64,000 bases of DNA from Bacteroidales bacterium (GTDB lineage: Bacteria > Bacteroidota > Bacteroidia > Bacteroidales > UBA932). The position numbers and the translations under genes are program-made. This document shows positions 1 to 64,000 of this stretch, in pieces. Location of the stretch: the NCBI GenBank assembly GCA_017501525.1, contig JAFVWT010000011.1, positions 131,037 to 195,036 of the forward strand. Direction: 5' to 3'. The notes below the pieces were generated by a model, which saw only the letters and a program-made list of their open reading frames with translations, had not been told where the DNA came from and ran no database searches. Within the stretch, counting starts at the first letter, position 1, and every line of letters starts with the position of its first letter.

Positions 1-521
1 GGCTATAGCTTCGGAAAGATTCTTATAAAAACAGGCCTTATGTATAGAGTTTAGTATCATGTGTACTTACAAGATGGTCGATATGTTATAATTACAATAA
101 TATGAACGGATATATAAATGGCTGTTTTCTCATTATAAGAGCATCTTGTTGACAGATGAAACCTATCAAATGGGGATGTTGTATCTTTTTGCAAAGTGAA
201 GGACAATATTTCCAATCTATAGTGATATAAATATAGACGAGGATATGTTTCTATGTTGCTCTATGTCTTGTCGTCGGTGAGACGATGAAGATGGAGTAAA
301 GTGTACTTGTGGTCATAAATTAAAGAGATGCAGTTATCTTTCTTCTCCTCTTGTGAGATACTTGATGATTGAGAAGAAATTTATTTTATTTCTCCTGTTT
401 TCACTTTTGTTGTCTTGTTCGGCAGAGCAGAGTGTTGTGTCTCCAGTAGATTGAACTAATAATGACTCTAAATTAGAAGTGGTATAGACAAGTGGTTTAC
501 TAATATATAAAAACAATAATT

Positions 522-1271
522 ATGAAAAAGACTTTACCTATTTTCTTCTTAACTCTTTTATTCTTCTCTGTTTCTTGTACAAGAAGTATTAAAAATCAGG
601 AAATTTCTTCTTACATCCGCTCTTATCAGAAAATCGAGAATTTCAGTCACTACTATTTGGCTAACCCTGGCGAATCTGAAAGTTCTTTCTCTAATCGTGT
701 TGTTAAGTTTTTATTTTTAAGTTGTGAAAATATCCTGAATGTAGGATGTGTACACTCCTTGAGAGATGAGGAAGTTGTTATGTATGACAAGTCAGGTTCG
801 TGTGAAAAAAGTGCTTCTGTTTATGACAGTCTGAGAAATCATTATGGAGATACAAATTGTCCCGATATATTCAGACCCGATTTGTCGGAGTACACAGATT
901 GTTCGACCCCATCAGCTCTTATTGATGAGATTGTTTCCATAGTGATAACATCAGATGTGGATTGGGATGAGACTCATCCATCGGGAACATCTTTAAATGA
1001 TATTGTCCGAGTTGGTTTTGCATCTCATTACCCTTATATCCAAAGTGGATATGATTCGAAGTATTGTGTTTACGATGGGACTGACAAGTTTTATTCAGAG
1101 ATAAAACCGATTGTAGAATTGGAAGATAATGATTTGGTGTTATTGGACACTAATTCCTCTTTGGATTTTTATTTCAATCTCCCAAGTCATATCCCAGCCT
1201 GTACTTTGAATTTCATATTCTTTACCGCCTCACAGGAACAATTTACTGCAACAGTTGAATTGAGTCTGTAG
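522..1271 (+). CDS. hypothetical lipoprotein
   Basis: N-terminal signal peptide ending in the lipobox-like LFFSVSC. Cys-rich mature part. No family recognised. Confidence 0.55.
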   Translation: MKKTLPIFFLTLLFFSVSCTRSIKNQEISSYIRSYQKIENFSHYYLANPGESESSFSNRVVKFLFLSCENILNVGCVHSLRDEEVVMYDKSGSCEKSASVYDSLRNHYGDTNCPDIFRPDLSEYTDCSTPSALIDEIVSIVITSDVDWDETHPSGTSLNDIVRVGFASHYPYIQSGYDSKYCVYDGTDKFYSEIKPIVELEDNDLVLLDTNSSLDFYFNLPSHIPACTLNFIFFTASQEQFTATVELSL

Positions 1272-1293
1272 CGGATAGGATATGTATAAAAAA

Positions 1294-1332
1294 ACAGAAG
1301 GTAGTCAGCATATTGGCTAGACTACCTTCTGT
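1294..1332. terminator. bidirectional rho-independent terminator between the lipoprotein gene and kbl
   Basis: 13-bp perfect stem acagaaggtagtc/gactaccttctgt with a 13-nt loop. An A-run lies on the left and a T-rich tract on the right. Confidence 0.75.
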
Positions 1333-1355
1333 TGTTATGTTTGTTTTAGTGATGA

Positions 1356-2546
1356 CTATTTGATAACGCCAAGTTCTTTACCGATTTTGGTAAATGCAGC
1401 GATACATCTGTCAAGGTGTTCGATTTCGTGTCCTGCTGAAACCTGAACTCTGATACGGGCTTCGTTTTTAGGAACAACAGGGTAGTAGAAACCGGTAACA
1501 TAGATTCCTTCTTCAAGAAGTTTTGCAGCCATAACCTGTGAGAGTTTTGCATCGTAAAGCATAACTGCACAGATAGCTGATTCGGTAGGTTTGATATCGA
1601 ATCCTGCCTCTTTCATCTTTGAAATGAAGTAGTCGGTATTGCTGTGAAGTTTGTCTTGCAATTCATTGGTTTCAGACATCATATCGAACATTCTGATACC
1701 TGCAGCAGCAATCATAGGAGGAATTGAGTTTGAGAACAAGTAAGGACGAGAGCGCTGACGGAGCATTGCGATAATCTCTTTCTTACCGGTAGTAAATCCA
1801 CCTACTGCTCCACCGAATGCTTTTCCAAGTGTACCTGTAAGGATCTCAATTTTTCCACGAAGGTTATATCTTTCGGTAACACCACGTCCGGTAGCACCTA
1901 CAACACCTGCTGAGTGCGACTCGTCCACCATTACCATTGCATTATATTTTTCAGCCAATTCGTAAATCTTGTCAAGAGGACAAACATTACCGTCCATTGA
2001 GAATACACCGTCTGTTACAATAAGACGATGGCGTTGGGCTTGAGCAAGTTTGAGGCAATTTTCAAGTTCTTCCATGTTTGCATTTGCATAGCGGTATCTT
2101 TGAGCTTTGCAAAGGCGTACACCGTCAATAATTGAAGCATGGTTCAGTGAGTCAGAAATAATGGCATCCTGGTCATTCAATAGTGGTTCAAAAACACCGC
2201 CATTTGCATCAAAGCATGCGGCATACAGAATAGTATCTTCAGTACCGAAGAACTCAGCAATTTTTGCTTCAAGTTGTTTGTGAAGATCACCGGTTCCGCA
2301 GATAAATCTTACACTTGACATTCCGTAGCCATGTGTATCCAACGCTTTTTTTGCTGCTTCTACAAGTTCTTTGTTGTCAGCAAGTCCAAGATAGTTGTTT
2401 GCGCAGAAGTTTAATACATTCTGACCGGTGCTTACTTTGATGGCTGCACCTTGAGGAGAGGTGATAACTCTCTCGTTTTTATATAGGCCCGCTTCTTCAA
2501 TATTCTTAAGTTCGGCTTGAAGGTAGGCTTGAAAATCTTTGTACAT
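1356..2546 (-). CDS. kbl: 2-amino-3-ketobutyrate CoA ligase (glycine C-acetyltransferase)
   Basis: 396 aa. Class-II aminotransferase/Kbl-like along its whole length. PLP-lysine context GTLGKAFGG and an MVDESHS motif. Confidence 0.9.
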   Translation of the reverse strand: MYKDFQAYLQAELKNIEEAGLYKNERVITSPQGAAIKVSTGQNVLNFCANNYLGLADNKELVEAAKKALDTHGYGMSSVRFICGTGDLHKQLEAKIAEFFGTEDTILYAACFDANGGVFEPLLNDQDAIISDSLNHASIIDGVRLCKAQRYRYANANMEELENCLKLAQAQRHRLIVTDGVFSMDGNVCPLDKIYELAEKYNAMVMVDESHSAGVVGATGRGVTERYNLRGKIEILTGTLGKAFGGAVGGFTTGKKEIIAMLRQRSRPYLFSNSIPPMIAAAGIRMFDMMSETNELQDKLHSNTDYFISKMKEAGFDIKPTESAICAVMLYDAKLSQVMAAKLLEEGIYVTGFYYPVVPKNEARIRVQVSAGHEIEHLDRCIAAFTKIGKELGVIK

Positions 2547-2569
2547 AGTGTGTTTTTTTAAAATTTTGA

Positions 2570-2577
2570 CAAAGATA
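2570..2577 (-). promoter_or_regulatory. Bacteroidetes -7 promoter box for kbl
   Basis: Reverse complement reads TATCTTTG (TAnnTTTG), about 24 nt upstream of the kbl ATG. Confidence 0.45.
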
Positions 2578-2678
2578 ATTATTTCTTCTATATGTTAGTT
2601 CCTTGCAGCTTTTTTTTCTTTGGCACAGAAATTGTCATAAATTTCCACATAAAAATTAGAAAACTTAAAAAGTTTTAT

Positions 2679-2686
2679 TAGTTTTG
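2679..2686 (+). promoter_or_regulatory. Bacteroidetes -7 promoter box for the tetR-efflux operon
   Basis: TAGTTTTG matches TAnnTTTG, 20 nt upstream of the ATG at 2707. Confidence 0.45.
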
Positions 2687-2706
2687 CGCCCCGATTAATA
2701 TTTATA

Positions 2707-3321
2707 ATGGCAACAAGAACTCAAATATTGGAAACTTCTATGCATCTTTTTCTCAATAAAGGGTGCAAGAATGTTACTATGGATGAGATAGCATCCGAGA
2801 ATGGGATGTCCAAGAGGACTCTGTATGAAATGTTCGGGGACAAATCTTCGCTTTTGGAAGAGACCCTTACAACTTTGCATGAAAGAAAGATTGATGCAAT
2901 CAATCATTTTCTTACAAATCATGAAAATATTTTGCAGATGCTGTTGGACTCGATAGATAATGACGATGAGAAAATACTTGACTCCCATCACAATTTTATG
3001 ATGGAAATCAAAAAGTATTATCCGGAATTATATCACAAATTTATCGTATCTTTTCAGAAGCACCAATATGTAATGTTAAAAAAGGTATTTGAGAAAGGGT
3101 ATGAGGACGGTTTTTTTATGGCAGAGGGTGTAAATTATGAAAATGTGGCTTATTCGTTGCTGCTTCTTTCTCAGAGAAAGGCAGAACTTCATCTTTCCGG
3201 GTATGCAGAAATAAATCACAGAAGGGCTATTTCGGATATGGTCCTGTTGATTCTTAGAGGCCTTTCAACCCCAAGAGGTATGAAAATAATAGATAATCAT
3301 ATAAAAAATAAATTAAAATGA
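2707..3321 (+). CDS. TetR/AcrR family transcriptional regulator
   Basis: N-terminal HTH VTMDEIASENGMSKRTLYEMFGDK. 204 aa. Its stop overlaps the next start (ATGA), so it is probably co-transcribed with the efflux genes. Confidence 0.85.
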   Translation: MATRTQILETSMHLFLNKGCKNVTMDEIASENGMSKRTLYEMFGDKSSLLEETLTTLHERKIDAINHFLTNHENILQMLLDSIDNDDEKILDSHHNFMMEIKKYYPELYHKFIVSFQKHQYVMLKKVFEKGYEDGFFMAEGVNYENVAYSLLLLSQRKAELHLSGYAEINHRRAISDMVLLILRGLSTPRGMKIIDNHIKNKLK

Positions 3322-4625
3322 AGAGATTCTTATCAATCTTTGTAATGCTGGGAACAGCAGTTGTTTCTCTTTTTGCCCAACAGGCGCAGGAGACTCAGCC
3401 TTCTACTCTTCGCTTTACTCTAGAGCAGGCGCAGGAGTATGCTCTTGAACACAGTAGGACTTTACAGAATTCGGCTTTGAGTGTGCGTCAGGCAGAAGCG
3501 GACAAATGGACAAGTATCGCGAGTATGTTGCCACAGGTAAATGCTACACTCGATTATTCCAATTCCTTGGGTTACAAAATGGAATTGGGCGCAATGTCTA
3601 TTTCAATGCCTCCATCAGGAAGTTTGGGTGTCAATGTGGCCATGGCTCTAAGTGGTGCTCAGATTGTCTCTACACAGTTGGCAAAGGTATCTGTTGAAAT
3701 GGCAAATGTCCAGAAACTCCAAACTGAGCAGGATATAGTACAACAAGTCAAATTGCTTTATTTCTCGGCACTTGTAAGTCATCAGACGCAGCATCTGCTC
3801 GAAGAGAGCCTTGAGACGATCAAAAAGCTATATGATTTTGTAAGCAAGTCTGTGGAGGTGGGTGTTGCAGAGAAGGTAGATGCCGACCAGATATTGGTTC
3901 AGGTGGCGACAATGGAGACCACTCTAAATACATCAAAGAGATCTTTGGAAATGGTCTACAACTCTTTGCGTCTTGCTATGAATATTCCTTTCAATGTGGA
4001 GATAGAGTTGTCCCAATCATTGGACGATCTTCTCAATGTAGAGGAATCGTTGAAACTATTGTATGATGATTTTATCCTTGAAAACAATTATTCGTATCAG
4101 CTTGCACAGAAAGGTGTTGCTTTGACCAAGCATCAGAAGAATATGACAGCGTGGACATACGGCCCTACATTGAGTGCCTTCTATCAGTATTCCGGCAAAC
4201 ATTATTTCTCTGATGAGGCAAGAATGAATATGACTCCTCCCAATATGATTGGTGTTTCACTCTCAATCCCTATATTTTCGAGCGGAAGAAATTTTGAGAC
4301 GGTGAGAAAGGCGAATATCGAGTATAAAAAACAGCTCAATTCCCTTTCAGATACGGAAATGGCGCTGAATATCCAGCACAGGCAGTTGAAATACAATCTT
4401 TCATCTGCTTACGAGAGATTTGAAACCCAGAAAAGAAGTGTGGAAGTATCTCAGAGTGTGTTTGAGAATATCTCAAAGAAATATGAATTCGGATTGAGTT
4501 CAAGTCTGGATGTGACTAACTCGGCAACAAATCTGTTGTCTGCGCAGAGTTCTTATGTCCAAGCAATATTGGAGTATGTGAATGCACAGATTGAACTGGA
4601 GAAATTATTAAATAAGAATTACTAA
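3318..4625 (+). CDS. TolC-family outer membrane efflux protein
   Basis: Signal peptide, 435 aa, two-repeat OEP-like architecture. Lies directly upstream of the MFP and RND genes. Confidence 0.85.
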   Translation: MKRFLSIFVMLGTAVVSLFAQQAQETQPSTLRFTLEQAQEYALEHSRTLQNSALSVRQAEADKWTSIASMLPQVNATLDYSNSLGYKMELGAMSISMPPSGSLGVNVAMALSGAQIVSTQLAKVSVEMANVQKLQTEQDIVQQVKLLYFSALVSHQTQHLLEESLETIKKLYDFVSKSVEVGVAEKVDADQILVQVATMETTLNTSKRSLEMVYNSLRLAMNIPFNVEIELSQSLDDLLNVEESLKLLYDDFILENNYSYQLAQKGVALTKHQKNMTAWTYGPTLSAFYQYSGKHYFSDEARMNMTPPNMIGVSLSIPIFSSGRNFETVRKANIEYKKQLNSLSDTEMALNIQHRQLKYNLSSAYERFETQKRSVEVSQSVFENISKKYEFGLSSSLDVTNSATNLLSAQSSYVQAILEYVNAQIELEKLLNKNY

Positions 4626-4644
4626 GGAAATAATTGTTAAAGAT

Positions 4645-5661
4645 ATGAAACTTAAAGAAATTTTGATTTTATCGGCTTTAGTGGCTTTGACATCGTCTTG
4701 CGGTTCAGAAGAGACTCAGACACAGTCAGTAGTAGATGAGAGAGTTGAACAGGTTAAGATAACACCTGTTTCGACCAGAACTGTTACTCGTGAGTTTGAG
4801 ACTTCTACCACTCTTCAGGCGTATGAGAGAATGAATATCTCTCCTTCTGTAACAGGAAATATTGAACACATCTATGTTGAGGTAGGTGATGTTGTCAAGA
4901 AAGGGGATACATTGGTTCGTATGGACCAGAACCAATTGATTACCACCAGAATTGCATTTGCCAATCTGCAAGTGGAACTCAAACGTATGGAATCTTTGTT
5001 GGAGACAGAGGCAATTTCACAACAAGCTTACGATCAGATTAAACTAAGCTTTGACCAGACCAAGCAGAGTCTTAAATTCCTTGAAGAGAATACTATTGTA
5101 AAGGCAAAATTTGATGGAGTAATCTCAGCTAAAAATTATGAAGACGGTGAATTGTATTCGGGCCAGCCTATTCTGGAACTTGTTCAGATTTCTACCTTGA
5201 AGGCTTTGATTAATATTCCCGAATCATTCTTCCCTCAGGTCAGGAAAGGTCTTAAGGTGAACCTTACTTCTGATATATATCCCGGAGAGGTTTTCCCTGC
5301 TACCATTGAGATTGTTTATCCTACTATAGACCCTATGTCGCATACATTCTCCGTAAAGTTGAGAATACCTAATAAAAATAATCTCCTACGTCCCGGTATG
5401 TATGCAAGTTCAATTATGAATATGGGTGATGACGAGGCTGTCATGATTCCTTATCAATCGGTTTTGCGTCTTATCGGTTCTAATGAGAGATATGTTTTCC
5501 TAAATGATAATAATGTTGCCAAGAGAGTTTTTGTCACATTGGGCGACAGAAACGACGAGTTTGTGGAAATCATAGGTGATGACCTTCAAGTAGGAGATGA
5601 ACTAATCACTATCGGTCAGGCAAAATTGGTAGATGGTTCAAAAATTAATATCGTAGAATAA
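4645..5661 (+). CDS. efflux RND transporter periplasmic adaptor (MFP/HlyD family)
   Basis: Lipobox LTSSCGS, lipoyl-like GDVVKKGDTLVRMD and a coiled-coil hairpin segment. Operon position fits. Confidence 0.85.
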   Translation: MKLKEILILSALVALTSSCGSEETQTQSVVDERVEQVKITPVSTRTVTREFETSTTLQAYERMNISPSVTGNIEHIYVEVGDVVKKGDTLVRMDQNQLITTRIAFANLQVELKRMESLLETEAISQQAYDQIKLSFDQTKQSLKFLEENTIVKAKFDGVISAKNYEDGELYSGQPILELVQISTLKALINIPESFFPQVRKGLKVNLTSDIYPGEVFPATIEIVYPTIDPMSHTFSVKLRIPNKNNLLRPGMYASSIMNMGDDEAVMIPYQSVLRLIGSNERYVFLNDNNVAKRVFVTLGDRNDEFVEIIGDDLQVGDELITIGQAKLVDGSKINIVE

Positions 5662-5672
5662 TTTAGTGTAAG

Positions 5673-8600
5673 ATGAGTATTTACAAAACAGCGATTAACA
5701 AGCCGGTAACGACTCTTCTTATATTCGTTGCCGTAATGGTTATCGGTATCTTCTCTTTCAGCAAGCTGCCGATAGACCAGTTCCCTGAAATGGAACCTCC
5801 GTATGTGACGGTTCTTACTACTTATCCGGGCGCGAGTGCTTCTGAGATAGAAACAAATGTCACTAAGATGGTTGAGAATTCATTAAACTCAATTGACCAT
5901 CTTGAAGAGATTACATCTGTCTCAAAGGACCACATGTCGGTTGTTACTCTTGAGTTGGAGTGGGGTATAAATATGGATGAGGTTATCAACGATATTCGCT
6001 CCAATGTCGATATGCTTAAGGATGAGCTCCCTGAGGGATGTTCAAATCCTTTCATTTTTAAATTCTCGTCCAGTGCAATGCCTATTGCACAATATTCTAT
6101 CACCGCCGATGAGAGTTATGCAGGTTTGGACAAAATGCTTAACGATGAGGTGATTCCGCAGTTGAATAGAATTAATGGTATTGGTAACCTGTCTCTTTCA
6201 GGTACTCCTGACCGTTATATCTATATCAATATAGATCAGGCAAAACTTGACTCTTATGGAATTCCTTTGGAACTTGTAGGTAGCGCCATCTCTGCAAATA
6301 ACCTTAACCTCTCTTCAGGAACGGTAAAAATGGAGAAGGAACAATATAACCTTCAGGTTCGCAGTGAGTATCTTGAGAGTGCAGATATTAATGACATAGT
6401 GGTGACTACTACCCCTACAGGCAAGAAAATTTTTGTCAAGGATATTGCAACTGTAAAAGATACCATTAAGGATTTGTCTTTGGATGAAAAGACGAATGGT
6501 CGTGAAAGTGTCCGTCTTATCGTTACCAAACAGACAGGAGCCAATACAGTGCAGGTGTCACAGGACTTGAAGGAGGAATTGGAGATTATAAAGAAAACAC
6601 TTCCTTCAGATGTTCATATACAGCCTATATATGACTCGGCAGATGAGATTATAAACTCTATCAACTCGTTGGAGGAGTCTATTCTCTATGCGTTGCTGTT
6701 TGTGGTATTGGTGGTGTTGTTCTTCTTGGGAAAATGGCGTGCTACAATCATTATCGGTATTACGATTCCTATTTCGTTGATAGTGGCTTTCATATATCTT
6801 GCTGTCTCTGGTAGTTCATTGAATATCATTTCATTGTCTTCATTGACTGTGGCTATTGGTATGGTGGTGGACGATGCGATTGTGGTACTTGAAAATATTG
6901 ACAAACATATTGAGAGAGGAGCCAGCCCCCGTGAGGCCTCAATTTATGCGACCAATGAGGTTTGGACCTCGGTTATTGCAACAACATTAGTAATTGTAGC
7001 AGTGTTTGTTCCTTTGACAATGATTGGTGGACAGGCTGGTATCATGTTTAAGGAACTTGGCTGGATAGTGACTATCGTGGTGTGTACTTCTACTGCTGTG
7101 GCTATTACCCTTACTCCTATGTTGTGTTCTAAACTCCTTAAGGCCAAGGATGTTAAAATTAACGATAGGGGTCAGATAGAGGAAATTCCTCCTAAAAATA
7201 ACTGGTATCAGAGATATGTAGTGGGAGCTCTTGACAAACTTGACAGATTCTATGCTAAGGCCTTGAGATATTGCTTGACTCACAAGGCTTTGACAATGAC
7301 TGTGATAGTTGTTTTATTCGTCCTTTCATTGATACCTGTAGGAATGGGTAAAATCGGAACAGACTTTATGCAGCAGACCGATAACGGACGTATAAGCGTT
7401 TCCGTAGAGCTTGCCCGCAGTACCCGTATTGAGGAGACAGCAAAGATTGCCCGTAAACTTGAGACCCGTTTTATGGAACTTGTACCTGAGATTCAGATGA
7501 TTTCATCTTCTGCAGGTTCAAATGATGATGCAGGTGTATCGGCTTTGTTCTCATCTACCACCAATAATAAGATTTCAATGACAGTAAGATGTTCTAAGAA
7601 ATATCAGAGGGAACGTTCTATCTTTGAAATTGCAGAGGTGCTTCGTCAGGAGTTGAGAAACTATCCCGAAATTATCGACTATCAGTGTAATGCTTCGAGC
7701 GGTTTCGGTGGAGGTGCTCAAACTGTAGATGTTGAGATATACGGATTTGACTTCGATGAGACAAATCAATATGCTCAGGAGGTTAAAAATGCAATTACAG
7801 CAAATGTAACCAATGCCAGAAATATCAACATAACCCGTGATGAGGATCGTCCTGAATTGAATCTTGTCCTTGATAAGGAGAAACTTGCATATCATGGACT
7901 GAATACTGCGACTGTATCGACTTATATTAGAAACAGGGTAAATGGTATGGCTGCCGGATTCCTTAAAGATGATGGAGACGAGTACGATATTATTGTCCGC
8001 CTGGAAGAAAAGAACAGGAATTCCATTACCGATATTGAGGATATGTCAATTCCGACTTCTACTGGTAAATTGGTGAAAATTAAGGAACTTGGACATGTTG
8101 AGGAGTATTGGGCTCCACCCCAGATTGATAGAAAATCGCGTCAGAGGATTGTTAAGGTGACCTCTATGGCTTATGGTACTTCGTTGGGAGAGCTTGCTGT
8201 ACAAATCCAGAAAGAAATAGATAAACTTGGAGCTCCGAACGGTATAACTGTTCGTCTTGGTGGTAGCTATGAGGATCAGCAGGATACATTCGGAGATATG
8301 GGAATGTTGTTGGCTCTTATCGTACTGTTGGTTTATATTGTGATGGCATCCCAATTTGAGTCATTCAATAAACCTGCAATTATTATGACCTCAATACCTT
8401 TTGCTGTGACAGGTGTAATCTTTGCTTTGTGGATGACAGGTACATCTTTGGATATGATTGGTGCATTAGGTTTCATTATGCTTGTCGGTATTGTGGTCAA
8501 GAACGGTATTGTCCTTGTGGATTATATTAACTTGATGCGTGATAGAGGCTATGAACTCAATGAAGCTATTGCTCTTTCAGGTGCATCCCGTTTGCGTCCC

Positions 8601-8867
8601 GTATTGATGACAGCATTCACCACATTGCTTGGTATGTTGCCAATGGCTCTAAGTCAGGGTGAAGGTTCTGAGATGTGGAAACCTATGGGTATTGTAGTTA
8701 TCGGAGGTCTGCTCGTTTCTACACTCGTGACATTGATAGTCGTACCTGTGATGTATGCAATTATGTCCCGTCATGGAGAGCGTGATAAAGAGGCGAAGAA
8801 TCGTAAGAACTTTATCTTTATGCAACTTTCTCCTCACTACGAAGGTCCTCAAAACAAGAACAAATAA
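5673..8867 (+). CDS. RND efflux permease (AcrB/HAE1 family)
   Basis: 1064 aa. Duplicated 6-TM plus large periplasmic loop architecture. The N-terminus (INKPVTTLLIFVAVMVIGIFSF) is typical of AcrB-like pumps. Confidence 0.95.
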   Translation: MSIYKTAINKPVTTLLIFVAVMVIGIFSFSKLPIDQFPEMEPPYVTVLTTYPGASASEIETNVTKMVENSLNSIDHLEEITSVSKDHMSVVTLELEWGINMDEVINDIRSNVDMLKDELPEGCSNPFIFKFSSSAMPIAQYSITADESYAGLDKMLNDEVIPQLNRINGIGNLSLSGTPDRYIYINIDQAKLDSYGIPLELVGSAISANNLNLSSGTVKMEKEQYNLQVRSEYLESADINDIVVTTTPTGKKIFVKDIATVKDTIKDLSLDEKTNGRESVRLIVTKQTGANTVQVSQDLKEELEIIKKTLPSDVHIQPIYDSADEIINSINSLEESILYALLFVVLVVLFFLGKWRATIIIGITIPISLIVAFIYLAVSGSSLNIISLSSLTVAIGMVVDDAIVVLENIDKHIERGASPREASIYATNEVWTSVIATTLVIVAVFVPLTMIGGQAGIMFKELGWIVTIVVCTSTAVAITLTPMLCSKLLKAKDVKINDRGQIEEIPPKNNWYQRYVVGALDKLDRFYAKALRYCLTHKALTMTVIVVLFVLSLIPVGMGKIGTDFMQQTDNGRISVSVELARSTRIEETAKIARKLETRFMELVPEIQMISSSAGSNDDAGVSALFSSTTNNKISMTVRCSKKYQRERSIFEIAEVLRQELRNYPEIIDYQCNASSGFGGGAQTVDVEIYGFDFDETNQYAQEVKNAITANVTNARNINITRDEDRPELNLVLDKEKLAYHGLNTATVSTYIRNRVNGMAAGFLKDDGDEYDIIVRLEEKNRNSITDIEDMSIPTSTGKLVKIKELGHVEEYWAPPQIDRKSRQRIVKVTSMAYGTSLGELAVQIQKEIDKLGAPNGITVRLGGSYEDQQDTFGDMGMLLALIVLLVYIVMASQFESFNKPAIIMTSIPFAVTGVIFALWMTGTSLDMIGALGFIMLVGIVVKNGIVLVDYINLMRDRGYELNEAIALSGASRLRPVLMTAFTTLLGMLPMALSQGEGSEMWKPMGIVVIGGLLVSTLVTLIVVPVMYAIMSRHGERDKEAKNRKNFIFMQLSPHYEGPQNKNK

Positions 8868-8877
8868 GTGATAGATT

Positions 8878-9171
8878 ATGAAATGTGTATTTATAGTGTT
8901 TAATCAAGCCAATACCGAAAGAGTTGAATATCTGCTTGATTGTTTGAAGATAAGTGGTTTTACATTCTTCGAACAGGTGCAAGGACGCGGTACAAATGGT
9001 GGGGAACCCCGCAGAGGAACCCACTCCTGGCCGGAGATGAACTCAGCGGTTATGACTGTTGTGGAGGATCACCAAGTGAAAGAACTCCTTGAAACTGTAC
9101 AGAAGCTCGATAACAGAAATAAAGAGGTAGGAGTAAGAGCATTTGTATGGAATATTGAACAGACAGTCTGA
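8878..9171 (+). CDS. P-II-like small protein (PG0541-type transporter-associated protein)
   Basis: 97 aa, beginning 11 nt after the RND stop. The sequence (FNQA...VEYLL...GFTFFEQVQGRG) suggests a beta-alpha-beta P-II-like fold. The synteny TolC-MFP-RND-small protein matches the PG0538-PG0541 arrangement as I recall it. Confidence 0.55.
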   Translation: MKCVFIVFNQANTERVEYLLDCLKISGFTFFEQVQGRGTNGGEPRRGTHSWPEMNSAVMTVVEDHQVKELLETVQKLDNRNKEVGVRAFVWNIEQTV

Positions 9172-9180
9172 ATTTCTATA

Positions 9181-9240
9181 GGGAAGTTCCTTTAAGGAAA
9201 ATTTCTTAAGGGAACATTCCTTAAGGGAACATTCCTTAAA
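9181..9240. repeat. tandem 15-bp partly palindromic repeat array (about 4 units)
   Basis: Two perfect units ttaagggaacattcc at 9206-9220 and 9221-9235, preceded by two degenerate units. Each unit carries the palindrome CTTAAG/CCTTAAGG. Confidence 0.8.
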
Positions 9241-9277
9241 ATAGCATACTGGTGTTCGTTTCTTTAAATCTTGTTTA

Positions 9278-9285
9278 TATCTTTG
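9278..9285 (+). promoter_or_regulatory. Bacteroidetes -7 promoter box for sdaA (near-leaderless)
   Basis: TATCTTTG lies 6 nt before the ATG at 9292. The same 17-mer tatctttgccatctatg recurs at 19877-19893. Confidence 0.5.
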
Positions 9286-9291
9286 CCATCT

Positions 9292-10500
9292 ATGGAAAGT
9301 ATAAAGGAGATTTTCAAGATAGGAAAGGGCCCCTCAAGCAGTCATACAATGGGACCCAAGAAAGCTGCGGAGATGTTTCGGGGACTTACCCCTGAAGCAT
9401 CTTCGTATGTTATTACGCTATATGGCAGTCTTGCTGCCACAGGAAAAGGACACCTTACGGATGTGGCTCTTTTGGAAACGCTTCAATACGAGAGCAAATG
9501 CCCCACTGAAATTATCTGGAAACCTGAGGAGTTTCTTCCGGAACATCCTAACGGAATGCGATTTGCCGCTTACGATGCTCAGGGCAATCTTATTCTGGAG
9601 AAGGTCTATTTCAGTATTGGAGGAGGTGATATCAGTGAGACAGGCAAGAGGGAGCCTAACAAACATATCTATCCGGATACCAAAATGGCAGATATTTTAG
9701 ATTGGTGCAATAGTCATAACTGCAACTTCTGGGAATATGTAGCCAAATATGAGGAATCAGATATATGGGACTTTCTCAACGAGAGATGGAAGGTGATGAA
9801 AGATGCTATAGAAAGGGGACTTGATGAGGAAGGGGCTCTTCCGGGAGGACTTAATGTCAGGAGGAAGGCTTACTCTTATTATCAACATGCCAAAAGCTAT
9901 CAGACCTCAATGTATAGGCGTGGTTTGATGTTTGCTTTTGCTTTGGCTGTTTCGGAAGAGAATGCTGCAGGGGGTATTATTGTGACGGCCCCTACTTGTG
10001 GTTCTTGTGGGGTCTTGCCGGCTACGATGAATTTGATACACACCTGCTATGAGTATTCTGACAAAAAGATTCTTAAGGCGATGGCTACGGCAGGTCTGAT
10101 TGGCTCCATCATTAAGGAGAATGCTTCAATCTCAGGGGCAGAAGTGGGCTGTCAGGGAGAAGTGGGTTCGGCTTGTGCAATGGCTTCAGCAGCTGTTACC
10201 CAACTCTTTGGAGGTACTCCATCACAGGTCGAGTGTGCAGCTTCAATCGGTATGGAGCATTTTCTCGGCCTGACTTGCGATCCTGTATGTGGATTGGTCC
10301 AAATACCTTGCATAGAACGAAATGCTTTTGCTGCGGCGAGGGTTATGGATGCCACCCAATACTCGTTGATGTCAGATGGTCGTCACATGGTAAGTTTTGA
10401 TACAGTAATAGAAGCGATGAAGCAGACCGGACACGACTTGCCAAATCTTTATAAGGAAACTTCTCAGGGGGGACTTGCCTTTTTGGTGAAAAACAAATAA
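9292..10500 (+). CDS. sdaA: L-serine ammonia-lyase (iron-sulfur dependent, single-chain form)
   Basis: The N-terminus FKIGKGPSSSHTMGP is a hallmark of the beta domain. The alpha domain carries the Cys ligands (APTCGSCG, CQGEVGSAC). The start is moved from the TTG at 9271 to the ATG at 9292 because the -7 box sits inside the longer ORF. Confidence 0.9.
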   Translation: MESIKEIFKIGKGPSSSHTMGPKKAAEMFRGLTPEASSYVITLYGSLAATGKGHLTDVALLETLQYESKCPTEIIWKPEEFLPEHPNGMRFAAYDAQGNLILEKVYFSIGGGDISETGKREPNKHIYPDTKMADILDWCNSHNCNFWEYVAKYEESDIWDFLNERWKVMKDAIERGLDEEGALPGGLNVRRKAYSYYQHAKSYQTSMYRRGLMFAFALAVSEENAAGGIIVTAPTCGSCGVLPATMNLIHTCYEYSDKKILKAMATAGLIGSIIKENASISGAEVGCQGEVGSACAMASAAVTQLFGGTPSQVECAASIGMEHFLGLTCDPVCGLVQIPCIERNAFAAARVMDATQYSLMSDGRHMVSFDTVIEAMKQTGHDLPNLYKETSQGGLAFLVKNK

Positions 10501-10531
10501 ATTGCTATTTTCGCAAAATAATAACGTTTAT

Positions 10532-11173
10532 ATGAGGAGAAAGATATTCTTATTTGCCGTAATACTATTTTCGGTGCTGACCATGAGAGCTTCAGATGCT
10601 TCAGACTCATCATCGGATAGATCTTCCTCATGGCGTTTCGGAATAAAAGGGGGACTTAATGTTGCGACATTGGGCAATCTGAGCCATCCTTCCATCTCAG
10701 AAGATTTTTCCTCTTTTGTCGGTTTCAGTGCCGGTGTGGTTACCAGTTTTTCGCTACCGGTTCAGGGAATGACTATTCAGCCGGAGCTTTATTATCTCTC
10801 AAACGGATTTAAGGTATCATCAGATAATTTTTCCATTGGTTATCTCCATTTGCCAATCAATTTGCAGGTCGGGCTTGATTTGATTTTGTTGCGTCCGTTT
10901 CTTATGGTCTCACCATATATCAGTTATGCTTTGTACAATTCGTCAGATAATTCATGGACTTCCCTTAACAGATTTGACTATGGTATCGGTGTGGGAGGCG
11001 GTATTGATTTCTGGAGGATGCAACTTCAGGTAAAATATAATTGGAGTTTTGCCAGATCGGTAGAGTTCCCAATGGTGTATGATGAAGTATCTCTCACTTC
11101 GGGAGGTGGTACCGGAGGAGACTTCTACGGGAGCAACAGAAATCTGGAAGTATCACTTGTATTCTTTTTTTAA
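10532..11173 (+). CDS. outer membrane beta-barrel protein (OMP_b-brl_2/porin-family like)
   Basis: Signal peptide, S/D-rich linker, alternating beta-strand pattern and a C-terminal ...SLVFFF. Paralogous to 11607-12254. Confidence 0.65.
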   Translation: MRRKIFLFAVILFSVLTMRASDASDSSSDRSSSWRFGIKGGLNVATLGNLSHPSISEDFSSFVGFSAGVVTSFSLPVQGMTIQPELYYLSNGFKVSSDNFSIGYLHLPINLQVGLDLILLRPFLMVSPYISYALYNSSDNSWTSLNRFDYGIGVGGGIDFWRMQLQVKYNWSFARSVEFPMVYDEVSLTSGGGTGGDFYGSNRNLEVSLVFFF

Positions 11174-11191
11174 TAAATAATATTTACAGTT

Positions 11192-11506
11192 ATGTTAACA
11201 ATTAATGATTCAAATTTTGAGGAATTGGTAATTAAGTCAGAAATTCCTGTATTGTTGGATTTTTGGGCTCCCTGGTGCGGTCCATGTAAAATGCTCTCTC
11301 CAATTGTGGACGAGTTGGCTCAGGAGTATGAAGGAAAGTGGCTTATTGCAAAAGTGAATGTGGACGATTGCTCAGAAGTTCCTATGAAATATGGCATCAG
11401 AAACATCCCTACATTGCTATTCTTCAAAGGTGGTGAATTGAAGGACAAAATGGTCGGTTCAACCACAAAGGGTGCTATTGTTCAAAAAATGGCCTCTATC
11501 GAGTAA
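11192..11506 (+). CDS. trxA: thioredoxin
   Basis: 104 aa with the WCGPC active site. Canonical thioredoxin length and pattern. Confidence 0.92.
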   Translation: MLTINDSNFEELVIKSEIPVLLDFWAPWCGPCKMLSPIVDELAQEYEGKWLIAKVNVDDCSEVPMKYGIRNIPTLLFFKGGELKDKMVGSTTKGAIVQKMASIE

Positions 11507-11515
11507 AACGACTTA

Positions 11516-11551
11516 GGGGTAGTCAGCCGTAGAGGTTGATACCCCTTTTTT
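11516..11551 (+). terminator. rho-independent terminator after trxA
   Basis: ggggta...tacccc stem followed by TTTTTT. Confidence 0.7.
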
Positions 11552-11606
11552 CTTGAAAATTTCATTCTTGGTAGTATTATAGTAACACCAAATAAATTTT
11601 ACAGAT

Positions 11607-12254
11607 ATGAAAAAAACTTTATCGACAATTACCGTAATTATTTTGGCAGCAGTGATGGCTGTTGGTGCTAGTGCTCAGGATAAGATGATTAGTTTTGGAG
11701 CTAAAGCCGGTTTGAATTTTACCAATATGACAGGCCTTAAGGATCTGAAGAATTCAGGTTTCCTTAAAACCTATACCGGTTTCAATATCGGAGGGGTGAT
11801 GAATATCAATCTTCCATTAGGTTTTGAAGTTCAGCCTGAGTTATTATATGTTCAGACAGGTGTGAAATCTCTCGATGTGGAGGGTTCAATGGCTACAGGA
11901 ACCAAGACAATAAAACCTTATAGAACAGGTTCATTGAGGCTCCCTGTAAATGTTCATTGGGGTTTTGATATTTTGGGAGTTGTCAAACCTTATGTATTGG
12001 TCTCTCCTTATATTGGTTGTGCATTGTTCCAAAATGGAACCTACCTCTCTGAAAAGGTTATGGGCGAGGACTGGAGCAGATTCCAGTATGGTGTAGGCCT
12101 TGGTTTTGGCGTCAAAGTGTGGAAGATTCAAGCCTCTTTCAAATGGAATTGGGAGTTGAACGATCCATTCAAAGTTGATTATTCTGAAGTGATCGAGCAA
12201 GTCAAAGCAGCTAAATTCAATGGCGGAGAGATTTCTGTCGCATTCTTATTTTAA
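11607..12254 (+). CDS. outer membrane beta-barrel protein (OMP_b-brl_2/porin-family like)
   Basis: Signal peptide (ASAQ cleavage context), beta-strand periodicity and a C-terminal ISVAFLF. Paralogue of 10532-11173. Confidence 0.65.
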   Translation: MKKTLSTITVIILAAVMAVGASAQDKMISFGAKAGLNFTNMTGLKDLKNSGFLKTYTGFNIGGVMNINLPLGFEVQPELLYVQTGVKSLDVEGSMATGTKTIKPYRTGSLRLPVNVHWGFDILGVVKPYVLVSPYIGCALFQNGTYLSEKVMGEDWSRFQYGVGLGFGVKVWKIQASFKWNWELNDPFKVDYSEVIEQVKAAKFNGGEISVAFLF

Positions 12255-12266
12255 TCATCTTGAATA

Positions 12267-13268
12267 ATGGACAATATATCCGAAATCAAAAAAAATATTG
12301 CAGAACCCTGGAGTCACTTTGAGCAATTGCTCAGCAGTACTTTGGAGTCAAGAAGTGTTTTACTTAACAGGATTAATGCATATCTTTTCGATACTTCGGG
12401 TAAACAGATAAGACCTCTGCTCGCTTTTGTCAGTGCAATGGCGGGCAGTGGTGTTATAAATGAAAAGACTGTAGCTTGTGCCACAGCTTCCGAATTGATT
12501 CACACAGCAAGTCTCCTTCACGACGATGTAGTGGATAATAGTGAACAGAGGCGTGGTAACAAAACTGTCTGCAAGTTGTTTTCTCCTGGAGCATCAATTC
12601 TTATTGGAGACTTTTGGCTCACTCGAGCCTTGTCGTTGCTACTTGAACGGCAATGTCCAAATGAGGTTCTGAGGTGTTATGCCGGGACTTTGGAAGAACT
12701 TGCCGAAGGGGAGATGATGCAGATGGATTCTGCAGACTCCCTAACAACTACAGAAGAAGATTATTTCAATATAATACAAAGGAAGACCGGGTCATTGTTT
12801 GTCGCCTCTGTCAGATGTGCCGCAATAGTCTCCGGTGCCTCCCCTCAGATAATCCAGGCCCTTACTGAGTATGCTCACCATTTGGGAATCTCATTCCAGG
12901 TGAGGGACGATATTATTGATTATTATCCATCCTCCCAGACCGGAAAGGATAGTGGATGTGATATTGAGGAGAGGAAAATAACCATGCCCCTATTATGTGC
13001 AATGGGTAGCGCTCCCTCTCAAGAAGAGGATATAAGAAATATAATGAGCAGGATAGTTCCTTTTCCCACAAATGCAGAAGATGAGAGACAAAATAAAATA
13101 CTTATAGAACGTGTGCAAAACTTCGTCTATAAGTATAATGGTCTTGAATTGGCAAAGGAAAGACTTCGCGAAATCCTTTATGCTGCCAAGGCTGCACTTG
13201 CTCCCCTTTGTGATTCTTATTATAAGGAGGCTTTGTTCCGAATTGCCGATTCTCTATTACTTGCGTAA
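12267..13268 (+). CDS. polyprenyl diphosphate synthase (trans-IPPS, long-chain type)
   Basis: Two Asp-rich motifs: LLHDDVVDNSEQRRG and FQVRDDIIDY. Confidence 0.85.
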   Translation: MDNISEIKKNIAEPWSHFEQLLSSTLESRSVLLNRINAYLFDTSGKQIRPLLAFVSAMAGSGVINEKTVACATASELIHTASLLHDDVVDNSEQRRGNKTVCKLFSPGASILIGDFWLTRALSLLLERQCPNEVLRCYAGTLEELAEGEMMQMDSADSLTTTEEDYFNIIQRKTGSLFVASVRCAAIVSGASPQIIQALTEYAHHLGISFQVRDDIIDYYPSSQTGKDSGCDIEERKITMPLLCAMGSAPSQEEDIRNIMSRIVPFPTNAEDERQNKILIERVQNFVYKYNGLELAKERLREILYAAKAALAPLCDSYYKEALFRIADSLLLA

Positions 13269-13931
13269 TCTCCATTTGGCATAGGTTATCGCCATCCCTT
13301 TTGCGAGAAACTGCTTTTCATAGAATGTCTTGACAGAGAGAATGTCATCATTATCAGCCCTTTTTGTGCCGTAGATGTCATTATTGGCTTCAATCAGAAT
13401 ATGGTTTTCATCTTCAATTGTTTCCAACGTATATTCATGCAGTAATTGGCTGTCTGTCTTAAGATGGATTACGCCATCATCCTTCAGGATATGGGAGTAT
13501 CTTTCCAGAAACAGAGGTGAAGACAATCTCTTCCTGGGTTTGTTGGGCTGTGGGTCTGAGAAGGTCAGCCAGATTTCTGAGACTTCACCCTGTGAGAAAA
13601 TAGAATCGATAAACTCTATTCTTGTTCTGAGAAATGCTACATTCTTAAGACCATTTTCGGTAGCATATTTTGCCCCTTTCCATAATCTTGCCCCTTTGAT
13701 ATCTACCCCGATATAATTGTTTTTGGGAAATTTTTCGGCGAGTGCAATGGTATACTCTCCTTTTCCGCATCCCAATTCCAAAATAATGGGGTTGTCGTTT
13801 CCAAAGATTTCTTTTCCCCAATTACCTTTAATGGGATGATCTTTCCGGAATACCTCAGCGGTAGTTGGCTGGAGTAAGTTGTCAAAGGTTTCGTTTTCTC
13901 TGAATTTTTTAAGTTTATCTTTTCCGCTCAT
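13257..13931 (-). CDS. trmB: tRNA (guanine46-N7)-methyltransferase
   Basis: 224 aa. SAM motif ILELGCGKGEYT, plus FSDPQP and KTD motifs typical of TrmB. Confidence 0.85.
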   Translation of the reverse strand: MSGKDKLKKFRENETFDNLLQPTTAEVFRKDHPIKGNWGKEIFGNDNPIILELGCGKGEYTIALAEKFPKNNYIGVDIKGARLWKGAKYATENGLKNVAFLRTRIEFIDSIFSQGEVSEIWLTFSDPQPNKPRKRLSSPLFLERYSHILKDDGVIHLKTDSQLLHEYTLETIEDENHILIEANNDIYGTKRADNDDILSVKTFYEKQFLAKGMAITYAKWRLRK

Positions 13932-14434
13932 TGTTCTTTTTCAGGTATTGTTATAGTTTCTATTCCTGCTCCGATCACATTTTCTATGTTTGGAATATAT
14001 AGTTCTATTTTCCATAAACCATATTCTACAGGACGGATGTTACTTCTATACAATGCTTTTGTATCGTAATATTCTGATGATTCGGACAATTGCATAACCA
14101 ATTGCCCTCCTTGTTCCTCCTGTTCTGCTATATACTTCTTGATATTTGCTAAATTGCCTTCCAGCTGCAGAGTTTCAGACCCTTTTAACCCGGAAGGGGA
14201 AGTGACAGTTATTGTTGCCGGGAGTTTGCTTTGGTCATAGTGGTAATTATAGCGCATATAAAGATATACATCGTATGTGGCGGTGGAATCGTTCATTTCT
14301 ATCTGGAATGATACCACATTCCCCTGTTCTGCATTGAATTGTGCAAATGAGAACTCCGATTTTTGGCTATTGCTGAGGCATCCACTTATCAAGGTGGAAA
14401 ACAACACTATGATAGCTAATACTCTATTATTCAT
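13928..14434 (-). CDS. gldH: GldH-like lipoprotein
   Basis: Lipobox LISGCLS, about 168 aa. Position downstream of PSP1/RicT and near holB matches the Bacteroidetes gldH neighbourhood as I recall it. The start is set at the internal ATG at 14434; the longer ORF is an artefact of the K-rich tail of the upstream gene. Confidence 0.5.
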   Translation of the reverse strand: MNNRVLAIIVLFSTLISGCLSNSQKSEFSFAQFNAEQGNVVSFQIEMNDSTATYDVYLYMRYNYHYDQSKLPATITVTSPSGLKGSETLQLEGNLANIKKYIAEQEEQGGQLVMQLSESSEYYDTKALYRSNIRPVEYGLWKIELYIPNIENVIGAGIETITIPEKEQ

Positions 14435-15614
14435 TATTTTGGGGTTTGGGTGGGCGCTGTTGTCCTTTCTCCTGGTTTTTGTTGTTTGAGTTTTTTTTCT
14501 TCTTCTTTTTGTTTTTGTTCTTCTTTTTCTCATCAAAACGATTGATATTGTCCTCTCCTATAGAGCTTACAAAATCATTGCTTCTGTCCTCCTGCTCACT
14601 TTTGATGATGGTGGCAGGTTTCTTTCCTGCTTTGTTGTCTGTAAGAATCTGTTTGACTTCCTGTATTGTCAGTGGTATCATATTGGAAAGACTTCCCTCC
14701 TGGTATGAGAACCACATGACTCCTTTTAGAATATCTGTTTTTATGAGAAATGCCTGGCCATCCTGAAGTTCCAATGGTGCGTTTACAATTGGAAATCTCC
14801 TGTGGGCATCGATGTATATAGGGGCTTCGTAGTTTATACAGCATTTCAATTTGCTGCATTGACCTGCCAGTTTTTGAGGGTTAAGTGACAAATCCTGGCA
14901 TCTGGCAGCCTGTGTTGATATGGATTGGAAATTATTGATAAACTTCGAGCAGCACAGTTCTCTACCGCATACTCCTATACCACCAATCAGACCGGCTTCC
15001 TGTCTTGCACCGATTTGTTTCATCTCGATTCTGATTTTGAACTCTTCTGCGAAGACTTTGATGAGTTGTCTGAAGTCAACCCTTTCGTCTGCAATGTAGT
15101 AGAAGATCGCTTTTGTTCCGTCACCTTGGTATTCTACGTCACCGATTTTCATATCAAGTCCCATCTCTGAAGCTATCACCCTTGAACGTATCATTGTATG
15201 GTGTTCTTTAGCAATAGCTTCTTGCCATCTTTCAAGGTCGAGAGGACGGGCTTTACGATATATTTTTCTGAATTCCTTTTCCTCAGGGTTAATGTTGTGA
15301 CGTAAAAGCTGGCGTCCTACTATTGCACCCTCTAAGGTGATAATGCCGACATCGTGTCCTGTGGTAGCCTCGACTACTACAAGGTCTCCGGTTTTAAGAA
15401 GTTGTCCGGAGGTGTTTTCATACACCGCCTTGCGGGTATTTTTGAACCTTACCTCATATAGTGTTGCCATTCTTGTGTCATTGATGCCATTGAGCCAATT
15501 GAAATTCTTCAATTTGCAGCATCCGGGACTATATTGGCATAAAAGTTCTCCCTGATCGGTTCTCTCTGTTATACATCCGCGGGAGCAATCATATATTAAT
15601 TTTTTTTCTTCCAT
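14427..15614 (-). CDS. ricT: PSP1 domain protein (RicT/YaaT family) with a Lys-rich C-terminal tail
   Basis: PSP1 core (DVGIITLEG..., IEMKQIGARQEA, Cys cluster GVCGRELCCS...CSKLKCC). A -7 box at 15631-15638 supports the start at 15614. Confidence 0.8.
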   Translation of the reverse strand: MEEKKLIYDCSRGCITERTDQGELLCQYSPGCCKLKNFNWLNGINDTRMATLYEVRFKNTRKAVYENTSGQLLKTGDLVVVEATTGHDVGIITLEGAIVGRQLLRHNINPEEKEFRKIYRKARPLDLERWQEAIAKEHHTMIRSRVIASEMGLDMKIGDVEYQGDGTKAIFYYIADERVDFRQLIKVFAEEFKIRIEMKQIGARQEAGLIGGIGVCGRELCCSKFINNFQSISTQAARCQDLSLNPQKLAGQCSKLKCCINYEAPIYIDAHRRFPIVNAPLELQDGQAFLIKTDILKGVMWFSYQEGSLSNMIPLTIQEVKQILTDNKAGKKPATIIKSEQEDRSNDFVSSIGEDNINRFDEKKKNKNKKKKKKNSNNKNQEKGQQRPPKPQNNE

Positions 15615-15630
15615 AATTGATAATAATCTA

Positions 15631-15638
15631 CAAAGGTA
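15631..15638 (-). promoter_or_regulatory. Bacteroidetes -7 promoter box for ricT
   Basis: Reverse complement reads TACCTTTG, 16 nt upstream of the ATG at 15614. Confidence 0.45.
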
Positions 15639-15753
15639 TGAAAAAAGCAAGTAACTCTGGCAAAGAGTATCTTTAAATTTGCAGTTAAGGGGGAAACTGA
15701 TTCTCCTGACCGGTAATCTTTCTTCTTTCTTGTCTCATATTCCGATGTTTTTT

Positions 15754-15761
15754 TAAATTTG
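15754..15761 (+). promoter_or_regulatory. Bacteroidetes -7 promoter box for holB
   Basis: TAAATTTG lies 22 nt upstream of the ATG at 15784. Confidence 0.45.
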
Positions 15762-15783
15762 CAAAGAATATTTCAAGTCGCAG

Positions 15784-16911
15784 ATGCAGTTTAAGGATGT
15801 TATAGGAAATAGTGAACTTAAAAGGCGCCTTATCAACATGGCTCAAAGTCGCAGAATTGGTCATTCGATAATGTTCGTCGAGCAGGATGGGTGTGGCGCT
15901 TTGCCTATGGCACTTGCTTTTATCCAATATATCTCATGTCAAAACAAGGTTTCTTCGGAGGATTCTTGTGGAGAGTGTCCTATGTGCCAGAAACTTTCCA
16001 AAATGATGCATCCGGACCTACATATTGTTTTTCCTGTCAATGCCACTTCAAAATCGGGTTCTGACAAAAAGCCTATCAGTGACCATTTTCTCACTCAGTG
16101 GAGAAATCTTGTGGAGGCAAATCCTTATTTCTTGGAAAGCCAGTTGTATCAGCAGATTAAGATAGAGGATAAAGTAGGAACAATAAGTGTTGCTCAGGCA
16201 AAGGATATTCTGACTAAGCTCTCCTTAAAATCTTATGAGGGAAACAACAAGTATATGTTGATCTATCTTCCCGAGAGGATGAATACTGAAGCAGCCAATC
16301 GTTTGCTGAAAATAGTGGAGGAACCATCTGATGGAACTTATTTCATATTTGTGACCCATTCGCCTGAGAATGTGTTGGGCACAATCCGCTCACGTTCTCT
16401 TATGGTGAGAGTACATCCTGTTGAAATCCCTCTCCTTTCCCAATATCTTCAGAACAAGTACTCTTTATCAGAGCAGCAGGCCCTCAGCTATGCCCGGTCA
16501 AGCAATGGAAGTGTGGGGCAGGCCATTGTCGCGCTACAACAATCCTCGCAAGGTGTCGAATTCCTCTCTGAGGCGGTGAAAATGATAGGATGTGCTGCTA
16601 AAAAGGATTTGTTGGGGCTTCTGAAAAACAATGAGCAGATTATTGAATTTGGCCGTCAGGCCCAAAAGGAATTCTGTTGCTATCTGCAGCAGCTTCTAAG
16701 AAATATATTGATGTATCAGAATGGTCTGGAGCGAATTTCAAATGCAACTCCCGCGGAGGTTGATGCAATAGAATCGCTATCTAAGGTGGTACCTAAGAAG
16801 AGTATTGAAGGGTGGGTAAAGGCTATTGACAAAACTATTTTTGCGATAGAGAGTAATGTGAACGCCAAAATAGCATTCTGCAATCTCTCTAATTACCTAT
16901 ATGTGGGGTAA
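15784..16911 (+). CDS. holB: DNA polymerase III subunit delta-prime
   Basis: AAA+-like clamp-loader N-terminus (FKDVIGN..., HSIMFVEQDGCGALPMA), zinc module CGECPMC and an SRS-type sensor (TIRSRS). Confidence 0.8.
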   Translation: MQFKDVIGNSELKRRLINMAQSRRIGHSIMFVEQDGCGALPMALAFIQYISCQNKVSSEDSCGECPMCQKLSKMMHPDLHIVFPVNATSKSGSDKKPISDHFLTQWRNLVEANPYFLESQLYQQIKIEDKVGTISVAQAKDILTKLSLKSYEGNNKYMLIYLPERMNTEAANRLLKIVEEPSDGTYFIFVTHSPENVLGTIRSRSLMVRVHPVEIPLLSQYLQNKYSLSEQQALSYARSSNGSVGQAIVALQQSSQGVEFLSEAVKMIGCAAKKDLLGLLKNNEQIIEFGRQAQKEFCCYLQQLLRNILMYQNGLERISNATPAEVDAIESLSKVVPKKSIEGWVKAIDKTIFAIESNVNAKIAFCNLSNYLYVG

Positions 16912-18745
16912 TACTCATTTGGCATAGGGCACAATCAAAGCTGACTTTCAATTTCCTACCGTTATTGACCAATAACAGTGGTAGAGGTTTCTCCCCTTTT
17001 TTTATTTTTGGACAAAGCCCCAGTTCGTGCCTTATACAGTATTTGGTACGCATAAGTTCTGTAGTAGTATCCGGATTCAACTCAAATGCGTCAGTTGCAT
17101 CTATTCCAATTTCATGGTAGAGTTCCTTTGAGAGGTGATTGGCGCAATTAAGGTAATTCTTTCTTTGCGGAGGTATAATCTTATTCTTGTCTATTTCTTC
17201 CCACGGAGCAGTCGGAACAAAAATGTTGTCATTCTCTTCAGGGGGAATTATTACCATATCCTGAGCGAGTTCACTTCGGATGGCATTGAGATTTTTGGCA
17301 GGAATGAATGGTATGTTTTCTCCTGAAATTTTTCTGACTCTGAATTTGAAAAGACCACTGCTTTTACTCAATTGTCCGATTATGTTGTTAAGGGCCAGGT
17401 CTTTGTTTTTTGAGTCCTCACCGCTGATGATGGCTCTTGAACGGACTCCGCTTTGGGCAAATGCTTCAATGATGCACTCATATTGCGCCGTAAAAGTAAT
17501 GTCAAGGTCTACATCTATCAATCTTTTGGGAGTGTTGTTCTCTATCTCTTTTTCAAAGCGGTGGTTGTAATTACGGTAGATTGTAGTCCCTTTGGCAAGG
17601 GAGGTGATGAACTTCGTGGTGATAGTGTTTCCGTTTGCTATATCTGCTCTTACACCCTCTATTTCTCCTGAGGGTGTAACCAGGCAGAGTCCGTCTCCAT
17701 TGTTCAGTTGACCTTTGAAAGTTGTACTTGGTTTAATGGAGAATGTTACAGAATTTTTTGTTCTCTTATCTATAGATGAAATATTGCCTACGAGTTCTCC
17801 AACTCCTTTTGCAATATCCATTGAGGACCATTGGCTGCGAGTCCCATTTATAAAATATTGTGTAAATCCGCGTGAGAATGTAGCTGATGGATTGGGGGTA
17901 AATCCTCCCGTTATTTTCCCGAATGACGCATGAGAATATTTCCCTGAGCTTCTGGCAATCACCTTATCTATCGCATTGCGGTAATGACGGACTATATTTT
18001 TTACATAAGAGATATTCTTCAGGCGTCCCTCTATTTTGAATGAGCATATTCCGGCATCTGCCATCTCCTCTATCTTCTCATCTAAGGCCAGGTCTTTCAA
18101 TGATAGTATGCTTTTGTCTTTAAGAATTGTATTCCCATTGATGTCGAGAAGGTCGTATCTGGAACGACAGGCTTGTATGCAGGAACCCCTATTCGCACTT
18201 CTTCCTGTAAGGTATTGGCTAAGATAGCATTGTCCACTGTAGCTTACGCACAATGCGCCGTGAACAAATGACTCAATTTCGCAATTTACGGCCTCAGAGA
18301 TTTCTTTAATCTGCTCTATGGAGAGTTCTCTTGCAAGAATGATTCTTGGAAATCCCAACGACTCCATGAATCTGGCCTGGGCAACACTCCTTATATTGCA
18401 TTGTGTCGAGGCATGCAATTCTATCGGCGGAAGTTCCATCTTCAGTATGCCCAGATCCTGAATTATAACTGCGTCGACCCCTGCATCGTATGCACTGAAA
18501 ATGGTTTCTCTTGCAGATTCAAGTTCGTGATCGTATAGAATAGTGTTGAGGGTAAGATATATTTTTACACCAAATTGGTGGGCATACTCTACAAGTTTGG
18601 CTATCTCCTCAAAACTGTTGCCTGCATTTTCTCTTGCCCCAAATGATGGGCCTGCTATATATACAGCATCGGCACCGCAATCTATAGCTGCAATGCCGAT
18701 GTCTCTATTTTTAGCCGGAGCCAGTAATTCAAGTTTTACTGACAT
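16889..18745 (-). CDS. peptidase U32 family protein (long form with C-terminal extension)
   Basis: N-terminus LELLAPAKN...AIDCGADAVYIAGP and the motif E.FVHGALCVSYSGQC are typical of U32. Confidence 0.85.
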   Translation of the reverse strand: MSVKLELLAPAKNRDIGIAAIDCGADAVYIAGPSFGARENAGNSFEEIAKLVEYAHQFGVKIYLTLNTILYDHELESARETIFSAYDAGVDAVIIQDLGILKMELPPIELHASTQCNIRSVAQARFMESLGFPRIILARELSIEQIKEISEAVNCEIESFVHGALCVSYSGQCYLSQYLTGRSANRGSCIQACRSRYDLLDINGNTILKDKSILSLKDLALDEKIEEMADAGICSFKIEGRLKNISYVKNIVRHYRNAIDKVIARSSGKYSHASFGKITGGFTPNPSATFSRGFTQYFINGTRSQWSSMDIAKGVGELVGNISSIDKRTKNSVTFSIKPSTTFKGQLNNGDGLCLVTPSGEIEGVRADIANGNTITTKFITSLAKGTTIYRNYNHRFEKEIENNTPKRLIDVDLDITFTAQYECIIEAFAQSGVRSRAIISGEDSKNKDLALNNIIGQLSKSSGLFKFRVRKISGENIPFIPAKNLNAIRSELAQDMVIIPPEENDNIFVPTAPWEEIDKNKIIPPQRKNYLNCANHLSKELYHEIGIDATDAFELNPDTTTELMRTKYCIRHELGLCPKIKKGEKPLPLLLVNNGRKLKVSFDCALCQMSITPHIGN

Positions 18746-19671
18746 TTGAGCTCTACATTTACTTTATGAGCTGCGTATTCTGCGAATTGAGGATTGCTCA
18801 TGATTGCTTTATAGTTTACGCAAGCATTTGCTTTATCACCGGTCGCTTCATATGAACTGGCAAGTTGGTATCTGATTTGGTCTGCGTTCTTTGCATTGGG
18901 TGATGCTGTGATGAATCCTTCAAAATTTTCAATGGCTACTGAATAATTCTTAAGAGCCAAAGCTGCTGTACCTGCAATTTGCATTGCTGTAGGGTTTGCT
19001 GCAATCTCATTTGATTTCTGAGCGTGCTCCAATGCTGTCTGGTAATCTTTGGCTTTAAGTTCGTTGTTTGCCATTGTCAGGTAAAGTTTGGCAAGTTCCT
19101 TGTTTGCGTTTCTGTTGCCAAGTTCGATAGCTTTATTGTATGCATCCATAGCTGTCTGAGCATCTCCCAGACGTGATGCTGCCTGACCTATACGGAGATA
19201 GGCATTGTCATCAGAGGGGTTGATCTCAATAATTTGCTTATATGAATTCAAGGCATTTTGGTAATCCTTGTTTTTCAAATAAATATTTCCTTCTTGCATA
19301 TAAAGTTGGGGTATAAGTGATTCTGCCTCCATAAGCACATCACTTTGACCATACTCCTGAGCTTTTTCAGCAGCCTTTTTGAATGTAGCAATAGCACCGG
19401 GGATGTCGCTGTTATTGGCCTGTTCCTTACCAATTGAGAGGATTATTTGAGGAATGTTTTTTTTGCAATTGTACATTAGTTCTTCAGCTTCCGCACCTAT
19501 TGCTTCCGCCTGTGATAGGGCATCTTCGAAACATTTTAAGGCAGCTTCTTTATCCCCCATATTGAGATAGGTTGCTCCTTCGTTGTACATGTTGGTTGCA
19601 GATTCCAAATCTTGTGCAAAGATTGAAACTGACGCGAGTAGCGCGATAAAAACAATTAAAACTTTTTTCAT
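18736..19671 (-). CDS. tetratricopeptide (TPR) repeat protein, secreted
   Basis: Signal peptide plus repeated A..Y..A...G/N TPR units. Overlaps the U32 start by 10 nt, so the two probably form an operon. Confidence 0.75.
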   Translation of the reverse strand: MKKVLIVFIALLASVSIFAQDLESATNMYNEGATYLNMGDKEAALKCFEDALSQAEAIGAEAEELMYNCKKNIPQIILSIGKEQANNSDIPGAIATFKKAAEKAQEYGQSDVLMEAESLIPQLYMQEGNIYLKNKDYQNALNSYKQIIEINPSDDNAYLRIGQAASRLGDAQTAMDAYNKAIELGNRNANKELAKLYLTMANNELKAKDYQTALEHAQKSNEIAANPTAMQIAGTAALALKNYSVAIENFEGFITASPNAKNADQIRYQLASSYEATGDKANACVNYKAIMSNPQFAEYAAHKVNVELKCQ

Positions 19672-19713
19672 TCTATTTTAAATAATTAGTTGATTTTCAA
19701 AAATGGTATCTCG

Positions 19714-19721
19714 CAAAAGTA
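19714..19721 (-). promoter_or_regulatory. Bacteroidetes -7 promoter box for the TPR-U32 operon
   Basis: Reverse complement reads TACTTTTG, about 42 nt upstream of the ATG at 19671. Confidence 0.4.
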
Positions 19722-19876
19722 TATAAAAATGTTGAAAATTAAAGATTTGCTTAAATATTTTTTCTGATTTTCGGTATTTTAAAAATGACTAATCTTTTGA
19801 TTTTAGGTTTTTTGTGCTGATATTCAATGTTTTAAGAATTTTGGGAAGATTACTTTTCCTATATGTGTTTTCTTGC

Positions 19877-19884
19877 TATCTTTG
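19877..19884 (+). promoter_or_regulatory. Bacteroidetes -7 promoter box for the M16-like gene (near-leaderless)
   Basis: TATCTTTG lies 6 nt before the ATG at 19891. The promoter-start 17-mer is identical to that of sdaA. Confidence 0.5.
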
Positions 19885-19890
19885 CCATCT

Positions 19891-22695
19891 ATGAAGCGGA
19901 CAATTATATTTTTCATAATAGTTTTATTATCGTTAATCCCCGGTTATGGTCAGATGGTGGGATCCCTGGGCAATGACTCCAGAATTATCAAAAATAAAAT
20001 GGAGAACGGCCTTACTTATTATCTTATAAAGAATTCAGCTATCAAAGGTTGTGCCGATTTTGCTCTTATACAGAAAATGGGGATGGCTTTACAGGACTCC
20101 ACCGATTCTCCAATGGTCTATCTGATGAATACGATGTCTCTTACCGATACGAGGAATTTCCCTGATGGTGAGATATTTACATTTATAGACAATATGGGTT
20201 TGGATATTCGGGAAGATTTGTCTGTGGAGATGAATGATAAAAGTATGTCGTTTGTCTGCAGGAATGTTCCATTAAATAAGAATCCTATGATAGTGGATTC
20301 AATGCTTTTGGCTCTGTGCAATATCGCTTCCTGTGTCTCTATTGACGATAACTCGGTCTATCGCGGGAAGGAGTTTCTTAAAAATATCTTTTCTTCTGCT
20401 CAAAATACCCATCGCAGGGTGGAGGATTCTCTCAGACGGGTTCTCTATGCCGGGACTGAATATGCTTACATGCCTGTTGAGCGGCTGTTTGAAATGGTTG
20501 ATGATTACTCGGCGGCAGATCTTGAGGAGTTTTATTTGAAATATTCTCGTCCTGAGCTTCAGGCAATTGTCATTTCGGGAGATATTGATGTGGCAACTGT
20601 AGAGACAAAATTGAAATCATTGTTCCAGACATTGCCCAAGAGCAGGGTGCCTAATGTTGTGGATTATAGACCCATGCCCCCCTTGGCGCAGAAGCGTATT
20701 TTCTATTTTGAGGACAAGGAAGCCACAGTGGCTGAGATCTCTTTCAGGTCATTTACCACTGAACACAACAAGTCTCTCAGAAGTACAGCGGTTCCATACG
20801 TTTACGACTATATGTCAGCAGTTGTGGGGGATATCATTTCCCAGAGGTTGAGCAGAGAGATAGCGAATGCGTCATTTCATCCTTTCTCATTGGATGTTGA
20901 GAGAGAGAGTTATTTGGGCCTCAATTCTTTAACTGTCAATATAGCGTGTGCTCCCAACGACTATCCCGAGGCTTATGCCTTCGTTGCCTCGCAGCTGAGC
21001 AGATTAGTCAGGGATGGTGCTTATATTCAAGAGTATCAAAGGGCTCATCAGAGGTATATCCGTCACCTGGAGTATTTGTACAACAAACGGAACATGATGG
21101 ATAATAGCTATTATATGTCGTTGTGTCTCAATAATTTTGTCTCTGGGTACAATATGAACAGCATCGAACTCTACAAGAGTTATATAGATGTAGTCAGGGA
21201 GAGGGTATCCAAAGAGGATATAGACAGATTTATGAAATTGCTTCTCAAAGATGAACGGAATTCCTTGCTGACATGTATTTCCCCTGTGATTACGGACTCT
21301 CTGGAGGAGGTACAAGTTCCGGAATTGCCACCATTTGAGGTTGATTCACTAAGTGGTTTCTATCATCCTCCGGTAAAGAAGACTCCCCGATGGAAAGAGG
21401 AGCTCAAGGAGATGCTTTCAATCGAGAATCCCAAAGAGGTCTTTTCAAGAAGACTTGGAAATGGAATTTTGCTGGCGAGTAAATATATGTCCCAGAAGCC
21501 GGGTTGGGTGGAATTTGAGGCTGTTTCAAGAGGTGGAATATCTCTCTCGGAGGATAATCATGAAGTTTTGGGAAAATATCTTAATGATGTAGCGCGATTG
21601 ACTGTGACAGGAGGGTATGACGCTTACGAAATGGATGAGATTCAGAGAGGTTCATTCCTTACTCTGAGACGTGAAATATCATTGGGGGAGACCAAGTTGG
21701 TAGGACGTTTCCATAAGGATTATCTGGATGATTTTATGAAGCTGTTATCCCTGTACTTTGAGCAGGTGACTCCCGATGCTGATGCTTTTGAGAAGTATCT
21801 TCAGGCTCAGTGTGCAGTGGAAGAATACGCAAATAATTCCCCAATGGAACGTTTCAACAGAGCCATTTCTTCAAATATAATAACCGGAAATGGGACTTCC
21901 CGTTCGGATAGCGCCTTTTCTGTGGCAGATTTGGATTATTATTCTCTCCTGAATTTTATAAATGACCTCTATTCCAATCCTGCAGACTTCTCCTTTATTT
22001 TTGTAGGAGATATCTCTCAATCTGATTTGTTGAAAAGTGCCCGGGAATACTTGGGAACTCTTCCGACAGAGAAAATAATAAGGAGGCGAAATGAGAGTTA
22101 CAATATCTCTGTAGCTTCATATAATATGGTAGAGGAGGAGGTAATGGAAATGGAGTTTCCCCGTACGATGTATAGTTGTAAACTGACATTTCCTTATGCA
22201 ATGAAAGTTGAAGACAGGGCTCTTGCTGAGGTTGTTTCTAAAATTATTCAAAGGAGGGTAACTCGTGAGTTCTCCATGGATGGTATAATCGTCAACTCAA
22301 GCAGCAAGTTTTACCGATATCCGAAAGAGGTGGTGATGCTTGACTTTACATTCTCGACTTACCAATATCTTGACTCAAAAACTGTGGAAGACCGTTTTGC
22401 CAATATAATAATCTCTCTTGCACAGACTGGTGTAAGCGCAAATGAGATAGAGTCAGTCAAAAAATTATTGTTGCTCAGGACAACCTATGAGCAGCAAAAC
22501 AGTTTTGAATATTGGAAAACGATGCTCAGATACAGGTTTGTAACCCAAAGGGACTTCTATTCGAGAATGGAGGATGCTATCAAACAAGTAGATGGGCAAA
22601 GGGTTGAACAACTTTTACAGGAAATTACCGGTACCGGAAATATAACATTACACTCTGTTTTTGCTGAAGAATATGGAACAAATGATAATAATTGA
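19891..22695 (+). CDS. M16 (pitrilysin/insulinase) family protein, apparently non-catalytic
   Basis: Signal peptide and an M16-like N-domain (NGLTYYLIKN...). The position of the HxxEH zinc motif reads VYLMNTM. About 934 aa, with a duplicated M16 architecture. Confidence 0.75.
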   Translation: MKRTIIFFIIVLLSLIPGYGQMVGSLGNDSRIIKNKMENGLTYYLIKNSAIKGCADFALIQKMGMALQDSTDSPMVYLMNTMSLTDTRNFPDGEIFTFIDNMGLDIREDLSVEMNDKSMSFVCRNVPLNKNPMIVDSMLLALCNIASCVSIDDNSVYRGKEFLKNIFSSAQNTHRRVEDSLRRVLYAGTEYAYMPVERLFEMVDDYSAADLEEFYLKYSRPELQAIVISGDIDVATVETKLKSLFQTLPKSRVPNVVDYRPMPPLAQKRIFYFEDKEATVAEISFRSFTTEHNKSLRSTAVPYVYDYMSAVVGDIISQRLSREIANASFHPFSLDVERESYLGLNSLTVNIACAPNDYPEAYAFVASQLSRLVRDGAYIQEYQRAHQRYIRHLEYLYNKRNMMDNSYYMSLCLNNFVSGYNMNSIELYKSYIDVVRERVSKEDIDRFMKLLLKDERNSLLTCISPVITDSLEEVQVPELPPFEVDSLSGFYHPPVKKTPRWKEELKEMLSIENPKEVFSRRLGNGILLASKYMSQKPGWVEFEAVSRGGISLSEDNHEVLGKYLNDVARLTVTGGYDAYEMDEIQRGSFLTLRREISLGETKLVGRFHKDYLDDFMKLLSLYFEQVTPDADAFEKYLQAQCAVEEYANNSPMERFNRAISSNIITGNGTSRSDSAFSVADLDYYSLLNFINDLYSNPADFSFIFVGDISQSDLLKSAREYLGTLPTEKIIRRRNESYNISVASYNMVEEEVMEMEFPRTMYSCKLTFPYAMKVEDRALAEVVSKIIQRRVTREFSMDGIIVNSSSKFYRYPKEVVMLDFTFSTYQYLDSKTVEDRFANIIISLAQTGVSANEIESVKKLLLLRTTYEQQNSFEYWKTMLRYRFVTQRDFYSRMEDAIKQVDGQRVEQLLQEITGTGNITLHSVFAEEYGTNDNN

Positions 22696-23263
22696 TGATA
22701 TAATCGTTTCTCCCGACATTTTGACTGAAAAGTTTGCCTGTGATTATGAAAAATGTGGTGGAGTATGCTGTGTGATAGGAGACAGCGGGGCTCCGATGTT
22801 GGAGGAAGAAGCACAAAGGATTGAGGAAAACTACGATAAGTTTTCAGGCTTGATGCCTTTAGCAGGGAGAGAAAAGGTCTCTCAGGTAGGTTTTTTTGAA
22901 ATTGACGGGGACGGGGATTGTGTGACTCCGTTGGTAAAAGATGGGGAGGAGTGTGTTTATTGTAACTTTGAGGAAAATGGGGCTTGCTTTTGCGCTATAG
23001 AGCGTTCATATTGTCGTGGGGGATCCGACTTTATAAAGCCAATATCTTGCCGTTTATATCCGATTAGAGTAACACAACTTTCAAGCGGTATGACCGCCCT
23101 CAATCTTCACCGATGGGATATATGCAAGGATGCCTTTGCTAAAGGGAAGAAAGAGGGAATACCGGTATTCAGATTTTTGGAAAAGCCAATAAAGGATGCT
23201 TTCGGAGAGGACTTTTATGAAGCTCTCGAAACTGCATATCAGGAATTGGTGGTAAAGAAGTAG
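22673..23263 (+). CDS. DUF3109 family protein
   Basis: The N-terminus IIIDDIIVSPDILTEKFACDYEKCGGVCC and further Cys clusters are typical of DUF3109. The start choice (22673 or 22682) is uncertain. Confidence 0.65.
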   Translation: MEQMIIIDDIIVSPDILTEKFACDYEKCGGVCCVIGDSGAPMLEEEAQRIEENYDKFSGLMPLAGREKVSQVGFFEIDGDGDCVTPLVKDGEECVYCNFEENGACFCAIERSYCRGGSDFIKPISCRLYPIRVTQLSSGMTALNLHRWDICKDAFAKGKKEGIPVFRFLEKPIKDAFGEDFYEALETAYQELVVKK

Positions 23264-23272
23264 CTGTCAGGG

Positions 23273-23485
23273 CTATTCAATGGGTTTTGCCTGAAGAATC
23301 TTCACTGCTTGTTCATATTGGCTGTCCTCAACAACCAACTCGATTGAAATTAAGTCTGTGTTTACTGCTCCTGTTGTGAAAATTAGATTTTCATTGAGGA
23401 TGAATGCTTCAATTCCCGCTTCTGCGAGTACCCCTTTTGCGATATTTGCAGAAAAGGAGTTGTTGTATTTTTCAACTGTTTTCAT
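23273..23485 (-). CDS. small DUF2007-like (putative signal-transducing) protein
   Basis: 70 aa. An A..A...L..AGIEAFI pattern resembling DUF2007. Confidence 0.45.
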   Translation of the reverse strand: MKTVEKYNNSFSANIAKGVLAEAGIEAFILNENLIFTTGAVNTDLISIELVVEDSQYEQAVKILQAKPIE

Positions 23486-23518
23486 GACTATATGTTTAGG
23501 GAAGTTTCTTGGTTCCCT

Positions 23519-24001
23519 TTATTTTTTTGTTACATAAACTATGCCTGAAGCGAGTCTTATAATCTCTTTTCTTGCACCACTAAGTATAAGGGGTGCTTCC
23601 CCTTTTGTGATTGTTACTTCATCTTCAAACAGTCTCATCATCCGGGTAAATCCGCTGTTTTGCCTGAAATATACTTTTTCCTCATCTTCTTTCACGCATA
23701 CGTAGTTTGCATTTTCAAAGACACCTATAATCTGGTTTCTATTTTCTTCAAATGTACCTTCTATTAGTACCTCTTTTTTTACATATGTGAGACCGGGATA
23801 AATCAATGACAGCGCACCAAAAAGTGCCAGAATCTGTGGCCAGGAACCTTCTTTGAATACTCCTCCTTCATTTTTGAATATCATATCGAATGAGTATTCT
23901 GGAGTGATTAGCACAATAAGGCTGACAATGAGCAACATGACAATTATAAAAAAGATGAAAGACTTTACGATTCTGATTAAGTATTTTACTGTTGGATTCA
24001 T
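23519..24001 (-). CDS. hypothetical membrane protein
   Basis: Two predicted TM helices followed by a soluble C-terminal domain of about 90 aa. No family recognised. Confidence 0.5.
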   Translation of the reverse strand: MNPTVKYLIRIVKSFIFFIIVMLLIVSLIVLITPEYSFDMIFKNEGGVFKEGSWPQILALFGALSLIYPGLTYVKKEVLIEGTFEENRNQIIGVFENANYVCVKEDEEKVYFRQNSGFTRMMRLFEDEVTITKGEAPLILSGARKEIIRLASGIVYVTKK

Positions 24002-24083
24002 GCTAATATTAATTTAGTTTGGACAAAAATAGAAAATCTTTATTATTTTTACCACTTTAAATTAATTTTTAAGAATTGATAAT

Positions 24084-24950
24084 ATGGACAATATTAAGAA
24101 ACTTAAAGCGATTATAGCAGGTTTGGCTTCTATAGCTGTGATTTTGGCAATTGTATTTTTCTTTGTCTGGAGAGACAGACAAGCGATGATAGAAGACTTG
24201 ACAATAGATAAGGAAGCTCTTACAGAGGAACTCGTATCACTGCAAGGAGAATATTCGGTGCTGTCGTCAGATAATGACAGTCTGAATCTCCAGCTTGACC
24301 GCGAGAGAGAAAAGGTGGATCAGCTTCTTGAGAGGATTCAAAAGACAGAGGCATCTAATCGTTCAAAAATAAGACAATACGAAAAGGAATTGGGTACACT
24401 CCGCTCAATCATGAAACATTATATTGTTCAGATTGACTCTTTGAATACTTTGAATACAGAGTTGAGGAAAGATGCAGCAGATGCTCGTCGTATTGCAAAA
24501 GAATCTGCAGAGAAATATGCACAATTGAGTAAAACAACCGATGAGTATGCCAAATTGGTGGAAAAAGGTTCGGAAGTTAAAGGTCGTGGTGTAAATGTCG
24601 TGGCAATCAACAAGTCAAATAAGGAGACTGATAGGAGCAGTAGGGTTGTCAAGTTGAAAACCTGTCTGTCTCTTGTGGAAAACTCCATTGCACAGAAAGG
24701 GCCAATGGTGGTGTATATCAGAGTAAAGGGACCGGATGGAATATTGATGACCAATGATCAGCAGAGACTCTTTACAAGTGCATCTGAACAAATGGTTTAT
24801 ACTGAGTCCAGAGAGGTTGACTATCAAGGAGTGGAGGTCGAAGTATGTGTATATTTTGCAGCCGAGCAAGGTTTTACAAAAGGGCTTTATACTGTTGAAG
24901 CATATACTGCTGCAGGTCTGCTCGGTACAGGTGAGATATTGTTGAAATAG
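24084..24950 (+). CDS. hypothetical membrane-anchored coiled-coil protein
   Basis: N-terminal TM helix, a long heptad-rich segment and a beta-rich C-terminal domain. No family recognised. Confidence 0.5.
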   Translation: MDNIKKLKAIIAGLASIAVILAIVFFFVWRDRQAMIEDLTIDKEALTEELVSLQGEYSVLSSDNDSLNLQLDREREKVDQLLERIQKTEASNRSKIRQYEKELGTLRSIMKHYIVQIDSLNTLNTELRKDAADARRIAKESAEKYAQLSKTTDEYAKLVEKGSEVKGRGVNVVAINKSNKETDRSSRVVKLKTCLSLVENSIAQKGPMVVYIRVKGPDGILMTNDQQRLFTSASEQMVYTESREVDYQGVEVEVCVYFAAEQGFTKGLYTVEAYTAAGLLGTGEILLK

Positions 24951-24951
24951 T

Positions 24952-26067
24952 ATGATCTATATCCATTTCCCCTTTTGCAGTTCTTTTTGTTGTTACTGTG
25001 ATTTTTTCTCAGTAACGGCGCAGGGGAAGATGGAGTTATATAAAGATGCTCTTCTTCGGGAAATTGATTCGAGGAAGGGCTTTTTTTCTGAGCAGCAATT
25101 TATCTCTGCTCCCAATACACTCTATATCGGTGGAGGAACTCCCTCTTTGGCTCATATAGGTTTGTGGCGCGAAGTCTCAGATAAATTATCAGCTTTATTC
25201 CCATTTGAGGAATTTACTGTAGAGGTAAATCCTGACGATGTTACACCGGAGTACGCAAGAGGTCTCAGGTCTATTGGGGTAGACCGTATCAGTATGGGGG
25301 TGCAGTCTTTTAATGATGACCACTTGCGCTGGATGAATCGCAGGCATACTGCACAGGAGGCTATCGGAGCATTTGATATATTACGCAGTGCAGGTTTTGA
25401 AAATATCTCCCTGGATTTGATTTTTGGATATAATCCTCATTTCGGCAAGAATCTTCGGGTGGATTATCCCTCTCTCTGGGAAGTGTGGAAGCAAGATATT
25501 AGAACTATCCTGAAGTTGGCTCCCGAACATATCTCAGCTTATCAGATGGGGATTGAAGAAGATGCATTGCTCGGGAAGAAAGATTTGCAAGGAGAATATA
25601 CGGGGCCTGAGGATGATTTTTGTGCCAGGGAATATGAATATCTTCAGGAGCAGATGGACAGAGGTGGCTATTTACAATATGAGATTTCCAATTTTTCTTT
25701 AAAAGGTAAGGAGTCGGTTCACAATAGTGCATATTGGAAAAGGGTTCCATATCTTGGATTTGGTCCCGGGGCACATTCCTTCTATGAGAATATCAGACGA
25801 TGGAATCATCCCGATTTAGGTCTGTATTTAAAAGGTGTTGATTATTTTGAGGAGGAAAGCCTCACACGAGAGGATGTTTTTATTGAAAAAGTTTTTTTAG
25901 GATTGCGTAGTGCCGGTGGATTATCTGTTGATTCGGGGATGGAATTAAATAGAGTAGCTTTGGAGAAATTTCTTTCGGAGGGAGTTTTAATTCGCAGGGG
26001 TGATTTCCTTTATCTTTCACCACAAAAGTATTTTATATCTGATTCCATCATTAGAGAGCTTATCTGA
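24952..26067 (+). CDS. hemW: radical SAM family heme chaperone HemW (HemN-like, oxygen-independent coproporphyrinogen oxidase family)
   Basis: IHFPFCSSFCCYCDF carries the CxxxCxxC radical SAM motif. A HemN_C-like C-terminus. 371 aa. Confidence 0.85.
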   Translation: MIYIHFPFCSSFCCYCDFFSVTAQGKMELYKDALLREIDSRKGFFSEQQFISAPNTLYIGGGTPSLAHIGLWREVSDKLSALFPFEEFTVEVNPDDVTPEYARGLRSIGVDRISMGVQSFNDDHLRWMNRRHTAQEAIGAFDILRSAGFENISLDLIFGYNPHFGKNLRVDYPSLWEVWKQDIRTILKLAPEHISAYQMGIEEDALLGKKDLQGEYTGPEDDFCAREYEYLQEQMDRGGYLQYEISNFSLKGKESVHNSAYWKRVPYLGFGPGAHSFYENIRRWNHPDLGLYLKGVDYFEEESLTREDVFIEKVFLGLRSAGGLSVDSGMELNRVALEKFLSEGVLIRRGDFLYLSPQKYFISDSIIRELI

Positions 26068-26167
26068 TTTCGCGGCAACATTTTTGTGGTGGCTTTCTGT
26101 AGATACCCTATAAATTCTCCATTGGAAGTTTATAGGAATATCCTTATAAATTAAAACATATACGATT

Positions 26168-26701
26168 ATGAAACAGTTAATAATGATTATGTGCCTGTTG
26201 TGTGGCACTATAGCTCTTAGAGCAGGCGAAAAGCAGGATTCTGAAGTAGATAATTCTGCAGTTGAGGAATTTGACATAGAACGCTACATGGGGCGTTGGT
26301 ATGAGATAGCCAGATTTGATCATTTTTTTGAGAGAGGCCTTGTGGGTTGTGTTGCCGAGTATTCCATAAGGGAAGATGGTCTGATTAAGGTAGTCAATAC
26401 CGGCTACAAACGTTCCTTTGACGGAAAATTTAAAGAGTCTGAAGGGAAGGCCCGACGCCCGGACCCTTCTCGTCCAGGAGAATTGGAAGTGGCTTTTTTC
26501 CTGAATTTTTATGCAGGATATTATATTCTGGAACTTGCTCCTGATTATAGTTATGTCCTGGTGGGTAGCGACAATGATGATTATTTGTGGATAATGAGCA
26601 GGACTCCTAAAATGAAAAAGGAGGATCTTGAATTTCTTTTGGAGAGGGCTCGTCAGCGTGGTTATGATACCTCAAAACTTATAATGGTAGAACAGAAATA
26701 G
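26168..26701 (+). CDS. blc: bacterial lipocalin (Blc-like)
   Basis: The GRWYEIARF lipocalin motif, a signal peptide and 177 aa. Confidence 0.8.
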   Translation: MKQLIMIMCLLCGTIALRAGEKQDSEVDNSAVEEFDIERYMGRWYEIARFDHFFERGLVGCVAEYSIREDGLIKVVNTGYKRSFDGKFKESEGKARRPDPSRPGELEVAFFLNFYAGYYILELAPDYSYVLVGSDNDDYLWIMSRTPKMKKEDLEFLLERARQRGYDTSKLIMVEQK

Positions 26702-26733
26702 TAGTTATCTGCTGAATTCTCATCCCTTTTTCT

Positions 26734-26741
26734 TATCTTTG
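26734..26741 (+). promoter_or_regulatory. possible -7 promoter box upstream of pyrH
   Basis: TATCTTTG lies about 98 nt upstream of the pyrH ATG, which implies a long leader. Confidence 0.3.
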
Positions 26742-26839
26742 TCCGAATGATGTGGTATATATAGGTATTACCCATAATAAATTGAGAGAATTTTAAATGT
26801 GGATTTTGCAGAAGTCCCAATAAATAGTTTCTTATTAGG

Positions 26840-27544
26840 ATGAAATATAAAAGAGTATTGCTCAAACTCAGCGGAGAGAGTTTGGGAGGCCCTCAAGGAA
26901 AAGGGATTGATGAGTCGATGTTGGCGCAATATGCCAGTGAGATAGCACAAGTTGTTCGTAAGGGTGTACAGGTGGCAATTGTTGTCGGTGGAGGAAATAT
27001 ATTTAGAGGTCTTTCCGGAGTCGGTAAAGGATTTGACAGAGTTAAAGGAGATCAGATGGGGATGTTGGCTACTGTGATAAACAGTATAGGCTTGTCAATG
27101 GCAATAAAAAGTGCGGGAGTGGATGCGAAGGTGTTTACTTCCACCCCAATGGAACCCATAGCTGAATATTATGTCAGGGATAATGCGGTAAGATCGATGG
27201 AAAATGGTGCAGTTGCAATAATTGCCGGAGGTACCGGAAATCCTTTCTTTACAACTGACTCTGCATCTGCTTTGAGAGCCTGTGAGATAGGTGCGGATGC
27301 TTTACTCAAAGGGACCCGTGTGGATGGGGTCTATACTGCAGATCCCGAAAAGGACCCTTCTGCGGTGAAATACGATACTCTTACATTTGAAAAGGCTCTT
27401 GCTGACGGTTTGAAAATCATGGACAGTACCGCATTTGCTCTGTGTAAGGACAACACAATGAAAATAATAGTCTTTGATATGAACAAGCAGGGTAATCTTG
27501 CTAAACTCATTGATGGAGAGACAATAGGAACAGTTGTAGAATAA
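26840..27544 (+). CDS. pyrH: UMP kinase
   Basis: YKRVLLKLSGESLGG and VVGGGNIFRG motifs. 234 aa. Confidence 0.95.
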   Translation: MKYKRVLLKLSGESLGGPQGKGIDESMLAQYASEIAQVVRKGVQVAIVVGGGNIFRGLSGVGKGFDRVKGDQMGMLATVINSIGLSMAIKSAGVDAKVFTSTPMEPIAEYYVRDNAVRSMENGAVAIIAGGTGNPFFTTDSASALRACEIGADALLKGTRVDGVYTADPEKDPSAVKYDTLTFEKALADGLKIMDSTAFALCKDNTMKIIVFDMNKQGNLAKLIDGETIGTVVE

Positions 27545-27570
27545 TAATCAATAATCTAAAACATACAATT

Positions 27571-28134
27571 ATGGTAGATAACTCTAAAGAAATTATCTCT
27601 GCTGCAATAGCAAAAATGAGCGATGCTGTGGCATACCTTGAAGAAGATTTGAAATCGTACAGAGCAGGAAAGGCCAATCCGGCTGTGTTTAATAATGTGA
27701 TGGTCAATTACTATGGTAATCCTACTCCCATACCTCAAGTAGCATCTGTAAACGTGCCGGATGCCCGTACCATGCTTATTCAACCTTGGGAGAAGAGTAT
27801 GATTCCTCATATTGAGAAGGCAATTATAGATGCAAATCTCGGTTTTACTCCTCAAAATAATGGAGAACATATCAGAATCAATGTTCCACCTTTGACAGAA
27901 GATCGCCGTAAGGAATTGGTTAAGAAGGCAAAAGGTGCAGGAGAATCTGCGAAAATCTCAATACGTAATGCCCGTCGTGATGCAAATGATCTTTTGAAGA
28001 AAGCCCAAAAAGATGGTCTTCCTGAGGATGTTGCAAAAGATGCAGAAAATGAAATCCAAAAGGAAGTTGATAACTTCAATAAAAAAGTTGACACAATCTT
28101 GGCAGCTAAAGAAAAAGAAATTCTTACTGTCTGA
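27571..28134 (+). CDS. frr: ribosome recycling factor
   Basis: 187 aa, RRF-like throughout (RAGKANPAVF..., IRNARRDAN). Confidence 0.95.
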   Translation: MVDNSKEIISAAIAKMSDAVAYLEEDLKSYRAGKANPAVFNNVMVNYYGNPTPIPQVASVNVPDARTMLIQPWEKSMIPHIEKAIIDANLGFTPQNNGEHIRINVPPLTEDRRKELVKKAKGAGESAKISIRNARRDANDLLKKAQKDGLPEDVAKDAENEIQKEVDNFNKKVDTILAAKEKEILTV

Positions 28135-29197
28135 TTTGTCTCTCCATAGATTCTTCGTGGATAAGATTGAAAATTTTCTCGACAAAATTTTTGTCGAGAT
28201 TATTTTTTTCTGCGCATTTCCCAATTTTTGACAAAACTGTGTTCCATCTGTCTGCTTGCAGTACAGAGATATTTTCCTTTGCTTTTAATCTGCCAATTGA
28301 CTCGACTAGTTCCATCCTGTGAGCGAGTGTTTCGATAAGTGTCTGATCTACAATGTCAATAGATGCACGTATCTGTGCAATGGACTCCTCTGAACTTTGG
28401 CTGAAACCCATATCTTTGCGGATAGATATGCTATCCATTAGATGTTTAAACTCTTCGGGAGTGATTTGTTGTCGAGCATCACTTAGTGCTTTTTCAGGGC
28501 AGGGGTGAACTTCTATCATCAATCCGTCAAATCCTAAAGCAAGTGCCTCTGAGGAGACTTCTTCCACTTTGGTCCGTTCTCCTGTGATGTGGCTGGGATC
28601 GCAGATAATGGGAATATCGGGGCGTCTTCGTTTAATCTCTACAGGAATTTGCCATAGCGGGGGATTACGATATATGCTCTTTTGATAACAGAAGAAACCT
28701 CTGTGTATTGCGCAAATGTTGTCGATATCGGCATTGGATAATCTTTCTATCGCTCCAAGCCATAATTCGATGTCAGGATTGAGAGGATTTTTCACCATTA
28801 CCGAAACTTTGCAACCTTTCAGGGCTTCTGCTATTTCAGTAACCAGGAAGGGATTTCCTGTTGTTCTGGCTCCAATCCAGAATATATCTATTCCCGCTTT
28901 GAGAGCCAGTTCGGTATGTTTTGCATTTGCAACCTCAGTAGCACATGGGATGCCGGCAGTTATGGAGGCCTCCTTGAGCCATTGTAGACCTATCTGACCC
29001 ACTCCCTCAAAACTGTCAGGGTGGGTGCGGGGTTTCCATATACCTCCCCTTAGAATATCTGCACCATAGCTTTTCAGAGAAATGGCTATCTGTGTTATTT
29101 GCTCGGCAGATTCCACACTGCAGGGCCCCGCTATCCATAGCGGTTTGTTCCTCGTAAAAATGGAAGAAATACTATCCTTTATTAAAAAATTACCCAT
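28124..29197 (-). CDS. bifunctional 3-deoxy-7-phosphoheptulonate (DAHP) synthase / chorismate mutase type II
   Basis: N-terminal type I-beta DAHP/KDO8P synthase-like barrel (AGPCSVES, ICDPSH). C-terminal CM_2 helical domain (IDIVDQTLIETLAHRMELV). Confidence 0.8.
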   Translation of the reverse strand: MGNFLIKDSISSIFTRNKPLWIAGPCSVESAEQITQIAISLKSYGADILRGGIWKPRTHPDSFEGVGQIGLQWLKEASITAGIPCATEVANAKHTELALKAGIDIFWIGARTTGNPFLVTEIAEALKGCKVSVMVKNPLNPDIELWLGAIERLSNADIDNICAIHRGFFCYQKSIYRNPPLWQIPVEIKRRRPDIPIICDPSHITGERTKVEEVSSEALALGFDGLMIEVHPCPEKALSDARQQITPEEFKHLMDSISIRKDMGFSQSSEESIAQIRASIDIVDQTLIETLAHRMELVESIGRLKAKENISVLQADRWNTVLSKIGKCAEKNNLDKNFVEKIFNLIHEESMERQIRQ

Positions 29198-29208
29198 AAA
29201 CTTCTCAA

Positions 29209-29216
29209 CAAAAGTA
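29209..29216 (-). promoter_or_regulatory. Bacteroidetes -7 promoter box for the DAHP synthase gene
   Basis: Reverse complement reads TACTTTTG, 11 nt upstream of the ATG at 29197. Confidence 0.4.
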
Positions 29217-29248
29217 TTTAAAGATTATGAAAATTACAAGCAAGGAGT

Positions 29249-29256
29249 TATCTTTG
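29249..29256 (+). promoter_or_regulatory. Bacteroidetes -7 promoter box for frdC
   Basis: TATCTTTG lies 25 nt upstream of the ATG at 29282. Confidence 0.45.
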
Positions 29257-29281
29257 CACGAAAATCAAATTTTAAAAAGTA

Positions 29282-29959
29282 ATGGCTAACATTTTTACAT
29301 CTTCGATTGGAAAAAAGGTAATAATGAGTGTTACCGGATTGTTCCTTGTAATATTCTTGTTGTTGCATGCGACTATTAATGCTTTGTCTTTAATAAGTCC
29401 TGAAGCCTTTAGGGCAGGTTGTGATTTTATGGCATTGCCTATTATCACCATTATGGTTCCGGTTCTTGCAGCAGGTTTCGTAATTCACATTATTTATGCT
29501 TTCTATCTCTCGTGGACTAATTTGAAAGCTCGTGGTAACCAAAGATATGCAGTCGCTAACAAAAGCGAAACTGACAACTGGGCAGCTAAAAATATGCTTG
29601 TCCTCGGTATCATTGTCCTTGGTGTTCTTGCATTCCACCTTACTCACTTTTGGGCAGATATGCAGTTGTTGCAGTTCCAGGGTGTTCCTCATGAAGAATT
29701 GGTAGATCCTAATGTGTTGATGGAAAAGACCTTTAAACCTTATTGGGTTACAGCTATTTATCTTGTTTGGTTTGTCGCTCTATGGATGCACTTGACTCAC
29801 GGTTTCTGGAGTGCACTTCATACTCTTGGATGGAACAATAATATTTGGATTAAGAGACTTAAAGTTATCTCTTACATCGTTGCTACCATTATCTGTGTAG
29901 TATTTGCAGTTGTTGCTATCGTAGCTTGTCTTAGAGCAAACGATATTTGCTGCTTCTAA
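29282..29959 (+). CDS. frdC: succinate dehydrogenase/fumarate reductase cytochrome b subunit (b558 family)
   Basis: 225 aa with 5 TM helices. N-terminus SSIGKKVIMSVTGLFLVIFLLLH, and conserved His residues in TM helices as in Bacteroides FrdC. Confidence 0.8.
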   Translation: MANIFTSSIGKKVIMSVTGLFLVIFLLLHATINALSLISPEAFRAGCDFMALPIITIMVPVLAAGFVIHIIYAFYLSWTNLKARGNQRYAVANKSETDNWAAKNMLVLGIIVLGVLAFHLTHFWADMQLLQFQGVPHEELVDPNVLMEKTFKPYWVTAIYLVWFVALWMHLTHGFWSALHTLGWNNNIWIKRLKVISYIVATIICVVFAVVAIVACLRANDICCF

Positions 29960-30008
29960 CATACCAACCTTCTGTTGCAGATTTAATAAATTTAATATAT
30001 CACTAGAT

Positions 30009-30045
30009 GAGCCGGATCCGTTTGTGATGGTCCGGCTCTCTTTTT
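30009..30045 (+). terminator. rho-independent terminator directly after frdC
   Basis: gagccgga/tccggctc 8-bp GC-rich stem followed by tcttttt. Confidence 0.7.
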
Positions 30046-30160
30046 AATCTTCCGGTCAAGCCCTATTGGCTCTTGCAAATTTTATATATCTCTCGATACC
30101 TCAGATCTGATATTCGATTTCTATTATCCTTGTATTTGGTCATAATACTTATACTCTCAT

Positions 30161-30187
30161 CATCTTCAATGTAAATGATTGAAGATG
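30161..30187. other. perfect 10-bp stem hairpin in an ORF-free region
   Basis: catcttcaat / attgaagatg with a 7-nt loop, followed by a T-rich stretch. Confidence 0.6.
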
Positions 30188-30300
30188 TCAGTTTTATTTA
30201 TAGGAAGTTGTTTTTCATAATTTAATTTTATTCGTACCAGTTTCATCTACAAAGCAGGAACCTATATCAGTGTTTTTGGAGGGAATACGATGAAATCGTC

Positions 30301-30353
30301 AGGTCGGGGATGACTTCATCGGTTTGTGGATGACTTCGTTAGGTCGTGGATGA
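30301..30353. repeat. REP-like module A (three tandem ~20-nt units)
   Basis: aggtcggggatgacttcatc / ggtttgtggatgacttcgtt / aggtcgtggatga. By hand alignment it is about 85% identical (45/53) to module B at 30568-30620. Confidence 0.8.
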
Positions 30354-30567
30354 GTTTGACAAGTTAAGGTCATCACATACGTCTACCTGGCTCCGACCAT
30401 AACTTCGCTACCATATACGTCATACCCGGCCCCGACCGGGTATCTCAATTTACCAACGTCGCTAACAACCGCTTAACCCAAACTTTACCACTTATGTTTG
30501 AATGTTTCAGCAGGTGATTTTTCACTTGGAGTCTTTGGTGTGGAGTAGAACCCCGAGATCCCCGATC

Positions 30568-30620
30568 TAGTCGGGGATGACTTCGTCGGTTCGCAGATGA
30601 CTTCGTCAAGTCGTGGATGA
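30568..30620. repeat. REP-like module B (three tandem ~20-nt units)
   Basis: Direct repeat of module A. It is preceded by the 8-bp inverted repeat atccccga/tcggggat (30558-30578). Confidence 0.8.
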
Positions 30621-30650
30621 TGACAAATCCCGATTTTATTGAAGTTCTCT

Positions 30651-30685
30651 AAAAAAAAAGCGTAAGGGTTTGGGACTCTTACGCT
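30651..30685 (-). terminator. rho-independent terminator for the tricorn-like protease gene
   Basis: agcgtaag/cttacgct stem. The A9 run on the plus strand gives a U9 tract on the minus-strand transcript. Confidence 0.75.
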
Positions 30686-30714
30686 TTTATTGATTCAGGA
30701 TTATATGTCTGAAG

Positions 30715-33700
30715 TTATTTCATCAATGATTTTGTTGCTCCTGTAAGCTGGTCATCGATTCCGTTCAGAACATCTTCAGGACGGTTGTAGATTAGGATAT
30801 CGGGATTAAGTTGAACATTTTCAAGATAATTTCCGTTCATATCTCTACATCCTACTTGAGGAATACCGAATACGATTGAGGGATCGATTTGGGTTTCCCA
30901 CCATACAGCGGTCATTGTTCCGGGAACAGGTGCTCCGACAAGGTTACCGATTCCGAGTTGTTGGTATACCCAAGGTGTTCCGTGTGCGTTAGAGTAGTTG
31001 TCCTCGCAAATAAGCATACAAGATGGTTTGAGCCATTTGTTGAAAGGATCGCTACCTACATATTGTCCGCGAGGTGCAAATTGTTGATACTCTTTTCCTG
31101 ATAGAAGTGTCACTACATCGTCGTGAAGCCATCCACCACCATTGTGACGGGTATCCACTACTACTGCTTCTTTATGGCGGTTTCTTCCAAGAAGTTCGCT
31201 GTAAAGAGTTCTGAATGAGGGGCTATCCATACCTTCAATATGAACATATCCGATACGACCACCAGAAATCTCTTCTACCATCTCTCTGTTTCTCTCTACC
31301 CATCTTTGATATAGTAGAGAATTCAAGGAACCTGTACTGATACCCTTTACTACAACATCAAAGCGTTCTTTGGTAGAAGGGTCATAGATTGCAAGGCGGA
31401 TTTTTTTACCAACTTTTCCTTCCAATAGAGGGAAGTAGTCTTGACCCGCTTTGATCTTTTCTCCATCAATCTTCTCAATGATGCAGCCCTCTTTAACCTC
31501 GGATTTAATCAATGTAAGGGGACTTCTTTTGATTATCTCCTTGATTTTTAGACCATCACCTTTGTACTCCTCATCGTAGAATACTCCGAGAGAGGCAGTA
31601 GGGAAGGCTGTACCGCCACCATAGTATCTTGCTCCGGTATGAGAACCATTCAATTCTCCAAGCATTTCACCGAGCATTTCGGCAAAGTCAAAGTTGTTGT
31701 CGATATGGGGAAGGAATTTTGCATAGGCTTCTCTGTAATATTCCCAATCTACACCATGTATGTCAGGAACATAGAATTTGTCGAGAACTTGTCTCCAAGC
31801 GTGTTCGAACATATATTCTCTCTCTTCGGCCGGTCTATACTCAAATACACCTTCGGCGTTGATATTGGTGCTTTTACCTGAGTTTACATCGATTTTTGCA
31901 AAGCGGCCATAGCGGTACATATAGATGCTCTTTCCGTCGTCGCTTAGAATTAGGGGACTATATCCTGCACCTTTTACAAGAATTCTTGTTTCACCCTCTT
32001 TCAAGTCGTGAACCCAGAGATCCATACCACCTTCAAATGATGCAAGATAGAATAGTTTGTTGCCATCTTTACTTAGAACAGCGTCTCCCATTCTTGAAGA
32101 GTTGACAGTAAGTCTCAGGATACGGTATTCGGCATTTTCAAGATCAAACTCAAGAGCTTTTACCTCCTCTTTCTTCTTGTCATCCTTTTTATCTTTCTTA
32201 TCTTTTTTCTTTCCATCTTTCTCCTCTTTCTCCTCCTGAGCCTTCTTCTCTTCCTCTTTTATTCTCTTTTGTTCAGCTTCGTAGAGTTCAAGGTCCTCTT
32301 TGCTCATTCTGAATTTCTCGTAAGCTTCAAGGTCAAAGAACATGATGTAGATGTCATCTTCGGCACCCCAGCTACCGTGGCTGCGATAACCGGCGCGGTC
32401 GCTGCTCCAAATCATAGCTTTGCCATCGAGAACCCATTTTGCGTGGCCATCGCTGTAACCGCTGTTGGTAAGATTGTGCATAACAGCGTTGCCCGAAGCA
32501 TCTACAAGGACTACATCCTGATTGTTCCATCCACCTACGGTGATACTGTTGGAGAGTATCCATTTTCCATCAGGAGACCATTGGTACCATTGGTCACCAT
32601 CGCTATATGAATATTGGTATTTACCTTCCATAGCAGTGCGAACCTTTTTAGATTCGAGATTGATGATTCTGATAGCTGTTCTGTTTTCCAAGAATGCAAT
32701 CTCTTTTCCATCAGGGCTGTAAAGAGGTTGGAATGATGCGATGTCTGATTTTGTAATCCTCTCCTCTTTTAATTCTGTAGCATAAGGGAAATATTTCTCA
32801 TCTTCGTTTACGATAGTGCTTCTGTATACTTGCCAAAGACCTTCTCTCTCAGATGAATAGATGATAGAACGTCCATCCGGAGCAAAGTCAAGGTCTCTCT
32901 CTTGAACAGAGGTGTTGGTAATTCTCTTGGTGGTGTTATACTCGGTGGAGGTTACATATACATCGCCGTGATATATGAATGCCAACTGTTTTCCATCTTT
33001 GCTGACAGCCATGTCTGAGCCACTGCCGCTGATGTTTCTCTTGATGAGATCACGATTTTGCCAGTCGCTGACGATATCAATATCTACTTTTGATACTTTG
33101 CCTTCGGGAGTAGCTGTATAGATTTCACCATCTTGTCCGAAACAAAGTGTTCCGTTATTTGCAACAGTGAGGAATCTTACAGGGTTTTTGGTAAATTCTG
33201 TGATTTGTCTCTCGGTACCGGTAGCGATATCCCTTTTGTAAACGTTGAATGTGCCATCCTGTTCGCTCAGGTAGTAGAAACTTTTACCGTCTGCAGCAAA
33301 AACGGGGTTTCTGTCCTCTCCCTCAAAGGTGGTGATTTTTGTAAATTTACCATCTTTAACATTATCACCATTCAATTCACAACTCCATATATCGCGGGCA
33401 ATAGAGGATGTATGGTGTTTGCGCCAAGGGTCTTCATAACCTTTTTTGTCGTGATAAAGGATACTCTTTCCATTTGGAGCAAATGAGATGGACTCCAATG
33501 GAAGTGAAGAGAACATTGTAGGACGTCCGCCATCAATACTCACTTGATATACTTGTGAGAATGTAGACGAGGGGAACTGCATACTTTCGGCGTCGGGTAG
33601 AATGTATGCAGAATAGAGGATAGTGTTATTGTCTTTAAATACAATAGGAAATTCGTTTGCAGAGTTTGTGGTAACTCTGGTGGGGGCTCCTCCATCTTTT

Positions 33701-33999
33701 GATACAACGAAAATATCGGCACTTCCAAGTCTGTAAGATGCAAATGCAATCTTACTTCCGTCAGGACTCCAGATGGGCTGGGTGTCATAACTCTGGTTAG
33801 TGGTAATCTGAAGGGCCCTACCTCCCTCTACGGGGACGGTAAAGATATTGCCTTGATATGTGAAAGCAATGGTTGTTCCATCAGGGGATATAGCGCTATA
33901 TCGCATCCATAGAGGGGCATTGTCATCGGCTTGTGCTGTCATAACAGACAAACCTATAAACGCTAATGCGTAAGATAAAATTTTCTTTAAGTTTAACAT
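30715..33999 (-). CDS. tricorn-protease-like S41 family peptidase (beta-propeller + PDZ + S41 C-terminal domains)
   Basis: 1094 aa with a signal peptide. Repeated TolB/WD40-like blades (PIWSPDGSKIAF, YSPDGKEIAF, WSPDGKW), then a PDZ-like segment and an S41 core (DTRHNGGG). Carries an internal K/E-rich insert. Confidence 0.8.
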   Translation of the reverse strand: MLNLKKILSYALAFIGLSVMTAQADDNAPLWMRYSAISPDGTTIAFTYQGNIFTVPVEGGRALQITTNQSYDTQPIWSPDGSKIAFASYRLGSADIFVVSKDGGAPTRVTTNSANEFPIVFKDNNTILYSAYILPDAESMQFPSSTFSQVYQVSIDGGRPTMFSSLPLESISFAPNGKSILYHDKKGYEDPWRKHHTSSIARDIWSCELNGDNVKDGKFTKITTFEGEDRNPVFAADGKSFYYLSEQDGTFNVYKRDIATGTERQITEFTKNPVRFLTVANNGTLCFGQDGEIYTATPEGKVSKVDIDIVSDWQNRDLIKRNISGSGSDMAVSKDGKQLAFIYHGDVYVTSTEYNTTKRITNTSVQERDLDFAPDGRSIIYSSEREGLWQVYRSTIVNEDEKYFPYATELKEERITKSDIASFQPLYSPDGKEIAFLENRTAIRIINLESKKVRTAMEGKYQYSYSDGDQWYQWSPDGKWILSNSITVGGWNNQDVVLVDASGNAVMHNLTNSGYSDGHAKWVLDGKAMIWSSDRAGYRSHGSWGAEDDIYIMFFDLEAYEKFRMSKEDLELYEAEQKRIKEEEKKAQEEKEEKDGKKKDKKDKKDDKKKEEVKALEFDLENAEYRILRLTVNSSRMGDAVLSKDGNKLFYLASFEGGMDLWVHDLKEGETRILVKGAGYSPLILSDDGKSIYMYRYGRFAKIDVNSGKSTNINAEGVFEYRPAEEREYMFEHAWRQVLDKFYVPDIHGVDWEYYREAYAKFLPHIDNNFDFAEMLGEMLGELNGSHTGARYYGGGTAFPTASLGVFYDEEYKGDGLKIKEIIKRSPLTLIKSEVKEGCIIEKIDGEKIKAGQDYFPLLEGKVGKKIRLAIYDPSTKERFDVVVKGISTGSLNSLLYQRWVERNREMVEEISGGRIGYVHIEGMDSPSFRTLYSELLGRNRHKEAVVVDTRHNGGGWLHDDVVTLLSGKEYQQFAPRGQYVGSDPFNKWLKPSCMLICEDNYSNAHGTPWVYQQLGIGNLVGAPVPGTMTAVWWETQIDPSIVFGIPQVGCRDMNGNYLENVQLNPDILIYNRPEDVLNGIDDQLTGATKSLMK

Positions 34000-34008
34000 A
34001 TAGAATTA

Positions 34009-35337
34009 TTATTTACAAACCATTATATTAAGTATCATGCTATCAGTAACTTGCATACCTGTAGAACCGATAGAGCCGAGATTGCGGATGGTTTTTTCCA
34101 CATCATCTTCAATAATACCATCGTTACTGGTTACAAATTTATTGTCTAATGCGAGGACTGCAGATTGTACGGCAGATGAAACTCCTGAAGCTACCTTTAA
34201 TGCGCAACCGACTTTTGCCCCATCACAAACCATACCGGTGATGTTGCCAATCATATTTTTGATTGCATAGCAGATTTGCTCAAGATTACCTTTGCGAAGC
34301 ATAACTATACCGCAGGAAGATCCGGTCGAAGCTATTACACATCCACATAATGCTGAGAGTTTACCCAGATATCCTTTGATGTGAATCGCTACGAGATGAC
34401 TCAAAGTGAGAGATCTGATAAGTTCTTCTTGTGTATTTCCAAATTGTTCAGCAGCCGCAACTACAGGCATTGTAACTGTAATTCCCTGATTACCACTTCC
34501 AGAGTTACTCATAGCAGGGAGTGTGCATCCTGCCATACGGGCATCAGAGGCGGCGGCGGTCTGTGCCATGCAGTGGGTCAAAAGGCCATTGCCAAAGACG
34601 TGTTGGTGGATATTTGCCTGTATGGTTCGTCCCACTTGAAGACCATATTCCCGAGCCAAACCCTCTACAGCAAGTGCTTTATTCATAGTCGCTGCCTCAA
34701 GGATAAATGAGATATCATTAAGGTCTGCTGTAGTGGCGAACTCATATATCTTCTTCATATCCAGGTGGTAATCCAATGTGGTGCGGGCAGGTTTTAAATT
34801 TTGCTCACTATTTTCCTGAGCAGGGGTTGTCCCTCTATTGTCCAAAATTACTTCGTTGTCTTTTGAGACAAAAACTATAGCATCGTGGTCATCTGCAATG
34901 ATAGTGCGGGCAGAGTGTTCCTCTCCCTCTTGACCTTTGAAGAATGCGGTGGCATCTATATATAGTTTTTTATCAGTTTGGGCCAAAGCGATTTTGACAT
35001 TTCCGGGGGTTGCCGAGTACTCTTTTGCCCTTGAAACATCTTCGGGTGTGAGGTCTTTGAGCACTTCAAGACCATATTCTGCTTTTCCGCATACCATAGC
35101 CAGGGCAACTGCTATATTCAGTCCCACCATCCCTGTTCCGGGGATTCCTACCCCCATTGCATTTTTAAGGATGTTGGCACTCACCTCCACTACGATTCTC
35201 GAAGGGGTTTGAGATGGAAACATTGAGCAAGATTTTGCCACTGCCAATGCGACAGCCACAGGTTCAGTACATCCCAAAGCGGGTTTAACTTCGCGATGTA
35301 GTAATTCAATGATGTCGTTGTAGGTCTGTCTATCCAT
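34009..35337 (-). CDS. UPF0597 / YhaM(CyuA)-family protein (serine dehydratase alpha-like; L-cysteine desulfidase-like)
   Basis: 442 aa. N-terminus LHREVKPALGCTEPVAVALA and GSGNQG motifs are typical of the UPF0597 family. Confidence 0.75.
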   Translation of the reverse strand: MDRQTYNDIIELLHREVKPALGCTEPVAVALAVAKSCSMFPSQTPSRIVVEVSANILKNAMGVGIPGTGMVGLNIAVALAMVCGKAEYGLEVLKDLTPEDVSRAKEYSATPGNVKIALAQTDKKLYIDATAFFKGQEGEEHSARTIIADDHDAIVFVSKDNEVILDNRGTTPAQENSEQNLKPARTTLDYHLDMKKIYEFATTADLNDISFILEAATMNKALAVEGLAREYGLQVGRTIQANIHQHVFGNGLLTHCMAQTAAASDARMAGCTLPAMSNSGSGNQGITVTMPVVAAAEQFGNTQEELIRSLTLSHLVAIHIKGYLGKLSALCGCVIASTGSSCGIVMLRKGNLEQICYAIKNMIGNITGMVCDGAKVGCALKVASGVSSAVQSAVLALDNKFVTSNDGIIEDDVEKTIRNLGSIGSTGMQVTDSMILNIMVCK

Positions 35338-35360
35338 ATTTCAGATTGTTTTGTGGGAGA

Positions 35361-36293
35361 TTACTTAAGTTCTGCAAGATATTTTTCGGCATCCATCGCT
35401 GCTCTACAACCGGCACCCGCTGCATTGATAGCCTGGCGATATGTGGGATCTTGAACATCACCTGCGGCAAAGATACCTTCGCGTGAAGTTTTGCAACTCT
35501 TGCCCTGAGTGATAATATAACCTTCTGCATCGGTGTCGATCCATTCGCGGAAGATATCTGAGTTGGGATGGTGTCCGATAGCGAGGAAGAATCCGTCTAT
35601 CTTGATCTCTTTTTCTGTACCGTCATTATGTTTTAGGATTGCACCTGTCACACCCATTTCATTACCGATAATCTCTTTGGTCTGATGTTCCCAAAGCACT
35701 TCAATGTTGGGGGTGTTGAATACTCTCTCCTGCATAGCCTGGGATGCACGGAAAACATTTCTTCTGACTATCATGTACACTTTATTGCAAAGTGAAGCAA
35801 GGTAAGTGGCCTCTTCGCAAGCTGTATCACCTCCACCTACGACTGCAACATCTTTCTTTCTGTAGAAGAATCCGTCGCATGTAGCGCAAGCAGATACCCC
35901 TTGTCCTCTGAATTTCTCTTCTGATTCAAGTCCGAGATATTTTGCAGTAGCACCTGTTGCAATAATAACTGCATCTGCTTCAATCCATTTCTCATCGTCA
36001 ATCTGTACTTTGAAGGGACGTTCAGAAAAGTCTGTTTTGGTAGCAATTCCAAATCTGATGTCTGCACCAAAACGGGCAGCCTGGGCTTTGAAATCTTCCA
36101 TCATCTGTTGGCCGTTAACTCCGTTGGGGTAGCCGGGGAAGTTTTCTATATCTGTAGTGGTAGTCAATTGTCCGCCAGGTTGGATACCTTCATATACAAC
36201 GGTTTGAATGTTTGCTCTACAAGCATAAATAGCAGCTGTATATCCTGCGGGACCGCTACCCAAAATCAATAATTGTACTTTTTCGTTAGCCAT
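35361..36293 (-). CDS. trxB: thioredoxin-disulfide reductase
   Basis: GSGPAGYTAA FAD motif, redox-active CATCDGFF and an NADPH motif VVGGGDTACEEA. Confidence 0.95.
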   Translation of the reverse strand: MANEKVQLLILGSGPAGYTAAIYACRANIQTVVYEGIQPGGQLTTTTDIENFPGYPNGVNGQQMMEDFKAQAARFGADIRFGIATKTDFSERPFKVQIDDEKWIEADAVIIATGATAKYLGLESEEKFRGQGVSACATCDGFFYRKKDVAVVGGGDTACEEATYLASLCNKVYMIVRRNVFRASQAMQERVFNTPNIEVLWEHQTKEIIGNEMGVTGAILKHNDGTEKEIKIDGFFLAIGHHPNSDIFREWIDTDAEGYIITQGKSCKTSREGIFAAGDVQDPTYRQAINAAGAGCRAAMDAEKYLAELK

Positions 36294-36365
36294 TTTCTTA
36301 ATATTTAGATTGTTATTTTAATTCTTTATGATAAGTTTAAAGTCGTATAAATGACAGGGTTACAT

Positions 36366-37262
36366 CTAATTCAAACTTTTTGTATGTACTAGAGGTGTTT
36401 TTTCTTTTCCCCCTTTTTGTTGGGGTTTGTTGTTTCCGGGGACTACGATTTTTGCAGGTTTTCCCCATTTGAGACTATAAATCAGTAGTGATATGCCTGC
36501 GACAATGAACGGAACGCTAAGCCATTGTCCCATATTGAGAACCATGCTCTCTTCAAAGGCTTCTTGATTCTCCTTGACAAATTCAATAAGGAATCTGGCT
36601 CCGAATAGTCCTATCAAAAAGAGACCAAAGATGGTTCCGGTTTTAAGTTTATCGAGTTTGTGGCGATATAGCCATAGCAGACCAAGTCCAAGAAGCAGGT
36701 AGGAGAATGCTTCGTAGAGTTGGGTAGGGTGTTTTGCAATGGTTTGTCCGTCCCTTACAAATATAAAGCCCCATGGAAGGTCTGTTGCGTGACCGTAAAT
36801 CTCAGAATTGAAGAGGTTTCCAAAGCGGATAAACATTCCTGCAAAACATATTGGGATGACTAGTCTGTCGAGTATCTGGATATATCCAAAACCATATTTT
36901 TTGCCATATTTGTGGACGTACCACCACATTGCTATGAGGACTCCAACTGCCCCTCCATGTGATGCCAGTCCCCCTTTCCAGGTGGCGAGAATCTCCCAAG
37001 GATGTGCTTTGTAGTAGGCCCAATCGTAGAAAAACACGTGGCCTAATCGTGATCCTATTAAGGCACAAATGAGGAGGGCATATAACAAGTAGTCGAGGTT
37101 CTCAACAGGGATTCCCTCCCTTTTGTAGAAGGATCTCATGATGTAGTAGCCGATAGGGAAAAATCCAACCATAAATAGAATTGAATACCATTTGAGGTGG
37201 AAGTTGCCTATTTGCAGAATGTCGGGACTTACATCCCATGTTATTGATAGTAAATCGATCAT
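36366..37262 (-). CDS. lgt: prolipoprotein diacylglyceryl transferase
   Basis: Polytopic membrane protein with an HPTQLYE motif and an Lgt-like GGLASHGG segment. Confidence 0.9.
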   Translation of the reverse strand: MIDLLSITWDVSPDILQIGNFHLKWYSILFMVGFFPIGYYIMRSFYKREGIPVENLDYLLYALLICALIGSRLGHVFFYDWAYYKAHPWEILATWKGGLASHGGAVGVLIAMWWYVHKYGKKYGFGYIQILDRLVIPICFAGMFIRFGNLFNSEIYGHATDLPWGFIFVRDGQTIAKHPTQLYEAFSYLLLGLGLLWLYRHKLDKLKTGTIFGLFLIGLFGARFLIEFVKENQEAFEESMVLNMGQWLSVPFIVAGISLLIYSLKWGKPAKIVVPGNNKPQQKGGKEKTPLVHTKSLN

Positions 37263-37277
37263 ATAATTCTATTTCTT

Positions 37278-38189
37278 TTATCTTTCTAATCTTGTAAATA
37301 CACTCAAAGGTAGAGCTTTTCCGAAGCGGTCCTTAAGGATAAGTTCTCCGCTGGTTCTACGTCCTCCATCAGAGAAAACAGTTTTGACTAATGTGTCGGC
37401 GAGCACTGCCGAATAGCCGTTGGAATAGAGATTCAGAACAAGGAAGCTGTTCATGGGAGATAGAATCTTTTCACATCCTTTGAGAAGTTCCAGCAACGAC
37501 TCATCAAGTTTCCATCGTTCCCCATCGGGTCCTCTTCCATATGCGGGAGGGTCAAGCATAATGCCGTCATAGACATTTCCTCTTCGCGCCTCTCTTTGGA
37601 CAAATTTCAAGGCGTCCTCAATAATCCATCTGATATTTTCAAGTCCGGAGAGTTCCATGTTTTGTCTCGCCCAGGTGACTACTTGTTTTACCGAGTCCAG
37701 ATGTGTTACATCGGCTCCTGCTTCTTTGGCAGCAAGAGACGCAGCTCCTGTATAGGCAAACAAATTGAGCACCTTTGCCTTGCGTCCGGGGGCTATTTTT
37801 TCAAAATTCTTATTCAAACGTTTTACCTGAGTTGCGATAAAATCCCAGTTGGGAGCTTGTTCGGGAAATACACCGACATGTTTGAAAGAGGTAAGTCCCA
37901 ATCTGAGTTTGAAAATGTCCTGGTAGGAGATTATCCATTGTTCCGGCATTTTTTTATGCATTGTCCAGATACCGCTGTCCTCTTTCCCCGCTTTTGAAAA
38001 ACCTGCCCCTTGTGTAAAGACGGTATGAGCAAGTTTTTTCCATTCATCTTCCTTTAATGTTTTGTCCCATAATGCTTTAGGTTCTGGGCGTCTCATTATG
38101 AATGGTCCGAATCTTTCGAGTTTCTCGAAGTTCCCGGAGTCAATCAATTCGTAATCTTTCCAATTTTCGGAGGGTGTCTCTATAATCAT
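37278..38189 (-). CDS. class I SAM-dependent methyltransferase (RlmI-like catalytic domain, no PUA)
   Basis: VLNLFAYTGAASLAA SAM-binding motif and DPPAYGRGP catalytic-type motif. Confidence 0.75.
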   Translation of the reverse strand: MIIETPSENWKDYELIDSGNFEKLERFGPFIMRRPEPKALWDKTLKEDEWKKLAHTVFTQGAGFSKAGKEDSGIWTMHKKMPEQWIISYQDIFKLRLGLTSFKHVGVFPEQAPNWDFIATQVKRLNKNFEKIAPGRKAKVLNLFAYTGAASLAAKEAGADVTHLDSVKQVVTWARQNMELSGLENIRWIIEDALKFVQREARRGNVYDGIMLDPPAYGRGPDGERWKLDESLLELLKGCEKILSPMNSFLVLNLYSNGYSAVLADTLVKTVFSDGGRRTSGELILKDRFGKALPLSVFTRLER

Positions 38190-38193
38190 TCTT

Positions 38194-38201
38194 CAAAGAT
38201 A
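38194..38201 (-). promoter_or_regulatory. Bacteroidetes -7 promoter box for the methyltransferase-lgt operon (near-leaderless)
   Basis: Reverse complement reads TATCTTTG, only 4 nt upstream of the ATG at 38189. Confidence 0.45.
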
Positions 38202-38214
38202 TGATATTTTTTTA

Positions 38215-38222
38215 TAAATTTG
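38215..38222 (+). promoter_or_regulatory. Bacteroidetes -7 promoter box for pgk
   Basis: TAAATTTG lies 21 nt upstream of the ATG at 38244. Confidence 0.45.
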
Positions 38223-38243
38223 TAGGAAATAAACTATCGAGTT

Positions 38244-39494
38244 ATGCAAAACATCAATAATTATGACTTTAGTGGCAAAAGGGCAATTGTCAGAGTCGAC
38301 TTTAATGTGCCTTTGAATGAGGCTTTGGAAATCACTGATGATACACGAATTAGAGCAGCAATCCCAACATTGAAAAAAGTGTTGTCTTCGGGCGGCTCAC
38401 TAATCATAATGTCTCATTTGGGTCGACCAAAAGGCCCCTCTGAGAAACTTTCATTGAAGCATATTGTAAAAAGGGTAGAAGAGTTATTGGGTACTACATT
38501 GAAGTTTGCAGATGATTGTCAGAATGCAGATGATCTTGCTGCAAATCTTAAACCCGGTGAGGTGCTCTTGCTGGAAAACCTACGTTTCTATGCTGAAGAA
38601 GAGGGTAAGCCTCGTGGAGTTGCTGAAGATGCTACTGAGGAGGAGAAGAAGGCTGCGAAAGCTGCGGTAAAAGAGAGTCAAAAACTCTTTGTTGAGAAAC
38701 TTGCATCTTATGCAGATTGTTATATAAATGATGCTTTTGGTACTGCACACCGCGCACATGCATCTACAGCTCTGATTGCAAAATATTTTCCTAATGATAA
38801 AATGTTCGGATATCTGATGGAGGGCGAGATCAAAGCTATCGATCAAGTTCTCGGTCATCCTGAAAGACCTTTGACGGCTATTCTCGGAGGTGCGAAAGTC
38901 TCATCTAAGATTGGTATAATTGAACACCTTCTGGATTTTGTGGACAATATGATAATAGGTGGTGGAATGGTATATACCTTTAAGAAAGCTCAAGGTGGAA
39001 CTATCGGAGATTCACTTGTGGAGGAAGATCAGTTTGATTTGGCACTGAGGATCGTGGAAAAAGCGGAGCAGAAAGGGGTAAAACTCTATTTTACATCTGA
39101 GGTATATGCTACCAATGCTTTCGATAATGATGCTGAAAAGATTATTTGTCCAAGTAATGCAATTCCTGACGGATGGCAAGGTATGGATGCTTCCCCTGCA
39201 GCTATTGAACAGTTTAGAGAGGTTCTGCTTAACTCCAAAACTATCCTTTGGAATGGCCCTGTAGGTGTATTTGAGATGCCAAACTTTGCAAATGGAACAA
39301 ATTCTATTGCCAAGATTCTTGCTGAGGTTACCCAGAAAGGGGCATTTACCCTTGTAGGTGGAGGTGACTCTGTTGCGGCCGTTACCAAAATGGGATTTGC
39401 CGATAAAGTAAGTTATGTCTCTACCGGAGGAGGAGCAATGCTCGAATATCTGGAAGGTATCGAACTTCCTGGAATAAAAGCTATCAGAGAGTGA
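38244..39494 (+). CDS. pgk: phosphoglycerate kinase
   Basis: RVDFNVP, SHLGRP and GGGDS motifs. 416 aa. Confidence 0.97.
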
Positions 39495-39499
39495 TTTTG

Positions 39500-39520
39500 A
39501 CCTTCTCAAAACGAGAAGGT
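39500..39520 (+). terminator. possible terminator hairpin after pgk
   Basis: accttctc/gagaaggt 8-bp stem with a 5-nt loop. The T tract is weak. Confidence 0.4.
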
Positions 39521-39608
39521 TAAAATTAACTTTGTTCCACTTGAGCCTAATAGGAGTGCGGACATTTTGGATGCTGCTCGTATTTTATAGGTAATATTTA
39601 TTGCGCAA

Positions 39609-40574
39609 ATGAAAGAACAGTTAGCGGGCCTTGATGCCCTATCAATCAATTTCGGAAGTGGCGGGATGATGGTTGTCAACATCATCCTTGCCTTTGTTAT
39701 GTTTGGTGTCGCTCTTGGAATTAAACTCGACACTTTCAAGGATGTGTTAAGACATCCTAAGTCCCTTTTAATAGGAATATTGCTCCAATGGATAGCTCTT
39801 CCTGCAGTCACCTTTATATTGGCGGTGGCCTTAGGGCGTTGGATCACACCTATGATAGCTCTGGGGATGATTCTCGTGGCGAGTTGCCCTGGAGGAAATA
39901 TGTCCAATTTTATGTCCTCATTTGCAAAAGGAAATGTGGAACTTTCTGTCTCCATGACAGCATTAACGACAGCTTTTGCTCCTTTTATTACCCCTCTGAA
40001 CTTCTTCGTTTGGGGAACTTTGTATTATAAGGTAATCAGCATATCGGGAGATGTTCCTACTCTGGTAATCCCATTTTTGCCGATGTTGAGTCAAATTCTC
40101 TTGCTATTGGGAATTCCTATTGTATTGGGAATGCTGTGTTCCAAGTATTTACCCAAACTTACCGAAAAGATTGCGAAACCTTCTCAAGTCATCTCTATAC
40201 TCCTCTTTATGGGGATGATAGTAGTATCTTTTTCACAAAACTTCACATTGTTTATCGAAAATATCTTCTATGTGTTTTTTATAGTGTTGCTCCACAATGC
40301 TTGTGCCCTGATGACCGGATATATGGGGGGAACTTTGGCGAAACTCCCTCAAAAAGACCGTCGCTCACTCACAATAGAGGTGGGTATTCAGAATTCAGGT
40401 TTGGGTCTTATTCTGTTGTTCAATCCCAAAATATTCCCTCCTGAGATATGGCATGGATTCTATGGTGGAATGTTGTTCATTACTGCGTGGTGGGGGATAT
40501 GGCATATCATATCGGGGTTGACTGTAGCAACAATATTCCGCAGACATGAGTTGCAGGGTGAAAAGAGTGTTTAA
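39609..40574 (+). CDS. bile acid:sodium symporter (BASS/SBF) family transporter
   Basis: About 9-10 TM helices and SCPGGNMSN and GIQNSGLG motifs typical of SBF-like transporters. Confidence 0.8.
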   Translation: MKEQLAGLDALSINFGSGGMMVVNIILAFVMFGVALGIKLDTFKDVLRHPKSLLIGILLQWIALPAVTFILAVALGRWITPMIALGMILVASCPGGNMSNFMSSFAKGNVELSVSMTALTTAFAPFITPLNFFVWGTLYYKVISISGDVPTLVIPFLPMLSQILLLLGIPIVLGMLCSKYLPKLTEKIAKPSQVISILLFMGMIVVSFSQNFTLFIENIFYVFFIVLLHNACALMTGYMGGTLAKLPQKDRRSLTIEVGIQNSGLGLILLFNPKIFPPEIWHGFYGGMLFITAWWGIWHIISGLTVATIFRRHELQGEKSV

Positions 40575-40582
40575 GGAGAATA

Positions 40583-41923
40583 ATGTATGAAACCTTTATG
40601 AAAAAGAGAGAAAAAAAGATACAGGATTACGACAGATTGTATTCATTCTTGAGGTATTTCGTCGATTTTAACCTTAAAATGTCGTATAGAACTATCAAGT
40701 ATATCGGTAGAGAAAAGATTCCGACCGACGGGGCGGTAATATATGCACCAAATCACACTAATGCCTTGATGGATGCCCTGATAATTTTGGCAATGGACAG
40801 AAAGGCAAAGGTTTTTGTGGCAAGGGCGGATATCTTTAAAAATAAAAAGATAGCTAAGATCCTCAGATTTCTGAAGATTATGCCAATTATGCGAATCAGA
40901 GATGGATATGAGGAGGTTAAAAAGAATAATGAAACGATAGAAAAGGCGGTGGATGTCCTCAGGGATAAGGTTCCATTCTGTATCCTACCTGAGGGAACAC
41001 ATCGGGCAAAGCACTCTCTTCTGCCCCTCTCAAAGGGAATTTTCAGGATAGCATTCCAAGCTCAGGAACTCCTCGGAGAGACCCCTTTGTATATAGTACC
41101 TGTGGGTTTGGAGTATGGTAACTTTTTCAGGTTCCGTTCAACAGTCAGGGTCCAAGTAGGGGATCCTTTGAATGTTAAAGAATTTATTGGACGTCATCAG
41201 GACAATTCTGTTGCGGAGCAAATGAATCTGATGAAGGATGAGCTCACCTTAAAGATGAAGGAGAATATTCTCTATATTCCCGATGATAACGATTATGATA
41301 ATACCTATGAGATTTGTGCTGCAAATGTGAACAGCCAGAAACGGGAACTTGCTGAGCAAATGGGTAAAAAAGTGACAAGGGGTATTGATGGTCACTTTAT
41401 CTGTAACAGGGAAACAGTCAGAAAAGTGGTCGCACTGAAAGAAAATTCACCTGAAAAGGCTGAAGAACTTTTTGATTTGGCCCAGAAAGCGAGGGAAATT
41501 CGACTTAAGGATAAAATATCACTCTCTTCTGTGGCGATAGAGTATCCATTTTGGTCAAGATTCTTTAAATTTGTCATATTTGTAGCCTTGTTGCCATATA
41601 CTATTACGGCATCCATCCTCTCTTCACCTATAAATGGATTGTGTCGGTTTCTCTTTACAAAGATGAAGGACAGGGCGTTCAGAAATTCTATCAGATGTGT
41701 GGTAAATCTTGTCGTATGGCCAATATTGCTATTAATTTACACCATCATAGCTTTTGCCATATTCCCATGGGAGTGGGCATTGGTCGCTATTCTGTTACTC
41801 ATACCGGCTCCTGTTTTTGCCCAAGAAACCTACAGGCTGTTCAGACTTATGGCTTCAGATGTGAGGTTGTTGTTTAACGGCAAATTAAGAAAACTGTATA
41901 ACCAGATTAGAGAATCCCTATAA
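40583..41923 (+). CDS. lysophospholipid (1-acyl-sn-glycerol-3-phosphate-type) acyltransferase with C-terminal TM region
   Basis: HX4D motif (NHTNALMD) and PEGTH motif. Hydrophobic helices in the C-terminal region. Confidence 0.75.
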   Translation: MYETFMKKREKKIQDYDRLYSFLRYFVDFNLKMSYRTIKYIGREKIPTDGAVIYAPNHTNALMDALIILAMDRKAKVFVARADIFKNKKIAKILRFLKIMPIMRIRDGYEEVKKNNETIEKAVDVLRDKVPFCILPEGTHRAKHSLLPLSKGIFRIAFQAQELLGETPLYIVPVGLEYGNFFRFRSTVRVQVGDPLNVKEFIGRHQDNSVAEQMNLMKDELTLKMKENILYIPDDNDYDNTYEICAANVNSQKRELAEQMGKKVTRGIDGHFICNRETVRKVVALKENSPEKAEELFDLAQKAREIRLKDKISLSSVAIEYPFWSRFFKFVIFVALLPYTITASILSSPINGLCRFLFTKMKDRAFRNSIRCVVNLVVWPILLLIYTIIAFAIFPWEWALVAILLLIPAPVFAQETYRLFRLMASDVRLLFNGKLRKLYNQIRESL

Positions 41924-41937
41924 AAGCCTATAATCCT

Positions 41938-43362
41938 ATGAAATTAAAACTATTATTGGGAGCGTTGATGATATTGCTCTCCGCACCCCTGTTTGGAGGA
42001 CAATTACAAGAAGGAGATACCCTTTCCACAAAGGAAAAAGGTAAAAAAGATATCGTAAAGACCGGGTACAATTTCGGACCTCTTCCGGCTGTTGCCTTTG
42101 ATGCAGATAAAGGTTTTCAATTGGGGGCACTCCTGAATATTTATGACTTTGGGGATGGCTCGACTTATCCTAATCCTCGTCAACAATGGTATTTTGAGGC
42201 ATCATTCTTTACGAAAGGTTCGCAATTGTATGTTGTCTCCTACGACAACAAATTCTCAATACCCGGGGTGAGATTCTCTACGGCGCTTGTCCTGACTAAT
42301 GATAAGGCATTGGATTTCTACGGTTTTAATGGATATATGTCTTATTATGACTACCAATCTGTTTACGATGGAAAGCATAGTGATGATATGTATATCTACA
42401 CTCCATATTATAGGACAGACCGCCTTGCTGCCCTGTTTAAATTTGACTTTACAGGTAATATCTGGAATAATGATTTCTTCTGGGAGGCCGGGTATCATTT
42501 GAGTTATTTCGAGCAGGGAGCCATCAATTTGTCCAAGATAAACAAAAATAAGGATGAGAATAAGATGTTTCCCGAGGGGGTCCCCACTCTCTATGAGAAA
42601 TATCGGAGTTGGGGTATAATTCCTGATTCCCAGTCGGAAGGAGGGCTAAACAGTGTTTTGAGACTGGGACTCCTCTACGATACTCGTGATAAGGAAGGGG
42701 CTCCATCGAAAGGCATTTGGGCAGAGGCTCACGTATCGCTTGCTCCCAAGTGGCTCGGAACGACAAATCCATACTACCGTTATTCGGCGACTTTCAGACA
42801 TTATGTCCCAATTGTCAAAAACGATATTCTGACTTTTGCATATCGTATCAATTATGAGGGGACTTTTGGGAAAAGTGCTCCTTATTATGTTCTTCCATAT
42901 ATGACTAATATGGGGCAGACCTACGACAGGGATGGAATGGGAGGATTTAGAACTGTCAGAGGTTTGATGCGAAATCGTGTTCAGGGTCTTGATATGGTTA
43001 CATACAATGTAGAATTTCGCTGGCGATTTGTCAAATTTACCCTTTGGAAGCAGAATATTGCGTTTGGACTCAATGTTTTTAGTGATGGCTCGATGGTGAC
43101 CAAAAATTATGATATGTCTTTCAAGAGGGATGTTTCGGATTTTGCCTCGGAACAACAGTACTGGCAGGCACTTGCACAATACAATGAATATATGGCACTT
43201 GGCCAAAGTAGCGACCGTCCGCATATTACAGTGGGGGCAGGGCTGCGCTTTATTATGAACCAGAATTTCATCGTATGTTTTGAGTATGGTACTCCTGTTG
43301 GAAAACTCAGGAAACAGGATGGTAATGGTGCATTCTATATAAATACGGGATTTTTGTTTTAG
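41938..43362 (+). CDS. outer membrane beta-barrel protein (Omp85/surface-antigen-like, no POTRA evident)
   Basis: Signal peptide, aromatic-rich beta-strand pattern and a C-terminal OMP signature YINTGFLF. Confidence 0.55.
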   Translation: MKLKLLLGALMILLSAPLFGGQLQEGDTLSTKEKGKKDIVKTGYNFGPLPAVAFDADKGFQLGALLNIYDFGDGSTYPNPRQQWYFEASFFTKGSQLYVVSYDNKFSIPGVRFSTALVLTNDKALDFYGFNGYMSYYDYQSVYDGKHSDDMYIYTPYYRTDRLAALFKFDFTGNIWNNDFFWEAGYHLSYFEQGAINLSKINKNKDENKMFPEGVPTLYEKYRSWGIIPDSQSEGGLNSVLRLGLLYDTRDKEGAPSKGIWAEAHVSLAPKWLGTTNPYYRYSATFRHYVPIVKNDILTFAYRINYEGTFGKSAPYYVLPYMTNMGQTYDRDGMGGFRTVRGLMRNRVQGLDMVTYNVEFRWRFVKFTLWKQNIAFGLNVFSDGSMVTKNYDMSFKRDVSDFASEQQYWQALAQYNEYMALGQSSDRPHITVGAGLRFIMNQNFIVCFEYGTPVGKLRKQDGNGAFYINTGFLF

Positions 43363-43483
43363 TCTCCATTGAGGAGTAATTAAAATTTCTGTTAGTCGGT
43401 TTGGATAAAATTCCATAAATTCTTGAAAGTTATTTATGGAACATCCCATATATATTTGATAATATATCGTCAAAGGAAAGTTG

Positions 43484-43514
43484 GGGCTGATTCAAAAAGA
43501 GTCAGCCCTTTTTT
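43484..43514 (+). terminator. rho-independent terminator after the Omp85-like gene
   Basis: gggctga...tcagccc stem followed by TTTTTT. Confidence 0.75.
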
Positions 43515-43584
43515 GTTGCTCTACAGGCTCCTCACCAATTTGTGGAACTGGCAAATATAAATCAATCCGGCTATGTGGTTAAGC

Positions 43585-43624
43585 AAAAAAATAAGCCTTT
43601 GAGATTGGATTGTCCTCAAAGGCT
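43585..43624 (-). terminator. rho-independent terminator after cydB
   Basis: agcctttgag/ctcaaaggct 10-bp stem. The A-run on the plus strand gives a U tract on the minus-strand transcript. Confidence 0.75.
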
Positions 43625-43649
43625 ATATTTGAATTTAATGATTTGCTTG

Positions 43650-44750
43650 TTATCTGAGTTTTCTCCAAGCCCAGACTATATATGCTATCACAAATGGAAT
43701 TGCGATAGAGACTATAGCCATCACCTTCAGGGTAAACAGGCTTGATGATGCATTATACAATGTCAAGGAATCTTGAATATCTATTGTAGAGGGGAAGAAT
43801 GATGTGTTGTTGAATCCTGCGCAGAGCAAGAGGGCAAATACTGCCAACACTGTACCGCCTCCTACAATATAGAAGTTTTTGGATAATCCTTTACCGAGGA
43901 AGTGTCTTCCTAATCCTAAAAGTACCAGAACAACACCGATAAGGAATATTGCAGCCAAAGGCCATACTTGAATCATATTGTGTAGATATTTGTAGGGTTC
44001 CTCGGAAATTATACCTGTGGCAGGGTCAACAGAAAGTCCGCTGCGAAGCATAAGCCAAAGTACAAATGCTACAAATGTTACTACGAAGATAATAGATGTA
44101 ATATATACCCTTTTTTGACATTTCTCTTTAAAATCACCAATGTCCTCTTTAGTGCATAGATATAGCAAACCTAATGTACGTGCAGCCGCAAATACTACGA
44201 CACCCAATAGCAGATTGAAAGGATTAGCAAGTGCGTCAAGACCATGCCATCCGTTGGTCCATTGTGAAATGACGGGGGCTGAGACATCGGTTATAGCTCC
44301 TTTGTTTACCGTAAATGCTCCTCCTGAGAATAGTGTTGCAACGGCCACTCCCAATAAGAATGTTCCAAGTGCTCCATTTATAAATAGGAATGTTTCGTAT
44401 GTTTTTGCTCCAAGAATATTGCCTGCATCGTTTCTGAATTCAAATGATACGGCTTGGATTACAAAGCAGAAAAGTATTGCAATCCATAACCAGTAGGCTC
44501 CTCCAAAACTTGTTGAGTAAAATAGAGGAAATGATGCGAATGCTGCTCCACCGAATGTTACTAATGTGGTAAATGTTATCTCCCACTTATGTCCTGCATA
44601 TTTTACCACATGGTCCTTTTCCTGTTGGCTCGAAGCCACATTGAAGATAAGACCTTGGAGACCCTGTACAAAAAGAAGGAATACCAGAAGCGCTCCTAAA
44701 AGTGAGACTAATGCCCACCAGTAATGTTGTAAAAAATATAGTGCATCCAT
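43650..44750 (-). CDS. cydB: cytochrome bd ubiquinol oxidase subunit II
   Basis: 366 aa polytopic protein starting 2 nt after cydA. CydB-like N-terminus (YWWALVSLLGALLVFLLFVQG). Confidence 0.9.
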   Translation of the reverse strand: MDALYFLQHYWWALVSLLGALLVFLLFVQGLQGLIFNVASSQQEKDHVVKYAGHKWEITFTTLVTFGGAAFASFPLFYSTSFGGAYWLWIAILFCFVIQAVSFEFRNDAGNILGAKTYETFLFINGALGTFLLGVAVATLFSGGAFTVNKGAITDVSAPVISQWTNGWHGLDALANPFNLLLGVVVFAAARTLGLLYLCTKEDIGDFKEKCQKRVYITSIIFVVTFVAFVLWLMLRSGLSVDPATGIISEEPYKYLHNMIQVWPLAAIFLIGVVLVLLGLGRHFLGKGLSKNFYIVGGGTVLAVFALLLCAGFNNTSFFPSTIDIQDSLTLYNASSSLFTLKVMAIVSIAIPFVIAYIVWAWRKLR

Positions 44751-44752
44751 AA

Positions 44753-46309
44753 TTATGCTCCTTTTTTAATTTGTTTGAACATAATGCTGAGCTCTGCAAT
44801 CAGCATTGTGGTGAATAGAACAATAAATAGAATTAGTGTTGTAAGGACATTTCCGGAACCGACACCAGAGACTGAAGCATTTGTGGTTAGAAGGTTCTGG
44901 ATGGTCCATGGTTGGCGACCTACTTCTGCTACTATCCAACCGGATTGTGAACAGATATATACAAGCGGGACACTTATAATTCCAATCCATAGAACCCATC
45001 TGAATTTCTTTTTCTCAAGAAGATTCTTTCTTTCAAGAATCCAGAATGCGATAAATAGTACAATGAAGAACATACCGAGTGTCACCATAATGTGGAATGC
45101 GTAGAATACCAAAGGTACATTGGGAACAAGGTCCTCAGCTTCTTCAACATAGTGATATCCAAAGTATTTGAAATTTTCGTCGAGGACAGCTCTTGCTGAA
45201 TCCATTGCAGCCTGATTTCCACTCTCTTTTGCAGTTTGGAATGACGCTAAGGCGTTAACCGCTTTACTTCCCATCTCTTTTTTCACCTCAAATGAAGGTT
45301 CGATATAGGTATTGCCCTCCATATCAGTAAATTCATATCCCCCTTCTATGATGTCATTTACACCCGGAACGAAACCATTAAAATCTCTTGTGGCAAGGAA
45401 TGAAAGTACTTTTGGGAATGATATATCAAATAGATATGGATCTTCTTCCTCTCCTTCCTCTTCCAAAATCTCTTTATCGGGATTTAGTATACCAAAAGCG
45501 ACAAGGGGTGCACCTTCCTGACCATCGTAAAGTCCCTCCATAGCTGCAAGTTTCATAGGCTGAACTTTTGCAACATTGTATGCTGAGCCGTCGCCGGTTC
45601 CGATAAGGACGATAAGTGATGCCAAACCGAATATTGAAGCGACTTTGATTGATTTGCGAGCCAGTTCCTGTTCCCGTTGTTTGAGGATGAACCATGCGGA
45701 TACAGCAATTACCACTACTGCTGCCAATACATAACCGTTGGTAACGGCGTGAAGGAATTTGTTGATGGCAACAGGAGATAAAAGTATCGACCAGAAATCA
45801 ACCATTTCATTACGGGCTGTTTCGGGATTGAATGCCATACCTACAGGATATTGCATCCATGCATTAGCGGTAAGAATCCAGAGGGCTGAGAGATTGGTCC
45901 CGATAGCTGTCAGCCAGGTAGAGACCAAGTGTGCCTTTTTACTCACTTTTTCCCATCCGAAATACATTATTGCAAAGAACGTACTTTCCATAAAGAAAGC
46001 AAAGATCCCCTCTATGGCTAAGGGGGCTCCGAAGATGTCTCCGACAAACCAGGAGTAATTGCTCCAGTTTGTTCCAAACTCAAATTCAAGAATAATACCT
46101 GTTGCGATACCAACGGCAAAGTTGATGGCAAAAAGTTTCATCCAGAATTTTGTGGTTCTTTTCCAAAATTCGTCCCCTGTTCTGTAATATTTGGTCTCCA
46201 TAAATGCGATAATGAAGCCCAAACCTAATGTCAGTGGGACAAAAAGCCAGTGGTACATTGCTGTGACAGCAAATTGCCACCTCGATAGTTCTACTAAATT
46301 TTCATACAT
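44753..46309 (-). CDS. cydA: cytochrome bd ubiquinol oxidase subunit I
   Basis: LSRWQFAVTAMYHWLFVPLTLG, GRQPW and a long Q-loop. 518 aa. Confidence 0.95.
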   Translation of the reverse strand: MYENLVELSRWQFAVTAMYHWLFVPLTLGLGFIIAFMETKYYRTGDEFWKRTTKFWMKLFAINFAVGIATGIILEFEFGTNWSNYSWFVGDIFGAPLAIEGIFAFFMESTFFAIMYFGWEKVSKKAHLVSTWLTAIGTNLSALWILTANAWMQYPVGMAFNPETARNEMVDFWSILLSPVAINKFLHAVTNGYVLAAVVVIAVSAWFILKQREQELARKSIKVASIFGLASLIVLIGTGDGSAYNVAKVQPMKLAAMEGLYDGQEGAPLVAFGILNPDKEILEEEGEEEDPYLFDISFPKVLSFLATRDFNGFVPGVNDIIEGGYEFTDMEGNTYIEPSFEVKKEMGSKAVNALASFQTAKESGNQAAMDSARAVLDENFKYFGYHYVEEAEDLVPNVPLVFYAFHIMVTLGMFFIVLFIAFWILERKNLLEKKKFRWVLWIGIISVPLVYICSQSGWIVAEVGRQPWTIQNLLTTNASVSGVGSGNVLTTLILFIVLFTTMLIAELSIMFKQIKKGA

Positions 46310-46331
46310 GGTGGTTAGATTTTATGTGAAT

Positions 46332-46535
46332 TTATTTAGTTAGGTTTTTTATTACAATTTCTGTCTTTTCTTCCTCAGTTTCCACTACAGAGAGTGCCGG
46401 TTTGAAAAAGAAGGGACGAAGGATTGCAAACATTATGAATAATTTGATAATTATTAGTGCCCAAAGAGTTTTGCCTACGGTCATGGATTTGAATCCTTCG
46501 TAGTAGAAATTCCATATTTTCTTTATTTTGCTCAT
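46332..46535 (-). CDS. small membrane protein upstream of cydAB (DUF4492-like)
   Basis: 67 aa with one TM helix. Lies 22 nt upstream of cydA on the same strand, an arrangement I recall as typical for Bacteroidetes cyd operons. Confidence 0.5.
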   Translation of the reverse strand: MSKIKKIWNFYYEGFKSMTVGKTLWALIIIKLFIMFAILRPFFFKPALSVVETEEEKTEIVIKNLTK

Positions 46536-46653
46536 ATATTCTTATATTCTGGCGGGATAGAAATGCTTCGGCGCTCGTTGTAAAAATCAAAGCTTGTGGC
46601 TTGCTTTTCACTCGCTTCTTCGTATGTTCACCAAATGTGTTTTGATGGCAGAC

Positions 46654-48057
46654 TTATAATTCATCTGCAAACATAGGGTCCCAAGGTGGAAGTACAATGG
46701 GTTCTGTTTCAAGGAGTTCCAATAGCTGGGGAGATATGTATTTCTTCTCAACCACAAGTCTGAACATATATTCATTGAACCACTCATTAGTCATAATCAG
46801 GTGTCCTTTGTGTCCTGAAGCTGCTCCCCATGAATTTTCCACTTTCCATTTTTTGGGGTTTGAGTTCTCATCCAGATCTACCGCCATAAGTGTCATTGCA
46901 TGTGATGAACCGCTTGCACCTGTGATGATTCTTTCCCTTTTGTCCATTTTGAATTCAGTTCCCATCAACGATCCGTAGTCGTAGTAATTTACATCGAGAA
47001 CACCATTCTTGCTATCCAGGAATTTTCCTACATCGCACGAGAAATACATCATTGTGTTGTCCTTAATCGAAGCAATTGCAGCTTTGGCAATTTCTTCAAT
47101 AGGGAGATTGATATATAGCCAGTTCGCTCCATCATAAACGTGACGGTCATATTCAATTTCGTACACTTTGTAATACTCTCTTGATGGGTCATTCATCAGC
47201 ATCACATAGTTGTTTTGAAGGTCTGTTCCGATATATTCCTGATAGAATGACAGCGGAGTGTATTGTTTTGTGCTGACAGGCTCTCCTGAAGCGTCGTACA
47301 TAGTCCAGGTGAACTCTGTAGGGGGTTCACCGAGGTTGAGAACAAGGAACCTGTAAATGAATGACAACATTTCAACTTTTCTGTTTTCAAGTGCTGCAGC
47401 AAAATCTTTATCGGATTGACGTTTCTCCTTCTTCATCTCTCTTAGTTCAAGACCGAACTCCTTTAGCTTGATGTTTAGCAGCATGGACATTCTGGAGGTG
47501 TTGTTGCTGGCATAGGTCTCAGGCATTACTGTGCTTGGAACGACTCCATATTTCATTATCAGGTCAGAAACTCCGGTAAATTGTCCGCCGTCCGAGAGTG
47601 CGTGTTTGAAGAGCCAGTCAACTTTCCTGTCATCCATGGCCAAATGGCGGGTATCAATAATTCCTTGAAGGAAAAGATTGGATTTCTCAAGTTGGTCCCA
47701 AAAGAAATTATAGTTTTGGGAGAATTCAAATGGTCCTAAGTTGTATTGCTCTATCATTTTGGCTCTCAGAACATTAAGTCCTGTAAACAGCCAACATCTT
47801 CCGCTGGAGTGCTGATCGGTGATTCCTTTTGATTTTACTTCATGTGAGAAATGGAAGTCATAGGTGGCTTTAACCTCACTATTTACGGCCAACTTGTTGA
47901 TATCGTTGGCTGAAATGGCATTTCTGAGTGCCTTTTCTTCAGGGGTGTTCCGGTAGCCTTTTTTAATTTCTTGCAGCATATTCTCAGAAATGCCGCCTTG
48001 GGCGAACAAAGAGATTGAGAGTGTTATCGCCCCGAGTATAATAACTAATCTTTTCAT
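46654..48057 (-). CDS. pepC: aminopeptidase C / bleomycin hydrolase-type C1 cysteine peptidase, secreted form
   Basis: Active-site context QHSSGRCWLF, His context SHAMTL and a signal peptide. Confidence 0.88.
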   Translation of the reverse strand: MKRLVIILGAITLSISLFAQGGISENMLQEIKKGYRNTPEEKALRNAISANDINKLAVNSEVKATYDFHFSHEVKSKGITDQHSSGRCWLFTGLNVLRAKMIEQYNLGPFEFSQNYNFFWDQLEKSNLFLQGIIDTRHLAMDDRKVDWLFKHALSDGGQFTGVSDLIMKYGVVPSTVMPETYASNNTSRMSMLLNIKLKEFGLELREMKKEKRQSDKDFAAALENRKVEMLSFIYRFLVLNLGEPPTEFTWTMYDASGEPVSTKQYTPLSFYQEYIGTDLQNNYVMLMNDPSREYYKVYEIEYDRHVYDGANWLYINLPIEEIAKAAIASIKDNTMMYFSCDVGKFLDSKNGVLDVNYYDYGSLMGTEFKMDKRERIITGASGSSHAMTLMAVDLDENSNPKKWKVENSWGAASGHKGHLIMTNEWFNEYMFRLVVEKKYISPQLLELLETEPIVLPPWDPMFADEL

Positions 48058-48116
48058 ATAACTTTTTCTGTCAAGTTGTGAAACCCGGTTTTATTTATTT
48101 CATTTTACACTATAAG

Positions 48117-48124
48117 CAAAGATA
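48117..48124 (-). promoter_or_regulatory. Bacteroidetes -7 promoter box for pepC
   Basis: Reverse complement reads TATCTTTG, about 59 nt upstream of the pepC ATG. This argues that pepC is transcribed separately from the upstream operon. Confidence 0.4.
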
Positions 48125-48128
48125 AAGA

Positions 48129-49028
48129 TTATATGTTGAAATTGCTAAATATTTCTAATGGAATATCACTTTTAGCAGTCCTAAAACCTGGGTTTCCATT
48201 TATTTCGCAAACTGTAAAATCTTCTTCACCAAGGTATAATAGGTCTACCCCTGCGAAGTCAAGCCCCACTACAGCGGCAGCTTTTACAGCGATTTCCGCA
48301 CCGTTGTCAGGCAATGTTACAGTTGTGAAGCTTCCACCTTGAGCAAAATTGGATTTGAAGTCATTTTCGTTGTACCGCAGAATATTACCGATAACTTTTC
48401 CTCTGAAGACCCAGACTCTTATGTCTTTACCGAAACTCGATGAGATATATTCCTGCGCAATTACTTTTGTCCCGTATTCTATTTCTGCCATGTCCGAGCC
48501 ATATTCAGATAATTTCCCTGACTCTTCTATCCGTATGGAACGACTCTTCAGGCACCCGATTACCGCCTGTTCATATTGCTCAAAATTATTAATCAGGTAA
48601 ACATTCTCCCCTTTGGAACCGAAAATCTGCTTCAATATGAATGGGGTTCCAAAAGTCTCTTTGCACTTCATATAGGATTGTTCATCTGAAGGTAAAGGCT
48701 CGAATGGAGGAAGTGTCTGTGGTGTGGGAATTCCTGCCTGGGAAAGTATTTTATATGTGGTGTACTTGTCCCTGCAAGTAATCATTGATTGGGGTGAATT
48801 TATAACCCTGACTCCTTGTGAGTGATACCATTGTGATAGAGGAATGTGGTATCCTCGCATAAATACGAAGTCTGGCAAGGGAAGTTCTGTGAAATGTTTC
48901 TCCACTTGAGGAGAATTGTAAAAGAGAACCTTCAGTGTGATTCCATTTTGCATTGCTGCATCACAGAACCAACTGAAGGCATTGTTTTCTCTTGGTGTTG
49001 TTGCCGGATATATCAGATAACCTATCAT
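48129..49028 (-). CDS. RimK-like ATP-grasp ligase
   Basis: ATP-grasp pattern: CRDKYTTYKIL, KQIFGSKGENV, QEYI, RVWV and GVDLL...CEINGNPGF. Confidence 0.75.
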   Translation of the reverse strand: MIGYLIYPATTPRENNAFSWFCDAAMQNGITLKVLFYNSPQVEKHFTELPLPDFVFMRGYHIPLSQWYHSQGVRVINSPQSMITCRDKYTTYKILSQAGIPTPQTLPPFEPLPSDEQSYMKCKETFGTPFILKQIFGSKGENVYLINNFEQYEQAVIGCLKSRSIRIEESGKLSEYGSDMAEIEYGTKVIAQEYISSSFGKDIRVWVFRGKVIGNILRYNENDFKSNFAQGGSFTTVTLPDNGAEIAVKAAAVVGLDFAGVDLLYLGEEDFTVCEINGNPGFRTAKSDIPLEIFSNFNI

Positions 49029-49047
49029 GGCAACAAAATTAACATTA

Positions 49048-49401
49048 TTATAACAACTTTTCTAACTCTTCTTTTAAAGCTCCTTTAGGTAATCCTCCCA
49101 TTGCCATTTTTGGGGTACCATTTTGGGGTACAAATATCAGGGTGGGGACTGAGCGTATCGAGAACATCGCTGCCAACTCATTCTCTTTGTCTACATCTAT
49201 TTTATAGATATACGCTTTGTCTTGATATTCGTCTGCGAGCTCATCAAGTACCGGTGATATGGCCTTGCAGGGACCACACCAGGTGGCAAAAAAGTCAATT
49301 ATCGCAGGCTTGTCGCCCTTATAGTTCCATTGAGAGCCATCTTTCTCAAAATCGAAGACTTTCTCTAAGAACCCTTGTTTGTCAAGATGAATAGCTGCCA
49401 T
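49048..49401 (-). CDS. thioredoxin family protein
   Basis: 117 aa with the WCGPC active site. Starts 2 nt after the peroxiredoxin stop. Confidence 0.85.
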   Translation of the reverse strand: MAAIHLDKQGFLEKVFDFEKDGSQWNYKGDKPAIIDFFATWCGPCKAISPVLDELADEYQDKAYIYKIDVDKENELAAMFSIRSVPTLIFVPQNGTPKMAMGGLPKGALKEELEKLL

Positions 49402-49403
49402 AA

Positions 49404-50108
49404 TTATTTACCTAATTTGCTTTCAACAGTTTCTTTTGATAGAGGTTTGGTACAGAAATACCAGTCGTGGCACACTACACCTTCTTCGTCTCCGTCCATT
49501 CTGCTCTTAGCTACGCCACAAGAACCTGCAGGGGGAACAATTACGTTGTCACCAGGACGCCAGTCAGCGGGAAGTGCAACACCGAAGTTGTCGGCTGTTT
49601 GGAGTGCAATGATAACGCGTTTGAGTTCGTCGAAGTTTCTACCAAGAGATAGAGGGTAGTAAACAATTGCTCTGATTACATCGTTAGGGTCGATAAAGAA
49701 GACTGCTCTAACTGCTTGAGTTGCACTTTCACCGGGTTGGATCATACCGTACATCTTAGCAACTTCCATTGTGATGTCTTCGATCAAAGGGAACTTAACT
49801 TCTACATTTTTCATTCCTTTGTATTCGATCTTCTCTTTGATTGCGCGGAGCCATGCGATGTGGCTGTAAAGACCGTCAACTGAAAGACCTACAAGTTGGG
49901 TGTTAAGTGCTTTGAACTCCTCTTCCATTGTTGCAAAAGTCATAAACTCAGAGGTACAAACGGGGGTGAAGTCTGCAGGATGGCTGAATAGGATTTTCCA
50001 TTTGCCGCCGAAGTCACCGGGGAAGTTGATTTCACCTTGAGTAGTTTTAGCTTTGAATGAAGGAGCTTTGTCGCCGATACGAGGCATTGAGTAAACTTGA
50101 TTTTCCAT
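49404..50108 (-). CDS. peroxiredoxin (Prx6/1-Cys-like subfamily)
   Basis: FSHPADFTPVCTSE peroxidatic Cys motif. 234 aa. Confidence 0.9.
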   Translation of the reverse strand: MENQVYSMPRIGDKAPSFKAKTTQGEINFPGDFGGKWKILFSHPADFTPVCTSEFMTFATMEEEFKALNTQLVGLSVDGLYSHIAWLRAIKEKIEYKGMKNVEVKFPLIEDITMEVAKMYGMIQPGESATQAVRAVFFIDPNDVIRAIVYYPLSLGRNFDELKRVIIALQTADNFGVALPADWRPGDNVIVPPAGSCGVAKSRMDGDEEGVVCHDWYFCTKPLSKETVESKLGK

Positions 50109-50184
50109 AATATTCTAATTTTTTAATTTGTTAATAATCTTGTTTTGTTTTTTGAGTTAATGTGTTTGTTTTTGTTTTACGATG

Positions 50185-50192
50185 CAAAAATA
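50185..50192 (-). promoter_or_regulatory. Bacteroidetes -7 promoter box for the prx-trx-ATP-grasp operon
   Basis: Reverse complement reads TATTTTTG, about 76 nt upstream of the prx ATG. It is back-to-back with the oxyR promoter. Confidence 0.4.
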
Positions 50193-50227
50193 TAGCGATA
50201 ATTTTTATAAATCAAATAGATAATTTA

Positions 50228-50235
50228 TATATTTG
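50228..50235 (+). promoter_or_regulatory. Bacteroidetes -7 promoter box for oxyR
   Basis: TATATTTG lies 17 nt upstream of the ATG at 50253, inside the longer TTG-started ORF. Confidence 0.45.
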
Positions 50236-50252
50236 TATTGAAAAAATCTATA

Positions 50253-51197
50253 ATGATGAATCTGAATACTCTGGAGTATATTGTGGCCTTGGATGCCCAT
50301 AGAAATTTTGTAAAAGCGGCTCAGTCATGTGGGGTTTCACAACCCACGCTCAGCACTATGATTAAAAATCTTGAGGCGGAGCTGGATGTTATGATATTCG
50401 ACAGGAACTCCCACCCTGTTCGCCCTACGATTATAGGAGAAAAAATAATTGCTCAGGCAAAGGTAACTTTGTCCAATGCTGCATATATAGAGGAACTGGC
50501 GGCATCTGAAAGGGGAATTGAGAGTGGCTCTTTAAATATAGGTATTATTCCTACTATTGCTCCATATCTTCTTCCCGGAATTTTCAGAGGTTTCAATGAG
50601 AAGCACCGTTCAATAAATCTTAAAGCCTCGGAAATCCGTACGAGTATAATTATTGAGCAGTTGAAAAAGGCCGATATTGATATTGGAATAATGGCAACTC
50701 CGTTGGGAATAGAGGGTTTTCTTGAAATTCCACTCTATTATGAGAAATTTCTCTTGTATGTATCACCTCAAGAGGCAATCAGTTCTTATTCTGAGATTCA
50801 TTCTGACAAGATCCCTTCTGACCATCTTTGGGTGTTGCAGGAGGGGCATTGTCTAAGGAATCAAGTTTTCAACTTTTGTCATAAGCAAAGTTCTTATTCT
50901 TCTGTCTATGAGGCAGGAAGCATTGATACACTAATAAAGATAGTTGATGCTAACGGCGGTTATACAGTTATCCCCGAACTTCATCTGCCGTTCTTGAGTG
51001 AAAAGCAGAGAGAAAATGTCCGTCCACTCCTTTCAGACGGTTCGAAGTTCTCGGCCCCTGTCAGGGAGGTATCATTAGTGATTCGGGAGGATTATATGCG
51101 TGAGCGCTTTATCAATATCCTTGCAGATAGTATAAAGGAGATTATCCCCGAGCAGATGCTTGACAGTCGTCTTAAGAAATTTGCTATAAAGATTTAG
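50253..51197 (+). CDS. oxyR: LysR family transcriptional regulator, OxyR-like
   Basis: LysR HTH (LEYIVALDAHRNFVKAAQSCGVSQPTLS) and the redox Cys context LQEGHCLRNQ as in OxyR. Divergent from a peroxiredoxin operon. Confidence 0.8.
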   Translation: MMNLNTLEYIVALDAHRNFVKAAQSCGVSQPTLSTMIKNLEAELDVMIFDRNSHPVRPTIIGEKIIAQAKVTLSNAAYIEELAASERGIESGSLNIGIIPTIAPYLLPGIFRGFNEKHRSINLKASEIRTSIIIEQLKKADIDIGIMATPLGIEGFLEIPLYYEKFLLYVSPQEAISSYSEIHSDKIPSDHLWVLQEGHCLRNQVFNFCHKQSSYSSVYEAGSIDTLIKIVDANGGYTVIPELHLPFLSEKQRENVRPLLSDGSKFSAPVREVSLVIREDYMRERFINILADSIKEIIPEQMLDSRLKKFAIKI

Positions 51198-54100
51198 GCG
51201 GAGGTGAATTGAGGATGGATGACGTTGTGAATAATATCAATATACTCTCGTAGAGGCACTACATAGGAAGTGAAAAGTGAGAGATTCTCTTCAAAAGGAG
51301 ATTCATTTACAAGGGTCTCACGAGTAATATCTCCATTTTCACAGACGTATGAAATAATGTTCATCAAGAACTCCTCCTGATCTGCATTGAGTTTGCATCC
51401 GGTTATAAGAGAATTGAATTTCTCTATCGCCTCTTTACGGTTTATACCTATGATGGAACGGATAAAGACGGCTACATTGGAGCCGCAAGGCATTCCGTTT
51501 GTAAATTTCTCATAGTCGCCTTTGCTGCCCAATTCTTCCCAAAGAATCCTTTCAAGTTCTTTGATGTCAGAGGAGCACAGCTGTTCCATTGAGTATATCT
51601 TTTTTAACACAGGGTGTTTCTTGTTTTGGGCAAGAAAATCTAAAATCTTCTGTTTGTATGTGACTCTTGAAATAATACCTGTGGTCTCTCCTTTATTAAT
51701 AACAATGTCTTCAATATCTACTTCGAAATCAGTAAGTTCCCTAACGAGAAACTTCATCAGTTCTCTCATCTGTATTCTGACATTTTCAAGCCATTGGAGA
51801 GAAGGATTCAGCCACGAGTTACTATTCATAATCTCTTTCAGTAAATCCATTTTCAGTTCCACTTCACGGATACTCGCTTTATAAAGCAAATGTTCTGAGG
51901 CAGTAATGATACTATTTATAGCATTGCTGGAATCTACCTCATTGTCAAGGGTTGAGAGTTCTATCAGGTGGACAAGGAAATCCAATCGTTTACCCTTCTC
52001 ATCTCCTTTTACTTTACTGATAATCGGAGCAATATCCTCTTTAAGCGTCATTACGTCCAGGGGTGATATGTATATCCAAGAAGATTCATCTTTAAACCTG
52101 CTGACACTCTCCCATTTATTTCTGACAGATATATGATTCTCATTGAGTTTTTGAACCTGCTCTTTCATAATCTCTTTCAGCTCATCGTGCAATCTCTTTG
52201 CAAAGGGTTGGTCCTGATAGATCTGGTGTTGGAGATGGGAGGCAATCTCAGCTCTTACTGAAAAGATTCTTTCAGTAAGTGAAGCTGTGCTTTGAGGCTC
52301 GCAAGTCGAGCGGTCCACCTCGAAATACTCAAGGTTGCAGCACCAATCAAATACAAAGAATCTCTCTTTATCTTTATTCCCGAAAATTCCCGGAGACAAG
52401 CGTGTCCCTCTACCAATCATCTGAGTAAATTTGATTTTACTTCTAACAGGCTTAAAAATAACAAGGTTTAAAATATCAGGAACATCGATACCTGTATCGA
52501 GCATATCTACAGAAATCGCTATCTGTAACCCAGAATCTCTATTTGAAAATTTGTCAATATAATCCTGAGCGTATGGATTCTGATTGTCAATCACCTCACA
52601 CAATCCATCATAATTGGGATATAGAATATCAAACCTCTTTTTGATAATCATCGCGTGTTCGTGTCTTTGGGCAAAAATAATCGTCTTGCCGATAAGTTCC
52701 CCACACTGTACTTTGAGGCCATGGGTCATAAGGTCTTGCAACACTTTATCGACCGTATCTATGTTATTGATATAGGTAAACATCTCACTCGAGTAGAAAT
52801 CTCGATATGACTGGTCGGTATAAAGTGCAGGTTTCCAATTCATTTTCTTCTCGTAATCCCATATCTTCTCGAGTTGTTTCTTGTCGTGGGAAGAAAGCTC
52901 AGAATACTTTATACCATTGCTCAGGATATAAGAGCCCCTTTTGTAACCAGTGTAATTTACAAGATAACCGTCAGTTACAGCATCTTGAAGTTCGTAGGCA
53001 TAATTGGGGGCGCCCTGCTCCATCTCAAAAAGGTCGTATGTAGACTTGTCAATATCCTCTCTTGGAGTAGCGGTCAATCCGATGAGCAGCGCATCAAAAT
53101 AGTTGAAAATCGCTCCATATTTACCAAAAATAGATCGGTGCGCCTCATCTACAATAATCAAGTCAAATCTTCCCACAGAGAACCCTTTTTCATCTGTGTC
53201 AATAAGATTGATCATTGTCTGATAAGTGGAGAAAACAATTCTGGCACTCAAATCCTTGGTGCTGTTGTCATTCAAAACACAAGTGGTCTCCCCTGGTAGA
53301 AGTTTTACAAAATTCTTATGAGCCTGTGTCACTAGAGAGTTCCTGTCGGCAAGGAAAAGGATGTTTTTAATCCAAGAATTTCTTTTTAGAACCTCAACCA
53401 AAGAGATAGAGACCCTCGTTTTACCGGTACCAGTGGCCATAACGAGCAGCGCTTTGCGGCGCATAGAATTAAAGTGTTCACATACAGTTTTAATCGCCAT
53501 CTTCTGATAATATCTGTCTGTGATATTATCATTGACAGTTATATCTGAAATTTTAGGACGCCCCTGTTTTTGCATCATTCTCTCCAAGTCTCCCTCGGTA
53601 TGGAAACTATAAATCTTTCGGGGAGGGTAACCTAATCTGTCTATAATATATGTCTGGAAACCATTGGTATAATAGATAACAGGCCTTACTCCATATTCGG
53701 CCTCTAGACAATCAGCATAGAGTTCCGCCTGATGTTTCCCCCTCTCTGCTGAAACGGAAGTTTTCTTGGCTTCAATAACAGCTAGAGGTTTTCCATTTCT
53801 GCCAAAAAGGACATAATCAGCAAATCCCACATCTTTAGCATTTGGCATTCCGTGCAATTCGATCTCGATACAAGCCTTAGATGGTTCAATAAGTCTGTTG
53901 GTTTGAAGGATATCCCAATGGGCCTCTTTCAACATCAAATCGATATACATCCTGCGGGTCTCTGCCTCAGAGATAGAACTTTGTAGAGAGGTTACAGGAG
54001 CAGGAGACTCAATGGTGCTCCTTTTGGCTACTTTTCCAAGGTCATCAGAACTTCCGCAATTGCTTTGAGTGGAAGGGATAAAGATGTTGTTCTCAGCTTT

Positions 54101-54520
54101 ATTTGGAATAAGTTCTTTGTCAAAAGGATTAATGTCGTCAACGACCTGAAGTTTCAAAAGGATAGCCGCAATGACATTATAAATATTCAGCAAGCAGAAA
54201 AACGACTCTTTTTTCGAAACACAGCCTGTGTGAGCTGCACGGTTACCCATCTTTCGGACATAATGGGCGGACATTAAAATTTTATCATTACCGATAAATT
54301 CTGAAAAAGGCTCTCCGTCAATAAGTTCCAAAAGAGATGTCCTTTCGGAAATCTCGACATTTTTCAAATTGTATAACTCGCGGATGATATGCTCCAAAGC
54401 CCTTCTGGCATTGATGGCACTCATATCGGGGTCACATTGTTGATATTCCTCCGCAGCACGGCAAAACCTATACAAATATTCAAGCCCCTGAATAGAGGCC
54501 AAGTAATCGAAATTCCTCAT
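51194..54520 (-). CDS. hsdR: Type I restriction endonuclease subunit R with N-terminal DUF4145-like domain
   Basis: PD-(D/E)xK context FADYVLFGRNGKPLAVIEAKK, Walker A MATGTGKT, the DEAH box IIVDEAHRS and helicase motif VI QMIGRGTR. The C-terminus is EcoEI_R_C-like. Confidence 0.9.
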   Translation of the reverse strand: MRNFDYLASIQGLEYLYRFCRAAEEYQQCDPDMSAINARRALEHIIRELYNLKNVEISERTSLLELIDGEPFSEFIGNDKILMSAHYVRKMGNRAAHTGCVSKKESFFCLLNIYNVIAAILLKLQVVDDINPFDKELIPNKAENNIFIPSTQSNCGSSDDLGKVAKRSTIESPAPVTSLQSSISEAETRRMYIDLMLKEAHWDILQTNRLIEPSKACIEIELHGMPNAKDVGFADYVLFGRNGKPLAVIEAKKTSVSAERGKHQAELYADCLEAEYGVRPVIYYTNGFQTYIIDRLGYPPRKIYSFHTEGDLERMMQKQGRPKISDITVNDNITDRYYQKMAIKTVCEHFNSMRRKALLVMATGTGKTRVSISLVEVLKRNSWIKNILFLADRNSLVTQAHKNFVKLLPGETTCVLNDNSTKDLSARIVFSTYQTMINLIDTDEKGFSVGRFDLIIVDEAHRSIFGKYGAIFNYFDALLIGLTATPREDIDKSTYDLFEMEQGAPNYAYELQDAVTDGYLVNYTGYKRGSYILSNGIKYSELSSHDKKQLEKIWDYEKKMNWKPALYTDQSYRDFYSSEMFTYINNIDTVDKVLQDLMTHGLKVQCGELIGKTIIFAQRHEHAMIIKKRFDILYPNYDGLCEVIDNQNPYAQDYIDKFSNRDSGLQIAISVDMLDTGIDVPDILNLVIFKPVRSKIKFTQMIGRGTRLSPGIFGNKDKERFFVFDWCCNLEYFEVDRSTCEPQSTASLTERIFSVRAEIASHLQHQIYQDQPFAKRLHDELKEIMKEQVQKLNENHISVRNKWESVSRFKDESSWIYISPLDVMTLKEDIAPIISKVKGDEKGKRLDFLVHLIELSTLDNEVDSSNAINSIITASEHLLYKASIREVELKMDLLKEIMNSNSWLNPSLQWLENVRIQMRELMKFLVRELTDFEVDIEDIVINKGETTGIISRVTYKQKILDFLAQNKKHPVLKKIYSMEQLCSSDIKELERILWEELGSKGDYEKFTNGMPCGSNVAVFIRSIIGINRKEAIEKFNSLITGCKLNADQEEFLMNIISYVCENGDITRETLVNESPFEENLSLFTSYVVPLREYIDIIHNVIHPQFTSA

Positions 54521-54539
54521 AAATAAACTTACTCCTTGC

Positions 54540-54570
54540 TTTCGACAAATTTAATGAAAATTTGTCGAAA
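54540..54570. promoter_or_regulatory. perfect 13-bp inverted repeat between hsdS and hsdR
   Basis: tttcgacaaattt-aatga-aaatttgtcgaaa. The left arm contains the putative hsdR -7 box. Confidence 0.7.
54546..54553 (-). promoter_or_regulatory. possible separate -7 promoter box for hsdR
   Basis: Reverse complement reads TAAATTTG, 25 nt upstream of the hsdR ATG. An AAGGAG element lies between them. Confidence 0.4.
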
Positions 54571-54613
54571 ACAGGCCAAAGAACTACCCAAAGGAATCCG
54601 ATATGCCTACAGA

Positions 54614-55771
54614 TTAATTGAAATAGTAGTCCATCCTGCTGTTGAACAAGGTTTCTGTCTCCTTGATAGACTGGGCAATCAGTTCTTTCTGCTTCTCTAT
54701 TGATTCAATTTTGGATGCGAACTCTTGCTGTAAATCAAATGGTGGAACAAGCACTTTAAATCCTTGTATCAACTTTAGATTTAGTCCTCCTCTACCACCA
54801 TCCCCATTTGAAATATCCCTCAACTCATGGTAAAGGTAACGTAATTGATAATATAGAAAATCAACATTAACACCATCATTCGTGATGATAGAACAAATTG
54901 ATTGATTGGTACAAAGGGGTATTTCTGCAACTCCAACTGTTCCCCTCGTTTTACCTTGTCCTGCTAATGCCATCACAACAGTATGGGGAGGTATTAACTT
55001 GGTGCTCGCATTATCATATCCCTCTTGTGTAATATGTTTTTCTGTTGCATATATTCTACCATTGCCAACCTCACCAGAACTTAACCAAGGGATTGTACCT
55101 CCATCCCAATATTCCTTAACCTTTGTGCTTGGAGTAGCACCTGCTACGCATTTGGAAAAAGAACCTATTGTTTTTTGCTCCCACCCCTTGTCATTCTCTA
55201 CAGGGTCACCAAACATCTCATAGAAGATAGACTGTGCAAGATTATCCAGTTCTTTCAACTGCTGTTTCTTCTTCTCAATAATCCCCGAAAGACAATCAAG
55301 TTCAGCAACTATCTTTTTCTGTTCTGCGATTGGGGGAACGGGGATGGGAAGTGATTTTAACTCAGCACTATCTAATGTAGGGACGGCACCTCGTCTTGTA
55401 TAAAGTCTAAAATCTATGTTCTGTATAAACAAATACAAGTACTCGTAGTTAAGAGTGTAAGGATTAGATACACATATTATCCCAGTATTCAAGTCCACGA
55501 CACTTTCTCGTGTCAATATCCTCTTTTTGTTGGTTGCAATCGCAGCACCATTCTTCGGAAATACAATTGAATGCTTTGGGAAAGACTTACATCCATCTTT
55601 TAAAAACAGGGACGTGTGGTGAAGATATTTAGTATTTAACTCATGGTTCATGTCTGAAACTTTATAATATGGAACATCACCTACTCCTGAAAGTTCGTAA
55701 TCTTTCGGAGTATATCCACTCTTAAAAGTAACAATATCACCAAGTTTCTTTATTTCCCATCTTTGTTTCAT
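54614..55771 (-). CDS. hsdS: Type I restriction-modification specificity subunit
   Basis: Two target-recognition halves separated by conserved helices (PPIAEQKKIVAELD..., PPFDLQQEFASKIESIE...). 385 aa. Confidence 0.9.
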   Translation of the reverse strand: MKQRWEIKKLGDIVTFKSGYTPKDYELSGVGDVPYYKVSDMNHELNTKYLHHTSLFLKDGCKSFPKHSIVFPKNGAAIATNKKRILTRESVVDLNTGIICVSNPYTLNYEYLYLFIQNIDFRLYTRRGAVPTLDSAELKSLPIPVPPIAEQKKIVAELDCLSGIIEKKKQQLKELDNLAQSIFYEMFGDPVENDKGWEQKTIGSFSKCVAGATPSTKVKEYWDGGTIPWLSSGEVGNGRIYATEKHITQEGYDNASTKLIPPHTVVMALAGQGKTRGTVGVAEIPLCTNQSICSIITNDGVNVDFLYYQLRYLYHELRDISNGDGGRGGLNLKLIQGFKVLVPPFDLQQEFASKIESIEKQKELIAQSIKETETLFNSRMDYYFN

Positions 55772-55773
55772 AA

Positions 55774-56439
55774 TTATATCGTAGCTTTTAGACGTTCTTT
55801 AATAGTGTTTTTTAGAGACTCGGTCTTAAGAGTTTCAATTAGGGCATTGTATTTTAGGAGTGAGGTATTGAGGGATTCTAAATGGTAGATATCGTGGCAG
55901 GTATTTAATATCTTATTTATGAGTGTTCCCCGAGGAGTTGTGTTGTTGATACTTTCTAATGGTTGGTTAGAGTTTTGTATAAACCCTTCTTCGATATATG
56001 CTAGTATTAGTGAAAGAATATTTCTCGTCTGAATAATGAAATGGTAGTAATTTTTTATTTCCAGAGTCTTGTCGCAAATTTTGAGCTCTATGTCAAGTGA
56101 ACACTCCTCAATGGATAGTCCTAGCGCATTTACCTCAGATTGTATGTCTCTAATTAACTCTATTTTTTTGTCTTTTTGATTTGTATAGAGTAGGCTAATT
56201 GCAATTTTGACAAAAATCGTATCAGTGAAGGACTCTATTTGGAGAAGGTATTTATATATTCTTCTATATGTGTCGTATTCCTGAATCTTTGTTTGCTGTT
56301 CCTGTATTTTATTTTGTCTTTTCCCCAATATGTAGGTAATGACAGCTGCAACTACAGTAGCAAAGAATGTTATTCCAACACTCCACCAATCTGGAGCTTT
56401 TAGTGCCTCAATAAGTTCGATTAGCTGCAAGTCATTCAT
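55774..56439 (-). CDS. hypothetical single-pass membrane protein embedded in the hsd operon
   Basis: 221 aa with one TM helix (WWSVGITFFATVVAAVITYILG); the rest is predicted helical. No family recognised. Visibly AT-rich. Confidence 0.5.
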   Translation of the reverse strand: MNDLQLIELIEALKAPDWWSVGITFFATVVAAVITYILGKRQNKIQEQQTKIQEYDTYRRIYKYLLQIESFTDTIFVKIAISLLYTNQKDKKIELIRDIQSEVNALGLSIEECSLDIELKICDKTLEIKNYYHFIIQTRNILSLILAYIEEGFIQNSNQPLESINNTTPRGTLINKILNTCHDIYHLESLNTSLLKYNALIETLKTESLKNTIKERLKATI

Positions 56440-56447
56440 ACACCGTT

Positions 56448-57854
56448 TTATTTATTTTCGTTAATAATCCATTTTCCCCTCTTGCGTCCACCTTCGCGTG
56501 TTAGTATTCCATTTGCTTTTAATCTTTTGATGTGCCAATTAATACCATTGATAGAAATTCCTATAATTTCAGAGAGCTCCTGACGAGATATGTGTGGGTT
56601 GTTTATGATAAGTTCAATAATCTTTGTGGTAGTTTTTGTGGTAGTTTTTGTGGTAGTTTTTGTGGTAGTTCTATCATTAACGGTTACCAGAAAAACAGTA
56701 AGTTTACTAACATCGAAAACAGCTTTGTTATTTCCATTTTCTTGGAGTTCTTCTTGTACCATTGTGATTCCACGATTGAACTTGTTTACATATCCTAGTA
56801 CTCTTAGTGCTTCTGCGATAATAGGATTCCTGTAATCGTTTACGAATGGGAAATTCTCGGGGCGGGCATTGCCATAAAGACCTCCGGCATTTGTTATTTC
56901 TAATCGGTCAATATACTGATATAATTTAATAGGAGTGTTTGTTTTATAATCCCGATGCATTAAGGCATTCATTACCAATTCTCTGATAGCCCATTTGGGG
57001 TAGTTTCTTACAGTCTTTTCTCTTAAATTGCTAATAGGGACAGGACGAGCTATTATTAATGAATCCTCAATAAAAGCGTCGATACGAGGAAGCAATGTCA
57101 TTAAATTGCCCTCAAACACTTTTTCGTTTAGAATGGAGGATGCGTTGTTTGTCCCTCCAAAATTTACATATTGTATATAGTTACCGAATAAGAAATATTT
57201 TGGATTCTTTCCGAATAGTATTATTGCTGCGTATGTTGGACAGTCGTAAGTTAAATTATAGAGTCTGAGAGAGGCCATTTGTTCTTTAATGTTGCGCTTG
57301 TCCCCAATAAGAACATCTTCGTTAATCGCTTTGGGTAGATATTCATTTACGAAGAGTTTGGTGTCAATGTCGTTAAGTGTTGCTTCTAAGCAAGGCGTGG
57401 TATCAAAAGTGTTGAAGTTTACACTTCTTCGTTCTACAAGCATATTTTCCTCCTGGGTGGTAGCTTTGTCCTTTCTTGGACCTATACGGATGTATGTTCT
57501 TCCGTGGTAGCGGACAGGAGGGAACTCGGAAGGGAAAACCTCTACTATTAGAACATCTCCATCTTCATAAGAGATGTAATCAACATTCATTACGGGGAGA
57601 GGAAGAATGTTCCCTTCTGTGCGAATAGATGATATGTTTTTCAAAAGAGAATCTGTTACCTTTAATCCAGATCTTTTGCCATTGTCCTCTACACCAATTA
57701 ATAAATACCCAGGTTTCCTGGAATTAGGCATATCATTAGCAAAAGCACATATTGCCTCACAAAACTTATCTTTGTTGGATGTTGAAATAGTTTTTTCTAT
57801 ACGATAAGTTTCTGTACTATTTAGTAGTGCCTGTAGTTCCTCTTTTGTTATCAT
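56448..57854 (-). CDS. AlbA_2 (Schlafen-like) domain / HATPase_c_4-like / C-terminal winged-HTH protein
   Basis: N-terminus ...FCEAICAFANDMPNSRKPGYLLIGVEDNG is the AlbA_2 signature. The middle RELVMNALMHRDY...ITNAGG is a GHKL-like remnant. The C-terminal wHTH is ISRQELSEIIGISINGINWHIKRLKANGIL. A (TTTK)4 linker joins the domains. Confidence 0.75.
   Translation of the reverse strand: MITKEELQALLNSTETYRIEKTISTSNKDKFCEAICAFANDMPNSRKPGYLLIGVEDNGKRSGLKVTDSLLKNISSIRTEGNILPLPVMNVDYISYEDGDVLIVEVFPSEFPPVRYHGRTYIRIGPRKDKATTQEENMLVERRSVNFNTFDTTPCLEATLNDIDTKLFVNEYLPKAINEDVLIGDKRNIKEQMASLRLYNLTYDCPTYAAIILFGKNPKYFLFGNYIQYVNFGGTNNASSILNEKVFEGNLMTLLPRIDAFIEDSLIIARPVPISNLREKTVRNYPKWAIRELVMNALMHRDYKTNTPIKLYQYIDRLEITNAGGLYGNARPENFPFVNDYRNPIIAEALRVLGYVNKFNRGITMVQEELQENGNNKAVFDVSKLTVFLVTVNDRTTTKTTTKTTTKTTTKIIELIINNPHISRQELSEIIGISINGINWHIKRLKANGILTREGGRKRGKWIINENK
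56624..56671. repeat. perfect 4 x 12-bp tandem repeat inside a CDS
   Basis: tttgtggtagtt x4 on the plus strand, encoding TTTKTTTKTTTKTTTK on the minus strand. Confidence 0.95.
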
Positions 57855-57858
57855 AGGC

Positions 57859-59349
57859 TTAAACCATTTTCCTTAATTCGCACATTGCTTTTTGTATCTC
57901 GGATTCGAGTTCTTCGATACGCCTTAAAATCACATCGCTTTTTTCATATACGATTCTTTCACGTTCTACCTCTTTATATTTGTTGATAGAGAGGTCGTAT
58001 CCTTTTTCTCGAATCTCTTTTACGGGAACGAGGAATGATTGGTCTTTTCGGGTTCTGTTATTTTCTCCTGCAAGATTGTGGAAGCGGGTGATGATATCAG
58101 GAATGTCATTTTGAGGGATGGGATTTCTTCTGTCGTCAAGGGAGAATCCGTCTGTTTTCATATCGTAAAACCATACTTTGTCTGTTCCACCTGTATTGGT
58201 TTTGGTGAAGATAAGGATTGCGGTAGATACTCCTGCGTATGGTTTGAATACCCCTGACGGCATTGAAATAACTGCCTGTAGTCTCTGATTGTCAACGATT
58301 TCTTTTCTGATTGCCAAGTGCCCTGTACTTGTCCCGAAAAGGACTCCGTCAGGAACAATTGACGCACAACGGCCACCCGTTTGCAGCATCCTTACGAACA
58401 ATGCCATAAAAAGAAGTTCTGTCTTCTTGGTTTTGGTGATGGAAAGGATGGATTTGCTGACAGAATCATAATCAAGGCTGCCGGCAAATGGTGGATTTGC
58501 AAGACAAAGTGTGTATTTGTTTTCGTCTGTATTGTCGGTCGAGAGGCTGTCTTTGTATTCTACATCGGGATTGTCAACTCCGTGAAGCATAAGGTTCATT
58601 GCGCCTATGCGAAGCATTGTGCTGTCGGTATCAAATCCGTGCAGTAAACCATTTTTATAGTGGTTGGCATTATCTTTTTTGAGCAGTTCCGATTTGAATT
58701 TTTCTTGGATATATTTTGCACTTTCAACAATAAATCCGGCACTTCCCATTGCTGGGTCGCAGATGATGTCGTTGAGTTTTGGCTCCATCATTTCTACCAT
58801 CATCTTGATGATGTGGCGAGGGGTACGGAATTGCCCGTTGTTTCCCGAAGCAGCCATCTTGCCGAGGACATATTCATATACGTCGCCCATTGTGTCTTTG
58901 TTGTTCATATCGAGGCTATCGATGTTTTCTACAACTTTGACAAGTGTGCGTGGGTTTTGGATGAGGAAAGTGGCGTTTGCCATAAAGCGACTATAGGAAC
59001 TTTCTCTTCCGATGTTGAGGTTTTTGATAAAGGTGAAGGCGTCGCGGCTGATGATGCGATACATCTCTTCGGCATCTTTGTTTTTGAAAAAGCTCCATCT
59101 TAAAGATTGGTATGGTATTTCCTGGGTTGTTTCTGGGTTATGCCAGCAGCCATCCTTGAATGTGGGATCTTTTACAGCTACTCCCATCAATGATGCGTTT
59201 GCCTCTTTTGTGATTTGGGCATCATCGAGCATTTTGATAAAGAACAGGTAGGTCATCTGTTCCAAAATGGTGATGGAATTGGTGATGCCTCCTGTCCAGA
59301 ATGTATCCCAAATCGTGTCAATGCGACTTTTAATCTCTCCTGTTATCAT
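57859..59349 (-). CDS. hsdM: Type I restriction-modification N6-adenine DNA methyltransferase subunit
   Basis: HsdM_N-like N-terminus, SAM motif I ICDPAMGSAGF and catalytic motif IV LANPPFAG. Confidence 0.92.
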   Translation of the reverse strand: MITGEIKSRIDTIWDTFWTGGITNSITILEQMTYLFFIKMLDDAQITKEANASLMGVAVKDPTFKDGCWHNPETTQEIPYQSLRWSFFKNKDAEEMYRIISRDAFTFIKNLNIGRESSYSRFMANATFLIQNPRTLVKVVENIDSLDMNNKDTMGDVYEYVLGKMAASGNNGQFRTPRHIIKMMVEMMEPKLNDIICDPAMGSAGFIVESAKYIQEKFKSELLKKDNANHYKNGLLHGFDTDSTMLRIGAMNLMLHGVDNPDVEYKDSLSTDNTDENKYTLCLANPPFAGSLDYDSVSKSILSITKTKKTELLFMALFVRMLQTGGRCASIVPDGVLFGTSTGHLAIRKEIVDNQRLQAVISMPSGVFKPYAGVSTAILIFTKTNTGGTDKVWFYDMKTDGFSLDDRRNPIPQNDIPDIITRFHNLAGENNRTRKDQSFLVPVKEIREKGYDLSINKYKEVERERIVYEKSDVILRRIEELESEIQKAMCELRKMV

Positions 59350-59383
59350 TTGTTTGTATAAATGTTTTAAGGTTGTCGGTCGT

Positions 59384-60271
59384 TTAAGGTTTAACCCACT
59401 CGATTTTGGTCCCTTTGCGCTCCATGCCGCGGAACCAGGTCATCTGCCTTTTTGCAAATTGGTGGATTGCTATGGCGAGTTGTTCGCGCATCTGTTCAAA
59501 TGTGAGTTCTCCTATCAGATGGAGAGTTACAAATTTGTATTCAAGTCCGTAGTAGATAAGGTCTTCTGCCGGGATTCCTTTGTCGAGGAGAGATTGGACC
59601 TCCTCAATCATTCCCTCTTTAAGGCGGGCATCCAATCGTGCATCAATTCTGCGGACACGTTCCTCGCGGGAGACTTCTGTTCCTATATATAGTACCTCTT
59701 CCGGAAGAAATCGCGGGAACGATTCATCAAGAGAGTAGATACCTTCGTCTTCAGGGTGTTCCTGTTTGTAAAAGGCTATTTCCAAGGCTCTTATAAGCCT
59801 TTTGCGGGTGTCGTAATCGGTGGTGTTGTGGGTTTTGACCATACTTTTCAGCAGGTCAATCAACTCTTCTGTGGTACGTTGCTCAAGCTCTTCCCTGAGC
59901 TTTTGATTTTGTGGAACATCGGGAAGTTCATACCCTTTTGTTACCGCTTCTAAGTAGAGCCCTGAGCCTCCGCATAAGATCACTTTTTTCCCCCTTGATG
60001 TGATATCTTTATAAGCTGCAGCAAAGTCTCTCTGGTATCTGAATATGTTATATTTTTCCCCTGCATCTACGATGTCGATCAGATGATAGGGGATTTGTTC
60101 TCCGTCTATAGTATAATCTGCTATATCTTTGCCGGTGCCGATGTCCATTCCGCGATAGACCTGACGCGAGTCGGCAGAGATAATTTCTGCACCAATCTCT
60201 TTGGCGAGTCTTACCGCATATTTAGTTTTGCCCGAGGCTGTGGGGCCAAGTACGCAGATTAGTTTTATCAT
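59384..60271 (-). CDS. miaA: tRNA dimethylallyltransferase
   Basis: P-loop GPTASGKT and SADSRQVYRGMDIGTGK. Confidence 0.92.
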   Translation of the reverse strand: MIKLICVLGPTASGKTKYAVRLAKEIGAEIISADSRQVYRGMDIGTGKDIADYTIDGEQIPYHLIDIVDAGEKYNIFRYQRDFAAAYKDITSRGKKVILCGGSGLYLEAVTKGYELPDVPQNQKLREELEQRTTEELIDLLKSMVKTHNTTDYDTRKRLIRALEIAFYKQEHPEDEGIYSLDESFPRFLPEEVLYIGTEVSREERVRRIDARLDARLKEGMIEEVQSLLDKGIPAEDLIYYGLEYKFVTLHLIGELTFEQMREQLAIAIHQFAKRQMTWFRGMERKGTKIEWVKP

Positions 60272-60274
60272 ATT

Positions 60275-60724
60275 TTAGGAGTATTGGGCATCTCTACGCA
60301 TATCTTTCTCTTTGATAGCGTGACGCTTGTCGTATTCTTTTTTACCGCGGGCTAAAGCGATATTGAGTTTGGCATAGCCGTTGTCGGCAATAAAAAGTCT
60401 TGTGGCAACAATCGTGAGCCCTTTCTCCTTTATCGCCCTGGCAAGTTTGCGTAGTTCCCTTTTGTTCAAAAGGAGTTTGCGGTCCCTTTTGGGGTCGTGT
60501 TTGTTGAAGGAACCCCACCAGTAGTCGGCAATGTGGATGTTTTTGACAAATAGCTCTCCCGCAATGAAATAGCAGTAGCTGTCGGGAAGTGATGCTTTTC
60601 CGGCTCTGATCGATTTTATTTCAGTACCTGTAAGGACAATTCCCGCTGTAAAAGTCTCTAAAAATTCGTATTCAAAAGAGGCTTTTTTATTTTTTATCTC
60701 AACTTTACTTTTAGCTTTTGGCAT
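60275..60724 (-). CDS. smpB: SsrA-binding protein
   Basis: 149 aa. NKKASFEY...GTEIKS and KLLLNKREL motifs. Confidence 0.95.
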
Positions 60725-60779
60725 AACAGGGGCAAAGATACAACAAAGAAACGAAAGCAGGTGTACCCATTTGTCAAAA

Positions 60780-62822
60780 TCAGAATTTAGGAGTTATCCC
60801 CACAAAGATTTCAAAATTGATTCCGGGCATCGGTCGGGAGAGGACTGAGAGGTATTCTTCGTTGAAAAGGTTGTTGATAGCCCCTTTTATGCTGAGATCG
60901 GCCCATTTGAAATTCAGATTTTTTTCCAATACGATATTGCTCATAAAGTAGGAGGGAAGTTTTCCTGTGAGGGAGATATCGTTGCTGGACATAGTGTATC
61001 GCTGACTGTAGTAGCACCATTTATATGTAAAGGCCCATCCTCTCCAGGAGAGTCTACCATTGATTGAGGAAGAGTATTCCGGAACATAGGGAAGTTGTTT
61101 TCCGACTGACTGGTCAGCAATTGAGACAGGTTCACCATTATTTATGGAAGGTGTCCACGAGAAGTTGGCTCCTATATCCAATTTCCATTCTCGAGCAAAA
61201 ATCCAATCAAGTTTTCCCTCTATTTCAACTCCGTAGGCATGAACATCCTTGATATTTCTCGGAGAGAAGAATCCTTTAGTGGTGGGGAGCCAGATAATCC
61301 AATCGTGTATGTAAGAGTCAAACCATGTAGCGGATCCCGATAGGGTGTATATCCCCTCTTTACCTGTAGAGAATGAGATGCCTGCATCGTAGCTCCATCC
61401 ACTCTCATTCTTCAAGTCAGGATTTCCGCCAGGAAGAAAATAGAGGTCATTCAAAGAAGGAAATCTATAGTTTCTTGAGATAGAGGCTTTTGCAACAATA
61501 TTTCCTTTTTTGCAAATGACACCGTCAATGAAAAGTGCAGGTATGATGGGGGTAAATACGGTTCCATACATCTCTTCTCTTAGGACAACAGAAATACCCA
61601 TCTCTTCAATAGGTTTCCATTTAGCAGATATCGCCCCAGAGAGTTCGATACGCCCTTTCTGGTATCCTACAATCGCTTTATCCCCATCCTGGCGGATAAT
61701 ATTCTTGTCTTTACTTGTCACAAAGTGCTGATGAGCCGACAAACTTGCAGTAAACAGCCATTTTTTTCCTATATAGTATTCACCCTCGGCATTTCCGTAG
61801 ATAGTGTTGATAGTGCTGCGCGAACGGGTCATTTCCGACATTATTCCGTTTCCAATATCCCTTTTGTAGTCGTATGCCATCCAGGTATAGATATATCCCC
61901 CTTTGGCAGAGAGTTTCCAGTTTGATCGGAGGTGGTCCCAGTTTATTATTCCTCTGAATGTCTGTTCCCTTTGGCGGTTGTCAAACTCTGTTGCATCAGA
62001 ATAGTCAGTGGTCAGTAGCGGAAGTTCCCTGTTGGAGTTGATATACCAGGCATTCAGCCCGAAACGATCTCCTTTAAGGGTGTTGTAATAGACCTCTTGA
62101 AGGATATGAAAGTCTCTGAATGAGCCACTTTTATTTGTTTCAACAGGATAATATTGCTCTATGATATTCATATTTTCATCATAGATATTCTCCTTTTTGT
62201 CGTGATTGCGGTATTTGAAATCGTTGGCTGAAGTGGAGAGGACTGCTCTGGTGGAGATTTGCCATTTTGGGGTGCCGTAGGTTATTCTGAGAAACTCATC
62301 AAAGGTCTTGAATGAGCCTATACCCTGGATATATTGTAACCCAAATCCGTTGTTATTTGCGGGTGTTGTGGATAGTTTTACGGCCCCTCCGAGTCCTCCT
62401 CCGATTTCGTTTACAGAGGATGTCCCATGGAGTAAAGAGGCATCGTCTATGAAGTATGAAGGAATCATCGAAAAATCGGTAGAGCCTAACATCGGATTAT
62501 TGATCTTCATCCCGTTCCAGCTTACTTGAGTATGGGAGGCAGAAGTGCCCCGAAATGCTACTGTAGATAGAGTGGCACGACCATGGCTCTTTACAAAAAT
62601 GGAGGAGTTATAGGTCAGAATGTCGGCTACCGAGAGGGCAATATTTTCTTTTAACCGAACTGAATCAAATGAGGTTTTTTGGATTCCAATCTCTTTCATG
62701 GGGCGGTCAGCATAGATTGTTGCCTCATCTATCTGAAATATCCTTTTGGTAATGCTCTCCTGCTGGGCGAATAAGGTGGCTGGAATGGAGAGAAGCAATA
62801 TGTAAAGCAGATATTTTTTCAT
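60780..62822 (-). CDS. TonB-dependent receptor (BtuB-like size, 680 aa)
   Basis: Signal peptide, plug domain ([23 protein letters not shown]) and a C-terminal barrel ending in F. Confidence 0.85.
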
Positions 62823-62828
62823 CTCAAA

Positions 62829-63938
62829 TTACCTCCAGCAAAATGCTCCCGGTATGATTCCGGCATAAAAATGATCAATGAGTTCCCCATCTTTGGAGTA
62901 TCTGTATATGAATCCAGGTTGTACGTAGTCAATCGCATCAGCAACATAAACGTCGGAACTCTTTGGATCAACAGTCAGTCCATAATATATAGTCCCATTA
63001 TCGGGAATGAAGGGTCTGATAGGGAGTTGCTTAGAGTTTACATCCATTTCCCATATATCGTGGTTTATCCAATAGAGCCGATCTTTAGTACCGTTGAGTT
63101 GAACTTCCGAGGGGGCGTCACCGAGGTTGAATCTGAACTGATTTTCAATGGTAAATGTTTCTGCATCAATACAGTAGAGTGAGGGAGCTTCATATCCGTA
63201 TGGAGAGTCTTCATAGCCTCCATCTGTTATTGTCCAGATTTTATTGTTACAGTCGAGAACCAAAGATGTGGGTTGGATCCCAACAATGAGTTCATCCACG
63301 ACCCTATCGGTTTCGGTATCTATTTTTAAGATTCTGTTCTGGTAGGACCAGCAGTTTACATAGATATATTTGCCATATTGGACCATTTGCTCAGTGGAGC
63401 CACTCTCCATCGTCATGTCCGGACACTCGATGTATCCTGTTATCTCGTATTTTCGGGGATTTACGATGAAGATTCTGTTGTCCCAGATTTGTGTAATATA
63501 GGCTTTCTCATCAGATATGAAATGGATATATCTTGGGGATGTGAGGTTTGTAATCCTTCCCACCTCCTCAAATGTATTAATGTTGATGGCAAAAACTACG
63601 TGGGAGTTGTTAACCACTATCCAACCGATGCTGTCGCGAATTACCATAGATTGGGCGACATCTCCAAGTTTCATTCCGTTAGCCCTGTAAAATACCTCGT
63701 TGTCACATTTCTTGGTTGCCGGATTATAGTATGAAAGGGTGGCATTCCCATATTGGAAGTTCCCTTCATTTATAATAAATAATCCATCCCCTGTGATAGA
63801 GAAATCCTCTTCAATACCGTACTCCCACTTCATACATCCGGTACAAAGTGAGAGTAGGCAAATGGAGAATAAAAAATTATTTAAAATTGTCGAACTATGT
63901 TTCTTACCCGATTTCATATCTTGTATTGCGGCCCCCAA
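62829..63938 (-). CDS. beta-propeller surface lipoprotein (YncE/DUF5074-like)
   Basis: Lipobox LSLCTGC and repeated beta-strand blades. Lies 6 nt upstream of the TonB-dependent receptor. The start may instead be the internal ATG at 63917. Confidence 0.5.
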   Translation of the reverse strand: MGAAIQDMKSGKKHSSTILNNFLFSICLLSLCTGCMKWEYGIEEDFSITGDGLFIINEGNFQYGNATLSYYNPATKKCDNEVFYRANGMKLGDVAQSMVIRDSIGWIVVNNSHVVFAININTFEEVGRITNLTSPRYIHFISDEKAYITQIWDNRIFIVNPRKYEITGYIECPDMTMESGSTEQMVQYGKYIYVNCWSYQNRILKIDTETDRVVDELIVGIQPTSLVLDCNNKIWTITDGGYEDSPYGYEAPSLYCIDAETFTIENQFRFNLGDAPSEVQLNGTKDRLYWINHDIWEMDVNSKQLPIRPFIPDNGTIYYGLTVDPKSSDVYVADAIDYVQPGFIYRYSKDGELIDHFYAGIIPGAFCWR

Positions 63939-64000
63939 TTTATAGGAAATTTCATAAAATCCTATTGAAGTTCCCTTAAATTATTGTCGTAAATTCCTGT

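What the first reader, a model, noticed from the sequence alone, without database searches (positions are those of the whole stretch)
55774..57854. Two translationally coupled non-RM genes embedded between hsdM and hsdS: candidate RM-coupled defence module
What the sequence shows:
- The Type I operon reads hsdM, then gene X (468 aa), then gene Y (221 aa), then hsdS. The gaps are only 4, 8 and 2 nt, so X and Y are almost certainly co-transcribed and co-translated with the modification and specificity subunits.
- X combines an AlbA_2 domain (the nucleic-acid-binding domain shared with eukaryotic Schlafen proteins), a degenerate GHKL/HATPase_c_4-like region and a C-terminal winged HTH.
- Y has one N-terminal TM helix and an otherwise helical body, with no motif I can assign.
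- Y is much more AT-rich than its neighbours. My hand counts of 60-nt samples gave about 30-33% GC in Y against about 47% in hsdM.

Established precedent: accessory abortive-infection or backup nucleases, such as PrrC in the EcoprrI hsd locus and RloC-type genes, occupy exactly this position.

Inference: X (sensor or regulator) plus Y (membrane effector) may form a second-line anti-phage module that reads out the state of the RM complex. An alternative is that X is simply an operon regulator and Y is unrelated cargo.
Basis: partly seen in the sequence, partly recalled or inferred. Interest (0 to 1): 0.7.

Follow-up and report, generated by a model that had tools for sequence, protein, structure and literature searches.

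The report
Two separate add-on genes inside restriction operon
A gut Bacteroidales type I restriction-modification operon carries two extra genes between hsdM and hsdS: a bacterial Schlafen-type protein of a known, defence-linked class, and a member of an undescribed family of small membrane proteins found only in this operon position. They are two independently swapped cassettes, not a fixed sensor-effector pair.

Summary
On the minus strand the order is hsdM, X (468 aa), Y (221 aa), hsdS, hsdR, with gaps of 4, 8 and 2 nt.

- **X** has an AlbA_2/Schlafen domain, a GHKL ATPase (HATPase_c_4) and a winged HTH. This is the "pSlfn-HisKinase-HTH" or "Schlatpase-HTH" class described in 2026 papers, which already report its association with R-M systems. 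Its ATPase motifs are invariant, not degenerate.
- **Y** is a single-pass membrane protein, predicted N-terminus out and C-terminus in. It has a conserved PDWW-TM segment, a Q-rich heptad stalk and a hypervariable helical C-terminal domain. It matches nothing in Pfam, NCBIfam, PADLOC, PHROGs, PDB or BFVD.
- **Y family**: about 250 clusters. All genome hits are Bacteroidales MAGs. Every locus examined lies inside this type I operon lineage, nearly always abutting hsdS.
- **Y is optional.** Only 3 of 80 close HsdM relatives carry it.
- **Most Y operons lack X.** X relatives at 54-62% identity sit outside type I operons.
- **X and Y have different histories.** X is 98-100% identical (nt) to a MAG whose flanks are about 80% identical, while Y falls from 89% to 52%.

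The sensor-plus-effector reading is only partly supported. Both genes are plausible embedded defence cargo. Y's function is unknown.

The parts
57859..59349 (-). hsdM, type I methyltransferase subunit (496 aa)
   Evidence: HsdM_N + N6_Mtase. PADLOC MTase_I E 8e-179.
56448..57854 (-). Gene X, 468 aa: prokaryotic Schlafen (AlbA_2), GHKL ATPase and winged HTH ('Schlatpase-HTH' / pSlfn-HisKinase-HTH)
   Evidence: Pfam. PADLOC SLFN-type pAgo N-terminal region, residues 25-411, E 3e-19. Foldseek hits 3lmm (E 3.6e-16), SLFN13 and SLFN11. More than 3,147 homologues.
57462..57809 (-). X Schlafen/AlbA_2 domain (residues 16-131), with E15-x4-E20, the CAFAN box (36-40) and D57
   Evidence: E15, E20 and C36-A37-F38-N40 are invariant; D57 is kept in 27 of 31. 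The canonical +2 Lys is replaced by invariant T22.
56688..56999 (-). X GHKL ATPase region (residues about 286-389; HATPase_c_4)
   Evidence: N-box and G-box residues are invariant in 31 homologues. Pfam PF13749.
56623..56670 (-). 12-nt tandem repeat x4 encoding the (TTTK)4 linker between the GHKL and wHTH domains
   Evidence: TRF: 4.0 copies, 100% match. Copy number is 4, 3 and 2 in otherwise identical or near-identical proteins (L008 identical, P0173 three substitutions). Homologues carry T/K/Q-rich repeat linkers of 23-95 aa.
56502..56636 (-). X C-terminal winged HTH (residues 407-451)
   Evidence: HTH_24 E 7e-13. MarR/ArsR fold hits.
55774..56439 (-). Gene Y, 221 aa: member of an undescribed single-pass membrane protein family restricted to this operon slot
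   Evidence: No family hit. Family alignment A1. 252 representatives. Context in every locus examined.
56323..56385 (-). Y transmembrane helix (residues about 19-39), preceded by the conserved PDWW motif
   Evidence: Hydropathy 2.15. W18 and W19 invariant. Flanking charge favours N-out/C-in in 98% of 102 members.
56254..56322 (-). Y juxtamembrane K/R patch and Q-rich heptad stalk, ending in the QEYxxYRxxY motif
   Evidence: Lowest column entropy in the family. 21-nt (heptad) repeat at 56278-56324. Stalk length varies from 5 to 48 aa in roughly heptad steps.
55777..56253 (-). Y hypervariable cytoplasmic helical domain (residues 63-221), with conserved D116, L119, K120, Y131, I177 and I213
   Evidence: AF2 helices. 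High column entropy apart from those residues. No fold match with E<0.1 in PDB or BFVD.
54614..55771 (-). hsdS specificity subunit (385 aa), starting 2 nt after the Y stop codon
   Evidence: Methylase_S x2. The Y-to-hsdS junction is -11 to +6 nt in 26 of 29 loci.
51194..54520 (-). hsdR (1108 aa), EcoAI/EcoEI-like, with an N-terminal DUF4145 domain
   Evidence: ResIII, EcoEI_R_C, HSDR_N and DUF4145. PADLOC REase_I E 7e-147. NCBIfam EcoAI-family hit below cut-off.

Best explanation
The hsdM-hsdS junction of this Bacteroidales (Rikenellaceae-like) EcoAI/EcoEI-like type I R-M operon is a cargo slot. Here it holds two independent accessory cassettes.

X is a self-contained prokaryotic Schlafen protein. 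By homology, ATP binding to its GHKL domain drives oligomerisation, which assembles the Schlafen nuclease (tRNA is the substrate in studied relatives). The C-terminal wHTH, on a flexible repeat linker, supplies nucleic-acid binding or gating. Its likely output is growth arrest of an infected cell.

Y is a separate single-pass inner-membrane protein, predicted N-out/C-in. A conserved PDWW-TM segment and Q-rich coiled-coil stalk form a constant membrane and oligomerisation module. A hypervariable cytoplasmic helical bundle forms the specific part. Y is made in step with HsdS (stop/start 2 nt apart here, overlapping in many relatives). Like the HsdS target-recognition domains, it is replaced by recombination between strains.

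I take Y to be an optional anti-phage accessory whose variable domain recognises a phage- or RM-related partner at the membrane.

Shown: the anatomy, family membership of X, the distribution and context of Y, and the separate histories of X and Y.
Inferred: every biochemical activity, and any defence phenotype.
For: Anatomy.

X class:
- Pfam and PADLOC hits.
- Fold hits to 3lmm, SLFN13 and SLFN11.
- Invariant E15/E20, CAFAN box and GHKL N- and G-boxes.
- Literature. 60,692 SLFN+GHKL 'Schlatpase' proteins are known, and most of the small ones carry a C-terminal HTH. [quoted passage not shown] SLFN+ATPase+DNA-binding clusters are tightly associated with R-M. pSlfn-HisKinase-HTH makes up 19.2% of pSlfns.

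X autonomy: relatives at 54-62% identity are standalone, beside a type III-like R-M plus TIR, or in a SUKH/Fic island. A full-length PHROG hit also exists.

Y family: 252 representatives. All 14 genome hits are Bacteroidales MAGs. Every locus read lies within hsdM...hsdS. The junction with hsdS is tight in 26 of 29 loci.

Y optional: 3 of 80 close HsdM relatives carry it.

Y hypervariable and unlinked:
- Mean pairwise identity across 13 operons: HsdM 80%, HsdR 66.5%, HsdS 38.6%, Y 33%.
- Y divergence is uncorrelated with HsdM, HsdS or HsdR (rho about 0), whereas HsdM and HsdR co-vary (rho 0.85).
- L104 and L105 share 100% HsdM and the same X, but Y is 46% identical.
- In one gut metagenome, a contig at depth 14 replaces Y from about residue 20 onward together with hsdS TRD1 as one block.

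Slot holds known defence genes in relatives: SoFic, PIN_8, AAA_21+RloB, AbiJ_NTD4.

X cassette recently exchanged: 98-100% nt identity against about 80% in the flanks.
Against: - No expression, phenotype or interaction data exist for either gene.
- The pSlfn-HisKinase constructs tested in E. coli were not among the two that gave protection, so this architecture is not yet shown to defend.
- X departs from the canonical E(x)4(D/E)xK motif at the lysine position (invariant T22), so nuclease activity is uncertain.
- X in the hsdM-hsdS slot is found almost only in Y-bearing operons: 8 of 9 lineages with X there also have Y, and none of the Y-less HsdM relatives has X there. A one-way functional link from X to Y is therefore not excluded. 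That sample is biased by shared descent.
- Y's tight coupling to hsdS could instead mean that it works with the RM complex itself.
Confidence: 0.55

Rival explanations
1. X and Y form one two-gene module. X, through its wHTH and ATPase, senses infection or RM inhibition and activates Y, a membrane effector that kills or arrests the cell.
For: - X and Y are adjacent, or one gene apart, in 8 operon lineages: window, L001, L008, L009/11, L029, L103, L104-106, L110/111.
- X in the hsdM-hsdS slot is rare without Y. The one case, L102, instead has AbiJ_NTD4 plus an 85-aa TM protein.
- Other genes directly upstream of Y also combine an enzymatic domain with a wHTH (SoFic). Y could therefore be a common partner for such proteins.
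Against: - About 12 Y-bearing lineages lack X in the slot, and five operons are just hsdM-Y-hsdS-hsdR.
- X relatives occur without Y in other contexts.
- Identical X pairs with Y alleles only 46-81% identical.
- The X-to-Y spacing varies from 2 to 239 nt, while the Y-to-hsdS spacing is fixed.
- Schlafen domains are effectors in all studied relatives.
Confidence: 0.15
2. Y is an optional fourth component of the R-M enzyme itself. It would act as a membrane tether or assembly factor, holding the HsdM2S or HsdR2M2S complex at the inner membrane where foreign DNA enters, or controlling HsdS incorporation.
For: - Y is found only in this operon lineage and almost always abuts hsdS with overlapping or near-overlapping stop and start codons.
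- Predicted topology places the large domain in the cytoplasm.
- A stalk of variable length looks like a spacer.
- From my own knowledge, not checked here: Holubova and colleagues (2000, 2004) reported membrane association of EcoKI-type enzymes.
Against: - 77 of 80 close HsdM relatives (59-86% identity) have no Y, so the enzyme does not need it.
- Y divergence does not track HsdM, HsdS or HsdR.
- Identical Y occurs with unrelated TRDs: L014 and L024 have Y 100% identical and TRD1 25% identical.
- Y exists as 2-3 tandem paralogues in some operons, which is odd for a simple tether.
- No profile similarity to HsdS or to the HsdR DUF4145 domain.
Confidence: 0.2
3. X is simply a transcription factor for the operon (a controller-protein analogue) and Y is unrelated hitch-hiking cargo with no role in defence.
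For: - X has a bona fide wHTH.
- The window lacks the small upstream genes (c74, or the HTH-like 107-aa protein) seen before hsdM in relatives.
- Y has no recognisable catalytic or pore motif.
Against: - Most sister operons work without X.
- X relatives sit in non-RM contexts.
- The invariant nuclease-type and ATPase residues argue for enzymatic function.
- Y is conserved as a family with invariant residues, and its position is tightly fixed. That is not expected of neutral cargo.
Confidence: 0.07

Closest known systems
Prokaryotic Schlafen proteins of the HisKinase/GHKL-HTH architecture ('Schlatpase'; pSlfn-HisKinase-HTH). Sources: Taboada et al., Nat Microbiol 2026 (PMC13056530); bioRxiv 10.64898/2026.05.29.728809; Cash paper PMC13462974, cluster 7
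   Same: X has the same three-domain order: AlbA_2/SLFN, then PF13749 GHKL, then a C-terminal HTH. It also has the Schlafen box, two invariant glutamates, intact GHKL motifs and an association with an R-M operon.
   Different: The lysine of the E(x)4(D/E)xK motif is replaced by an invariant threonine, with K/R one residue earlier. No member of this exact architecture has a published defence phenotype in the papers read. X sits inside the operon between hsdM and hsdS rather than beside it.
PrrC in the EcoprrI locus and the Campylobacter rlo (R-linked ORF) genes: accessory genes embedded in type I hsd operons
   Same: A non-RM gene is nested in a type I operon. Like PrrC, Y is found essentially only when embedded (Payne et al. 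note this for PrrC). Relatives of this operon carry AAA_21+RloB in the hsdS-hsdR slot.
   Different: Neither X nor Y is homologous to PrrC or RloC (no PADLOC hit). From my own knowledge, PrrC lies between hsdS and hsdR. No evidence exists that X or Y is held latent by the RM complex.
TgvAB, a two-gene GmrSD-like system embedded in the Vibrio cholerae VPI-2 type I operon (PMC11411939), and the 'guilt-by-embedding' candidates of Payne et al. 2024
   Same: Two extra genes interrupt a type I operon. The embedded genes act independently of HsdR. Embedding is used as a predictor of defence function.
   Different: TgvA and TgvB are both required and act as a unit. X and Y do not co-vary and mostly occur apart. 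Neither X nor Y significantly matches a PDC or HEC model in PADLOC v2; the only PDC hit, PDC-S72 (E 1.3e-4), covers just the wHTH end of X.
Csx28, the membrane accessory protein of type VI-B CRISPR (own knowledge: VanderWal et al., Science 2023). A functional analogy for Y only
   Same: A small protein with one N-terminal TM helix and a helical cytoplasmic domain, encoded inside a nucleic-acid-targeting defence operon.
   Different: No sequence or fold similarity was found. Y has no HEPN-like R-x-H motif among its conserved residues. The analogy is a lead, not a test.

Membership tests
Prokaryotic Schlafen (pSlfn) / SLFN_AlbA_2 | AlbA_2 (PF04326) domain with the Schlafen fold | tested here: met
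   Pfam E 5.4e-18, above the gathering score. Foldseek hits to SLFN13 (5yd0, E 3.7e-4), SLFN11 (7fex, 7zep) and 2kyy.
Prokaryotic Schlafen (pSlfn) / SLFN_AlbA_2 | Nuclease motif E(x)4(D/E)xK plus the SAFAN 'Schlafen box' (as defined in bioRxiv 10.64898/2026.05.29.728809) | tested here: inconclusive
   E15-x4-E20 is invariant, CAFAN (36-40) is invariant and D57 is kept in 27 of 31. The +2 Lys is an invariant Thr (T22), with K/R at +1. Activity cannot be judged from sequence.
Schlatpase supradomain (SLFN + GHKL ATPase PF13749) | GHKL/Bergerat ATPase following the SLFN domain, with intact ATP-binding motifs | tested here: met
   PF13749 E 7.7e-13. PADLOC SLFN-type pAgo N-terminal region covers residues 25-411, E 3.3e-19. 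N-box E292/N296 and G-box G324/G325/G328 are invariant.
Schlatpase supradomain (SLFN + GHKL ATPase PF13749) | ATP-dependent oligomerisation and tRNA cleavage | not testable with these tools
   Shown for RzAgo only. Needs biochemistry on X.
PrrC/RloC-type RM guardian | Homology to the PrrC/RloC ABC-ATPase plus anticodon-nuclease domain | tested here: not met
   Neither X nor Y hits a PrrC or RloC model in PADLOC, Pfam or NCBIfam.
PrrC/RloC-type RM guardian | Kept latent by, and activated through, the cognate type I enzyme | not testable with these tools
   Would need co-purification and challenge with anti-restriction proteins.
Obligate two-gene embedded system (TgvAB-like) | The two genes co-occur and co-vary across genomes | tested here: not met
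   Y occurs without X in about 12 lineages, and X relatives occur without Y. X is 98-100% identical where Y is 52-89%. X is identical where Y is 46%.
Core type I R-M subunit | Present in all close relatives of the enzyme and co-evolving with HsdM and HsdR | tested here: not met
   Y is in 3 of 80 HsdM relatives. Spearman rho of Y against HsdM, HsdS and HsdR is about 0, while HsdM against HsdR is 0.85.
Known membrane defence effectors or holin-like proteins | Sequence or fold match to a described family | tested here: not met
   Pfam hits are all below cut-off (E>=0.05). PADLOC gave 0 hits. Foldseek against PDB and BFVD gave nothing with E<0.1. The PDB profile search gave nothing below E 0.1.

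The most novel reading that the evidence does not exclude
Y defines a new class of membrane-anchored component that is functionally tied to a type I R-M enzyme. It could be a PrrC-like guardian whose output is at the membrane, or a swappable tether that places the enzyme at the DNA entry site. Its variable cytoplasmic domain would diversify alongside the HsdS specificity domains as a second, exchangeable specificity determinant of the operon.
Probability: 0.25. Interest if true: 0.7.

Novelty: new variant of a known kind. Interest (0 to 1): 0.45.

Why it matters
Accessory genes nested in restriction operons are now used as a way to discover new phage-defence systems.

X adds little. It is a further member of the most common bacterial Schlafen architecture, although that architecture still lacks a demonstrated phenotype.

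Y is the useful part:
- It is a compact protein family that no database describes.
- It has been seen only inside one lineage of type I operons.
- It is co-translated with the specificity subunit.
- It is swapped between strains as often as the specificity domains themselves.

If Y acts with the enzyme, it would be the first membrane-bound partner of a type I system. It would also give a direct handle on the old question of whether these enzymes work at the membrane. If Y acts alone, it is a new small membrane defence gene from gut Bacteroidales, a group in which few defence systems have been tested.

Tried and rejected
- **Fold assignment of Y.** The AF2 model was good (pLDDT 81), but Foldseek against PDB and BFVD gave only generic helical bundles with E>0.1. 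No assignment was made.
- **Y against solved structures.** The profile search found nothing below E 0.1.
- **Y against the HsdR N-terminal DUF4145 domain and against HsdS.** hhalign probability was below 1% for both. Rejected.
- **Y on phages.** The viral-contig scan found none and there is no PHROG.
- **Promoter and terminator scan of the operon.** Counts were within shuffle expectation and the tool does not model Bacteroidales promoters. Uninformative.
- **Invertible hsdS (shufflon).** No inverted repeats lie in 50900-59500. Rejected for this locus.
- **tRNA and Rfam scans of the window.** Nothing found.
- **Sequence-level alignment of X to mammalian SLFN.** A PDB profile search aimed at placing the catalytic residues returned no SLFN hit. 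Only the fold-level match is available.
- **Literature on membrane localisation of type I enzymes.** Not found in the held library. Makarova et al. 2011 is not held.
- **RNA evidence.** Only DNA metagenome runs hold the locus.
Full report
**1. What is in the sequence**

Five minus-strand ORFs lie in series:
- hsdM, 59349..57859
- X, 57854..56448 (468 aa)
- Y, 56439..55774 (221 aa)
- hsdS, 55771..54614
- hsdR, 54520..51194

The gaps hsdM/X, X/Y and Y/hsdS are 4, 8 and 2 nt. A 93-nt gap precedes hsdR. HsdM, HsdS and HsdR are unambiguous. HsdR is EcoAI/EcoEI-like (EcoEI_R_C domain; NCBIfam EcoAI-family hit below cut-off) and carries an N-terminal DUF4145 domain.

Base composition: Y 34.1% GC, X 36.5%, hsdM 42.5%, window 40.6%. 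X and Y together fall in the lowest 0.7% of windows of that size.

The operon sits directly after miaA and smpB and ends against oxyR. The closest genome match is a Candidatus Coprenecus (Rikenellaceae) MAG with the same flanking genes. At least 20 gut-metagenome runs hold the locus.

**2. Gene X**

Pfam finds SLFN_AlbA_2 (residues 16-131), HATPase_c_4 (307-389) and HTH_24 (407-451). PADLOC aligns residues 25-411 to the N-terminal region of a pAgo model (E 3e-19).

The AF2 model has pLDDT 70, with confident domains joined by low-confidence linkers. Its Foldseek hits are:
- the uncharacterised full-length homologue 3lmm (E 3.6e-16)
- SLFN13 (E 3.7e-4)
- SLFN11 and SLFN12
- MarR/ArsR-type wHTH proteins for the C-terminus

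In 31 homologues the following are invariant: E15 and E20; the Schlafen box C36-A37-F38-x-N40; the GHKL N-box (R291 E292 N296 A297 H300 D302 Y303); and the G-box (N322 G324 G325 G328). D57 is kept in 27 of 31. The ATPase is therefore intact, not degenerate.

One departure stands out. The lysine of the published E(x)4(D/E)xK motif is an invariant threonine here, with K/R one residue earlier.

The segment between the GHKL and wHTH domains is a low-complexity T/K/Q-rich repeat of 23-95 aa across homologues. In the window it is a perfect 12-nt x4 repeat encoding (TTTK)4. Otherwise identical or near-identical proteins carry 3 or 2 copies (L008 identical apart from the repeat, P0173 with three substitutions).

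This architecture is already described:
- 60,692 of 103,533 prokaryotic Schlafen proteins carry the GHKL domain ("Schlatpase"). Most of the small ones end in an HTH.
- In the SLFN-pAgo RzAgo, the GHKL domain binds ATP and drives tetramerisation, and the SLFN domain cleaves tRNA.
- Taboada et al. list pSlfn-HisKinase-HTH as 19.2% of pSlfns. Protection was shown for the DUF262-Slfn construct and one other of the seven tested; I did not read which, and the later preprint's mention of an Ig-like sensor suggests the Ig-like fusion.
- The Cash paper reports Schlafen-ATPase-DNA-binding proteins "tightly associated" with R-M.

X is thus a new member of a known class. Its specific activity is inferred.

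**3. Gene Y**

Y has no significant hit in Pfam, NCBIfam, PADLOC or PHROGs. The word-indexed search found only 23 relatives in 5.8 billion proteins. The exhaustive profile search found 252 cluster representatives at E<=1e-3 and 162 at E<=1e-10, nearly all 205-260 aa.

The family shares three parts:
- a short acidic N-terminus;
- a PDWW motif, one TM helix and a K/R patch;
- a Q-rich heptad stalk ending in QEYxxYRxxY.

The rest is variable and helical, with a few conserved positions: D116, L119, K120, Y131, I177 and I213.

In 98% of 102 members the charge after the helix exceeds the charge before it (+1.8 against -1.8). This predicts N-out/C-in, so the large domain is cytoplasmic. Stalk length varies from 5 to 48 aa with modes about one or two heptads apart. 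The window copy contains a 21-nt repeat in this region.

The AF2 model (pLDDT 81.4) is one long helix (16-84) followed by a helical bundle. No PDB or BFVD structure matches with E<0.1.

**4. Where Y lives**

All 14 hits in the species-representative genome collection are Bacteroidales MAGs: Alistipes, Coprenecus, Cryptobacteroides, Fimenecus, Tidjanibacter, Paludibacteraceae and Bacteroidaceae. None was found in viral contigs.

In every locus read, the Y-family gene lies downstream of hsdM in this same operon type. One of these, L017, is a decayed operon with a fragmented hsdM and no hsdS.

In 26 of 29 loci with a readable downstream gene, the last Y copy is followed by hsdS at -11 to +6 nt, often with a 4-nt overlap. 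The upstream gap ranges from -26 to 513 nt. Some operons carry two or three tandem Y paralogues.

**5. X and Y are not a unit**

- Y-bearing operons include minimal hsdM-Y-hsdS-hsdR forms (L014, L016, L020, L024, L061).
- In other Y-bearing operons the gene before Y is SoFic (Fic+wHTH; PADLOC E 1e-43), a weak HEPN-like 264-aa protein, or a small TM protein.
- The hsdS-hsdR interval is a second slot. It holds PIN_8, AAA_21+RloB, a 253-aa unknown or a 23S_rRNA_IVP-like protein.
- Among the 80 closest HsdM relatives in metagenomes (59-86% identity), only 3 carry Y. Most are plain hsdM-hsdS-hsdR or carry other cargo.
- X relatives at 54-62% identity are standalone, next to a type III-like R-M plus TIR, or in a SUKH/Fic island.

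Histories differ as well:
- Against the Coprenecus MAG, the flanks are about 80% identical at nt level and X is 98-100%. Y falls from 89% to 52% along its length.
- L104 and L105 share 100% HsdM, 98% HsdR and the same X protein, but Y is 46% identical.
- Across 13 complete operons the mean pairwise identities are HsdM 80%, HsdR 66.5%, HsdS 38.6% and Y 33%.
- Y divergence does not correlate with HsdM, HsdS or HsdR (rho about 0), while HsdM and HsdR co-vary (rho 0.85; pairs are not independent).

A population view agrees. In one metagenome the flanks have depth 17-20 but this Y/hsdS allele only 4-7. A contig at depth 14 replaces Y from about residue 20 onward plus hsdS TRD1 as one block. Other runs show TRD1-only, TRD2-only and Y-stalk variants.

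One caveat favours a link. X in the hsdM-hsdS slot was seen almost only in Y-bearing operons (8 of 9 lineages), and in none of the Y-less HsdM relatives. That sample is shaped by shared descent and by how the loci were found. I therefore keep the pair hypothesis alive at low weight.

**6. Mechanism**

Best-supported reading: the hsdM-hsdS junction is a recombination-prone cargo slot.

X is an autonomous Schlafen module. By homology it would use ATP-driven oligomerisation to activate a nuclease, with a DNA-binding wHTH on a flexible repeat linker.

Y is a separate membrane-anchored accessory with a constant membrane-and-stalk module and a fast-changing cytoplasmic domain. It is co-produced with HsdS and exchanged with it. 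The diversification pattern fits a protein in an arms race better than a housekeeping anchor, so I favour an optional anti-phage role. That step is inference.

A role as a membrane partner of the enzyme is the main rival. The tight hsdS coupling supports it. Its absence from 77 of 80 sister operons and the lack of co-variation argue against it.

**7. Novelty**

Embedded accessory genes in type I operons are a known phenomenon. Examples are PrrC, the rlo genes, TgvAB and the guilt-by-embedding screen. X is a new member of a known class. Y is an undescribed family with an unusually strict genomic address. Overall this is a new variant of a known kind, of moderate interest.

Noticed in passing
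window 56623-56670 (within X): A perfect 12-nt x4 repeat encodes (TTTK)4. Copy number is 4, 3 and 2 in otherwise identical or near-identical X proteins from other samples (L008 identical, P0173 three substitutions). Homologues carry T/K/Q-rich repeat linkers of 23-95 aa. This is an in-frame, length-variable linker between the ATPase and the wHTH.
   Followed up: partly
window 56500-57900 versus L008 (Candidatus Coprenecus MAG): The X cassette is 98-100% identical at nt level, while the flanking housekeeping genes are about 80% identical and hsdM is mosaic (73-97%). This points to a very recent transfer of X between lineages by recombination.
   Followed up: yes
window 54650-56400; runs X1, X9, X15, X16: Assemblies of gut metagenomes break in the hsdS and Y region, and several alleles coexist. 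Replaced blocks include TRD1, TRD2, the Y C-terminal domain plus TRD1, and a Y stalk segment (56283-56369). This is population-level cassette variation without any inverted repeats.
   Followed up: partly
window 54200-54520 (HsdR residues 1-128): HsdR starts with a DUF4145 helical domain. It also matches PADLOC candidate PDC-M16A (E 2e-14). Its role in this HsdR type is unclear.
   Followed up: no
L010 4185-5336, L019 6532-7851, L021 2602-3921: In three Y-bearing relatives the gene between hsdM and Y is 383-439 aa. The L010 and L019 copies were scanned and are SoFic-type (Fic plus wHTH). Like X, this combines an enzymatic domain with a wHTH.
   Followed up: partly
L002-L005 7757-7996; L102 9325-9582; L110 4686-4931: Small (79-85 aa) single-TM proteins with an R/K-rich juxtamembrane stretch recur next to Y or in its place. 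They look like truncated Y N-terminal modules.
   Followed up: no
window 59350-59383 versus relatives L002, L009, L012, L021, L110: Many related operons have a conserved 74-aa gene (or, in L001, a 107-aa gene that looks HTH-like by eye) just upstream of hsdM, a possible controller. The window has none. Here hsdM starts 34 nt after miaA, so its promoter is unknown.
   Followed up: no
L017 6743-8666: This is a decayed operon. hsdM is split into three fragments and hsdS is missing, yet the 232-aa Y gene is intact.
   Followed up: no
window 51194-51197: The convergent oxyR-like LysR gene (50238-51197, + strand) and hsdR overlap by 4 nt at their 3' ends. No terminator-like site separates them.
   Followed up: no
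run X16, joint 56645 to 59383: One contig joins the X linker repeat to the region just upstream of hsdM, skipping 2.7 kb, with 35 unrelated nt between. Only 25 nt lie on the short side. It may be a different locus or an assembly artefact.
   Followed up: no
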